A DNA stretch of 64,000 nucleotides from Eledone cirrhosa (taxonomy: Eukaryota). Positions 1-64,000 of the stretch are shown here, in pieces. Below the pieces are notes generated by a model. The model saw nothing but the letters and a program-made list of their open reading frames with translations, made no database searches and was not told the origin of the DNA. A program made the translations under genes and the position numbers. How positions within the stretch are numbered: position 1 is the first letter of the stretch; each line of letters begins with the position of its first letter. The DNA lies in assembly GCA_964016885.1 (NCBI GenBank), contig CAXHJY010001618.1, forward strand, positions 32,042 to 96,041. The letters run 5' to 3'.

Positions 1-3000
1 CAAAAACACCTGGGTCTTGCCGTACAAGTTGTGCACTCGGACCCGGAGGGTCGTTTGTTGGTGCTAGACGTTGGCAGTAGTGAAAGTGCGGCCTTGAGAC
101 TGGTTGCCGTCTACTCCCCTTTCGGAGCTGAACGGCCCGACTTCTTCCAGCGATTGGAGACTTTTCTGGGAACGTCGCGTTCCTTGCTTCTAGCGGGGGA
201 TTGGAATGACATCCTAGATGCACGTTGGGACTATGCAGGAGCATGTCCTAATAGAGGGGGGTGTAACATCCTCAAGGGGTTACTCGACCGTTTTAACTTG
301 GTCGATAGATATCGACTAGATTTACCAACTGTGCCTACCTGGACTTGGAGAAACCACAGTGGTCAATCTAGATCGTACTTAGATAGAGTCTTAGTTAGAA
401 GTAAGGATAGGGACATATTAAACTGTCCAGAAATGCGCACGGTTGGCTACACGGATCACAAATTAGTGACCTGCGTAGTCAATCTCGAGAAAACACATAA
501 ACAGGGTCCCGGTTACTGGAAACTTAATTTGTCTTTACCGGCAAAAGAGACTTACAGAAACCGGATTAGCAGATTAGTTAAGGAGAGGTTGACGAGTGCA
601 ATCGTCAACAACCGATGGTGGGCATCTCTCAAAAGAGAGATTAGAACAGAATCAATAAGTTATAGCAAGATGTTAGCTGCCGATAGGAATAGAAACGAGA
701 AAGAATTAACAGGTAAATTAGCAGAGGCAATCAAGAGCGAAGATGTGGCCAGAGTGCTGGCATCGAGGACGGCCTTGAACCAGTTTTTCGATGCAAAGCA
801 CGAAGGCTGCGTCATTCGAAGTAAAATACGTGCTCTAGGTAATGAGGGGGCCAAAGCCGTTGGCTGGGCCCGCGTGACAGAAGCTAAGAGTGGAAATCGA
901 TCCACCATCCGGTCGTTGCAAGACGAAGATGGACGGGTGATCCGGGAGCCTAAGCAGATGTGCGAGGTCTTTCAAAGGCACTTTGCCCGATTGTTCGGGG
1001 AGGCGAGGGTCCGGGCGGGGGCGTGGATTTCGGTCCATACCTCGACGGCCTGCCGCGTCTCTCGAGCGAAGAGGCAGAGTCCTGAGAGGGACCAATCTCG
1101 GCTGATGAGATCGGAGATGCGCTGAGCCAATGCAGCAGACGCAAATCTCCAGGTCTCGATGGTATACCTTACGAACTTTATTTAGCAATGCCGGTCTTCT
1201 TCTCCGAACTCCTCGAAGCGGTCTACTGCAATTGGCAGCAGAACGGGAGAATTCCTTGTTCTGTAGCCAAGGGCGTATTCACGCTGGTGAGGAAGGACGA
1301 GAACAGGGGAGATAGTATAAATAATTTTCGGCCCATAACCCTGCTAAACACAGAGTTAAAGATTTTGGCCAAGGTGTTAGCAAAGAGGTTGGCGCTTGTC
1401 GTGGGTGGCCTGGTGGGAGATGCGCAGACATGTGCTATCCCATCCAGGTCCATTCACGATAACCTCCACCTCATGCGATACATCATAGAGAGGGTTGGCA
1501 ACAAACCCGGCTTCGGTGGGGCCCTGATCAACTTGGATCAGTCTAAGGCGTTCGATAGGGTCGACCATGGTTACCTGGATGCGGTGCTAGCGGCGGCTGG
1601 GTTCGGTCCTGTTTTCAGAGGCTGGATCACTGCCTTACATAGCATCCACATCTGTTCTAGGATCAAGGTGAACGGCTACCTTTCGAAGCCGTTCGAAATC
1701 ACACGATCCATTCGACAGGGGTGCCCTCTCTCTTCCCTTCTGTACGTATTGACTCTCGAGCCTTTACTGAGGAAGTTGGAGTTGTTGCAGGGTATCCCCC
1801 TGGAACCAGGATTGAGAAAAGCGGTGTCGGCCTACGCCGATGACGTAACAGTAATGGTATCGACCGACTCGGAGATCGAGGCGATCGGTACCTTACTGGA
1901 GGAGTACGAAAGGTTGTCAGGAGCGAAACTGAACCAGGAAAAATCCATCGGGCTGCAACTCGGAACGTGGAGAGGCAGACCGATGCCTCCTGACGGTGTC
2001 GTCGGACACTGGACGGAGGGCCCGGTAAAGTTGCTTGGGGTCTGGTTTGGACCGGACCTCCAGGTGGAAAAGAACTGGAACGAGGTTACGAACAAGGTGT
2101 TTGCACTAACCCAGAAATGGGCCAAGTGTAAGCTGTCCCTAAAAGGCCGGGCGGAGGTGGCGAACATTTACATAGCGTCCGTCACTTACTACCGCCTGAC
2201 TGTCGTGCCTTGTCCTAAGGAAACACTCACCACCATGGAACGCATGCTCTTCCAATTTCTTTGGAAGAAGCGCCCTCCTATGGTGAGAAGATCCATCTGC
2301 TGCCAATAACCTTCGAAAGGAGGGCTGGGGATGCCGTGGTTGATGATGCGTAGGCACGCATTAAGGCTACGGCACCTACAGGTATTCCTCACTGGTCAAC
2401 AGGTGTGGGCTCCGTTCGTGAAACGAGCCTTTCCGAGACTCGTCTCGCTCACCGAGCTACAGTCCTGGGTCAAGCAAAGATCCAGAAAACTGGGAGACTG
2501 GCACACTGAGTGTGCTCAGGCGCTCAGGGCTCTCTGGCCAGGCCATCGGTGGAGAATCCACCTCATCATTCTATAGAGGGTTGGTGGCTAGCAGGGGCGA
2601 TGACACCCTTGGAGAGTCGCTGGACATGGAAGAAGACGAACTGGCCAGCCTGTTCGGTAGGACTTTCGGCCCAGGACCAATGGACAACTTCCAGAAGTCA
2701 CTGGCCTGGCAGTCCTACCGGGGGGCTCTACCCGTTCGAGAGAGGCTCTACAGACACGGGCGCCCGGGCAGGGATCCCTCAAAAAAGATTTGCCCTAGAT
2801 GCGTGCGTCACGAAGAAACCGTTGCGCACGCATTGGTGCAATGTCCGGGCGTGGCTGATCTGTGGGGCTACGCCGAACGACTGCTGTCGCGTGTGGCGCC
2901 GATTAAATTGACCGCCGAGTCCGTGATGACAATCAAACCGCCTCCCCTCTTCACAAAGGAAGCAAAGGCGGTTTTTCTGTGCGTAATAGCCATGTTGAAA

Positions 3001-3420
3001 GAGGTTGTTTGGTGGACACGATTGAAAGGTCTGAGGTCAGGCAACTTCCTCTCTGGCCATAGTCTGGTCTACTTCTTCCGATATCACTTCGGAAGAAGGA
3101 TAAGAATGGAGAGAGAGGTGCTTGCCACAGGCAGTTTTATGAAAGGTGGGTGATAGTGGCGAGAATGGCTCGTGTAAATGGGCCTTCTCTGTATACCATC
3201 CTGTAGGTAAAGAAGTAAAGGAGAAGGGAGCACCTTCTCCATGTGCTCCCCGGGCAAAGGATTGCACACTTTTTCGGGGGTGTGTGCAACCCCCATCACG
3301 TCCCCTCCCTTTTGAGGTTATTTTCGATTATTTTCATGTTACACCCTTTTTACTCGATTATATGTAAACTCCCCCTTTGTATTTGTCCCTTCTTTTTATG
3401 CCTTTATGGTAAATAAAGAA
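1..3420 (+). mobile_element. Tx1/L1-clade non-LTR retrotransposon ORF2 (APE endonuclease, RT, C-terminal zinc finger) plus 3' UTR; disrupted, and its 5' part runs off the window
   Basis: APE motifs LAGDWN, SYLDRV and TDHKLV; RT motifs FRPITLLN, LDQSKAFDRV, RQGCPLS and AYADDV; C-terminal CPRC..EETVAHALVQC. Frameshifts near 1010-1130, 2520 and 3140, and a stop at 2307. Ends in AATAAAGAA followed by (TA)n/(GA)n. Confidence 0.93.
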
Positions 3421-3451
3421 ATCTATATATTTATATAATATATATATATAT

Positions 3452-3501
<50 letters not shown>

Positions 3502-3994
3502 AAATAGATAGATATAGGTATTCATTTCTACATGAACTTTTTAGACATTTATTATGTTCTTAGTGGATATGTATGCGTGTATATTACGAGTCAATTCATT
3601 TAAGGAATATAAAAACACACACACATATATACACACATGCAATCACACACACGTACACACACATACAGACACACTTACACATACACACACAGAAACACAC
3701 GCATGTCTATGTTACATTTTACAAAGTTATCTACGAATAGATTTCTAGTAAATCAACTTAAAATAAAGCCAGCTTCACCAATAATCTCGCGGTTTCAATT
3801 GTCAAGAATTAGCATTGACTTCATAAAACAGACAATGCTAAAGAATACAATTTCTCCTTTGAAAATATAAAAATACTATTTATCTGTTGTAAACGGAATA
3901 AATACTTACGAAGCAATCGTGGTTGTAAAATTACACGCTTGCGTAGACCAACCAACCAGCCAACCAACCAAACAACCAAGTAAATATTTGTATA

Positions 3995-4510
3995 TCACAG
4001 ACCATGTGACGGGCATCAAATGACGCTAGAAATAGCTCACATATACCCAGCCACCAACTCAATAATTAAGGGTGAGCTAATATCATACAAAAGTTTAATT
4101 TTTACTGATATACGGAAGCATCTCGATCGAATCTTCTGACTAGGAGTTTTACAGAAGACCCCCCCCGCTCCTCCAGAATTAGCAAAACAACCAAAAATAA
4201 TCAGAAATAGTGGTTTGATGCTGGATATTGTACTCCATTCCAGTTCACCAAAACAACTGCTTCTGATTTATATTACTGTGCCATTTGAAAGTAGATTAGA
4301 AGAAGCGCCCGTATTCAAGACCGAAAAACAGCCTAAGGGAAGCCGACTTCCAAGTCAAAGTTCTTTCCATTGAGGTGTGAGATTTGTGGGCACATCTGCT
4401 TACAATCTCACGAAACAACTTTCAGTCTCTGAGAAGACAAAGACCGAAGTCTGAAAAGCAATATCAAAGGCGGCAGAAAGGAGCCCCAGCTATATCAGGT
4501 CGAGGAGGAA
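3995..4510 (+). mobile_element. Degraded C-terminal restriction-like endonuclease fragment of a HERO-like non-LTR element
   Basis: Broken translation DIVLHSSSPKQLLLIYITVPFESRLEEA..FK..LSIEV...KAISKAAERS.SYI.SRR resembles the PDxV..ELTVPWE..EVG..AAERASxW(I/L)W terminus of HERO-type RLE LINEs. Confidence 0.6.
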
Positions 4511-4529
4511 CAAAAACGTTCTCCATACT

Positions 4530-4890
4530 ATGTGAGAGGCACAAAGTTTGTATTTTCATGCACGCCAAGGTAAGGTACTCTGTGTCGGTCGTGGTTTTTA
4601 GTGTTGGCGATACTGATGTTGTCTCGCCGCTGCCATGGCTACCAACACTATATTTCCAATTCAAGAAGGCGTTTAGATATAAGTTTAAAAGCAGAGGCAA
4701 CGGAGAGGAATTCCAGCTAGATCTTGTTACCAAAATTTCCATACGGTTTAAATACACAGCAAGTCCGAATGGCTAAATGTCAGCAGAATGGCACCCAGGT
4801 GTCATGACCTGGATGATAAACGACTGTTTCCACAAGGGTGGAAACACTCGCTTATGGAGGGATTCTTCTCTGAAAATCTTCTGCTGGCCA
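4530..4890 (+). mobile_element. Possible degraded Academ-like XPG/PIN nuclease fragment
   Basis: IFMHAK...VVVFSVGDTDVV...PGVMTWMINDCFHKGGNTRLW loosely matches the (EEADTR)IxLHA..VVxSxDTDV..LPGFHAxTGCDxxSxFxGKGKxxW pattern. Confidence 0.3.
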
Positions 4891-5055
4891 GCTCTTCTGA
4901 GAGTTTCTTACCGTTCTATTCAGAAAAGAATATACACACGGAAAACATTTATACAATTAGCTCCGGTTATATGTGTAAAGAAACCTAGATATCTACATAT
5001 CTCTATTTATCCAACTCTCTATCCATCTACACACACACGCGCGCGCACGCAAACG

Positions 5056-5121
<66 letters not shown>

Positions 5122-5302
5122 CAAGAAAGTTGGAAATCTGTTGGAAATCTGCTTCGAAGAATCGAGGCGTATCTGAGGACCTTGCGATTTCAGGGTCAGA
5201 TTCGATTATTACATCGACCGTGCTTCGAGCTGGCCGCAGAGAAACGATTGTAATATGTCTAATAAATTGTATTCGTCGCACCACTGATTCTCCGTGTCTT
5301 AT

Positions 5303-5305
<3 letters not shown>
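5122..5305 (+). mobile_element. Short PLE terminal fragment between (TA)n tracts, containing a hammerhead
   Basis: Unique 180-bp insert flanked by (TA)n on both sides; it carries the HHR at 5165-5260. Confidence 0.6.
5165..5260 (+). ncRNA. Type I hammerhead ribozyme with branched stem II insertion
   Basis: Stem I AGGCGUAU/AUAUGUCU; core CUGAGGA...GAAA; stem III AC-GAUU-GU; GUA triplet. Hairpins CCUUG/CAGGG and UCGAU/AUCGA lie between the core boxes. Confidence 0.6.
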
Positions 5306-5365
<60 letters not shown>

Positions 5366-5372
5366 ATAATAA

Positions 5373-7290
5373 TATACCCGTATAGAAAGCCGAATGATAC
5401 GCTTAATTACATAAGTAAGCATTCCAACCATCCTGCCAGCATAACCAAGAACCTGGTAAGAAACGTTTCGTTGAGGCTTTCCCGTCTTTCCACCAACGAG
5501 CGTATTTTCCACGACCATTCCATTTATTACAATGAAGCTCTTGCTCGGAGTGGATTTGTCGATAAGGTAACATATACAGAGTACGAAAATAGACCTAGAA
5601 GAAATAGATCCCGTCGCATTTGTTGGTATAACCCACCATATAATATGGAGGTGGCCACACCATTAGCTAAGATCTTTCTTTCCCTTATTACGAAGCATTT
5701 CCCCCCTACACATAAATATAGTAAAATTTTTAATAGAAATACTATTAAAATTTCTTACTCTACGACTCCTAACCTTGCACATAACATCACAGCTTCACAT
5801 TTAGCCAAACTACCTAGCCGTAGGAACACGTGCAACCCTGTAGTTAGTAGTAACTGTAATTGTAGGAATCGGGTTGATTGCCCCCTATCCGGGAAATGCC
5901 TCTCTAGTAACATTGTCTACAAATGTAAGGTTGTAACACGCACGTCCCGTAGGCCTACATAGGGTTAACTGCCAATAGATTCAAGCAGCGTCTTTACATG
6001 CATACCCATTCTTTTCGTTACCCTCTAAGAAGGAATATGACGTCACTTTCAGCTTATATCTGGAGTCTAAAAGACAACCACACCCAATATAAGTTACACT
6101 GGGAGATCCTAGCTAGGGCTAGATGGTATAACGGAAATAAAAGACCATGTGACCTCTGCGCCGCTGAGGCCCTGGAAATACTCTACGCCACAGACCACAT
6201 CTTAAACAAAATATCTGAGGCAATTTCAGCTTGTAAACATAAATTGCACAAAACTTTCCTGTATTACAGCCCCACGTTATACCCTAACGGATAGTACGAT
6301 CTATACTCGGACATTTTACGTCTCGATGTGGGAGCTAAGTATATGTTTTGTTTATACCTTTACTTATTTGCATAGGTAAGTATATATTATCCGTATGTTT
6401 TGTGAAGGTACGTATAACTTCTAGTACGTATATTTGATTGTTATGGCGTATATTTTTTTTATATATTCTGGTACATATGGTTCGGCTATGTGTATACGGG
6501 AGTTTTGCGTCTGTGTGAGTATGTAGGTTCGTACGTATGTAGGGCGTGTGTATATGTGTACTTCATGTTTTGGTTGACTTACGTCTCCGAACATTCGTGT
6601 ATTTACATGTAGGTATGTGTGTGCGCTTGTTATATACGTATTTATTTATTTATATACGTTTATATAATTATTTATTTATTTGTATACACGCTTACACACA
6701 CACACATATTTACATGTGCGTGGTTTTGTTTACCTATGGTAAGTTTTTGCGTATGCTTGTGTATGTACGTATTTGTTTGCGTGTATGTATTTATTTATTT
6801 CTATTACTTCTGTATTGTATTTATTTACTTTGTTCTTAATTCTGTAGCAGAGATTCATTCGGTCTCCTAGTTAGAATTTAGTCTACGACTATGCTATACC
6901 ATTTGCGTGGTTTTGTCTTTGCGTGCTATTGTTCTCCACGGTCCACATATGACGTATTATCTTCGTTTTTTTCGTTCATTGCCGGAGAACGTCTCTATGA
7001 ACCACCTAAGAGAACATTAGTCTACGACCACTTTTATACCATAAACGTGGTTCTGTCTTTGCGCGTAATAGTTTTTCACCGCTCCTATTAATGACGTGTT
7101 ATTCGTTTTTTTCCCGTTCTTTGCCAGCGAACGTTTTCACGAACCAAAGTATCGTCTTCCTGTCTTCCTCCGGTTGCAACGTTTTTTGAAATATCCACTT
7201 CTGCGTTTACAGATTGACTTTGTTAGTTTCAGAAGATCCCGTTAAGGGTGAAAGCAGCGATTCTTTGCTTAAACTTAATCTTTTATTTTA
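5373..7290 (+). mobile_element. 5'-truncated Naiad-type Penelope-like element (RT thumb, linker, GIY-YIG, 3' UTR/pLTR) inserted in (TA)n
   Basis: YPYRKPND..HSNHP, WYNPPY, CNCRNRVDCPLSGKC, VYKC..YIG..FKQR..H and CDLC..E..LNK..E..CKH motifs; frameshift near 5955; (TA)n on both sides; near-identical to 62690-64000. Confidence 0.9.
7225..7275 (+). ncRNA. Type I hammerhead ribozyme, U4->A core variant
   Basis: AGUUU CAGAAGA UCCC-GUUAA-GGGU GAA AGCAG-CGAUUCU-UUGCU U AAACU; stems I, II and III can all form. Confidence 0.65.
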
Positions 7291-7372
<82 letters not shown>

Positions 7373-7389
7373 TGAGAGAGAGATGTAAA

Positions 7390-7625
7390 ATTTAAACGGG
7401 AAAGTACGATCTCGGAAATATGAATGGCAATGGACTGCACCTTCTCCAGCTCTGCACTGAATTTGAACTGAACATTTACATCTCGTTTTTCCACCAGAGA
7501 GACGCTCATAAGTTTACTTGGATTCACCTAAATTCCAAATATGGGCAGATTCTAGATTATGCCATCTGCCTTAAATGAGATCTTCAGGATATCTACAACA
7601 ACAGTTCGGAAGTTCTTGACATTTG
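7390..7625 (+). mobile_element. RTE-type APE endonuclease fragment
   Basis: NGNGLHLLQLCTEFELNI...HKFTWIH..SKYGQILDYAIC matches the C-terminal half of an RTE/BovB-type endonuclease. Confidence 0.65.
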
Positions 7626-7776
7626 ACATCAGTTCAACACTTTGTGTATTAATCATCCCAAAAAGAAGAGAGAGAAAATAAGGATTTCTGTATTAACCTA
7701 TATTACTAAAGAGACAATTTCCTGACACCTGCATATATGTGTAAATAAATACATAAATATGTGATTATATACATAC

Positions 7777-7810
<34 letters not shown>

Positions 7811-7873
7811 GATTGCTTTTGTAACTGTTTGTCATTTATTCTTGAACTGTATATATATGTATGTATATCTATG

Positions 7874-7913
<40 letters not shown>

Positions 7914-8561
7914 CAAATTTTAGTACAGCATTAACGAAGCTTTAGTTTGCGGCCAAGCTAACGAATGCAAATTCGGTATGTAGCTTTAGCACTCGAATGG
8001 GAATAGTACTCCAGAGTAATAACAATACGTTTAGACAGCTTAGCAAATCAAATATAGCGATCGGCAGTCCAGCCGCATTACCACAGCAACGAAAATACAG
8101 GACTCAGGAAAAGATTTTAGACTGACCTGGACAGAACGCTGGGACCGAATGGAATATACAATGCATATCGTATAGCACACGATATACATCACATACAGCA
8201 CACAACATCAGCGCTAGGTTTCTGCAAATCCAAGATCGACAAATTCTGCTTGCAGGGGTCTGCAAGTTAATGGTTTTTGACGACAGAACAAAGGATTTAT
8301 TTCTTCAGCAAGTCTTGTGTTCTTTAGCCTCCGCGGGGTGTTCTAGCAGTGAATTTGGCTATAGACACGTGGTTTTTTTCCAAGGGAGGTAACCCCCGCT
8401 TTGGCAGTGAATTCAAATTTGAGACAAAGGAATGAAATTCCCTTAGACAAACCGAATTAAGCACTCAACCAAAAGTTATCAAACAAACAATTAATCAATC
8501 AATAGAATCATCTAATTAAATTAATCAGTTAATCGTTAATTCTATATGTATGGGTGGATGT

Positions 8562-8661
<100 letters not shown>

Positions 8662-9168
8662 GTATAAAGGATGATGTAATCGAGCAACATCTTTTTCCGT
8701 CTTTTAAGGGTCTTTACCTTGTTTTATAAGCTACCTTTCTAGCATTTCTTCGCTTGACCGCATCATCATTTATATATATATATATATTGAGGGACGGGCG
8801 GGATGGAATGGGAAAAATGTCTTCAGATAAAAATAACAGGTTCATATATATATATATATATATATATAAAGAGAGAGAGAGAGAGTGTGTGTGTGTGTGT
8901 GTATGTGTGTGTGTGTGTGTGTGTATGTGCCTGCGAGGCTGAGACGGAGTACTCGATGCATAGGGAGATGCAGTATGGGTAGAGAGATATTTAAAATCCC
9001 GACGAGATTTCACATATGTGTGTATATATATATATATACATATACGTATATACATGTACATGTATAGATGTATATACACAATTTCTCGAAACAAACTTAT
9101 CGTTTATCTAGTTAGATTGTGTACCCTGCATCCTGACCTACGTATATACATATATATATATATATATA

Positions 9169-9367
<199 letters not shown>

Positions 9368-9373
9368 ATATAC

Positions 9374-9424
<51 letters not shown>

Positions 9425-9968
9425 CCATGATATTAAATGCACAGTCAAAACCAGTGATAATATATTTAATTATGTAGGTTCAACTCCTACAGCTTTAAAG
9501 CTCGTTTTAATAATCACGAATGCTCGTTTAATAATATTGGTAAAAAATCTTCAACTTCTCTATCAGACCTGATATGGAACTTAAAATCTAAAAATACGGA
9601 CTATTCTTTAACTTGGGAAATAATTACTTAGCACCTGCCTACTAAAAAACACAGCTTTATCTAGATTTTGCAAATTGTGTGTTGAGGAAATTTTCTTCAT
9701 ACTTAAATGTAAGAACTCTATTAATATACGTACGAATTTATTTGGTTCTTGTAAATATCGCCTAAATTCAACATTTATAATTATATATAAATTATAATTA
9801 CACTTATAATATTTCTACTTATTTCCATATATTGTTTGCTATATTTTCACTTTTAATAATTTCACTTATTAAAATTTCTTAAATTTTATACATATAAGAT
9901 CCTAAAGTTTTTAAATTTTAATTTTTAATTTTAACTTTAATTTTAATATTTTTTAAGGCTTTTTAATT

Positions 9969-9999
<31 letters not shown>

Positions 10000-11379
10000 T
10001 ACTTCTTAAATCTTTTTTTTTTCATTATTTACTATTTTCTACTTCTAAAATATTTTTACTTCCAAAATATTTCATATATTTAAAAATTACTTATTTTTAA
10101 AAAATTACTTATTTTTAAAAAAATTACTTATTTAAAAAAAAAATCTACTTATCTCGTATAAAATATTTTTTACTAACTTTCAAGGTTTTTAAAAAATAAA
10201 AAAAAAAATTTTTTTTTAAATCTTTTTTAAAGGTTTTAAGTTTTTTTTAAATATTTTTTTAATATTTTTAAAAATATTTTTAAATATTTAAAAAATATTT
10301 TAAAAGTATTTTTTTAAAATATTTTAAAAGTGTTTTTTAAATGTTTTTAAAGTATTTTAAAAGTATTTTCCGATAATTTTCCAGAATTTTTTATATTTTA
10401 AAATATTTTTTAATATCTTTTATCAGATTTATAACCAATAACTAATTCAGGCTAAATATATCTTTCAACATTTATATCTTTGACAAAATGGTCTCATACT
10501 AACTAATAAACAAACAAAACTGGTGTTTTTTCCGTATCTTCCCAATTTAAAACATTTAAAATATATAAATATTCTTAACTCAGTTAACTTAATTACTTAC
10601 AATAAACATAAACCAATATCCCTCATAACTCATTAAAACAATTATATATAATAAGATATATCTATCTATCCATCTATCTATCCATTCATATATCTATTTT
10701 TCTATCTATCTATTTTTCTATCTATTGATTCTTCTATATATCTATCTTTCTATCTATTTTTCAACTTATTTTTCAACATATTTTTATATATATTTATTTT
10801 TTATATATCTATTATTTTCTATCTACTTATAATAGTAAGTATTATATTATATTATATTAGAAATGAATTCTAACAACTTAATAATAGTAAATATACGTAC
10901 CATTAGTAGATATAAACTTAAATCTTATTTACGTTACATGAGTTCTATTCATCGTCTTGTAAATTTCATCTCTCTTTCTATCTCATAATATTAATATTTT
11001 TTTCTCTCTCTCTTTCTTCCTTATCTCTCCCCAGCGTCATTTAAATAAACGGTTGTTTTTTTAAGTATTCACACATTCATTTGCATATTCATTTGCATAT
11101 GTTTCCACTATCCAGCGAATTTCTGACTGATAAGGTTGAATCTTCATGGGTACGTCTTTATTTATAAAACAAACTTTGTATTTTATCTGATGAAAGCGCA
11201 CCAAGGTTGGCTTGGTTGCCCTTTAAATATATATAGTAAAATAAATATGGTTTTATGAATATAGTTTCCATTTATTTAATATCATGGAATATTTACTCCA
11301 GTAAACTGTTGAGTACTCTAAATCAGTTATAAACATTTATGTTTGTCGGAATTCCAACAAATTAAATACAACTTTTACA
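9425..11379 (+). mobile_element. 5'-truncated Naiad-type PLE: degraded GIY-YIG, very AT-rich 3' UTR and pLTR
   Basis: [39 protein letters not shown] motifs; HHR at 11180-11242; ends in (TA)n. Same tip family as 18639-18796 and 47820-47887. Confidence 0.75.
11180..11242 (+). ncRNA. Hammerhead motif with G12 mutated (UAAA), probably inactive in this copy
   Basis: AUUUUAU CUGAUGA [stem with CCAAG/CUUGG] UAAA UAUAUA UA GUAAAAU. The related fragment at about 47825 retains GAAATATATATA. Confidence 0.6.
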
Positions 11380-11399
11380 TATATATATATATGTATGTT

Positions 11400-11485
<86 letters not shown>

Positions 11486-11914
11486 ATGTGTGCATGTGTG
11501 CATGTGTGTGTGCGTGTGTGCGTGAGTGTGTGCGTGTGTTAAACGTTCGTTTCAGTCATTTCACACCTGCACATACATAGTCACACATTAACACTTAAAA
11601 ATACATCTTTTTACCTAACCATTTATATACATACAATCACATATACACATGCACAAAGGCATGGACATACACAGAGGCAAATACACACACATTTGAACAT
11701 ACACACTCACGCACACACGGATATTCATACATACACTCACAGAGAAAGAGGAAGATTTCTTTCGTTTGAGGCGAAAAACATTCATTAAATTTGACAGAAG
11801 CGTCCCCTCTTAGATTTGTCCATCGTTTCCATTGCTGGAAGGACTTTCTCTACAGTGGACATTACAATGAAATATATAAGATATAAGTATACATATACAG
11901 TACGTGCGTATTAA

Positions 11915-12002
11915 TAAAATAACAAATAACAATTGAAATCCCCAATAGGCGGGAGGCGTTACACAGGGGTTGTACACACCCCGAAAAAATGTACAACCCT
12001 CA
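11915..12002 (-). mobile_element. Tx1-like 3' UTR fragment
   Basis: Reverse complement GGGTTGTACATTTTTTCGGGGTGTGTACAACCCC matches about 3258-3295. Confidence 0.55.
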
Positions 12003-12478
12003 GATAGATAGATAGATAGATAGATATGTTAAGCAACGTTTTGAACAGTATCAAAATGTGAGAGAAACCCTAGGAATTGTTGTAGACGGTTAGATAGAAA
12101 GTGTAGTTTATAACAAGAATCTTTTTGCAGCGTAAATCTATTCTGTATCTATAATGAAAAAAACCCCAAGATGGAACAGAAATCAAGAGTGTTTTGATAC
12201 AGACTACACAGTACAAATACACTGCTTAACCATTAACATTTCCAATTGTTTTTCACACCTGACTTCCTTTCGGCCAAATTAACCCGTTCTTCTTTTCTTG
12301 ATTTTTTCGTGCTGCTTTATTGTTGTTGTTTGTTTTTGGTGTTTTATTCATTTATTTTCGTTTGTTTTTTTTGGCCGACATGGTGTTGTATTATTCTTAA
12401 CTGAGTTGTCTCTGCTCACCTCTCATTGACAGGACCAATCTAACGAACGAACAACATACCGAATAAAGTTAGTGTGAA

Positions 12479-12549
<71 letters not shown>

Positions 12550-12559
12550 CTATATATAT

Positions 12560-12615
<56 letters not shown>

Positions 12616-12652
12616 TATATATATATACCGAGTGTGTGTGTGTGTATGTGTA

Positions 12653-12711
<59 letters not shown>

Positions 12712-13519
12712 CCTAAAGAAAAACAGTTTCTTTGTTCATTTTTTTCTTTTGTGGGTTTTTGTGACGAAATCTTTTTAGAGGAAGAATATAATAAGCCGGA
12801 CAATTGACATTTGTCAGTAACAAGATTAAAGCATTCGATTCCGTGATTTTAGTTCCCTCACTGTACAATAAACTTTACTCCCCTCCTTCGAGTGTAAATT
12901 ATCAAACTTGATTGAATTGGCAGGATCGCTAAAGCGTCAGATTAAATAATACTTTTCGGGGGCTCTTTCAGCTCACAACACAATGGGTTCAAAACCCACC
13001 AAAATCCACTTTATTTTATATTCAATGATAAAGCCCCAGTCCAGTGTGGTGAATTGAAGGAATATGTTCCTGATCTATACATTTTGAGTTCAAATTCTAC
13101 ATCCTGTACACCGGTAATTAATTGTGTAAATAAGGACTGGGTATCCTAAATCACAGGAAAGATTTTTTAAGATATACTTTCAGAAGTAGGAGGACTAAAC
13201 CTACGCAGATGTGAACCGTAAGAACAACATCAGCATATATAACGCTACTGACCTATTTGCTCCTTTGTTGTTGATATTTAGTTTGAACACAGCCCTGAGT
13301 TTGCCTATCTTAGATCGCAGGCGTTTTAGTCACTTTTTGTATTTCTCGTATGTTGAGCATTTATGACTGTCTTATCAAATATGGGGATAGCGTGCAATTC
13401 AAGAAATAGTTCGCTCCTATTTCTAACAATTTATCAACAACATAGAGGCTCTCTCGTTGACTTGATTGCTTCATGATTGAATACGTTTGCTAGATAACAT
13501 TCGCTAGATAACATTTCCT

Positions 13520-14170
13520 TTCTATTACCGTTGTTGTTGCATAAATAATCTCATTCAATTCTAACATATAAGTCTACATCTCTTCAATTATTGCTTTAAC
13601 AGCCTGATTTACAGTTGTTATGTACCTTTTGTTCTGATTGTTGCTTGTCAATTTTTGAAGGGCTCTTTTGCCCATACTAATGATTTTTTTTTTCTTTTCC
13701 CAAATTCATTGATAATTTCTTGTTTTCTTTGTTCTATCTGGTCTTTATGTTCATGAGTAGATGTACCCTCTTCCATATTGTCAATCTGGTTTTCAGCTTG
13801 ACCCTACTCTGTTGTGTTTCTGGTACTTTCAATGTTCTGTGAAATCTATCCTGGTGATAACGTAGGCAATACGTTTTGTGGTGTCTATTCTGTCACATAT
13901 TTATCCATTTTTAAAGTTGGTATTCTCAAATCTTTTTTAACATTCTTCTTAATTTCATTTAACTTTGCATCTGTTAGTTTCTTTTTTTTTAAGAATGTCT
14001 TTTCTTACATTTTCAAGTTTGTTTTCATCCAGATTTCGTCACCCTTCTGGATTTCCTTCCATCCATACACTAAAAGAATTTACTGTGTGTTTTGATTCCG
14101 TTTGGTTTGCCCAATGAATGATAGTTCAGCAGCATCCCAGACATAGTAAGAGGCTTCAGCCCCCTCTCTG
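13520..14170 (-). mobile_element. Degraded N-terminal region of an R4/Dong-like LINE
   Basis: Minus-strand VNQAVKAII...ELNEIIYAT resembles the pre-RT region of R4-clade elements. Confidence 0.35.
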
Positions 14171-14502
14171 ACTCTAGGCTACTATATTATTTCGTAGGTG
14201 ATAGGGAGGGACTACTACTATCATCCATGGTATTTCATTGGTCTACCAGAGACGCGTAGTGGCAGCACTAAGGTGTTTGAGAGGTGTCCAGGTTTGTCCA
14301 AGAGAAGTGCTGCTTAAGGAAGTGTTGTTATAGGTGAAGTAAAAACAAAATAAGAGGCACAGATAGTAGAAAAACAGAGAGAATGTGAGAGAGAGCCCAA
14401 CAGTCCAGAAAGAGAAGGTAGTGGGAGTGAGAGAGGAAAGAGAGGCAAGACCACCATTGCATGGTGGTAGAACAAATGAAACAAAATAATAATTATTATT
14501 TC

Positions 14503-15010
14503 AGGGCGGTGGATTGGCAGTACCGGTAGTACGCGTTGCAGCATAGAGTTGCGCCCCTTTACCGTATGAGTTCAAATCCCGCCGAGGTTAACTTTGCCTC
14601 TCATCCTTACGGGGTCGATAAAATAAAGTACCAGCAATGTACTGGGATAATTGCTGGCCTTGTGCCAAAAGTAGAAACAATTATTATTTCGGTAGAATGT
14701 TGGGCAACATGCTTCGTGGTATAGAGTTGCGGCCCTTTATGTTCTGAGTACAAATCCCGACGAGGTTAACTTTGCCTTTCATTCTTTAGGGGTCGATAAA
14801 TAAAGCCACAGTAATGCACTGGGGTCGATCTAATGGACTTTCCTCTCCCCTTCAAATTGCTTGCCTTTTTCCTAAAGTAGAAACTATTATCAATCCCGCC
14901 GAGGTTAACTTTGCCTTTCATCCTTACGGGGTCGATAAAATAAAGTACCAGTAATGTATTGCGATAATTGCTGGCTTTGTGCCAAAAGTAGAAACAATTA
15001 TTATTATTCC
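14503..15010 (+). mobile_element. Tandem cluster of three tRNA-derived SINE units with a Meta-like central domain and (ATT)n tails
   Basis: Repeated GAGTTCAAATCCCGCCGAGGTTAACTTTGCCTTTCATCCTTACGGGGTCGATAAAATAAAGTACCAG...GTAGAAACAATTATTATT; B-box-like GTTCAAATC. Confidence 0.8.
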
Positions 15011-16135
15011 AAGTTTGCTCTCTTTTTAGACTGGTGATATTTAATCTCCCAATCATGTCAAATATTTTCGGACTGAAAGCATTTTGCGTAACATTTTCAT
15101 AGTTCCCTACAAATCTGATTGATGCAGAATTGTTATTTTTTGTGAAATGCCAATTTTCTTCAAATAACACACTAAGCTTTTGGTGACTGATCTCAATTTT
15201 CTTATCACTATTAGTATCATTTACTGTTTGTCCCAGACCCTAACAATTTCGACTCTCAATTAGTAGACAATCTTTTGGTTTTCCTTCCTCTGATAAAATA
15301 ATCCCCTGGTACTGCCACATCAATTATCCAACAGTTGTTCTCAATCTTATCCACAACAGTGATAACAGGCTTTATGGGCTAAATAACTCTATCTGTTTGA
15401 ACCAAAAGTCCCATAAGAATTTGGTATTTTCGTTTTCAGACACTTTTCCTGGTTTTTGCTCGTACAATCTTTTCACAATTACATACTGTACTTTTGATTT
15501 AAGAACCAGTAAAGGAGTTTGCATATATTGTCGCGATGCCTTTTGTACTAATTTTGTGCAAGCATTATGCAGGCACTCCCAATGTGTTTGACTGTTTTAC
15601 CTCCTTCGCCCACACCATCGACGTCTCTGAATGTATCTGGTTGTAAATGTTATGTCGTACTGAAATTGTGTTGAGTATCTGGTCTTGAGCAGCCAAAGTA
15701 AATCTTCTGTTTCCCGCTTTAAATTTCCCCTAGTTTGCCAATCCCATGATGTGCTTGTCTTAACCTCCGTTGTGCCCATCTCAATCTGACAGTTCGTCGG
15801 CATCACTTTCTTGCTTTCAGCTTTTTCTTTTAAAATTCTCTTCTTGTAACCAATCTTCCTGCCAATACGTTCTTTTGATAGTCAGACCCCATCTGCAATA
15901 CACTGCAGATTTTTCTCAGTAATGACAGCATACGAATACACCGACCTCATTTCCTCTACATCATATTCCTGTATTCCAACAAGACCTCTTTCATTCACGT
16001 ACAAACGCAAGACATTTGATTTCTTATATATTGCTCCATTCTCCATCAGCATTTTACTTGGCAATCTTTCCTAGTTCTCTCCATTCAACTATTGCCACAA
16101 TGTACCTAATGACCACAACTACCCAAACATTTTTG
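15010..16135 (-). mobile_element. R4/Dong-like non-LTR retrotransposon 3' part (post-RT region, zinc knuckle, RLE), degraded
   Basis: Minus strand: KSNVLRLYV..RGL, GNLKRETE, VSENENTKFLWDF, QTDRVI..KPVITVVDK..CWIIDVAVPGD; the 3' end runs into (TAA)n. Confidence 0.8.
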
Positions 16136-16970
16136 TAACAAGAATGGAACGAGTGAATGGGCGTACCCTAAAAATGCGCCTGTAGGCTGAAAGAAATAGA
16201 GAGACACTTGCCTATTGTAGTCTGTGGTATCTTGGATCCATGTAATTTCCTAATTATCCTTGGCTGGTGCTCTTCCTATTGGGGGATTCTTTTGGCGTCA
16301 TTTCATTTCATTCGCTCGTCAAAAAATGTAATTTTCTTTTGTCATAACTTTATATACAGTGATGTGCAAATTACGAAACCACAATCACGTACACACTCAC
16401 AGACACACTGTATCTGGCTCACTGAAATCTATACCTACTCAGTGGCAGCCTACACTTTCTCATATAGCTTATTCTCACACGCGGCTTCAGGAGATGATTC
16501 GCGAAACAGCACTTATCAAGTTAAACCTCGATCTACCCATCTATGAAGACCTGGAAAACCTCCCAACACGTGCTTTAACTCATGCAAACCATTCTGGGAA
16601 TCAATGAAGAAGCTTCATGACAATAATTTGTAAATGGGCTCAAATTTTGCAGATTATGCAACGACGAGAGATCCTGGATACTTAAAAGTGTGTACACCAA
16701 CAATAGACCATTAGATACTCCATTAGAATTCTTCTCCCAACGCCACGAAGCACCTTCTAAAGAATTTGCTTCCATAACAACTAACTCTATTAATATTTTT
16801 ATTCCTAAAACATTTTTTTACATGAAATATCTCTATTCCGACTTCAGCACAAAGTAACCCCCTTTTCCTACGGGTTCTAAAAAAGTTTGTTTCCATATTT
16901 TTAATTGCTTTCTCTATCCTTCTTTTAATACACTGCCGTTGGTCGCTCTTCCATTTACCTACTTTATTTA

Positions 16971-18356
16971 CCGTATATATCGGAGTGCAAGGTGACCATT
17001 GAATCTACCCCCCCCCCCCCCACACACACGCATACACACAAATAGGGGATCGTCTTATACTCCATATATAAAATGTGAACCTTAAATCATGTAGCTTATG
17101 GTAAGTTGTTAGCATGGGAGATTTGTGACGGTTGGCTCATCCCTGCCTTGATAACTATCGACAAATATTTTCTACTGAAATAACTTAATTCAGATTATTA
17201 TAATAAAATAGTAAAAGTGTAATGTAATAAAAGTACCCTTACGTTATATAATATGTGGCATGATTGCACGACAATAATAAAACGCACATTTGCCAAGAGA
17301 GAAACCCAAAACCATCATCACACATTGTAAACAAAACAACTGCTAGCCTTAGATCGTTCAAAACGCCATACCAGACATAGCGCTCTGCCAGAGCGTCCAT
17401 AAAAAAAGATATTTACGGTAATAATTAACGTTATAATGTGGTAAATTCAAGGAATAGACTGGTAATCATAGTTTAGCACGATAGTCAGTTCTTGTCGGCA
17501 CATGGGGAGGTACGGGCTCTCACTTTGTTACTAGCCTTATCAGGGTTAAAATTACTAGAATCGAGCTATCACAAGAGCCCATCATGGCCCCAACAACTTC
17601 CGGTAAAAGAAGGAAATATGAAGCATGTTTCAAGTTAAAAGCAGTAAATTTTACCAAGAAACATATTAACTTGGCTGCTGGAAGACGCCATGATGTAACA
17701 GAAAAAATGATTCAAGACTGGCGAGAAAATGAAGACGCATTAAAGAGCATTCCAATGACCAATTGTGTATTAAGTACAGCCACCACAGAGTGGCCGCTAC
17801 TTGAAAATCATGTAATAGAAATTGTGCGTGAATATCGTCAAAATGGTTATGTAATGACACAAAATAATATATGTATTTTTGAACATACGAGGGCTAAATC
17901 CAGCCCAGATTCCAGCAAAGGATTTCAAGACCACTGCATTGTAGTACTAGGCTCATGGAAAGGAATAATCTGGTATTGAGACAAAAGACTAAAATTGCAC
18001 AAAAAATACCGGCAGATTTCGAGACAAAATAATTAACATCCATCGAAATGTAATACAACAACGTAAGGAACACAACTATCCCTTGAGTAACAGAGGGAAT
18101 ATGGAATACAACAACTGGCAAGAATGTGTGTCTCAATAAGCGGTTTAAAGATCGCTTTCGAGAAGAGTGGAACGCGTAGATAGTTAGAATATCTTTACTG
18201 AATTTATTTGATAAATTCAATACAATACATTTTAAAATACGATTGTGAGCTGGGAGATCGTTTTGTACAGCGAATATAGCTGAAAACCTACATTTTAACT
18301 TGGAAATTTGGGGTTCGTCTTATAAGCCCCGTCGCCCTGTACACCAGCATATACGG
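16971..18356 (+). mobile_element. Internally deleted pogo-family (POGK-like) DNA transposon
   Basis: Imperfect TIRs CCGTATATATCGGAGTGCAAGGTGAC / GTCGCCCTGTACACCAGCATATACGG, with TA on the left flank. ORF 17584-17979 has a Brinker-like HTH (KRRKYEACFKLKAV..VTEKMIQDWR) and a CENP-B HTH (WPLLE); the DDE domain is mostly missing. Confidence 0.8.
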
Positions 18357-18526
18357 TTAGCTATTTCCGTTTCATTTCCCCCAGTATAGGTGGAAAAGTT
18401 GATCTACAAGCCAATGGAACATACGTTCTTTATATAGCTACGTTGTAATACTGGCCTTAATAAAAGTATGTTAAAACTCGCCCTTATGACTTGAGTTGCA
18501 CTATATTTTGGATAAGTTATCACCAG

Positions 18527-18638
<112 letters not shown>

Positions 18639-18796
18639 CAAAGGTTATATATAATTTGTTGGAATTCAACAAACTTAAAAGTTTTATAACTGATATAAAG
18701 CACTCAACAGTATAGTGGAGTAAATATTCATTATATTAATAAATGGAAACTATAATTATGGTTTTATAAATATAGTTTCCATTTATTAATATAATG
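18639..18796 (-). mobile_element. PLE 3' tip with inverted 5' segment
   Basis: Reverse complement matches 11245-11379; internal fold-back at 18730-18796; flanked by TA. Confidence 0.7.
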
Positions 18797-18809
18797 TATA
18801 TACGAGTAT

Positions 18810-18855
<46 letters not shown>

Positions 18856-18857
<2 letters not shown>

Positions 18858-19030
18858 TGTGTCTAGGGTGCTAAACTCGGAAAGATCACTAATCAAATTA
18901 GTACTCGATCCATGATGGGATACAGAATTGATATATGTAAAAAAAGTATTCGACCGTGATCTACAATTTCTGATCGAGACTTCACACAGTCACGAGCAGA
19001 AACCGTAGGCGCTCACGGTCGATTATTTTC
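18856..19030 (-). mobile_element. PLE-like tip with diverged fold-back
   Basis: TCGACCGTGA...TCACGGTCGA inverted arms; flanked by TA; carries the GAGTACT motif. Confidence 0.5.
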
Positions 19031-19048
19031 TATCTCTATATATATATA

Positions 19049-19375
19049 GTTGGCGGGGTGGGAGTTAAAACCCGTTTGATCACGAATAACCATGGAATTT
19101 GCACCTAGAATGTTCCCGCTCCGAGGCAAATGTCGGGGCGAGTTTGTCTGTGGAAGACCAGCAGACACCCGTGCATACCAGTCTCCCCTCTCCACCGATT
19201 TTGTCCAAGGAAAGATAAAGATACCATTGACGTCACACTTCATTTATATAGCTGAATGTATTGGAGCAAATGGGGTAAAGTGTCTTGCTCAAGGATATAA
19301 CACACCACACGGTCCGGGAATCACGACCTCACGGTTATAAGCGCAACACTAACCACAGAGTCATGTCCCTTCGCT
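19049..19375 (-). mobile_element. tRNA-derived SINE; 3' part also at 59482-59586
   Basis: Minus-strand head TGTGGTTAGTGTTGCGC..GTGATTCCCGGACCG..CCTTGAGCAAGACACTT. Confidence 0.7.
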
Positions 19376-19383
19376 ACATATAT

Positions 19384-20899
19384 TTCTTCTTCTTCTTCTT
19401 CTTCTTCTTCTTCTTCTTCTTCTTCTTCTTCTTCTTCTTGGGAGGGTCTTGGTGGCAAAGTCCTTAAATACTCCTTCCAGCGGGTCCTGTCTCAACCATC
19501 CGTCTCCAACTGATCCGGCTGAATCTCCAAGCAAGACCAACCATGCTTCGGGATTTTATCCAAGCATATTGCTCGAGCTCTATCCCTGGGTCTTCTGCTG
19601 GTTGGTTTTGCCCGTAAAACATGTCCAGCGATTCTTTTCCTCAGACAGTCTAACCATATGCCCATATTATCGGAGCTGTAACCTCTCAATTCTGAGAAGT
19701 AGCGGCTCTAACTGGAATGATTCTCTGGTCTCCGAACTACACACTCTATCGAGTAAAGTTACTCCATAGACCCTCTCGAAAGAATCCCATTTCGGCCGCT
19801 TGTAATCGCGGTCGTATTTTTTCAGTCATTTCCCAAGATTCATGACCATAGGTAATACCTCCCTTCTGATTACCGAACTCTGAAGCTGGCGCATTACTGC
19901 ATCAGCTCCTACAATTCTTGCACTTAATTCAGCCTCCTGCCTGCCATCACTTGTGAACTCGGCCCCGTGATTTACATTATTTACATTATTTACATTGTAA
20001 ATAATGAACAGGAGAGGTGTCATTACGCGCTCTTGATGGAGTCCGATCCCCACATTGAATGGTTTCGATTTTGCACCATTTATCCGAACACAAATACATG
20101 GGTATTCGTATAGAGACATCAGGAAAACAAGAATCTGACAATCGACCCCATACTCCTATATAACCTTCCACAGCAGATCATATGCATTTTCAATGTGGGC
20201 AAAAAAAAATATACTTCTTGGCAATATTCCCACGATTTGTTGAAGACCTGTAGTAGTGTGAATATTTCGTCGGCTGTGCTGCGTTCGGAGTGAAAAGAGC
20301 ACTGTTCATCAGCTAACATGGACTCGTCCATCTTTCTGCATCTGTTTACCAGACACTTAGCATAGACCTTTTGGGAGAGGCTTAACAACGAGGTCCCTCT
20401 GTGATTGCGACCTTGCCACATTTAACAGCCCTTGTGACCTCAGTCTCTGAGAGATTAGTCACCGCCCTCAGATGAATATTGTGTACACCGGATGATGCTG
20501 TTGTGATCAGATTTAGGTGAGCAGCAATGTATTCTCTCCACCTCGAAATGATGCACCTCTCAAAAGAGAGGAGAACCCCGGGCGTCTTCTTGATAGCAGG
20601 TGTGGAAGAGGGTTTTTTATTACGAAATCGGCGGATGGTCTGCAGGGACACATTATTTGCTGATCTGAAGTCCTTCTATATCCTCTCAAGTTCTTCCTTC
20701 GTTAGATATAGATAAGATTAAGTCATATATCCTGATTGAGACTTCAATGCACGTGTTGGCACTGGCCACCTGACATGAAAAGAAGTGAATGGAAGGAATG
20801 GTGACCCCGATCTAAATATGAATGGAGGGGCCTTATTAGACTTCTGTTCTTGGGATAGACTGTCCATTAAAATCACCTTCTTCCAGCACAGAGACATCC

Positions 20900-20900
<1 letters not shown>
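19384..20900 (-). mobile_element. RTE-clade (Rex3/Expander-like) LINE remnant with (GAA)n tail and an inverted endonuclease segment
   Basis: Minus strand: NHRGTSLLSLSQKVYAK..EQCSF..RSTADEIFTL and PFNVGIGLHQERVMTPLLFIIY; (TTC)n at 19384-19438. 20730-20900 encodes DFNARVG..LNMNGGALLDFC..TFFQH on the plus strand. Confidence 0.8.
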
Positions 20901-20963
<63 letters not shown>

Positions 20964-20964
<1 letters not shown>

Positions 20965-21172
20965 GTAGGTCCCGGGTTGAGTCGGGGATAACCACAGTAA
21001 GTAAGGTACTCAATACATGGCAGAGTACATTTTTTTTATTTTATAGAAGGAGCTTCTACAGGACTAGTACTGTTTCATTCAGATGAAATCTTCAGGAACC
21101 AGAAGTTTCCTGAAGATTTCATCTGAATGAAACAGTACTAGTCCTGTAGAAGCTCCTTCTATAAAATAAAAT

Positions 21173-21178
<6 letters not shown>
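20964..21178 (-). mobile_element. PLE 3' tip with fold-back duplication carrying a hammerhead on both strands
   Basis: Inverted arms of about 65 bp (21036-21099 and 21105-21175); flanked by (TA)n. Confidence 0.8.
21105..21153 (+). ncRNA. Type I hammerhead ribozyme (mirror copy at 21052-21100 on -)
   Basis: GUUUC CUGAAGA U-UUCA-UC-UGAA-U GAA ACAG-UACUAGUC-CUGU A GAAGC. Confidence 0.7.
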
Positions 21179-21232
<54 letters not shown>

Positions 21233-21269
21233 TGTATGTATGTATGTATGTATGTATGTATGTATGTAT

Positions 21270-22080
21270 GCATCTTGGTTAAGAGAGTGGGACTGGCTTT
21301 GTGCAGTGCCTTTGCTCACTATAAAAGCTTCATGGCACAGGCATTTCTTTATATCTGGAGATCTCTCTGCACTTGTCATCACAGGGTACAATGGGCCCAG
21401 CACTATGTGTCAATAATTGTTACAAGTGTAGTGTTTGTACCAGAGTTTTCAAGTCGCTGGCTGGACTAAAATGTCACACTCGTTCAGCGCATCAGTAGGG
21501 GTTCTCCTACATGGATATAAAGTAGTGGCCGTACTCGAAAACGAGTTGGCAGCCACCATGTATGTATGTATGTATGTATGTATGTATGTATGTATGTATG
21601 TATGTATGTATGTATGTATGTATGTATGTATGTATTATATGGATGTCTCTGTGCTGGAGAGATGACCCATTAGCCTTTGTCAAGGCAGAATTCTAGAAGA
21701 AGGAAGGAAAACTCTGATATAACACCTGCAACCCTAATGGTATCCAATGATGTTGACTTGTTCTTATTTTTGGTAAATATCATCTTGGTTAAGAGAGTGG
21801 GACTGGCTTTGTGCAGTGCCTTTGCTCACTATAAAAGCTTCACGGCACAGGCATTGCTTTATATCTGGAGATCTCTCTGCACTTGTCGTCACATGGTACC
21901 ATGGGCCCAGCACAATGTGTCAATAATTGTCACAAGTGTAGTGTTTGTACCAGAGTTTTCAAGTCGCTGGCTGGACTAAAAAGTCACACTCGTTCAGCGC
22001 ATCGGTAGGGGTTCTCCTACATGGATATAAAGTAGTGGCCGTACTCGAAAACGAGTTGGCAGCCACCATGTATGTATGTA
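21270..22080 (+). mobile_element. Two tandem 5'-truncated copies of an RTE-derived non-autonomous element with (ATGT)n tails
   Basis: 21270-21560 and 21655-22070 are near-identical to each other and to 47190-47600. They end in CSVCTRVFKSLAGLKSHTRSAH* and the 3' hairpin GTGGCCGTACTCGAAAACGAGTTGGCAGCCAC. Confidence 0.8.
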
Positions 22081-23074
22081 TAATAGTTTAGACGAGTTGA
22101 TAACAACCATATAATTCAAAGCTCAAATGCGATTTTATAGTCTACAGCAAGATAGGTAAAATAAAGTTCAGAGTTTAACCCAATTTTCACTCGCAGTAGA
22201 TTTTCAATATCACAGACCATATATAAAGGAATAAAATAATCAGGATTAAATTATAGTAAAATATTTAATTGATTTACCAACGTTTCTTTGAATACTGTAA
22301 GAAATTCTATTTTGTTCGCCTTTGCACTGATTTCCTCACAATCCATTAAATAACATAAATAACATTATTTACCAATAACATCCAGACATCTTCACTCCGA
22401 AATCGTAAACAAAATTAAAATATAGTTGGTAAGACGTTAATACTTTATGAAAGACTAAACGTACAAACTAAAACTTATTAGTAATAGCGTGCGTTAACTA
22501 AACATTATTTGCTTGACTATTAAAATCTAATGCGCATATATTAGACTCTAAAATAACATTATATGAATACATTTAGAGCTCATAAATTTAACACATATTA
22601 ATCGAAGTAACAACAGTTTTAAGAATAGCCTTAATAGAGTATATTAAGAAAAACAATACAAAAAATATGGAAGCTTATTTCATTAATAACGTATAACACA
22701 GGAGGAGATTTTCTAGTTATTAAGAAACTAATAGTCTAAAAAAATCTATTAATAGAGGTGAAATGAACATTCTAGGATAAGAATTATAGGTGTACAGTAA
22801 GTTAAATACATTCAACTACGTTCACACACACAGACACATACACACACGCATATACATATTCATGTAATTATGTACACACATATAAATACACACACACGCA
22901 TACACACATATACACACACACACACATATATACACATTTAACTACATATACCTATGCATATATAAATGTGTGTACTCATACTTAAATTCACACACACACA
23001 GACATACACGTATACATATACATACATATATGTATACACATATATCTATACATGCATATATATATATATATATA

Positions 23075-23240
23075 CACATCTAGACCTACAAACGGGTACG
23101 CAGGTATATACCTCTATCTCTACTTATATATCGTCTTCCTGTTTTCCTTTGGTTGTAACGTTTTTCGAAATATTTACTTCTGCGTCTACAGAAGATCACG
23201 GTATGGGTGAAAGGTTAAACTTTAATCTGTTCTTATAACA
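23075..23240 (+). mobile_element. 3' tip of the PLE family found at 5373-7290
   Basis: TCGTCTTCCTGT..ACTTCTGCGT..CAGAAGATC..GGGTGAAAG..TTAAACTT(T)AATC matches 7150-7285. Confidence 0.7.
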
Positions 23241-23394
23241 TATATATAGGAAAAGGTTCAGGACCACAACGGCAGAGCTCAATCCGTTTCGACGGGTATA
23301 TCTGGATTAAATTAATGTTTTAGCGTGGTAATGATACACACACACACACACACACACACATTTATATATATATCTATCTATCTATCTATCTATC

Positions 23395-23549
23395 TAAGGC
23401 GGGTAAAATTCCCGAGATCCATGGACGAGTTCTCTCCAGCGGTCTCTGTCCCCCATTATCGCTGCCATGTCCTGCGTCTCCAACAGACCAGTGTCTGTCC
23501 TTAGGACATCAATATACGTTAACCTTGGTCTTCCTCTTCTAGTGTGTCC

Positions 23550-23593
<44 letters not shown>

Positions 23594-23615
23594 TGTCCTC
23601 TTCTAGTGTGTCCAT
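23395..23615 (-). mobile_element. RTE/RTEX-like LINE 3' end with (TAGA)n tail
   Basis: HGHTRRGRPRLTYIDVLRTDTGL...MGDRDRWRELV followed by (TAGA)n. Confidence 0.75.
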
Positions 23616-24460
23616 ATAAGAACAGATTAAAGTATATATATATTGTAAGAACAGATTAAAATATATATATATATGTTAAGTATATATATTTGACAAAGCA
23701 AGCGTTTTGTTTTGAAGACAGCGAGCGAAGTTTGAAATTGACTTAGCTTTCACAGTAACTCATCCTTTTCCATTTAGAGGGTTTTAATCCCCATTATCAA
23801 GCTAATTCTCTTAAGTCAAAATGCGGCGAAAGCTTCTATTTCTAACTTTATATATTTATATATATATATACATTTATATATAGGTCTTCAGATGTATACG
23901 CACATAAAAAAAAAAACGATCGACAACATTCTCATATTTTTATATAAACATTTTAAAATGTGTAATAATTTAAGGAATTTAAATGTGTGACATTAGAATA
24001 AACGAGTATATTTCTAAATAAGGTGTTATATCCCTTTAATGTTCTTCTTTCAGGTTTTACCTGGGAGGACTTTAACATTCTATCAGGTCAGATAAATATA
24101 AATACCAGATACGTGATCTTTTGCCAATGTTAGAAATCAATATATTAATTGCCTTGTACAAGTAACACAACTACGATTTGATTGCAGAACCTATTATTAA
24201 AACTCCAGGAAAACATCTAGTGAGATGCACCATGATAGAAGGCGAGCTAATCCTACGCAGATGTAAACTGTACAACAACAAATACAACGAACATTGAAAG
24301 TGGAGAAGAGCAATAATGTATAAGCAATACATTTAACACTGTGTCGGTCTGAATGCTTTAGTCTTTGGCTCCGGCTCTCCGAGCTCAGTAAGTCAGTGTT
24401 TAAACCCAGTTCATGGTTGAAACACTGACAATCACTCAAAAGTCTGGTTGCAGTCTAGAA

Positions 24461-24618
24461 CAGTAGTCAGTAACCGGTGGTCCGTGAGAAAATGTTGGTG
24501 GTCCGCAGAAAAATGTTAATGTATTTATCTTTAGAAAATAAAATTCATATTAGTGGTCCGTGGGATTTTAAATTATGAATTTAGTGGTCCGTTAAGTCCG
24601 AGACGTTGGCGGCCGCTG
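24461..24618. mobile_element. hAT (Charlie-like) MITE
   Basis: CAG...CTG termini, 8-bp TSD GTCTAGAA/GTTTAGAA, four internal GTGGTCCG repeats. Confidence 0.7.
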
Positions 24619-25263
24619 GTTTAGAATGATTGTGTGTGTCAGTGACACGTGTATGTGAGCAGAACTTCAACGTGATATCCTGTTCACTCAAACATTTAGC
24701 TTTCTAACGAACGGGAAGTCGCTATTTGTGAAAGATTTCACTCCTCCTACTAACACGTATCGCATCTACGAAGAGAATGTTTCATTGACTTGAAAGCTTT
24801 GATTCGATTTAGGAAATTTCAGAAAATGGGCCAAGCGGGAATTGAACCAAATATGCAGATTTATTTTTCCCGATAAAATTTAACCAATATTCGTTAACAC
24901 CCACATAAATAAAACTAGAAAGAGATAAAACCACAAAACCAAAGAAAGTAAAAATGGCGAGAAAGAAAGTTGTAATACGATCACTGGCGCCACCTGTATT
25001 CTACCCAGTTTTTACGAATAGATTTATATGCCCAGCTAAAGGTAGCTACATCTTAGGATTTAACAATCCCCACGCCGCTCTCATAAATCTTCATTTTACA
25101 CCACATTATACCAGGTAATTAAATAATTAAACTGCAGGCACTGGTTTGGATTAAAAGTTTTATATAAAAAAAAGTAGCAGTTATTCGTATATATACACAC
25201 AAACATACATACCCTATTCATGTCATATATCTATCTATCGAGCTAGGGTTCTACATACATACA

Positions 25264-25296
<33 letters not shown>

Positions 25297-26085
25297 GTAT
25301 GGGGACTTGGTATATCTGATATATCTTTAAATGTATGAAATTTACGCACACACACACAAACACATACATATATATATATACATATATATATACATACATG
25401 CATATATGCATACATATAATCTGAATCTTGCATATTGGGGATGTACAGAAATACGGGTACGTATATATATATATATGTATGTATAGTCTCGGGTACATTC
25501 CATTAGTTTTACCTATCTCTGCACCCAGACTAACATAATAAATTTAAAGATAGACTCAATAAATCAATTCATTAAAATGGTAAAATATAATAAAATAAAT
25601 AAATAAACAAAAATATGACTGTTAAGTATTTTCCCTGTGATATGGAAAAATAGGCACCACAATTTTAAAATTATTGTTGTATTGGTGCTGGGACTGTCAT
25701 GGCATCAGTCCTATTTATACAACAAGAGTTAAAAGTCTGAGTTAGTTTTGGAGCGACATCATCATTTCTTAACGAACCATAAAATCATAGGATATATAGC
25801 GAGATTTATCCCAGAATATTACAAGAACAAAGTGTTTCGAATTCAAGGTTCCAAACACTGAGTTCATTTTTAGGAGATGTAGAAAGAATGAACGGTCTAA
25901 TAGACTGGGAAAGGGTTACAATAGAAACTGATAATTGAAGAGCAAGTAATCAAACGTCATTTTCCAGTGTGCCACTCTCTGCATCCTTTAACACTGTTTT
26001 CAACTCTGTCTTACTTTGTTTTCCTAGTTCTATTTCTCGGTAATAGTGGCGTTTATTTTGGCTGTGGTTAAGGTCGTTGCGTAGA

Positions 26086-26472
26086 GGCAGTGGCATCAAC
26101 AATGGAAGACATTGGCAGAGGTGGAAAGCCATTTTCAGCATCTGCATGAGATATTAAGTTTTGGCTGCATTTGCTGTTATTGTTACTATAACTACGGGGG
26201 CTCTTGCTGTTAGTGTTTTTGTTATTGTTGCTGTTATTGCTGCTGTTATCATTGTTTTCTGAATGTTGCCTATTCCTCTTCTTGGACAACCGGCCATTCC
26301 ATTCAGCGGACACAACCTTTTTGTTCACCAAGTTAATTTCCACTAAACACCAAAGGGCGTGTTTCATAAACAAACACGTACTTATCCCCTGATGTCTATA
26401 GGGTGAGCTAAACTAACCGGCTCACAAAGATACTGGTTAGTTTGACTACACAAAAGTCACAAAAGTTAAGTA
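26086..26472 (+). repeat. 387-bp local duplication (second copy 29481-29867)
   Basis: Colinear and highly similar from GGCAGTGGCATCAAC to AAGTTAAGTA. Confidence 0.9.
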
Positions 26473-26654
26473 CGTTAGGTTGAATAACAGTGTGAAAATA
26501 GAACAACTTACCGAACGATTTATGACCTTGTGTCGAGACACGAAGCAATAAATAAATAAATAAACAAATAATAATAATAATAATAGTAATAATAATAATA
26601 ATAATAGAAATAACAAAATTTCCAGTTAAATAACATCAATGACTGAGTCTCAAA

Positions 26655-26694
26655 GAAGAAGAAGAAGAAGAACAACAACAACAGCAACAGCAAC

Positions 26695-26792
<98 letters not shown>

Positions 26793-26812
26793 GAAGAAGA
26801 AGAAGAAGAAGT
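26655..26812. repeat. (GAA)n/(CAA)n/(TAA)n compound microsatellite
   Basis: Seen directly. Confidence 0.95.
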
Positions 26813-27298
26813 GGTAAAACTAACTAGATTATAAATTAATAGATTTGGCACTTTGTAAATCAACTTTTGCTTTGTTGATTTACGAATGAGAATAGTTTCT
26901 CGTAGCGTTATTAGGTTTATATGAGACTGGCTAACATAAGTAAATGTAGTATTACGCTTTTAGGAGAACAAAGACAGAAAGTGGAAGAAGGAGTAGATGC
27001 GGGAATAAAAAAAAAAATGGAAAACAAATTTAGACATCGTTTACAACACGACTTGAAATATTGGCTTCAGTTGTGTAAATTAAAGTCACACGTGGAGTAC
27101 GCACAAATACATACATGTATAAATGCATAGATACTTCTATACATTCTCGATGTGTATACACACACACGCATACATATTATATATGTGTCTGTGTGTTTTT
27201 AGGTATTATATATAAACGCTTATATATATATATATATATATGCGTGTGTATATAATGTGTATATAATACATAATGTTTTTAGGTATTATATATACACG

Positions 27299-27362
<64 letters not shown>

Positions 27363-27475
27363 CGCGTGTGTATATAATATATATAATATATAATATATAT
27401 ACGCGTGTGTATATACCTAAAAACACAGAGACACATATATAATATGTATGTGTGTGTGTATATGTATGTATGTAT

Positions 27476-27543
<68 letters not shown>

Positions 27544-27608
27544 ATATTTATATATATATGTATGCATATATATATACACACACACATATATATATACATA
27601 TATATATA

Positions 27609-28270
27609 TAAATATAAGTATGTATACGTACATAGATATATGTATACAAACGTACAGTAGTATGTATATACATACATACAAGCACACATATATATATATG
27701 TACGTATGGGTTTACCGAACATTTATTATAATGTTCGGTTTGTTTGTAAAACAAACAGCACGAATTATTAGCCGTACAGTATTCGGCAACCATCGTTGCC
27801 ATTTTGTTCAACACTGACAAAGGAACGATGAACTAGTTTCTAGCTTATTAGCTGTCATCAGCACCGTATACCTTCCTGTCAGTTGATTGAACGTTTGAAA
27901 GTATATACTTTCCTCATGCATATTAACGGCTGGGCAGCCTAATTTGCATATCGAGTGAGTTAGTTGGCCGGACGTACCGAAAACGATAAATGGAAAAAAT
28001 GAAATTTCATTTCTCACTCTTAGTACGGCTGATACTTAAATATAAGTATGTATGCGTACATACATATATGTATACAGACGTACAGTAGTATGTATATACA
28101 TATATACATGCACACATATATATATATATGTAAGTATGGGTTTAACGAACATTTATTATATTGCTCGGTTTGTTTGTAAACAAACAGCCCGAAATATTAG
28201 CACTACAGTGTTTGGCAACCATCGTTGCCTTTTGTTCAACAATATACAGTATACTACTGTACGTCTGTAT
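27609..28270 (-). mobile_element. Non-coding retrozyme-like / mini-PLE element: 205-bp direct repeats, central HHR, small 5' inversion
   Basis: 27609-27813 resembles 28037-28241 (period 428); HHR at 27825-27867; 28251-28270 is the reverse complement of about 28072-28091; flanked by (TA)n. Confidence 0.7.
27825..27867 (-). ncRNA. Minimal type I hammerhead ribozyme
   Basis: ACGGUG CUGAUGA C-AGCU-AAUA-AGCU-A GAA AC-UA-GU U CAUCGU; 6-bp stem I; palindromic ACUAGU stem III. Confidence 0.8.
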
Positions 28271-28289
28271 ATATATATATATATATATA

Positions 28290-29030
28290 TAGAAGTGGTT
28301 ACACAACAGTTAGTTCACCATACCGAGAACAATTGTTTGACCTTAGCAGATCCTCAGCTCGAAATGGACATGGTTATACGGAACAGGAAGGACAACGGTA
28401 CGAACGCACATGCGTAGAAACGAACACTTCACGCAGTCAATACTAAATTGGGTGCGAGAGGTGTAAGGGAGATAACTGCGAAAGTTCGAAAGTGTCTAGT
28501 TGATAAGAAAATTAGCATGTTGTTGTAATTCAATCCCGAGCTTTGTAGTTATGTAAGAGGTATTTCCAGACGTGTGGACATCGTGTGTAGAATTCCTTTC
28601 TCGTGTTTAGGCAATCACTATTGCGTAATCTCTTTAGAATATTTATTCGTTCATCAATACATAGTCCACACGACGTATTGCTCCTTGCGTATGGCTTGGA
28701 CTTAGTGATGGCTTTCCATTGAATGGAGTAGTCTATACTTGAGTCCTTGAGAGACCATACGTGGCTCGCGAGTTTCATCGATGAGCGTCTGTCCGGGTAC
28801 CTAAAGTTCGACTGGTGTTTCAGTTGGTGATGTGGGCCTTCATGTTCTTAGCGCAGAAGTATTCTAGTTTTACTTTGTGTCGGTTAAAGATGGAGCGATA
28901 TTTATGACCTATGGGAAAGTATCTATCCAAAGTATCTATCTAAGAGGGCCAGAAACTTTTTGCCTACATTGGTTTTAACGTTGAGTGAGAAGGAAGGATA
29001 GAACCAGATAGTTTGTCTATTGTGACCCTA
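28290..29030 (-). mobile_element. Naiad-type PLE fragment (linker and GIY-YIG C-terminus, internally deleted)
   Basis: [37 protein letters not shown] and LASHVWSLKD..IQWK..CGLCIDE..LNTRKE..RCPH. Confidence 0.85.
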
Positions 29031-29048
29031 CCATTAATTGGTGGATTT

Positions 29049-29099
<51 letters not shown>

Positions 29100-29286
29100 G
29101 ATAAATCCACCAATTAATGGTATGGTCGAAGCCGCATGAAGAACTCAATGTAATCCGTATGTAGAAGATGTCGTGAAGCAAAGTTTAAAATACAGAATTT
29201 CAACGATATAATTCATTGGAAGCAGAGTCAAAATAATACAAATAGTGAAAACAATTAAATTAAACAAAATACGGGTAATTTATAGT

Positions 29287-29444
29287 AAAACTCATTATTT
29301 TACGACCGTTTCTGGGGGGGGGGGGGGGTAGTTCTCCGTATGTTCATTCTATTAGTGATCTATGTAAAATATATTACAAATTATCAAAGTAAGAAAATAT
29401 ACATACGTCATCCCTACCCGCCGTCTTCAGAAATAATGAGTTTT
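29287..29444 (-). ncRNA. Type I hammerhead with 14-bp stem I and a stem II region of about 110 nt, in a PLE-like tip (about 29100-29470)
   Basis: AAAACUCAUUAUUU CUGAAGA [GGGUAG/CUACCC, CGUAUG/CAUACG] GAA AC-GGUC-GU A AAAUAAUGAGUUUU. Confidence 0.7.
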
Positions 29445-29871
29445 GTATTTTTTGAAGAATATAAACATGTATGAATAAGTGGCAGTGGCATCAACAATGG
29501 AAGACATTGGCAGTGGTGGAAAGCCATTTTCGGCATCTGCATGAGATATTAAGTTTTGGTTGCATTTGCTGTTATTGTTACTAAAACTACGGGGGCTGTT
29601 GCTCTTAGTGTTGTTGTTATTGTTGCTGTTATTGCTGCTGCTATCATTGTTTTCTTAATGTTGCCTATTCCTCTTCTTGGACAACTGGCCATTCCATTTA
29701 GCGGACACAAAGTTTTTGTCCACCATGTTAATTTCCACTAAACACCGAAGGGCGTGTTTCATAAACAAACACGTATTTATCCCCTGATGTCTATAGGGTG
29801 AGCTAAACTAACCGGCTCACAAAGATACTGGTTAGTTTGACTACACAAGAGTCACAAAAGTTAAGTAATCA

Positions 29872-30047
29872 TGTGTGTAAAGAGAGAGAGAAATAATATA
29901 TATTTATTACACCAGTATACTACCACAATTAATTACATTTAACTAGAATCTGTTACCAATAAATACAATTTGTGTCGACAAATACCACTAGTAATTCTCT
30001 TGAAATCTATTTTTTGCCTCTGTATATGAATATGTATATGTGTACAT
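29872..30047 (+). repeat. Local duplication of about 175 bp (second copy about 30973-31147)
   Basis: Colinear from AAATAATATATATTTATTACACCAGTATACTACC to GTGTACAT. Confidence 0.9.
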
Positions 30048-30062
30048 GTATATATATATGAG

Positions 30063-30465
30063 TGAAGGCGCATGGCTTAGTGGTTAGAGCAATAGGCTTG
30101 CAATCGAAAGGTTGTGAGTTCAATTCTCGGACCGGGTGATGTGTTGTTTCCTTGAGCAAGACACTTCATTTCACGTTGTTTCACTTTACTCAGCTGAAAA
30201 TGAGTACCAGCAATAGCTGGAGGTTTAACCCTGCGAAGGACTGGCGTCCTGTCCAGGGGGCAGTCTTGTACACTCAGTCGCTTCACGTCATGAAACCTGA
30301 ATAAGCACCGGCCAAAATGAGACTTCTGGCTTAAGACAGACTTTAGACTTATGGCCTATCCGCCCAGCCAGTGGGATGGCGTCATCGTATGGCTAAAGCA
30401 GCAACGTGCTGTGACCAACGTGCTGTGACGCCCGACAGACTGGTGGGTCAAAGTGATCAAGGTGA
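30063..30465 (+). mobile_element. tRNA-derived SINE
   Basis: A box TGGCTTAGTGG, B box GTTCAATTC, then CCTTGAGCAAGACACTT and CCCTGCGAAGGACTGGCGTCCTGTCCAGGGG. Confidence 0.85.
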
Positions 30466-30905
30466 TATATATGAATTTCGTATTTCTAAAGACATACGGT
30501 ATGTTTATAAATAAACATTTACAAAGCCATAGCTATGAATAGCACACTGGCAGCTAACGCCACCAGGCGGTACCCGGCAGAAGCAAAGGGGACAATGCTT
30601 TTCGTACTCAACATGTTGTCGTCAGGACGATCTGCCCCGCTATTGCAACTGCCGAACTTTGAAAACGTTTTTTCGTCTGTGTAAATGTCATATATATTCC
30701 GTTCCCTTGTCGCTTCAATTTAGGATTACCTCATGATTGTAACACCTTATTATGTAAGAAGCTGTCTGATGAGAATGGCACTAGTTACTACACGGAATCA
30801 CGTGGCCACTGTATCATCTAAACTACTTTGTATTTCCTTATTCTAAAAATACTCCGCCATTCCGATATGGATCAATGTACGTTGTGTTCTTGATTTGAAT
30901 TACAT

Positions 30906-30982
<77 letters not shown>

Positions 30983-31192
30983 GAGGGAGAGAAATAATAT
31001 ATATTTATTACACCAGTATACTACCACAATTAATTACATTTAACTAGAATCTGTTACCAATAAATACAATCTTTGTCGACATATAAACTAGTAATTGTCT
31101 TGAAATCTATTTTTTTGCCTCTGTATATGAATATGTATATGTGTACATATATATACCTCTATACGTACACATACACACGCACACACACACAT

Positions 31193-31230
<38 letters not shown>

Positions 31231-31239
31231 CATACACAA

Positions 31240-31278
<39 letters not shown>

Positions 31279-31835
31279 CGTATACACGCCTACATACACA
31301 ATCATACACATACACACACACTCATATATATAGTACGAAACATCGATAGATTTAAAGCCAGAGGCACAAAAGTCAACGCAATTTTCCGATGTTGCTTTAT
31401 ATAAACTGCTCAACAGAAGCTATGCCACGTGGGTGGATAATTCACCTCGAAGCATATCATATACTTTTTCATAGGAAAGTGGAACCAATATTGAACAAAC
31501 GGGGGGATAACTATCAAAGAACTTTAAGCATTCTAACTGTTAAATCAAGAAAGATTTGCGATTCTTACACTTCCATCACCCTTAGAAAATATTTTGGTTG
31601 ACCAAAATACTTAGGTTTCGACTTCCTAAAAAATATGACAGACACCAGTATTGAAAATTGATTTTTGCAAAATTTTTCTAGTTTTAACAGGTTTTGTTAA
31701 GCCTACATAGAGGCATCTTTTGCGACAGCTATCGACCGTTAACTGACAAGGAAAGGGCTATCAGTGTGTTTGGCTGAAGGATGCTAAATATATCGTCAGC
31801 TTCCCAGCCAAACTAAAGCAACTTGCCTGACCAAG

Positions 31836-31872
<37 letters not shown>

Positions 31873-31875
<3 letters not shown>

Positions 31876-32133
31876 TTACAAAACGAAAAATCAGTGATGC
31901 TTCTGGACTCAGTTTATTGTGTGTTACAATTGTTTCGCCGGCAGGTAGCTCGAGACATGATCACTGTATGGATCTTCCTGCCGGCGAAACAATTGTAACA
32001 CGCAATAAACTGAGTCCAGAAGCATCACTGATTTTTCGGTTTTTTATACTATTCCCACTCTGCTCTGTATGAATATTGAGTGCTAATTTTTGCATACCGC
32101 CTATGGAAGCACCATAGCTACCATTATGCATAC

Positions 32134-32134
<1 letters not shown>
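31873..32134 (+). mobile_element. PLE 3' tip with inverted 5' duplication of about 65 bp
   Basis: Arms at 31880-31946 and 31976-32042; contains the HHR 3' half GAAACAATTGTA; flanked by (TA)n. Confidence 0.75.
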
Positions 32135-32174
<40 letters not shown>

Positions 32175-33037
32175 TATAATTTTTTATGGATGTGCCGATA
32201 TACTGTGTCTATGTGCATATTATCCAATTAGAGAATAATATATCTTTATATAATACGTAGAAAATATAGAACGCTACTTAATTTTCCTGTAGGTTACGTG
32301 GCTGGAAAGTGAGTTCAAAGAAGTCAATTGACGGATATTTTCCTATGCGTTTGTTTTACATTTTTCTGTGATTTAATCTGATCATGTCATGTCTTAAACC
32401 CAAGAAGCGTTGTTTTAAGTATGCCATCTCTATGGTGGCTGATAAATATTTATCTAATGGATACAATATGTATATGGTATATATATATGGGTATGTATGT
32501 TTAGAAAGCCGTACAATGCAAGTGGGTTAGGATTGCCAAGGTACCAAGTTAAAAGGGAATTGAGGTAGAAAGCAAAAGTGATAGAAGAAAAATAAAATAA
32601 AATGATTGAAAGTTAACTTTACAATTTAAAAGTCCCAGAATATTTCGGATTAATTATCTATTATCAAGGATGGGTCTATTGGAGGGGGTGTAGAGAAAAT
32701 TGTGTATATGCATGTACATGATATTAGATATTTGTGATAGTTTCGACATAAATAATTAGTAAAATTTGGTGTCTATAACAAAGGAACGTGAGTGTATGAG
32801 ACTTTTAAATAGGCGATGACGTATTGTGTTTATAAATGTGTATTTATAGTGTTCAGTGTTCACTACACTAGATTACTGGTTTGTCTGATGTATGTGGTAA
32901 ACTCTCCTGGCTGGCCAGATATTTATCAAAGTTTAAGCATCTATTAAAACACTCTTCTATGATGTTGAAATACTTATGAGAGATCCCATCCCGTCCGTTG
33001 GGATCAGGAGATGGACTGATCCTTGAACACTGTGTGC

Positions 33038-33089
<52 letters not shown>

Positions 33090-34209
33090 GACCCCCCCCC
33101 ACACACACACATGCACACAAATCTTGCAATATTTCTTGTGCACACTCACACTTAGTGTAGTTCTTCGTGAGATTCAGTGTGTGTTTTCCAATTTGATCAG
33201 GATATAAGTTTTTTTCTGCATTAGAAAGGTGGAATGTTTTGGCACGACTGCTTGCTTCTTTGAAGAATATTCCAATTGATTGTGGAGATTTTTCACATTC
33301 CACTTAACTTTGGGCACATACTCGCAATTTACTTAAACTATTTTATATTCGATGGGTAGATTGATTGACATTGTTTGAACTTACCCACAACCACACGTGT
33401 ATACGGTACTCTCTGGGTTGTTTGGTATGGTATCGTTGAGATATCTTCAGCTTCCGTATATTATTACAGTTTTATATTAATTTCACATTATCAAGATTAA
33501 AATCAATAACATTATTCTAGAAAAGAAGTTAATAATGATAAAGAATTTTTCACCCTATAAACAAATATTCTCTGGAAATTCAACCTCCTGGAAATTCTGA
33601 GATTCCTATCAGGTTAATGATTGCTATTTAAAATATATTGTGAGAGTAACGAAATGTAAGATGCCAAGATACACATTCGGGGACCATACTACAATTTTGT
33701 ATATATGGAACCAGTGAGTGAAGTTTTTACATGTTATCTCAATGTTTAAAGATAACAGCCAAATCTTTATAAAATTACTGCCCACGACCTTAAAGAGAAC
33801 ACGATAGATACAAAATTAATGACAATAGCTCCTAAATAACTTTAATTATTTCTTACATTATTGAGAAGCGATGTGTATATACATGTATGAGTATCTAGAA
33901 ACGTATTTGAATGTGTGTGTGTGTGTACATTATTTATAAGTATAATTGCTGCAGTGTGTTTCTCTTAAAAGAACGAGAAAATAAAACACACAATTTAAGA
34001 GGAAGTACTCAATACACCAGGCTAAGTACATGTATTTACATTAAAAACACTGGTTAGTTTTATAACACACATCTGGTTTCTTTCTCTAAAGAACTGATGA
34101 ATTTTATATATATAAGAAATTAACGACGAGCCCTGTAAATGTTACTATTTAAAAGAAAGATATTTATAATCGTATTTATGTGAGTGCGCATATGTTTCAT
34201 TGTGCGCGT

Positions 34210-34256
<47 letters not shown>

Positions 34257-34578
34257 TGCGTATTTTACGTATCATCAGACACATTTGATTAAATAGTGAT
34301 GTGTGTATGAATGTATATGTATATGTAAGTACAAATCTATGTACGTACGCATGTATGTGTGTATGTATGTATGTATATATATATGTATGAATATAAAGTG
34401 TACTCTAGTTGAAAGCTAGCTCCATTCCTGTTCTGCTGTCAAAAGTCGTGAATATCATATTGTGATGAAAGGGGTGAGAGGTAAGATAGATATATTGAAG
34501 ATGTAGTTGGAATGTAGGTCATTGTGCACTGAATATATATATAAACATAAACATACATACTTACATATATGTATATAT

Positions 34579-34641
<63 letters not shown>

Positions 34642-35159
34642 ACGCGTGCGTGCGTGCGTGCGTGTGTGTGAATCTGTATGTGTGTATCTGTATGTGTGTG
34701 TGTATCTGTATGTGTGTATCTGTATGTGTGTATCTGTATGTGTGTGTGTCTGTGTGCATGTGCGTGTTTGTATGTATTTGTATCTGTTATTTTATCTAGA
34801 ATGCTGAGTGAAAATTAAAACATTTACTAGTGAGCAATCTCACTACTGGTGATAAGTAAAATTTATTTCATATAGTCTTTGGCTGTGACTTTAAACTCCG
34901 CCAGGTGGGGTTCATTCATGCGCATGTACGCAGGTGCTCTCATACATACATGAATATGTGTATTTATTATATGAATATTAGTGGTCCTGACTCGGTTACG
35001 TCCATGTAGAGACGGATGTGGTCATCTCAATCCCACTCAGTTGGTAGCAAGCTGGATTCTTCATTGGGGACTGGGCACACATTGTGCTCCGGTAAGGTGA
35101 TATTTCAGTATTTCTTTATGCTTTTCAATGTTTCTTAAGTAACTCACGGAATCAAGTAG

Positions 35160-37350
35160 GGTTACTGGAATGTCTTGACGCGCTCACAGCCCTCGACCAG
35201 TCGGACGATGCGATCGGTGGATATTCCACCTTGGCGTTCTATTGAAGGTTAGTGGAGGGAAAGAGCGACGATGTCCTTGGGGAGACTCTGGGCGTCGATG
35301 AAAATCAACTAGCCAATCTCTTCGGGAGAACTTTCAGACCAGAGCCCATGAACAACTTCCAAAAATCCCTGGCTTGGCAGGGAGCTTTGCCAGTTCGGGA
35401 TAAACTCTATAGGCATGGAAGTGCCGTCAGTCGGACCTGTCAGAGATATGCGCAGGGTGATGAAACCGTCTTGCACGCACTCGTTGAGTGTCTGAGCATT
35501 ACTGACTTGATGGTATATGTCGAGCACCTGCTGCCACGTGTAGGACGGGTCCGACTATCGACTGAATCCATTGTGAAGGAGAACTTTGATATTTAGATGC
35601 ATTTCATTGTTAATCCGCAAAGCAGATTTGGCTCCATAATCTAAAATGGAGGCTGCACTAAAATGAGATATCGAGAGGATATCGAGTATATAGTAAGGAG
35701 CAGACATTTCAGCACCATCTTGGTGCTGTTAAAAATCAAAATCTTTGCTATCAAACACGCGGTAGACCTCTGTGAAACGGACCGCATTGTGATGTACCTG
35801 TCCCACATAGGAAAAAGATCGGTGAAGGACCGCATTCCACGGATATCATCAGGATTGGATTTATGGTCTTGGGGTGTGTGATCGAGGAGCACATCAATAG
35901 TAACCTCATAGACTTTCTTAAAACAGCGAGAGGAAGACTGGTCTAGTGTGTGCTTAGAGATTCTTCTGCAAATAAAGCCGGATCGGCTGAAGAACATCAC
36001 GGACTATGTAAGCCTATAGGACGGGTCTGCAATAGAAGTGGTCACTAAGGGTAGAAGGATACACCAATAATAGAAGTAATATCACTAGCAGCTATAACAC
36101 CATCAACATCTAAAACCAAGACAGAAATCACCCAAGAGGAAGATAAGGAAAGCACTCCCACACCTACTCCCGAAATAAATACACACATAATCACACAAAC
36201 ACATACACATAATCAGACACAGAACCTCGTCTTCCCGTGGCGAAGTGTGGGTACTACCACAACGTCATCTGTTACCGCTTGACCATCGTGCCTTGCCCCC
36301 ATTCGCGCCTCGCCAGATTGGAACGGCTCCTCTTCAACTTCTTGTAGAGGAGACAGGTTCCGTTGATGAGGTGGTCCATCTGCTGCCAGCACCCTTCTAA
36401 GCGGAGGACAGTGCATGTCGTGGTTAATGATGAGCTGAGGCTACGGACTCTCCAGATATTCTACCTAAATAGTGAACAGGTGTGGCCACCGTTTGTGAGA
36501 CAGGCCTTTCGGCAACTTGTCTCTTTGACTGAGCTGCAGTCCTGGGCCAAGGAGAGACCGAGACTAGGAATCTGGCGCTCACTTCCCTCTACCAGCGGGG
36601 CAATGCCGTCAGTGGAACTTCCACACTCGAATCATATAGAGGATTAGTGGTGGGCAACTGCGACGACGGCCTCGGAGAGGTTTGGGCATCGATGAAGTCG
36701 AACTTACCAGTCTGTTCCGGAAGACTTTCGAGCTGGGACATTGGATAACTTCCAGAAATCCTTCGCTTAGCAGTGCTGCCGGAGGACACTGTCGTTTTGA
36801 GATAAACTCTACAGGCACGGAATTGCGGTGAGGCGGACCCGGCCAAGATTTTCGCAGAGCGACGAAAGCGTTCTGCACGCAAACGTCCACTGCCCGTGCA
36901 TTACTGACTTGTGGAGTTATGTCGAACAACTATTATCACGTGTAGAACGGGTCCGCCCATTGACCTAGTACATAGTGAAGATCGCCCACCACCTTCTTTT
37001 AGCCAGAAAGGGCTGGCAGTTTTACTCTGTCTGGTGGCGGTAGGAGAGGGAAGTGATGCCCCTCTATACATTTGCTAAAAGGTGGGTGAATGTGGCAAGA
37101 ATGGCCTACTCTGAGTATGCGCTTGTAGGCTGGTTGATTTAAAGAGGAGAGGGGTGCCCTCCCTGGGTGCTCACGAAGTGTCAGGTGGTTTAGAATTGGT
37201 GTAGTACTTGAGTCACCACTGGCTGGTTCTCCCCACTATTAGGGAACTCTGTTGGTTGTACCTTTAATATTTATTGTTATTGTTTATGTACATTTTTTAT
37301 ACGATTTTAATGTAAACTCCCACTATCCCTGTCCATTGTATTGTCCCCTA
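35160..37350 (+). mobile_element. Scrambled Tx1-like fragments (ORF2 C-terminus 35160-35580, possible ORF1 piece 35590-36070, ORF2 C-terminus and 3' UTR 36255-37350)
   Basis: MNNFQKSLAWQGALPVRDKLYRHG..ETVLHAL and RWSICCQHPSK..WPPFVRQAF are homologous to 2200-3200. Confidence 0.8.
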
Positions 37351-37351
37351 T

Positions 37352-37770
37352 ATGGGGTTGATAAAATAAAGTACCAGTACCAATTATTATTATTATTATT
37401 ATTGTTATTATTATGGGCGGTTCATTGGCAGTATCGGTAGAGCATAGGCACTCCCTCCTTCATGGTTTAGAGTTACGACCCTTTACGTTCTGATTTCAAA
37501 TGCTGCAGAGGTTATCTTTGCCTTTCATCCTTACGGATTCGATAAAATAATGTACCAGTAACGAATCCGGGTCGATTTAATTGACTTTCCTCTTCCCAAA
37601 CATTGTTGGTCTTGTATCTAAAACTAAATCAGAAAGCATTACTTTCAAATTCGGCGAGGTTAGCTTGCCTTACGGGTGTTGATAAAGTAAAGTACCACCA
37701 TTGCATGGGTCGTTTTAATTGACTTTCCCTTCCTCCAAAATTGTTGTCCTTGCGCCTAGATCAATAAAAC
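37352..37770 (+). mobile_element. Cluster of Meta-like SINE units
   Basis: Repeated GCCTTTCATCCTTACGG..GATAAAATAA.GTACCAG, as at 14503-15010. Confidence 0.75.
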
Positions 37771-37970
37771 ATTCGTCGTAGTACTAGAAGCAGAGTTATG
37801 ATTCATTGCTTATATTGGTATTATTGCTTAACAACATGACTTAAGATCAAAGGCATTCCAACAATTTCCTTCCTATCCTTTCAAGTATTATTTATTTCTC
37901 ATTATATAATCTAATTTGTATTTTACTACTTTAGCAAGATTTGGCTGTTATTTCTAGTAATAGCTAGAAG

Positions 37971-37971
<1 letters not shown>

Positions 37972-38019
<48 letters not shown>

Positions 38020-38162
38020 GCAACAGTAGTAGTAGTAGTAGCAGCAGGAACAGTAGTAGCAGCACCAGTAGCAGTAGTAGTGGTAGCAGTAGTAGTAGTA
38101 GTAGTAGTAGCAGCAGTAGCAGCAGTAGCAGCAGTAGCAGTAGTAGTAGTAGTAGTAGTAGT

Positions 38163-38197
<35 letters not shown>

Positions 38198-38219
38198 CAG
38201 TAGTAGTAGTAGTAGCAGC

Positions 38220-38273
<54 letters not shown>

Positions 38274-38324
38274 AGTAGTAGCAGCAGTAGTAACAGTAGT
38301 GGTAGAAGTGGTAGTAGTAGTAGT

Positions 38325-38392
<68 letters not shown>

Positions 38393-38414
38393 GAGTAGCA
38401 GCAGTACCATCAGC

Positions 38415-38445
<31 letters not shown>

Positions 38446-38450
38446 TAGTA
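37972..38450. repeat. (GCA)n/(GTA)n compound trinucleotide repeat
   Basis: Seen directly. Confidence 0.95.
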
Positions 38451-38958
38451 TAAACAACAACATATATACCACTAGTAGACGTAACGGTCTGTTACAGCAA
38501 AATGTTTCATTTCCATCATCGCTCATGCAAGGTTCAGAGCGGCGATAGCTGATGTAAGTTATAGCAGGTCCCTGAGGAAACATTAAAGACTTCTTGATGA
38601 CATTAGCTTGAAGTAAGTTTAGGGAAAGGTAATATTGAAGTGAATGTTTGTGAAAGTTGGGTAGAGGTTGCCAGTTGAGTATTCGGAGAATAATAACGTT
38701 AAATATGTATAAATATATTTCATTCTTATACTAGCTTCAGTCATTGAACTACGGCCAAGCTATGGTATACTACCCTCATATGTACACATATATATATCAC
38801 AAACACAGATACACACACACACATACATAAATATATCTATATCTATATATCTATATCTATCTATCTATTTTCTCTTTTTCTACCCCCCCCCCTCTCTCTC
38901 TCTGTCTCTCTCTTATTATATATATATATATATATATAACTATATATATATATATAAT

Positions 38959-38990
<32 letters not shown>

Positions 38991-39047
38991 AATATATATA
39001 TGTATATAAATATATATATATATATATATACATATATATGTATGTAA

Positions 39048-39147
<100 letters not shown>

Positions 39148-39248
39148 ATGAAAGTGTACAGTCATACGTATACACATTCATATGCATATATATATATATA
39201 TATATATATACTGATTTATGTGTACATTCATACGTATACACATTCATA

Positions 39249-39313
<65 letters not shown>

Positions 39314-39794
39314 CATCCATGGTTTACGGCTGCTCATGGACAAATTTATAAAACCAAAGACGAAAATATGTAGAAATATATAGAAAGAAGCATGAAGCAA
39401 ACAAACAGAGAAAACTACATAGATATAAAACAGAAAAAAAAAAATAGTCTAAATTTTTCTTTCATGGTTATTTCATCAAACATCTAACGAAGTAATGATA
39501 AATAGATAATGAAACATATAGCCATAAGATGATCAGGCCCTTTCCCTTGCTATGTTCTCTTTATCCCACACCATTTCTCTATATTTTGTACATTTGTTAC
39601 AGACTTGTCCTTTCCACCATCCCACTCTTTATTTTTCATCCGCGAATTAATGGCTGAAATCTTGTTTATCGTTCTTTTTTATGGGCGCATTATTAACTTA
39701 TCTCTGAGATGAAAGATTTACTCAGTTTAAATGAATACATACATATAATGAAACATAGGTACATATACATAGGAATACACACACACACACGCAT

Positions 39795-39919
<125 letters not shown>

Positions 39920-39964
39920 TGTATATATATACATGTAAAAGTTAAACAGAAATAACAACACAAT

Positions 39965-40845
<881 letters not shown>

Positions 40846-40859
40846 ATATATATATATGA

Positions 40860-41222
40860 AAAATAACAACCTGAACCCCCCTTGTTTGAAGAACTTTGTA
40901 ACGCAAACTGGCGCGAAATGTATTATAATTATTAACCAACCAATCAAATTACTTCTCTAAAACCTGGCATTTCGAGCCACTTTTTTCCATATAAAACAAG
41001 TAACATTCAGAGACCAACCAGGTGTGAGAAAAACCACAGACCCTCCATCTCAACTTTACTTTGAAAAGCAGAAGAACTGCGAAACCGGTAAAGGAACCAA
41101 ATAAATATATATTTTAAAAAAAATAAGACTCCAGTTGCATTTTCGATTTCATCTTTTTTTCTTTATACTTTCACTCGTATAGGACACCTCGGTTATTTCT
41201 CATTTTGTAAAAAAACCCTCAC

Positions 41223-41230
<8 letters not shown>
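40860..41230 (+). mobile_element. Non-coding PLE-like tip with a U3-A8 hammerhead; second copy at 61085-61425
   Basis: Two highly similar copies of about 340 bp between (TA)n tracts; both contain UUGAAAA GCAG-AAGAA-CUGC GAA ACCGGU A AAG. Confidence 0.75.
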
Positions 41231-41263
<33 letters not shown>

Positions 41264-41675
41264 TACATACATATATTATAGATACACACATACACATATA
41301 TATATATATACATACAAAACGTACTCTTCGCTGACAACGAATCAATCAATACTTATAAAATCTCATATATGTATACATGTATGTATGTATGTATGTATGT
41401 ATGTATGTATGTATGTATGTATGTATGTATGTATGTATGTATGTATGTATGCATGCATGTATGTATGTATGTATGTATGTATTTATATATATATATATGA
41501 ATTTATGAATGAATGCATATATATATATATACCTCTCACCACCTCTTACCATATTGCCTGTCATCAATCTAGTACATTCCCGCGAAGGCATATATTGCAT
41601 ATATTGCTACATATATCCGTGTATGCATATATCTATGTATATAAATGTACATTTAATTATTTGTAATTAATTATG

Positions 41676-41950
41676 TTCCTCCTCCTCCTCCTCCTCCTCC
41701 TCCTCCTTCTTCTTCTTCTTCTTCTTCTTCTTCTTCTTCTTCTTCTTCTTCTTCTTCTTCTTCTTCTTCTTCTTCTTCTTCTTCTTCTTCTTCTTTGCCT
41801 TCTTCTTCTTTGCCTTCTTCTTCTTTGCCTTCTTCTTCTTCTTCTTCTTCTTCTTCTTCTTCTTCTTCTTCTTCTTCTTCTTCTTCTTCTTCTTCTTCTT
41901 CTTCTTCTTCTTCTTCTTCTTCTTCTTCTTCTTCTTCTTCTTCTTCTTCA
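41676..41950. repeat. (CTC)n/(TTC)n repeat
   Basis: Seen directly. Confidence 0.95.
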
Positions 41951-43741
41951 TGTTTTCCTGAAAGAACTTCTTCAGCGTTTGATCCTTCACCCTCCACTTT
42001 CAGTTTCAAACCCATCCCCTTCTTCTCCCGCTCCCTGTGTACCTTAACTATAATGTACTTCTGAACCGTTTCATGTTTGATGTGTGCAACAGTCCTTTAC
42101 ATTACATCCCCTTAACCAACATACACAATCACCTCCACCACTACTTGTAGCATCACTGACACCTCCGCAACCATCACCAATACCACCATCATCAAATCCA
42201 AAATTTCTATCACTATGACGACCGCTACCGTTACATCCAGTATCACAATACCACCATCACAATACCACCGCAGGCACTATCACCCGCACAGCTACCAACA
42301 CCGGAACTGCGCTGTCAGCACCACCACCAACAACACCACATCCAGAATCACAACCCCTATTACAAATACCACCACCACCACCACCACCATCATCATCTCC
42401 ACTATCACAACTACAAACCCAGCTACCTCCACAACAACAACAACAATTACTATGACAGACAACCACCAAAATAATAACGAGTCTATCATTCTTAACAACA
42501 GAGAGAGCTTCTACTTTGTTGAATGATGTATTAGATATAATAGCCAAATTTCCTCATCACATTTCTACCGTATTAAAAACGTAAATAATACACAGTCGAC
42601 ATTGTAGTTGGTGATATACTTCAAAAGACAGGATGGTCGAGGAAGGAATATCTTTGATTGTGTGTCAGCTCTGCTCAATCAGGATTGATCTGGGGTTAAA
42701 CAATAACATGAACAATCATAGAAGCGGCGAAACAATGGCGTTAAGTGTGGAGACTCTAAAATGGCGAACGTCATGAACATTAACAAGAGCAAGTGAAATA
42801 GGAGGATGAAATAAGTAGTATTTAAAGACCACTTTAAATGAAAACAGCAACAGCAACAACAATGTTAGAAGAGAAAAGGACGAATGTCTAAGAAATAGAT
42901 GGCCTGGTCTGAATCAATGAAATTACTTGGTTAGGGTATCTCAGACAAAAGAATGTTGTAATGTGTTCACAGAAAATGTTTAATTAACGCAATAATTATA
43001 CATGGCGTTGGGGAAAAAATGTTGTCGCTCAATCAATATGAGAACGTTAATTGTGCTAACACTCTTGAGAACTTCTTCAATTGAACGACAGCTACAACAA
43101 CAGCTTCAGCATGAGCAATAACAACAATGTTAACAGCAATATAACAAAAACAAAAATGAAAAACCAGCAATACCAACAACAGAACAACAAACAACAGCCA
43201 TAAAGCAGCATCAGCAACAACTTCATTAAAAATATCAACAAAATCGATCAGGAAGAAAAACAAGTAACTGCAACTATAAAAGCGACAACAACAAAGACAA
43301 CACTGACAGCGTCATCAGCAATAACAACAACATTACAAATAACGATATAAACCAACATCCACCTCATCAACAAAACCAAGCTATATCTAGCAACAACTAC
43401 AGCCGAAATTACAAATAAAACAGATAAAGATACGAATTTAAACAGAAAAAACTCCCCAAACATGAGAGTGTCTAAAACAATAAATGTAAGAATGAAATGA
43501 AGATTTAAATGAAAGAAAGTGGAAACGAATCAACCATGAAATAAACTAATCAACCAGCGATCAATGTACCCGACAATGCAATTAACCACTTAATCACTTA
43601 ACCCACTCAACCAACCAATCAACGTGCAAGCCAATAAGGGAACCTCTCAGTTTTCACACGTCCTGCTAATAAACCGCCTTGCAAACAAATATCCCTTAAA
43701 GCAGCAATCGTGATCTTTAAGTGGGCATATTACAATGTAAA

Positions 43742-44252
43742 CAGGTGTCTGCAAACCTTTTAAGGAGGTAGGCTGGTTTGGGAATGTTTCTTTTTTTTGT
43801 TTTTGTTTTTACCTTGCGGGCCAAGGTGAATACAGAATGAATCCTTGATCATAGAAACAGCTTGTGTTTAATTATTTAATGTTTTTCATTATAAGCAATA
43901 AACGTAGAATGAAATATATACTTTTCAATAAAATAAATATACGTTTACCTATTCCTTTAGGAAAATGCAAACATATACTGTTTAAAATATCACACATGCG
44001 TAAACTTACCTTTTTTGAACAAATTATGTAGTATCGCATTTTTTTTAATGATTTTTTTTAAATAAAAAAAAGCAAAAATTAGAATATGTTTTGATTCGTT
44101 ATTGAATTTTATTGTTAGCTAACAAAAATTAGATAATGAGAAAAAAGGAACATTTCTGTGTAACGACATATCTTCCAGGAAATATACAGGTCGGATTAAA
44201 TGAAGTTGTGCGCCAATCACTGGTTTAAACCGGTGATTGGCGCACAACTTCA
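43742..44252. mobile_element. hAT-like MITE ending in a 52-bp palindrome
   Basis: Starts CAGGTGTCTGCAAACC..GCGGGCC; palindrome 44201-44252 is centred on GTTTAAAC. Confidence 0.45.
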
Positions 44253-44444
44253 CCAGTAAAAAATGCCATTAAAGAACTAAACTACATATTAAATATTTCG
44301 TCTAGACATTTCCAAATAATGAATAGAGTATTAAAGGTAATTTTAGGATATCCTTCTATTGCATCTTTTTATTTTTTTACTGCACTCTTTTCTTTTCGGC
44401 CAATCCCTCATCAACTTTTTCAAGCTTCACTTGGAAAGGAAGTT

Positions 44445-44800
44445 GGCGGTGGGGAAAAAAGTGTTACCTCCAGTACATTTGCTAAAAAGTGGGTGAATGT
44501 GGCGAGGATGGCTCGGGTGGGCATCATTGGGGGCATGCGACTGTAGGCTGGCTAATTTGTGGAGGAGAGAGGTATTCTTCCCGAGGAGTGCCCTCGAAGC
44601 AACGGGTGGTTCAGGATTGACGGGGTACCTGAGACGACCCTGAGTGGTTATCCCCACTATTGGGGAAATTTGTTGTTTGTATTTTTCGTGATTATTGTTA
44701 TTGTTTTTATATTGTTTACTCAATTTGTTTGAAAACTCCATTGTCCCTGTCTTTTTGTATTGTCCCATATCAAATCCATTTTATTCTCTTGATACAAATG
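44445..44800 (+). mobile_element. Tx1-like 3' end fragment
   Basis: TFAKKWVNVARMARV..MRL* plus a 3' UTR similar to 37070-37350. Confidence 0.7.
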
Positions 44801-45799
44801 GTAAACACCCCCCACACCCCACGCCCCACACACATAGCACAAGACAAAAGATTAAATTCTATATCCACACCTAAACTGACCTTTCGAATACAATTGAACC
44901 CCACTTTAATACCCCCCCCCACACACATACACATTAAAAATGCCATCTGGCCATTAGTATGAATTGTAAGAACATTTTCTATGTTTAACCAAGTGAATCC
45001 AATTGAATTCCCGATCTGTTGAACACCACCTCTACCTTTGCATACACACCTTCATAAAGAACATATATATACGAAGTTTGACAGAAATCTGACAACTGTT
45101 CAAAGAATACATGAAACATTTTATTATCATAATATAATAAAGGAAGGAGTGCGGGACTGCGTTCTAAATATATATTTTTTATCCCGTTTGTAAAATAAGT
45201 TGAATTACTTTGAATAAATATTGAATGAATATTATATAATTTATGTACTAAATTTCATAACTCTTGATTAAATATAAATAATTTTGCTTAGTTCAAGATT
45301 CACTTTTTTAAAATTTTCAAATGTCAACACTTCCAGTTAGCGTCCGTTATGTTATAACACTTATCACATCGCTTATATAAACGTTCATATATTTGCATCG
45401 TTATATATGGTTTATAATTCCGTCGCTAAATTTCTCCTAATGCAGTTTATATATAATATCGTCTTTTTTAAATGTATGATGGATTACTTTACTAATTGCA
45501 GTCTCTCTTCAATTTCTGTGCATATTCTCAATTACGATTTTATTTGACGTATCATAACTACATGCATATATATTTGCGTATAATATCAATATGCAGATTA
45601 CACATGCTAGCAGAAAACGACTCGAAGGGTGGTTTTGCTGCTATTATGTTTAATGTTTGATAAGATTGTTATACCAATCGAAACCGGTTTGATTTAATTC
45701 AACAAAGAAAAAATGTTTAAATATACTTCTGTGCATTTTCCCCTTGACTTTTTAACTATAACCTATCTTTTGAAGAGAAACTTACCCTGCTTTTTCAAC

Positions 45800-45839
<40 letters not shown>

Positions 45840-46649
45840 AGAAACAGGGGCTGTGTAGTTGCTGGATAAAGTGTATTTATGAATAAGAGGAAAGCACTAA
45901 CGGGAGAAACTTTTCCTTTATCAGTTGTCTGCTGGGGTTCATATTTCTACGCATTAAAGACAAGATATCTAACCCCAGTGCGTCAATAATTAAAGGAAGT
46001 TATTGGGAAATAAAAGAGACAGAGAAAAAAAAATATAACAGAAGGGAAGAAAAAGGAGAAAAAAAAACAGCGAAAAAAAACAGGAAACAACAAACTGAAG
46101 AGGTAAACCCTAAGCACATGTCTGTGAGTAACTCGAGGAGAGAGAAAATATATATATATATATTTAAGAAAATTAACAGAGGAAGAACAAGACAACGAAC
46201 AGAAACAAAAGAAAATGAAAAATAATTTTTAAGGACAAACCTTAAACATTTTTTTTTTTTAATGTGTGTATGTTTGTGTGTTTACGTGTGTGTGCATGTG
46301 TATGTGTCTGAATTATAGCCACCATTCACAATCAAGGTTTACATGGTAGCAATATATACCATGATTTTATTTATAGCGTTCTGTCTGAGCATAATTCTGA
46401 GCGGACATTCACTTGATCCTCCCAGCTGTGACAAAGCGGAATCACCACGATGTGACAGTTGGAAGGACTGAAGGCATCTATTGATCCCGAAAGGATGAAA
46501 GTCAAAGTTGACATCGTAGGATTTGAACTCACCTCACACAGACCTAGAAAGAATAGTGTAATAAATTCCATCCGATGCTCTAGTGATAATGCCAAATATT
46601 CGCTCTACCCTCATGCATTTACACACACACACACACCCACACACACACA

Positions 46650-46701
<52 letters not shown>

Positions 46702-46991
46702 CTCTCACACACACACACACACAAAAACACACACACACAAACACACAGACACACACAAACAGACACACACACATATATATATGTGTGCTTGTGTGTTTGT
46801 GTGATTATGTGAGTGTATGAATATCTATGTATGTATTCATATATGTTTCTATGTATGCATGTACGAACGTACGTTTGTATGTATGCATGTATATATAAAT
46901 GTATGTATGTATGTATGCATGTATGAATGCATACATGCTTGTCTGTAGGTATGTATGCATGCATGTATGTATGTATGCATGTATATTTATA

Positions 46992-47600
46992 TGTCAGGTC
47001 ACCAGTTGGTGCTACTGGTAACATGTATCCCAGTACAAGCTGTCTCATGGTCGGGTCGTTGGCGACTAAACTGGCAACCCCACCAAGGTTTCTTGGTGAG
47101 GAGGTTGACTTTGGACATCCCGCCGGACTAAAAACAAAATCTGTCAAAGGGAAAAAGGAGCTCTTAAGAGTCAATGGCCATCCAAAATCACCGGGAGAGA
47201 TGATCCCTTAGCCTTTGTCAAGGCAGAATTCTAGGAGAAGGAAAACTCTGATATAACACCTCCAACCCTGATGGTATCCAATGATGTTGACTTGTTCTTC
47301 TTTTTGGTAAATATCATCTTGGTTAAGAGAGTGGGACTGGCTTTGTGCAGTGCCTTTGCTCACTATAAAAGCTCCACGGCACAGGCATTGCTTTATATCT
47401 GGAGATCTCTCTGCACTTGTCGTCACATGGTACCATGGGCCCAGCACTATGTGTCAATAATTGTCACAAGTGTAGTGTTTGTCCCAGAGTTTTCAAGTCG
47501 CTGGCTGGACTAAAAAGTCACACTTGTTCAGCGCATCGGTAGGGGTTCTCCTACATGGATATAAAGTAGTGGTCGTACTCGAAAACGAGTTGGCAGCCAC
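46992..47600 (+). mobile_element. Longest copy of the bipartite RTE-derived non-autonomous element
   Basis: Contains the RTE 5'-region-like motif CTAGGAGAAGGAAAACTCTGA and the same RTE-like 3' end as 21270-22070. Confidence 0.75.
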
Positions 47601-47709
47601 AATATTTATATATATATATATGCAGTCATGTATATATGCATGTATGTATGTATGCATGCATGTATATATGTATGTATGTTTGAATGTATAAATGCATGCA
47701 TGTATGTAT

Positions 47710-47746
<37 letters not shown>

Positions 47747-47882
47747 AAGTTATATTTAAAATTGTTGGGTTACAACTAGTACATATTTATAAAAGGCATA
47801 GCATATTGTTAATATGATATCCCCGAAATATATATAATGAAATAAATATGGTTTTATAAATATAGTTTTCCATTTATTTAAT

Positions 47883-47953
<71 letters not shown>

Positions 47954-47984
47954 AGATCAAAAGATGGTTAAAGGAGTTCAATAT

Positions 47985-48053
47985 ATTTTATTATGCGCAT
48001 TTCAAAAACAAACATCATCAAACAATAATATTTGTGTTTTCATCAGATAAAAC
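47985..48053 (-). ncRNA. Hammerhead in the inverted pLTR
   Basis: Reverse complement of 52805-52873. Confidence 0.8.
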
Positions 48054-48938
48054 AGGAGAACATGATATGAAGGCTAAAAAAACACTTGTTGATAGTGCAG
48101 TTTTAAATCAACATATGAAAAGTGGTTTTAGATTGATGTGTGATATTGGGAAAAATATTTTATTTAGAGAGGGGGAGGAGAGAAAAGGATGAAAAGGGAA
48201 GGAGATGAGAGGGAGAGATGGGTGATAGAGAGAAAGAGATAGTTTTTATAACTGAGAGGAGATATATTTTATATAGAGGGGTTGAAAACCGTTGGAAGAT
48301 ACTGTATAAATTAAAAATTTTGAAAATTAACGAAGGGAGGATATGTGCGAGGAAAAAATATATTATATTTAGGGAGGGGGGGGAGGGGGGTTGGAAAGGA
48401 TGAAAAAAAGGGGAGGAGATGAGAGTGAAGGTGGAAAGGGAGAGATGGGTGATAGAGAGAAAGAGATAGTTTTTATAACTGAGAAAAAGATATAATGTTT
48501 TAATATAGAGAGGTTGGGAACCGTTGGAAGATAATGTATAAATTAAAGGAATTTGAAAATTAACGAAGGGAAATTATGTATGAAGATAGAGAGAAAAAAA
48601 TAATAATTGTGGGTGAATATTCTAACGTCAAAAGAAGAAATGTAGGAATATCCTCCCTTCGTTAATTTTCAAAATTTTTAATTTATACAGTATCTTCCAA
48701 CGGTTTTCAACCCCTCTATATAAAATATATCTCCTCTCAGTTATAAAAACTATCTCTTTCTCTCTATCACCCATCTCTCCCTCTCATCTCCTTCCCTTTT
48801 CATCCTTTTCTCTCCTCCCCCTCTCTAAATAAAATATTTTTCCCAATATCACACATCAATCTAAAACCACTTTTCATATGTTGATTTAAAACTGCACTAT
48901 CAACAAGTGTTTTTTTAGGCTTCATATCATGTTCTCCT

Positions 48939-49007
48939 GTTTTATCTGATGAAAACACAAATATTATTGTTTGATGATGTTTGTTTTTGAAATGCGCATA
49001 ATAAAAT
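48939..49007 (+). ncRNA. Type I hammerhead in the 5' pLTR
   Basis: GUUUUAU CUGAUGA [ACAAAUAUUAU/AUGAUGUUUGU stem] GAA AUGCGCAU A AUAAAAU. Confidence 0.82.
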
Positions 49008-49212
49008 ATATTGAACTCCTTTAACCATCTTTTGATCTTATATTATGCATACTCCAGTCCCACAAACTGTAGAGTGCTTCTTATCCGATATTTGCATTGC
49101 TTTATTGTACTACAATAAAACTCACCTCCTACATTAACTTGCTCCTTAACGGTTGAGCGCTTACTCTCATATTGGATACCTTTTGATGGTCCTTCACCTC
49201 TTCTTCTACAAC

Positions 49213-51608
49213 ATGGATTATTACAACATAACCAATTCAACTAAAGACATTCCTATACCTGGTAAATCTGAATTCACCAAACTTCTTATTGAAAAAACTG
49301 ACTCCTTCGTAAGAAGACTTAGATGGACAGCCTATTTCTATGACCAGCGCCTAAAAGGGAACTTTCATACCAAAGAACACAACTTCCTCGATCATCTTTT
49401 TAATTCCAGACGAAATCCTCCTTCCAACAAAAATCTAGCACAATTCGAGGAAGAATTAACTAAAATTATAAAAAATCTTAAATTCAAGAGATACCCTTAC
49501 AAAGGATAAGAGCACCTTGTAAATCTCAAGAACACAATCTCTAACCTAAATTCCTCAAAAAATGTTTTAGTCCACTCTGACAAAACCAATAACCTATATG
49601 GTATTTCCAAGGATAATTATAACAACCTTATCCTAAAGGAACTTAGGAAAAAGTATCGTAAAACCAACCATGAAAATTTAGAATGCATAAACCTTGAAGC
49701 CTATGAGATTATGTCAAAACTTGGCATTGAAAAAAAGACCGAACCATTCCTCCCAAGAACTCCGAGGATAAATCTCAAGGATCACAAAAACAATTTTCGC
49801 ACTGAACTACCTGTTAGATTAATCGCCCCCTCTAAATCTGATCTGGGGGTTGTTAGTAAAGCCATCTTGGATAGGATTATCCCACAGGTTAGTTCTAATT
49901 GCTCTTCTTTAAACCTAAATTTATGGTTTGGTACTTCTGAAGTGATTGGCTGGTTCAACAAATTAGATAATAAAAACAAACTAAAATTTATTCAATTCGA
50001 TATTGCCAGCTACTATTCCTCCATTTCGCCTTCACTTCTCAATAATGCTCTATCTTTCGCACTTAAATATTCTGACATCACCACAGATGAACTTCACATC
50101 ATCCTCACCGCACGTAAAACCATCCTAGAGTTCAACAACGAATATTGGACCAGAGCCGATACCTCTAACAACTTCGACATCACAATGGGAGCATCCGATT
50201 CATCCCAATTGACTGATTTAATTGGTATCTTCATTTTGAACTCTTTGAGTCGGAAAATTCCTCAACTTTGCGGTGGAATTTATCGTGACGATGGACTCTT
50301 TACTATCCTAAATTGCAATATAGTTAAACTTAATATTATTAAGAACAATATACGTAATCTCTTTAACCAACATAACCTAAAAATTGAATTTGATAATAGT
50401 ACCAAACTAGCTAATTTCTTGGATGTATCTCTTAATCTTGACACTGGCCTATATTACCCTTACCATAAAAACAATGAGAATCTTAATTATGTTAACTTTA
50501 AATCTAACCATCCTACCAATATCAAGAATGCTATAGTTAATAATATTGGAAATAGAATATCTAACATATCTTCTAATAAAAACATCTTTGATGCTAACGC
50601 CAATTACTATAATAACGCACTTTCTAAAGCCGGCTATCCAGATAAAATCAAATATAATAAAGAAACAAATTCTAGGAAAACTTACAGTAGAATATTTAAT
50701 CATAACCATTCCAATAATTTTAATAAAAGACCTAGATACAAAAACATAATCTGGTATAATGCTCCTTTCTCCATCTCTATTAATAACAATATTCCTAAAT
50801 TATTTTTTAGTGCCTTAAATAAATGCTTCCCTCCCTCACATATCTATAGTAAAATATTTAACAAACACACCATCAAATTTTCGTATTCTACATCCTCCAA
50901 TATTTCCAACATCATCTCTAAACACAACAACAAAATATTAAATACTAAATCTCTTCCTTCCAATATTGAATTTCATAATAACAGTAATAGTACTCCTGAC
51001 GTCATTGTAAACCCTAGGCTAACTTCTGTAAACCCAAATGCAACGTCAAACACAACTTCGCTAAATGTTCATAATCCAACTCTAAATCAAGAAACTATTA
51101 TTCCTATTATTCCTATCGCAAACAACTTCTCCAATCCAATTCCTTCTATAGATAACACTAGATCACTCATTAATAATCTCTCCAATTGCAACTGCCGCAT
51201 TAAAAATAAATGTCCTCTCAACAACCATTGCCTCGATAAAAACTTAATTTATGAATGTAAAATTATAACTAGCACCAATTCCTTCACCTATTTTGGCTCC
51301 ACTTCCACCTCTTTTAAAGCTCGTCTCTATAATCATCATTCAAATACAAACTTAAAAGAACTAACACTGCTCTCTCAGAACTCATATGGTCCTTAAAAGA
51401 CAAAAACATTAAATATAACATCTTTTGGAAAAAGATTTCTTCTGCATCCTCATACTTGAACAGCTCTCTATCTAAAATCTGTAATCTCTGCCTAAATGAA
51501 AGATTTACCATTATCTCTAACCTAGAATCCATAATAAATAGACGCTCAGATTTGTTTTCTATCTGCCTGCATAAATTCCATAGAACTTTTCACAAAGTAT
51601 ACAGTTAA
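49213..51608 (+). pseudogene. PLE reverse transcriptase / GIY-YIG endonuclease ORF with one in-frame stop (49507) and one frameshift (about 51340)
   Basis: STKDIPIP, RRLRW, HSDKTNNLY, LKDHK..PVRLIAP, QFDI..YY, MGASD, GIYRDDGL, NFLDV, SNHP, CNCRIKNKCPLNNHC, YFGST..FKAR..H and CNLCLNE..NRRS..CLH. Confidence 0.92.
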
Positions 51609-52804
51609 TATTCAATTCTTTATCAATTTAGAATCTTTTCTCAAAGGCACATATACATACACCTCTTTAAAATATACCCATCTACCTTACTTTAAAGGGC
51701 ATTATACACTCTATAATACTCGTTTACTCATTACGCTCATTCTATCTTCTCGTAAAACAATAACATTTGTTTTTGACATTTTGAATATTCATCCGCAATC
51801 ATTATTATTTTTTCTCTCTATCATAAATCTTTTTAATCTCAATTTCATCCTTAATTTATTATTATATATTTTTTTAATATATACTCATATATTCTTTAAA
51901 ATATACCCATCTACCTTACTTTAAAGGGCATTATACACTCTATAATACTCGTTTACTCATTACCCTCATTCTATCTCCTCGTAAAACAATAACATTTGTT
52001 TTTGACATTTTGAGTATTCATCCGCAATCATTATTATTTTTTCTCTCTATCATAAATCTTTTTAATCTCAATTTCATCCTTAATTTATTATTATTTTTTT
52101 CTCCCCATCAACGAACTCATTATTAATACATATGAATTCAATATACAAACTTTAACTTCACATTATTTTTCTCAAATCCTTCTACACATAAACTTTTTCT
52201 CTTTGCTAATTTTAAAATTCCTACATTTCTTCTTTTGACGTTAGAATATTCACCCACAATTATTATTTTTTTCTCTCTATCTTCATACATAATTTCCCTT
52301 CGTTAATTTTCAAATTCCTTTAATTTATACATTATCTTCCAACGGTTCCCAACCTCTCTATATTAAAACATTATATCTTTTTCTCAGTTATAAAAACTAT
52401 CTCTTTCTCTCTATCACCCATCTCTCCCTTTTCACCTTCACTCTCATCTCCTCCCCTTTTTTTCATCCTTTCCAACCCCCCCTCCCTAAATATAATATAT
52501 TTTTTCCTCGCACATATCCTCCCTTCGTTAATTTTCAAAATTTTTAATTTATACAGTATCTTCCAACGGTTTTCAACCCCTCTATATAAAATATATCTCC
52601 TCTCAGTTATAAAAACTATCTCTTTCTCTCTATCACCCATCTCTCCCTCTCATCTCCTTCCCTTTTCATCCTTTTCTCTCCCCCCCCTCTCTAAATAAAA
52701 TATTTTTCCCAATATCACACATCAATCTAAAACCACTTTTCATATGTTGATTTAAAACTGCACTATCAACAAGTGTTTTTTTAGCCTTCATATCATGTTC
52801 TCCT

Positions 52805-52873
52805 GTTTTATCTGATGAAAACACAAATATTATTGTTTGATGATGTTTGTTTTTGAAATGCGCATAATAAAAT
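52805..52873 (+). ncRNA. Type I hammerhead in the 3' pLTR
   Basis: Same sequence as 48939-49007. Confidence 0.82.
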
Positions 52874-53000
52874 ATATTGAACTCCTTTAACCATCTTTTG
52901 ATCTTATATTATGCATACTCCAGTCCCACAAACTGTAGAGTGCTTCTTATCCGATATCTGCATTGCTTTATTGTACTACAATAAAACTCACCTCCTACAT

Positions 53001-53032
<32 letters not shown>

Positions 53033-53252
53033 AGAGTGTGTGCCTTTACCTGTTTCTATGTGCGCTCCTTTATTGTATGTTTGTTTATGTATATCAACGC
53101 ACTTATCCACGTGTCAATAAAATTCGCTCCAATTTGATGTGATGCGTCCATTGAAACTGATAGGTTATTATGTCCTTATAGTCATCTTGCTCTGAATACA
53201 CACATCACATACGTGTGCATGTGTACGTATGTGTTCATATATATGTTCCACT

Positions 53253-53290
<38 letters not shown>

Positions 53291-53505
53291 CACAGACACA
53301 CAAACACTCACATGCACACACACACATACATAACTTTTGTTTCCTGTTGTGATTGCTATAAGTGTTATGTGTCTAGAAATGGTCTTCGCTGATGGATTCA
53401 ATAAGATATGGACGCTTGTTTGCCACTTGGAAATAAAATAAAATAGCGTCACAAAGACAACGACAAACATACATACGTCAATCTAACAAATATGAAAAAA
53501 AAACG

Positions 53506-53600
<95 letters not shown>

Positions 53601-53605
53601 ATGTA

Positions 53606-53650
<45 letters not shown>

Positions 53651-53655
<5 letters not shown>

Positions 53656-54949
53656 AAAACATGTCTATAGAATCACAAGATAAACTATATATTATTTCCT
53701 CTCCCAATTACCATAATTAACCATATAAAAAATCAAATAGACTAGGCTATATGAATGAGGCTTCTATGAAGAAATCTCCCACAAATAACCGAAACTAGCC
53801 CTTCGCGTCGGCCGTAGCGGAATATTTATCGAATATTTCGACAGCGTAATCGCCCAGATATAGTCAACTAAACAGAATTAGGTGTAAAATAAACTAGGAG
53901 AAAATAGAATAGATTTAAATACCTCTACCATGGTTTCGTCCGTATTTTGAGTTTTCCAATAATTATGTAATAATTATATAAACTCGAGCGCCGGATTCAT
54001 CAGGAAGCTCGCTCTTATCTACACACTAAATTTTTTAAAGTGATCGCGCCAAGAAATTCATTTCAAAATGGCTAAAAATCGTGACGTATTCGCGGTCAGG
54101 TTGGAAGGGGTGTGGTAGTTGCTTACGACTGGTGGCATTTTTGCTAGAAAGCACAGCACAATACAGCCAAATTTGTATCTCAACCTAATGGGAGATTATT
54201 ACATATAAAAGTTTACATATATACATACATATACATATACGTGGCTCAATGAAAAATTTATAAATGAAACAATCAGAGCTATATATCATAAAACATGTCT
54301 ATAGAATCTCCAATTAGGTTGAGATACAAATTTGGCTGTATTGTGCTGTGCTTTCTAGCAAAAATGCCACCAGTCGTAAGCAACTACCACACCGCTTCCA
54401 ACCTGACCGCGACTACGTCACGATTTTTAGCCATTTTGAAATGAATTTCTTGGCGCGATCACTTTGTAAAATTTAGTGTCTAGATAAGAGCGAGCTTCAT
54501 GATGAATCCGGCGCTCGAGTTTATATAATTATTACATGATTATTGGAAAACTCAAAATACGGACGAAACCATGGTAGAGGTATTTAGATGTATTCTATTT
54601 TCTCCTAGTTTATTTTACATCTAATTCTGTTTAGTTGACTATATCTGGGCGATTACGCTGTCGAAATATGCGATAAATATTCCGCTACGGCCGACGCGAA
54701 GCGCTAGTTTCGGTTATTTGTCGGTGATTTCTTCATAGAAGCCTCATTCTTATAGCCTGGTCTATTCGATTTTTTATATGGTTAATTATGGTAATTGGGA
54801 GAGGAAATAGTATATATTTTATCTTGTGTTTCTATAGACATGTTTTATGATATATAGCTCTGATTGTTTAATTTATTAATTTTTCATTGAGCCCCAAAGT
54901 GACCAGTTGCAAAATACGTATATGTATATGTATGTATATATATATGTAA

Positions 54950-54950
<1 letters not shown>
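53651..54950. mobile_element. Large inverted duplication of a non-coding HHR-bearing element
   Basis: 53651-54197 is approximately the reverse complement of 54303-54850; the spacer holds inverted copies of the element end and its flank. Confidence 0.85.
53922..54007 (-). ncRNA. Type I hammerhead with extended stem II (the mirror copy at 54495-54580 has C3->A)
   Basis: CUUC CUGAUGA A-UCCG..GAGUUU..AAACUC..CGGA-C GAA ACCAUGGU A GAGG. Confidence 0.75.
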
Positions 54951-55005
<55 letters not shown>

Positions 55006-55070
55006 CAAATTTATATGGGAACAAAACAGAGAGGCAGACAAATAAAGGTTTATTAGGTTCACGCTATATA

Positions 55071-55106
<36 letters not shown>

Positions 55107-55272
55107 GTGGTAGAACACTGGGCGGTAATAACCGTGGTAAGTGGAACAGTCAGTCCATAGGACGAGTTCGGTATAAAGTTAGTTCCACTACAGTTAGCAA
55201 ACCATATTCGTGGACACGTGTTTCACCCCATGGATTGTCATCTCGAGCTGACAATCTTGGCATATATATATA

Positions 55273-55472
55273 TACAAATATTGTTATACTTGGGGAGGGT
55301 CATATTTGTGTAATAATATTGCCAGAAATAATAACAGAACACACTCACTTTGAGTGAACAGTAAGTGTGTTCTGTTATTAATTCTGGCAATATTATTACA
55401 CAAATATGACCCACCCCAAGTATAACAATATTTGTTTCGACACACGATTTCGTATCAAAAACCTCGCAAAAC
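55273..55472 (+). mobile_element. Fold-back insert in (TA)n
   Basis: Inverted arms of about 70 bp at 55273-55345 and 55361-55435. Confidence 0.7.
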
Positions 55473-55754
55473 TATATATATATATTAGTAAAAGGAAAAG
55501 AAAATGCTGACAAATTTTTCCCAGTGAAAAATAGTTTAATTAGGAATAAGTATAAATTAGTAATAAGTATTGGTAAGTATTCAGTTTTAGTTTTAAGTTT
55601 TTACCGGTTGCGCATTTCTAATGCTTTTCAAAAATAATTTTGAGATAGACCGCTCGTGATGTTTGCTCTAATCTGTATATATATATATATATATTTCAAA
55701 AACATACTTACATGTTTATGTTTATAATTTGCTTGTATATATATATATAATTTG

Positions 55755-55841
<87 letters not shown>

Positions 55842-55865
55842 GCTAGCTAGCTATCTATATATATA

Positions 55866-55933
<68 letters not shown>

Positions 55934-56386
55934 CCTATGGTTAGGGTGTTCGGCTAATGCTCATATGGTCACGATGTCAATACACCGGCAAGTCATCCCA
56001 TTTTACGCTGTTCCGCTCCACTGAAAATAAAAATGAGTTGTACTTATAATTCAAAGAGCTAGGTTTAGCACATGCTATTTGCAGCTGAATCATCATGAGT
56101 ACTGTGTTAGAGCTGCACATGTCTCTGGAATGCTCAAACACTTGCATCACTTGCACCTTAATTTCATGAATAGGCTGTTCTGTTGTTAGTACACAGCCAC
56201 ACATAACCCTCTACACACAAGCAAATATACACATACCCAAGCATACATACTCGTACACCCATGTATATATATATATATATATATAAAGAATTCGAAGTTT
56301 GAAAGCCACGACAATGCGGGTTTGGAAGGAAAATAATTAAACCTTAAGAAATAGGGGTTGTTTTATTTATTTATTTTTTTTTTTTG

Positions 56387-56424
56387 TCCTGATATTTCGA
56401 GATTGATACCTCTTCTTCCGAGGA
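56387..56424 (-). ncRNA. Minimal hammerhead, U4->G variant
   Basis: UCCU CGGAAGA A GAG..CUC GAA AUAU C AGGA. Confidence 0.5.
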
Positions 56425-56562
56425 AAATAAAGGAACTATTCCAGTGTCTTGCTTTAGCAAGCCACATTGGACACTGGAAAAAAAAGTCCAAACATTCTCT
56501 CACCCTTAAGTAAAGGATATCCATCTCTCCCGCTCCCTCTCACTCTTTCTCTCTCTCTCTCG

Positions 56563-56605
<43 letters not shown>

Positions 56606-57471
56606 TGGGTACGTGCAATATATATATATGTATATTGACACATAGACAAGTCAGCTTGTGTGAGTGTGAGTGTGGATCTATGCCTGTAGTTGTATATTTG
56701 TGTGTGTGAGATTAAGCATCATTATGTCAAAGGTTGTGACGAAAGGACGTGAACAATTATATCACTGATTCATCAACTGTCTTATGAATTAATTATCTGA
56801 TTAATAAAAGTGAAGTCAAAATCACCTGGTGCGTGTATTTTGATTAGCAGTATGCTACACTCCCACCCCACCACTCCGAAATTCAATTTCTCAATTTCTT
56901 TTTTCTTTTCTCAATATGTTGCTTTTAAAAATACTACATTTGTTGTTTCGAAGCTTGAGCGATGATGTGAATTACTTCACAATGTTATTTTTTCACATAT
57001 TTGATTCGTTTAAATTTACTTTCAGATAACAATCATGTTATCTTCTCAAATGTGTATTCATTTTATTATTTGATCTGAGCACAGTGCAATTTTACGTACG
57101 TCACAATGTCTGATGTACATTATAGTGGCAACAATATACTCCCTAAACTATCCATCATATAACACCTGAAATTGCAATTTTAGTTTATTTATTAAGACGC
57201 TACCAAGTCATTATTTGTAGTTTGGTCGAATTTAGTAAACAGCAGTCCTAATCTGCTTCAGTTTACGGTTTCAAAGTATATCTCATCGAAGGGCTAAACG
57301 ATGTTCCTATACATAAAAAATAAATGAATTTTTGGTACTTAACTTTAAATGTATAGGTCAACTATCATTACCTGGTATGTGTAGCTCTGCGGGATTCTAC
57401 TCTCTTCCAAGCAATTGTTTATTGATTTCATATATATAGATGTACATAGATAAATTGATAGCTATAGATAG

Positions 57472-57502
<31 letters not shown>

Positions 57503-57577
57503 ACCCTCTCTACTGCCCTAAGTATCGAATATTCTGGTGCGTTATGGTCCATCTGGTTCCTTACCACACTTTCTTTG

Positions 57578-57646
<69 letters not shown>

Positions 57647-57844
57647 ATAGAGAGAGAGAGAAATAGAACTGCTGTTAATTTCAACATAAGCAAGAGCCAG
57701 CCAATGAGAAAGTTCTTACGTGATCCCGTGACATGTTAGAATTAACAACCAAATCACACAGAAAAATTACAGATCTGTCAAGGTTAGAAAATTAGTAGCC
57801 GTATATTTCCTTCTCGGTGAAGTCTGACATGGTGCAAAAGAACA

Positions 57845-59120
57845 ACAGGAAGACATAAAACCAGGAGGACATATAACAGTCATTACTACTAGAGGGAGAA
57901 TCACATCTACCAGAGGACGAATCTACGTGGTCACTTGATCTGGTAGAAAACATACCAGAAAGACCACCATCACCACTACCAAAGGAAGAATCTACGTGGT
58001 CACTTGATCTGGTAGAAAAAATACCAGGAAGACATATAACAGGAAGACCACCATCACCACTACCAAAGGAAGGATCTACGTGGTCACTTGATCTGGTAGA
58101 AAAAGCACCAGGAAGACATATAACAGGAAGACAACCATCACCACTACCAAAGGAAGAATCTACGTGGTCACTTGATCTGGTAGAATAAACACCAGGAAGA
58201 CATATAACAGGAAGACCACCATTACCACTACCAAAGGAAGAATCTACGTGGTCACTTTATCTGGTAGAAAAAACACCAGGAAGACATATAATAGGAAGAC
58301 CACCATCACCACTACCAAAGGAAGAATCTACGTGGTCACTTGATCTGGTAGAAAACATACCAGAAAGACCACCATCACCACTACCAAAGGAAGAATCTAC
58401 GTGGTCACTTGATCTGGTAGAAAAAATACCAGGAAGACATATAACAGGAAGACCACCATTACCACTACCAAAGGAAGAATCTACGTGGTCACTTGATCTG
58501 GTAGAAAAAATATCAGGAAGACATATAACAGGAAGACGACCATCACCTCTACCAAAGGAAGAATCTACGTGGTCACTTGATCTGGTAGAATAAACACCAG
58601 GAAGACATATAACAGGAAGACCACCATCACCACTACCAAAGGAAGAATCTACGTGGTCACTTGATCTGGTAGAAAAAACACCAGGAAGACATATAACAGG
58701 AAGACCACCATCACCACTACCAAAGGAAGAATCTACGTGGTCACTTTATCTGGTAGAAAAAGCACCCGGAAGACATATAACAGGAAGACCACCATCACCA
58801 CTACCAAAGGAAGAATCTACGTGGTCACTTGATCTGGTAGAAAACATACCAGAAAGACCACCATCAGCACTACCAAAGGAAGAATCTACGTGGTCACTTG
58901 ATCTGGTAGAAAAAATACCAGGAAGACATATAACAGGAAGACCACCATTACCACTACTAAAGGAAGAATACACGTGGTCACTTGATCTGGTAGAAAAAAT
59001 ACCAGGAAGACATATAACAGGAAGACCACCATCACCTCTACCAAAGGAAGAATCTACGTGGTCACTTGATCTGGTAGAAACTACAGCCAAATATTCACCT
59101 ATCCACACCTTGTCGTCTTT
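57845..59120. repeat. Minisatellite of about 15 units of 84 or 69 bp
   Basis: The (TCT)ACGTGGTCACT motif recurs at 57922, 57991, 58075, 58159, 58243, 58327, 58396, 58480, 58564, 58648, 58732, 58816, 58885, 58969 and 59053. Confidence 0.95.
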
Positions 59121-59366
59121 GTAATAGACTCGTTCGATAGTGTAATCCTGATGTCTATATATATATACGAAAATGACTGGGATTGTCCCTGCTGGTATAT
59201 CGATTATCATTGCTCCTCGTACATGGCGGGGCCTGGCAGCAATATGAAACGCAAGGACAAGCAACAGCCACCATAACAGAACTTACTGTCAAAATACTGT
59301 AAACATACAATCATATATGTGCGTATATTCACACACACACACACAGACATACATACACATACACAA

Positions 59367-59466
<100 letters not shown>

Positions 59467-59585
59467 CATATATACATATACACGGCCCCCCTCGGTCACT
59501 AATGACCATGGTTATGCACCTAGAAAGTTTCCGAGACACAAGTCTGAGCAAAGTTTGTTTGTGGATGACCAGCAGGCGTTCCATG

Positions 59586-59630
<45 letters not shown>

Positions 59631-59660
59631 AAAGAATAGAGGTGTAACACACAAGTTATT

Positions 59661-60158
<498 letters not shown>

Positions 60159-60159
60159 G

Positions 60160-60290
<131 letters not shown>

Positions 60291-60291
60291 G

Positions 60292-60360
<69 letters not shown>

Positions 60361-60361
60361 G

Positions 60362-60418
<57 letters not shown>

Positions 60419-60435
60419 TATATGTATATATATAT

Positions 60436-60999
60436 GTAAAGGTAACTACAGCAGGTACAGTGAATTTTTTTAAATTTAATTTAAAACTTTATCTTATTTG
60501 CTAAACCTTGATTATATATGTTCTGGCTCGTTAATTTATATTAACCTGCCATAGAACCACATTGGCATATGGTTGGATAATACATGTGGCCCCATATGTA
60601 TTTTGCATCTTGGGATATATACTTTATTATTATTAATCTCCCCTAATGTCGAGATAACATTTTGGTCGGTTTGACTGCTGCTTTTTCTAGTGGAGTGGAT
60701 TGACCTTTCCGCCTCTGCCTTCTATCTTTACACACGGCACTGGACAGAATTGCTTCTATATCATTCACTCTCATCTCGGGAACAATTTTGAATAGCGCCA
60801 GTTCGTAATTTGAACTCGGGAATTTTATATTCTTCGAGTGAAAAAAATCTTCTGACGAGCGTCTTTCTTTTCAATGGATGTCCGTAAGGACTATCCATTT
60901 ATTTTTGAGACTTGAAACCGTACGGTAAAGGTAACTAGAGCAGGTACAGTGAATTTTTTTTGATTTATTTGAAAACTTTTCCTTCTTTGCTAAACCTTG

Positions 61000-61005
<6 letters not shown>
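60436..61005 (+). mobile_element. Non-coding retrozyme-like / mini-PLE with terminal direct repeats of about 80 bp beginning at the HHR cleavage site
   Basis: 60436-60518 resembles 60925-61008; HHR at 60847-60932; no credible ORF; (TA)n on both sides. Confidence 0.75.
60847..60932 (+). ncRNA. Type I hammerhead ribozyme with long stem II
   Basis: AUCUU CUGACGA [GUCUU/GAGAC, AAUGGAU/AUCCAUU, GUCC-GUAA-GGAC] GAA ACCG-UA-CGGU A AAGGU. Confidence 0.85.
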
Positions 61006-61078
<73 letters not shown>

Positions 61079-61418
61079 CATGGTACGAACTTTGTAACGC
61101 GAACTGGCGCGAAATTTATTAGAATTATTGACCAACCAATCAAATTACTTCTCTAAAAACCTGGCATTTCGAACCACTTTTTTCCATATAAAACAAGTAA
61201 CATTCAAAGACCAACCAGATGTGAGAAAAACCACAGACCCTACTCTACTTTTGAAAAGCAGAAGAACTGCGAAACCGGTAAAGGAACCAAATAAATATAT
61301 ATATTTTCAAAAAAAATAAGACTCCAGTTGCATTTTCGATTTCATCTTTCTTTCTTTATACTTTCACTCGTGTAGGACACCTCGGTTATTTTTCATCTTT
61401 TTGTAAAAAAACCCTCAC

Positions 61419-61608
<190 letters not shown>

Positions 61609-61733
61609 GTATATATAACGAAGGAAATGTGGTAAGGAACCAGGTGGACCATAACGCACCAAAGTACTCAATACTTAGGGTAGTAGAGTGGGTAATAGGA
61701 ACAAGTAAGACCCCTTGGGGTCTTACTTGTTCC

Positions 61734-61776
<43 letters not shown>

Positions 61777-61778
<2 letters not shown>

Positions 61779-64000
61779 CTGAAGAATAGAATTCGTTCTA
61801 TTAAGGATTCTAACGCCGTGCACGTCCATTCCGACAAAACTGGCAACCTATATCAAGTGGAGCGCAGTACTTTCCATCAACTACTACATAATGCTGTAAC
61901 TAAGGATTACCGTAAAACTAATCAGTGCGTCATCAATGAAATCAACGATGGTGGGTTTAAAATCACATCTGATCTCAACATCCTGGACCGGACCGAACCT
62001 CTGGACCCTATCACACCCCACTTTACCCTGAAGGATCACAAATCCTATTTTCCGAACAACCCCTCTATTCGGCTTATTAACCCTACAAAATCCGATTTAG
62101 GTAGACTTAGTAAAACGATTCTTGATAGAATTATACCTGAAATTAGAAGTTTGGCCCCTCTCGCACTGTGGAACAATTCTATCGCGGTGATTGATTGGTT
62201 CAACGGCATATGTAACAAGGAACATTGCCGTTTTATCCAATTCGACATCAACAAATACTACTCCTCCATCACTTTACCACTTCTCCTTAGAGCTATCAAT
62301 TTCGCTAAAACACTGACAGTGGTTAAGGATTTTGAAGTTGATGTCATCCTTAATGCCCGAAAGTCGGTGATTAATTTCGACGACTCTATTTGGATTAAAA
62401 AATCCAATAGTACCCCATTCGACGTGAGTATGGGCGCCAGTGACTCTGCGGAGGTTACTGATCTTATTGGCCTTTTCCTTCTTTTCTCTATCAAGGACGA
62501 ATTCCCCAACGCGGGCGGTGGTTTGTACCGTGACGATGGTCTTTTGACCATGACTAAGTGCGGACCTCGTGCTTGCGACAGGTTCAGAAAAGAACTCACA
62601 GCCTTCTTTAAAGGCTTCAACCTCTCTATACAGGTTGAGGCCAATCTCTCGGTCGTTAATTACCTCGACGTTACCCTCAATTTATTGAAAGCCGAATGAT
62701 ACGCTTAATTACATAAGTAAGCATTCCAACCATCCTGCCAGCATAACCAAGAACCTGGTAAGAAACGTTTCGTTGAGGCTTTCCCGTCTTTCCACCAACG
62801 AGCGCATTTTCAACGACCATTCCACTTATTACAATGAAGCTCTTGCTCGAAATTTGTCGATAAGGTAGCATATACAGTGTACGAAAATAGACCTAGAAGA
62901 AATAGATCCCGTCGCATTTGTTGGTTTAACCCACCATATAATATGGAGGTGGCCACACCATTAGCTAAGATCTTTCTTTCCCTTATTACGAAGCATTTTC
63001 CCCCTACACATAAATATAGTAAAATTTTTAATAGAAATACTATTAAAATTTCTTACTCTACGACTCCTAACCTTGCACATAACATTACAGCTTCAAATTT
63101 AGCTAAACTACCTAGCCGTAGGAACACGTGCAACCCTGTAGGTAGTACTAACTGTAATTGTAGGAATCGGGCTGATTGCCCCCTATCCGGGAAATGCCTC
63201 TCTAGTAACATTGTCTACAAATGTAAGGTTGTAACACCCACGTCCCGTAGGGCCTACATAGGGTTAACCGCCAATAGTTTCAAGCAGCGTCTTTACATGC
63301 ATACCCATTCTTTTCGTTACCCTCTAAGAAGGAATATGACGTCACTTTCAGCTTATATCTGGAGTCTAAAAGACAACCACACCCAATATAAGTTACACTG
63401 GGAGGTCCTAGCTAGGGCTAGATCGTTATAACGGAAATAAAAGACCATGTGACCTCTGCGCCTCTGAGGCCCTGGAAATACTCTACGCTACAGACCACAT
63501 CTTATACAAAAAATCTGAGGCAATTTCGGCTTGTAAACATAAATTGCACAAAACTTTCTTGTATTACAGCCCCACGTTATACCCTAACGGATAGCACGAT
63601 GTATACGTGGATATTTTACGTCTTGATGTGGGAGCTAAGTATATGTTTTGTTTATTCCTTTACGTATTTGCATAGGTAAGTATATATTACCCGTATGTTT
63701 TGTGAAGGTATGTATACCTTATCGTACGTATATTTGACTGTTATAGCGTATAATTTTTTACATATTCTGGTATTTAGGGTTTGGCTATGTGTATACGGGA
63801 GTTTTGCGTCCGCGTGAGTGTGCAGGTTCGTACGCATGGTGGGTGTGTGTATATGTGTACTTCTTGTTTTAGTTGACTTACGTCTCCGAACATTCGTGTA
63901 TTTATATGTATGTATGCGTGTGCTCTTGTTATATACGTATTTATTTACTTATATACGTTTATATAATTATTTATTTATTTGTACACAAGCGTACACACAC
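61777..64000 (+). mobile_element. 5'-truncated Naiad-type PLE (RT and GIY-YIG, frameshifted); same family as 5373-7290; runs off the window
   Basis: HSDKTGNLY, LKDHK..IRLINP, QFDINKYY, MGASD, GLYRDDGL, NYLDVT; deletion near 62690; CNCRNRADCPLSGKC and YIGLT..FKQR; preceded by (TA)n. Confidence 0.92.

What the first reader, a model, noticed from the sequence alone, without database searches (positions are those of the whole stretch)
27609..28270. Second, unrelated mini-element with the same repeat-HHR-repeat architecture
Seen: on the minus strand, 205-bp direct repeats (period 428) surround a minimal HHR (27825-27867). The 5' repeat begins about 17 nt after the equivalent of the cleavage site, and a 20-bp inverted copy of internal sequence caps the 5' end, as is typical for PLE insertions. 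There is no coding capacity and no similarity to the 60436 element. Inference: this is an independent non-autonomous family, so the architecture recurs.
Basis: partly seen in the sequence, partly recalled or inferred. Interest (0 to 1): 0.75.

Follow-up and report, generated by a model that had tools for sequence, protein, structure and literature searches.

The report
Hammerhead retrozyme with Penelope-type insertion ends
This is one of thousands of copies of a 428-base non-coding repeat that carries a hammerhead (self-cutting RNA) motif, a known kind of animal parasitic element; its copies end at two fixed points in TA microsatellites, so a Penelope-type retrotransposon enzyme likely pastes them in, probably from an RNA circle.

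Summary
The repeats, the ribozyme motif and the inverted cap are real, but the architecture is not repeat-HHR-repeat. It is 1.48 turns of a 428-nt non-coding tandem unit, with at least 7,544 unit segments in this 3.0-Gb genome. The hammerhead is a canonical type I with covarying helices, not the minimal Penelope type, so the element is an animal non-LTR retrozyme. Copies end at two fixed sites 51 nt apart, mostly in (TA)n. In head-to-head insertions one arm ends at each site (49 of 52). This is the 'tail' that is reported as unique to Penelope-like elements (PLEs). 5' ends do not gather at the cleavage site, so the 17-nt offset is chance. Tandem turns share rare variants as often as inverted arms do (19% vs 15%; other loci 3%), which favours an RNA-circle template. 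No copy runs into its own ORF. The PLE-type fragment beside the element is a separate insertion in the same TA tract, and no autonomous partner was found. A 466-nt sister family keeps the ribozyme fold, both end sites and an octamer block. Cleavage and expression are untested. The scan noted similar elements earlier, here and in other genomes. New member of a known kind.

The parts
27609..28241 (-). Main arm: 633 bp = 1.48 turns of the 428-nt unit, ending at the 'short' 3' site
28037..28241 (-). 5' 'repeat' (unit positions 1-205 of the upstream turn; 5' truncated)
27609..27813 (-). 3' 'repeat' (unit positions 1-205), joined to (TA)n at ...TATATTTA|TATA
27986..28036 (-). 51-nt 'tail' between the family's two 3' end sites; contains a hairpin
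27939..27950 (-). 12-nt block with octamer ATGCAAAT (27949-27942), identical in the 466-nt sister family; candidate promoter element (inferred)
27814..27882 (-). Canonical type I hammerhead: distal helix, loop 1, helix I (27867-27862 with 27830-27825), helix II with C.A at its base and UAAUAA loop, 2-bp palindromic helix III, GUU cleavage triplet (27831|27830)
28251..28270 (+). 20-bp inverted copy of 28072-28091 (short second arm); 9-nt filler at 28242-28250
28271..28290 (.). (TA)n tract at the 5' junction, shared with the neighbouring element
27440..27608 (.). (TA)n/(TG)n microsatellite at the 3' junction (target)
28291..29020 (-). Neighbour, not part of the element: decayed 3' fragment of a PLE-type retroelement (endonuclease C-terminus, 3' UTR, own small hammerhead at 28357 with a core G changed to C), ending at that family's own terminus
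   Evidence: PLE assignment from recalled motifs, no library hit

Best explanation
It is a copy of a high-copy animal non-LTR retrozyme: a 428-nt non-coding tandem unit with a canonical type I hammerhead, whose copies carry the end structure of Penelope-like elements and are therefore likely inserted by a borrowed PLE enzyme, probably from a circular monomer RNA. Shown: the unit, the copy number, the covarying ribozyme fold, two fixed 3' end sites 51 nt apart, (TA)n targets, variable 5' ends, head-to-head arms with one end at each site, read-through of the cleavage site, and sharing of rare variants between tandem turns. Inferred steps: (1) Copies with two or more ribozymes are transcribed, possibly from an internal octamer-containing promoter. 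(2) The hammerheads cut, likely as dimers, and a host ligase closes the monomer. (3) A PLE RT/endonuclease nicks both strands of a (TA)n tract and starts reverse transcription from each end at one of two internal RNA sites, with 2-5 nt of TA-like microhomology setting the exact base. (4) It copies round the template until it falls off. This copy has only one ribozyme, so it could not release a monomer by itself.
For: Copy number: 3,958 and 7,544 exact 20/24-mer matches, reversed controls 0. 3' ends: 118 short, 130 tail, 62 other among 310 arms. (TA)3 lies within 14 nt of 103/118, 103/130 and 13/62; within 3 nt, 85/120, 71/131 and 4/62, against 6% background. Sequencing contigs of one sample, possibly the assembly's source, show TA loose ends at 27986 and 28040. 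Head-to-head pairs: 49 short/tail, 3 concordant, 34 with another end, of 86 (p about 1e-11 on 52). PMC11167929 shows the tail is two RT start sites, is unique to PLEs, and that both strands are extended. Ribozyme: 192 of 229 copies have an intact core; subfamily changes fall at N7, 10.1/11.1, H17 and helix I only; 6 of 12 pairs change on both sides across 8 rows from two families. Unit fold z -7.8. Template: in 20 loci with both, tandem turns differ at 210/3335 sites and inverted arms at 284/4508. Rare variants are shared 58/311 (tandem), 36/246 (inverted) and 97/3195 (other loci of the same subfamily). No position-specific difference between turns. 208 of 310 arms cross at least one cleavage site.
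Against: No autonomous PLE with similar ends was found, so the partner is unassigned; the sample was small (13 clusters in about 0.93 Mb, against 65,345 candidates). In PMC11167929 HHR cleavage is not needed and uncut RNA is the main substrate in vitro, and RT starts without homology to the cut DNA, whereas both end sites here resemble TA tracts. The family lacks G10.1-C11.1 (C.A or U.U) and this subfamily has a GUU triplet, so cutting may be weak. In the 2026 preprint only 1 of 9 Xenopus dimers cleaved. The monomer minimum-energy fold is not the active hammerhead fold. Very young tandem source loci or gene conversion would also make turns alike. The tail is 51 nt, longer than the reported 30-40 bp. 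The covariation rests on only two families, and the fold z-score is partly due to palindromic TA repeats.
Confidence: 0.72

Rival explanations
1. Same family and same PLE enzyme, but the template is an uncut linear multimer read from tandem source loci; the ribozyme matters little for insertion.
For: PMC11167929: HHR mutants insert normally and unprocessed RNA dominates in vitro. Helix II is weak here. 5' ends are not at the cleavage site.
Against: Tandem turns share rare variants as often as inverted arms do, whereas a linear source predicts less sharing. No turn-specific variants. The ribozyme fold is kept by compensatory change. The sister family has long arrays on both arms of one inversion.
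Confidence: 0.2
2. The sequence is the detached terminal repeat (pLTR and 3' UTR) of an autonomous PLE, and the copies are truncated autonomous elements.
For: PLE ends throughout; a PLE-type fragment lies directly upstream in the window; the preprint finds 21 of 57 Xenopus retrozyme families matching PLE termini.
Against: Of 127 free 5' ends, only the window's own and L024 have a same-strand PLE hit within 1.2 kb, both from the neighbour family. The neighbour ends at its own terminus before the TA tract. PLE hits downstream start at scattered ORF positions, mostly after TA tracts. Units join head-to-tail without an ORF.
Confidence: 0.05
3. A satellite or local tandem duplication spread by DNA-level processes, with a chance hammerhead-like motif.
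For: Long near-identical arrays exist in the sister family (464/466 between neighbouring units); Rfam score below threshold.
Against: Dispersed copies, two fixed 3' ends, variable 5' ends, tail asymmetry and ribozyme covariation.
Confidence: 0.02

Closest known systems
Animal non-LTR retrozymes (Cervera & de la Pena 2020, PMC7229834: passages, parts 3-4 of 6 read; Li, Clavereau & Pollet 2026, 10.64898/2026.07.22.740005: parts 1-3 of 5 read, the main text)
   Same: Canonical type I HHR in a short, low-GC (35.5%), non-coding, highly folded tandem unit. The U.U base of helix II in the major subfamilies recalls axolotl HHR_Amex2. Co-exists with PLE-type elements.
   Different: The unit is 428 nt, a little above the 170-400 nt studied. 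Those papers infer the PLE link from co-occurrence and pLTR similarity; here it rests on insertion ends (tail asymmetry, TA targets), with no pLTR match found. RNA and cleavage untested.
Penelope-like elements and their tail (Frangieh et al. 2024, PMC11167929: parts 1-2 of 4 read; Craig et al. 2021, PMC8557442: passages)
   Same: Partial tandems, inverted 5'-truncated arms, tail on one end, two internal start sites, AT-rich or microsatellite targets.
   Different: No RT or GIY-YIG ORF; 51-nt tail; canonical rather than minimal HHR; end sites look TA-homologous to the target.
Non-autonomous Chlamys PLEs such as MRC1 and Chlamys-N4 (PMC8557442, PMC9977147: passages)
   Same: Non-coding, pLTR-forming, multicopy head-to-tail insertions in microsatellites.
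   Different: These generally share 3' ends with an autonomous family, and N-terminal-EN PLEs are described as lacking canonical HHRs.
Newt satellite 2 (snRNA-type promoter; Coats et al. 1994, seen only as a citation in PMC2220036; its octamer element is recalled)
   Same: Hammerhead tandem repeat with an internal promoter; here an octamer block about 80 nt upstream of the core.
   Different: Promoter function here is inferred from conservation only.
Minimal PLE hammerheads (Cervera & de la Pena 2014, PMC4209133: parts 1-2 of 4 read)
   Same: Type I, palindromic short helix III, predicted dimer.
   Different: Those have a 7-8 bp helix II, a 4-5 bp helix I and a bulge after A9; this one has the canonical 6/4 helices with conserved loops 1 and 2.

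Membership tests
Animal non-LTR retrozyme | Canonical type I HHR (helix I 6 bp, II 4 bp, III 1-2 bp with palindromic loop) | tested here: met
   base of helix II is a mismatch
Animal non-LTR retrozyme | Short tandem unit of 150-450 bp, low GC | tested here: met
   428 nt, 35.5% GC; arms up to 2,449 bp
Animal non-LTR retrozyme | No coding capacity, no true LTR | tested here: met
   no tRNA gene; PBS/PPT not searched
Animal non-LTR retrozyme | Two or more consecutive HHR units ('active' by the preprint's rule) | tested here: inconclusive
   This copy has one HHR (not met); 26 of 310 family arms cross two or more cleavage sites
Animal non-LTR retrozyme | Self-cleavage and circular RNA in vivo | not testable with these tools
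   needs assay and RNA data
Penelope-like element (autonomous) | RT plus GIY-YIG ORF | tested here: not met
PLE-mobilised non-autonomous element | Partial tandems, 5' truncation, inverted arm | tested here: met
   38 of 77 loci of the pattern-picked sample have head-to-head arms
PLE-mobilised non-autonomous element | Tail on one end (two RT start sites) | tested here: met
   49 discordant vs 3 concordant pairs; 51 nt
PLE-mobilised non-autonomous element | Microsatellite or AT-rich target | tested here: met
PLE-mobilised non-autonomous element | Terminal similarity to an autonomous PLE | tested here: inconclusive
   none among 13 clusters in about 0.93 Mb; most PLE families not sampled
Minimal PLE hammerhead | Long helix II, short helix I, bulge after A9, G10.1-C11.1 | tested here: not met

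The most novel reading that the evidence does not exclude
This is part of a self-transcribing retrozyme clan (about 22,000 units in one genome). It carries its own octamer/snRNA-type promoter and a conserved two-site RNA handle for a PLE reverse transcriptase, is copied by rolling-circle reverse transcription from both ends of a break, and has persisted across about 30% sequence divergence with no sequence-matched autonomous partner. That would make it a minimal natural substrate defining what PLE enzymes recognise.
Probability: 0.3. Interest if true: 0.62.

Novelty: new member of a known kind. Interest (0 to 1): 0.4.

Why it matters
The link between animal retrozymes and PLEs has rested on co-occurrence and terminal similarity. 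Here the PLE-specific tail is read directly from insertion ends, and variant sharing between tandem turns gives genomic support for a circular template. A 428-nt RNA with two mapped start sites, kept in a divergent sister family, makes it testable which PLE enzyme mobilises retrozymes and whether circles are the template. The class itself is known.

Tried and rejected
(1) 5' ends set by ribozyme cleavage: rejected. 0 of 100 pattern-picked copies start at the site. 2 of 57 arms end within 2 nt of it, 0.7% per nt against 0.3-0.4% per nt over most other stretches, and lower just beside it. A (TA)3 flank at the site gave 15 matches (13 loci) against 100 matches at a control 10 nt downstream, though that control has more microhomology. 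A weak excess at the second site (3 of 25) is not convincing. The drop from 3,958 to 1,318 matches across the site comes from subfamily differences. (2) A sequence shared upstream of 5 copies is the 3' end of an RTE-like LINE (assignment recalled) whose TA tail is the target, not a longer form. (3) Partner search: a protein search returned one family only, and 3' UTR mining found no match. (4) Whole-window Rfam output was swamped by microsatellite hits. (5) Pfam, NCBIfam and PDB gave no significant family for the PLE-type ORFs. (6) No RNA holder listed. (7) Target-site duplications were not resolved, because the flanks are microsatellites. (8) The nearest-neighbour figure was dropped, because overlapping fetches bias it. 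Arms cut by a locus edge and duplicate arms were dropped before counts. Alignments A1 and A2 had badly chosen rows and were not used. (9) Lunse 2017 and Coats 1994 are not held; preprint supplements were not seen and could list related families.

Full report
Observation. On the minus strand, 28241-28037 and 27813-27609 align with 188 identities in 203 columns at an offset of 428. Between them lies a hammerhead core with predicted cleavage at 27831|27830. The 20-bp inverted cap (28251-28270), the lack of a real ORF and the lack of similarity to the 60436 element all hold. Unit positions below count from 28241 = 1.

It is a family. A DNA search of the 3.0-Gb genome gave 2,781 candidates, the best at about 96% identity. 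Exact patterns gave 3,958 and 7,544 matches with 0 for reversed controls. Only 40 of 143 sampled units matched the second pattern exactly, so the true number is higher. I mapped 310 distinct arms from 189 locus ids. These were top hits, the first 100 places of two patterns on contig 1, and junction-pattern hits, so the set is not wholly unbiased. Units join head-to-tail at period about 428, up to 2,449 bp. The window copy is 1.48 turns, and the 'repeats' are the overlap. It differs from its subfamily majority at 12 of 410 sites, about the subfamily mean of 2.9%.

The ribozyme. Helix I has 6 bp, followed by an internal loop and a distal helix. Helix II has 4 positions and a UAAUAA loop. Helix III has 2 bp and a palindromic UA loop. 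This matches the canonical metazoan type I described in PMC4209133, not the minimal PLE variant. Rfam aligns it to HH9 below threshold. The core is intact in 192 of 229 copies. Subfamily-level changes fall at N7, 10.1/11.1 (C.A or U.U), H17 (U or A) and helix I, never at invariant positions (with 5 changes in 35 sites this alone is not significant). With the sister family, 6 of 12 pairs change on both sides and slid controls fail (two families, 8 rows). Against activity: there is no G10.1-C11.1 pair, and the monomer's predicted fold pairs the core otherwise, though helix I forms.

Insertion ends. 3' ends fall at unit 195-210 (118 arms) or 244-256 (130), with 62 elsewhere. The two main classes mostly run into (TA)n. 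Contigs of one sequencing sample show the same TA loose ends at 28040 and 27986 (not independent of the assembly). 5' ends are scattered, and 38 of 77 pattern-picked loci have head-to-head arms. Of 86 such pairs, 49 have one arm at each site, 3 have both at one site and 34 involve another end. Craig et al. describe a tail at one end of PLE insertions. Frangieh et al. show it is the stretch between two internal RT start sites, unique to PLEs, with both DNA strands extended. Both sites here overlap 2-5 nt of TA-like sequence, so target pairing may set the exact base. That is inference, and it differs from the in vitro result.

The 17-nt offset is chance. 5' ends do not collect at the cleavage site, and 208 of 310 arms read through at least one site. 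The template is therefore either a re-closed circle or uncut RNA. In 20 loci with both features, tandem turns and inverted arms are equally diverged (6.3% each). Rare variants are shared between tandem turns in 58 of 311 cases, between inverted arms in 36 of 246, and with other loci of the same subfamily in 97 of 3,195. Subfamily-diagnostic sites agree in 660 of 744 cases against 395 expected. A linear read-through of an aged tandem source predicts less sharing between turns than between arms, so a monomer template is favoured. Young sources or gene conversion remain possible.

No ORF of its own. Of 127 free 5' ends, same-strand PLE-type hits within 1.2 kb occur only at the window and at L024, both from the neighbour family. 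That neighbour (28291-29020) ends at the same terminus in L024 and is 33% identical over 78 aa to a young 713-aa frame. It is a separate insertion in a shared TA tract. Calling these ORFs PLE rests on recalled motifs, because the libraries gave no significant hit. No 3' UTR among 13 clusters resembles the unit, but only a small part of 65,345 candidates was seen.

Sister family and possible promoter. A pattern for other ribozymes with this helix III found a 466-nt family (9,819 matches). It is colinear with this unit, and of its 10 listed arms, 9 end at the two homologous sites. Outside the ribozyme, the best-kept block is 12 nt containing the octamer ATGCAAAT (22,038 matches). Newt satellite 2 has an internal snRNA-type promoter (citation in PMC2220036; the octamer detail is recalled). 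A promoter role here is a guess from conservation.

Comparison and verdict. The element meets the sequence features of animal non-LTR retrozymes and the insertion features of PLEs, but is not an autonomous PLE. Nine paper searches listed no report of the tail in retrozymes; that covers only the held library, and preprint supplements were not seen. Earlier notes of this scan, read after my own tail count, describe the same pattern here and in other genomes; they are not independent support. New member of a known kind, with a clear mechanistic footprint; cleavage, circles and the helper remain untested. Interest 0.4.

Noticed in passing
G000:C1:5738326-5752444, C1:30831844-30838224 (L254-L283): A 466-469-nt sister retrozyme family: 9,819 pattern matches (control 7), G10.1-C11.1 ribozyme, arrays of about 31 units at 464/466 identity, head-to-head ends. 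It is colinear with this unit (299 identities in 479 columns) and ends at homologous sites.
   Followed up: partly
window 27939-27950 (-): An octamer-containing block shared by both families; 22,038 genome matches of the joint pattern (control 0); exact octamer in 166 of 193 units.
   Followed up: partly
window 60436-61008 (+): A separate 489-nt hammerhead family (2,959 candidates). In 14 of 15 loci the main arm ends at one site in (TA)n; its ribozyme has a long helix II.
   Followed up: partly
window 48946-52812 (+): A 628-aa PLE-type RT/endonuclease frame (49510-51396) between two identical hammerhead-like motifs 3,866 nt apart, with an inverted third at 48046: probably a near-complete PLE.
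   Followed up: no
window 61551-63431 (+), 5288-5962 (+); L209-L238: A young PLE-type family with 713-aa open frames at 97-99% identity. Its two 3' termini often sit tail-to-tail with this retrozyme across one TA tract, so it is a candidate helper by target only.
   Followed up: partly
window 40203-40922 (-), 40053 (-): A GIY-YIG fragment of another PLE type (Pfam E 0.054) followed by a small hammerhead with G10.1-C11.1.
   Followed up: no
window 21738-22067, 47272-47600; L026, L117, L133, L170, L180: The 3' end of a high-copy RTE-like LINE with a TA/TATG tail that serves as a landing site for the retrozyme.
   Followed up: partly
window 29029-29122: A long inverted repeat around a TA/TG tract at the 5' side of the neighbouring PLE fragment; the Rfam miRNA hits there are microsatellite artefacts.
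   Followed up: no
window 1086-3153 (+): Non-LTR retrotransposon RT frames (407 and 243 aa), type not determined.
   Followed up: no
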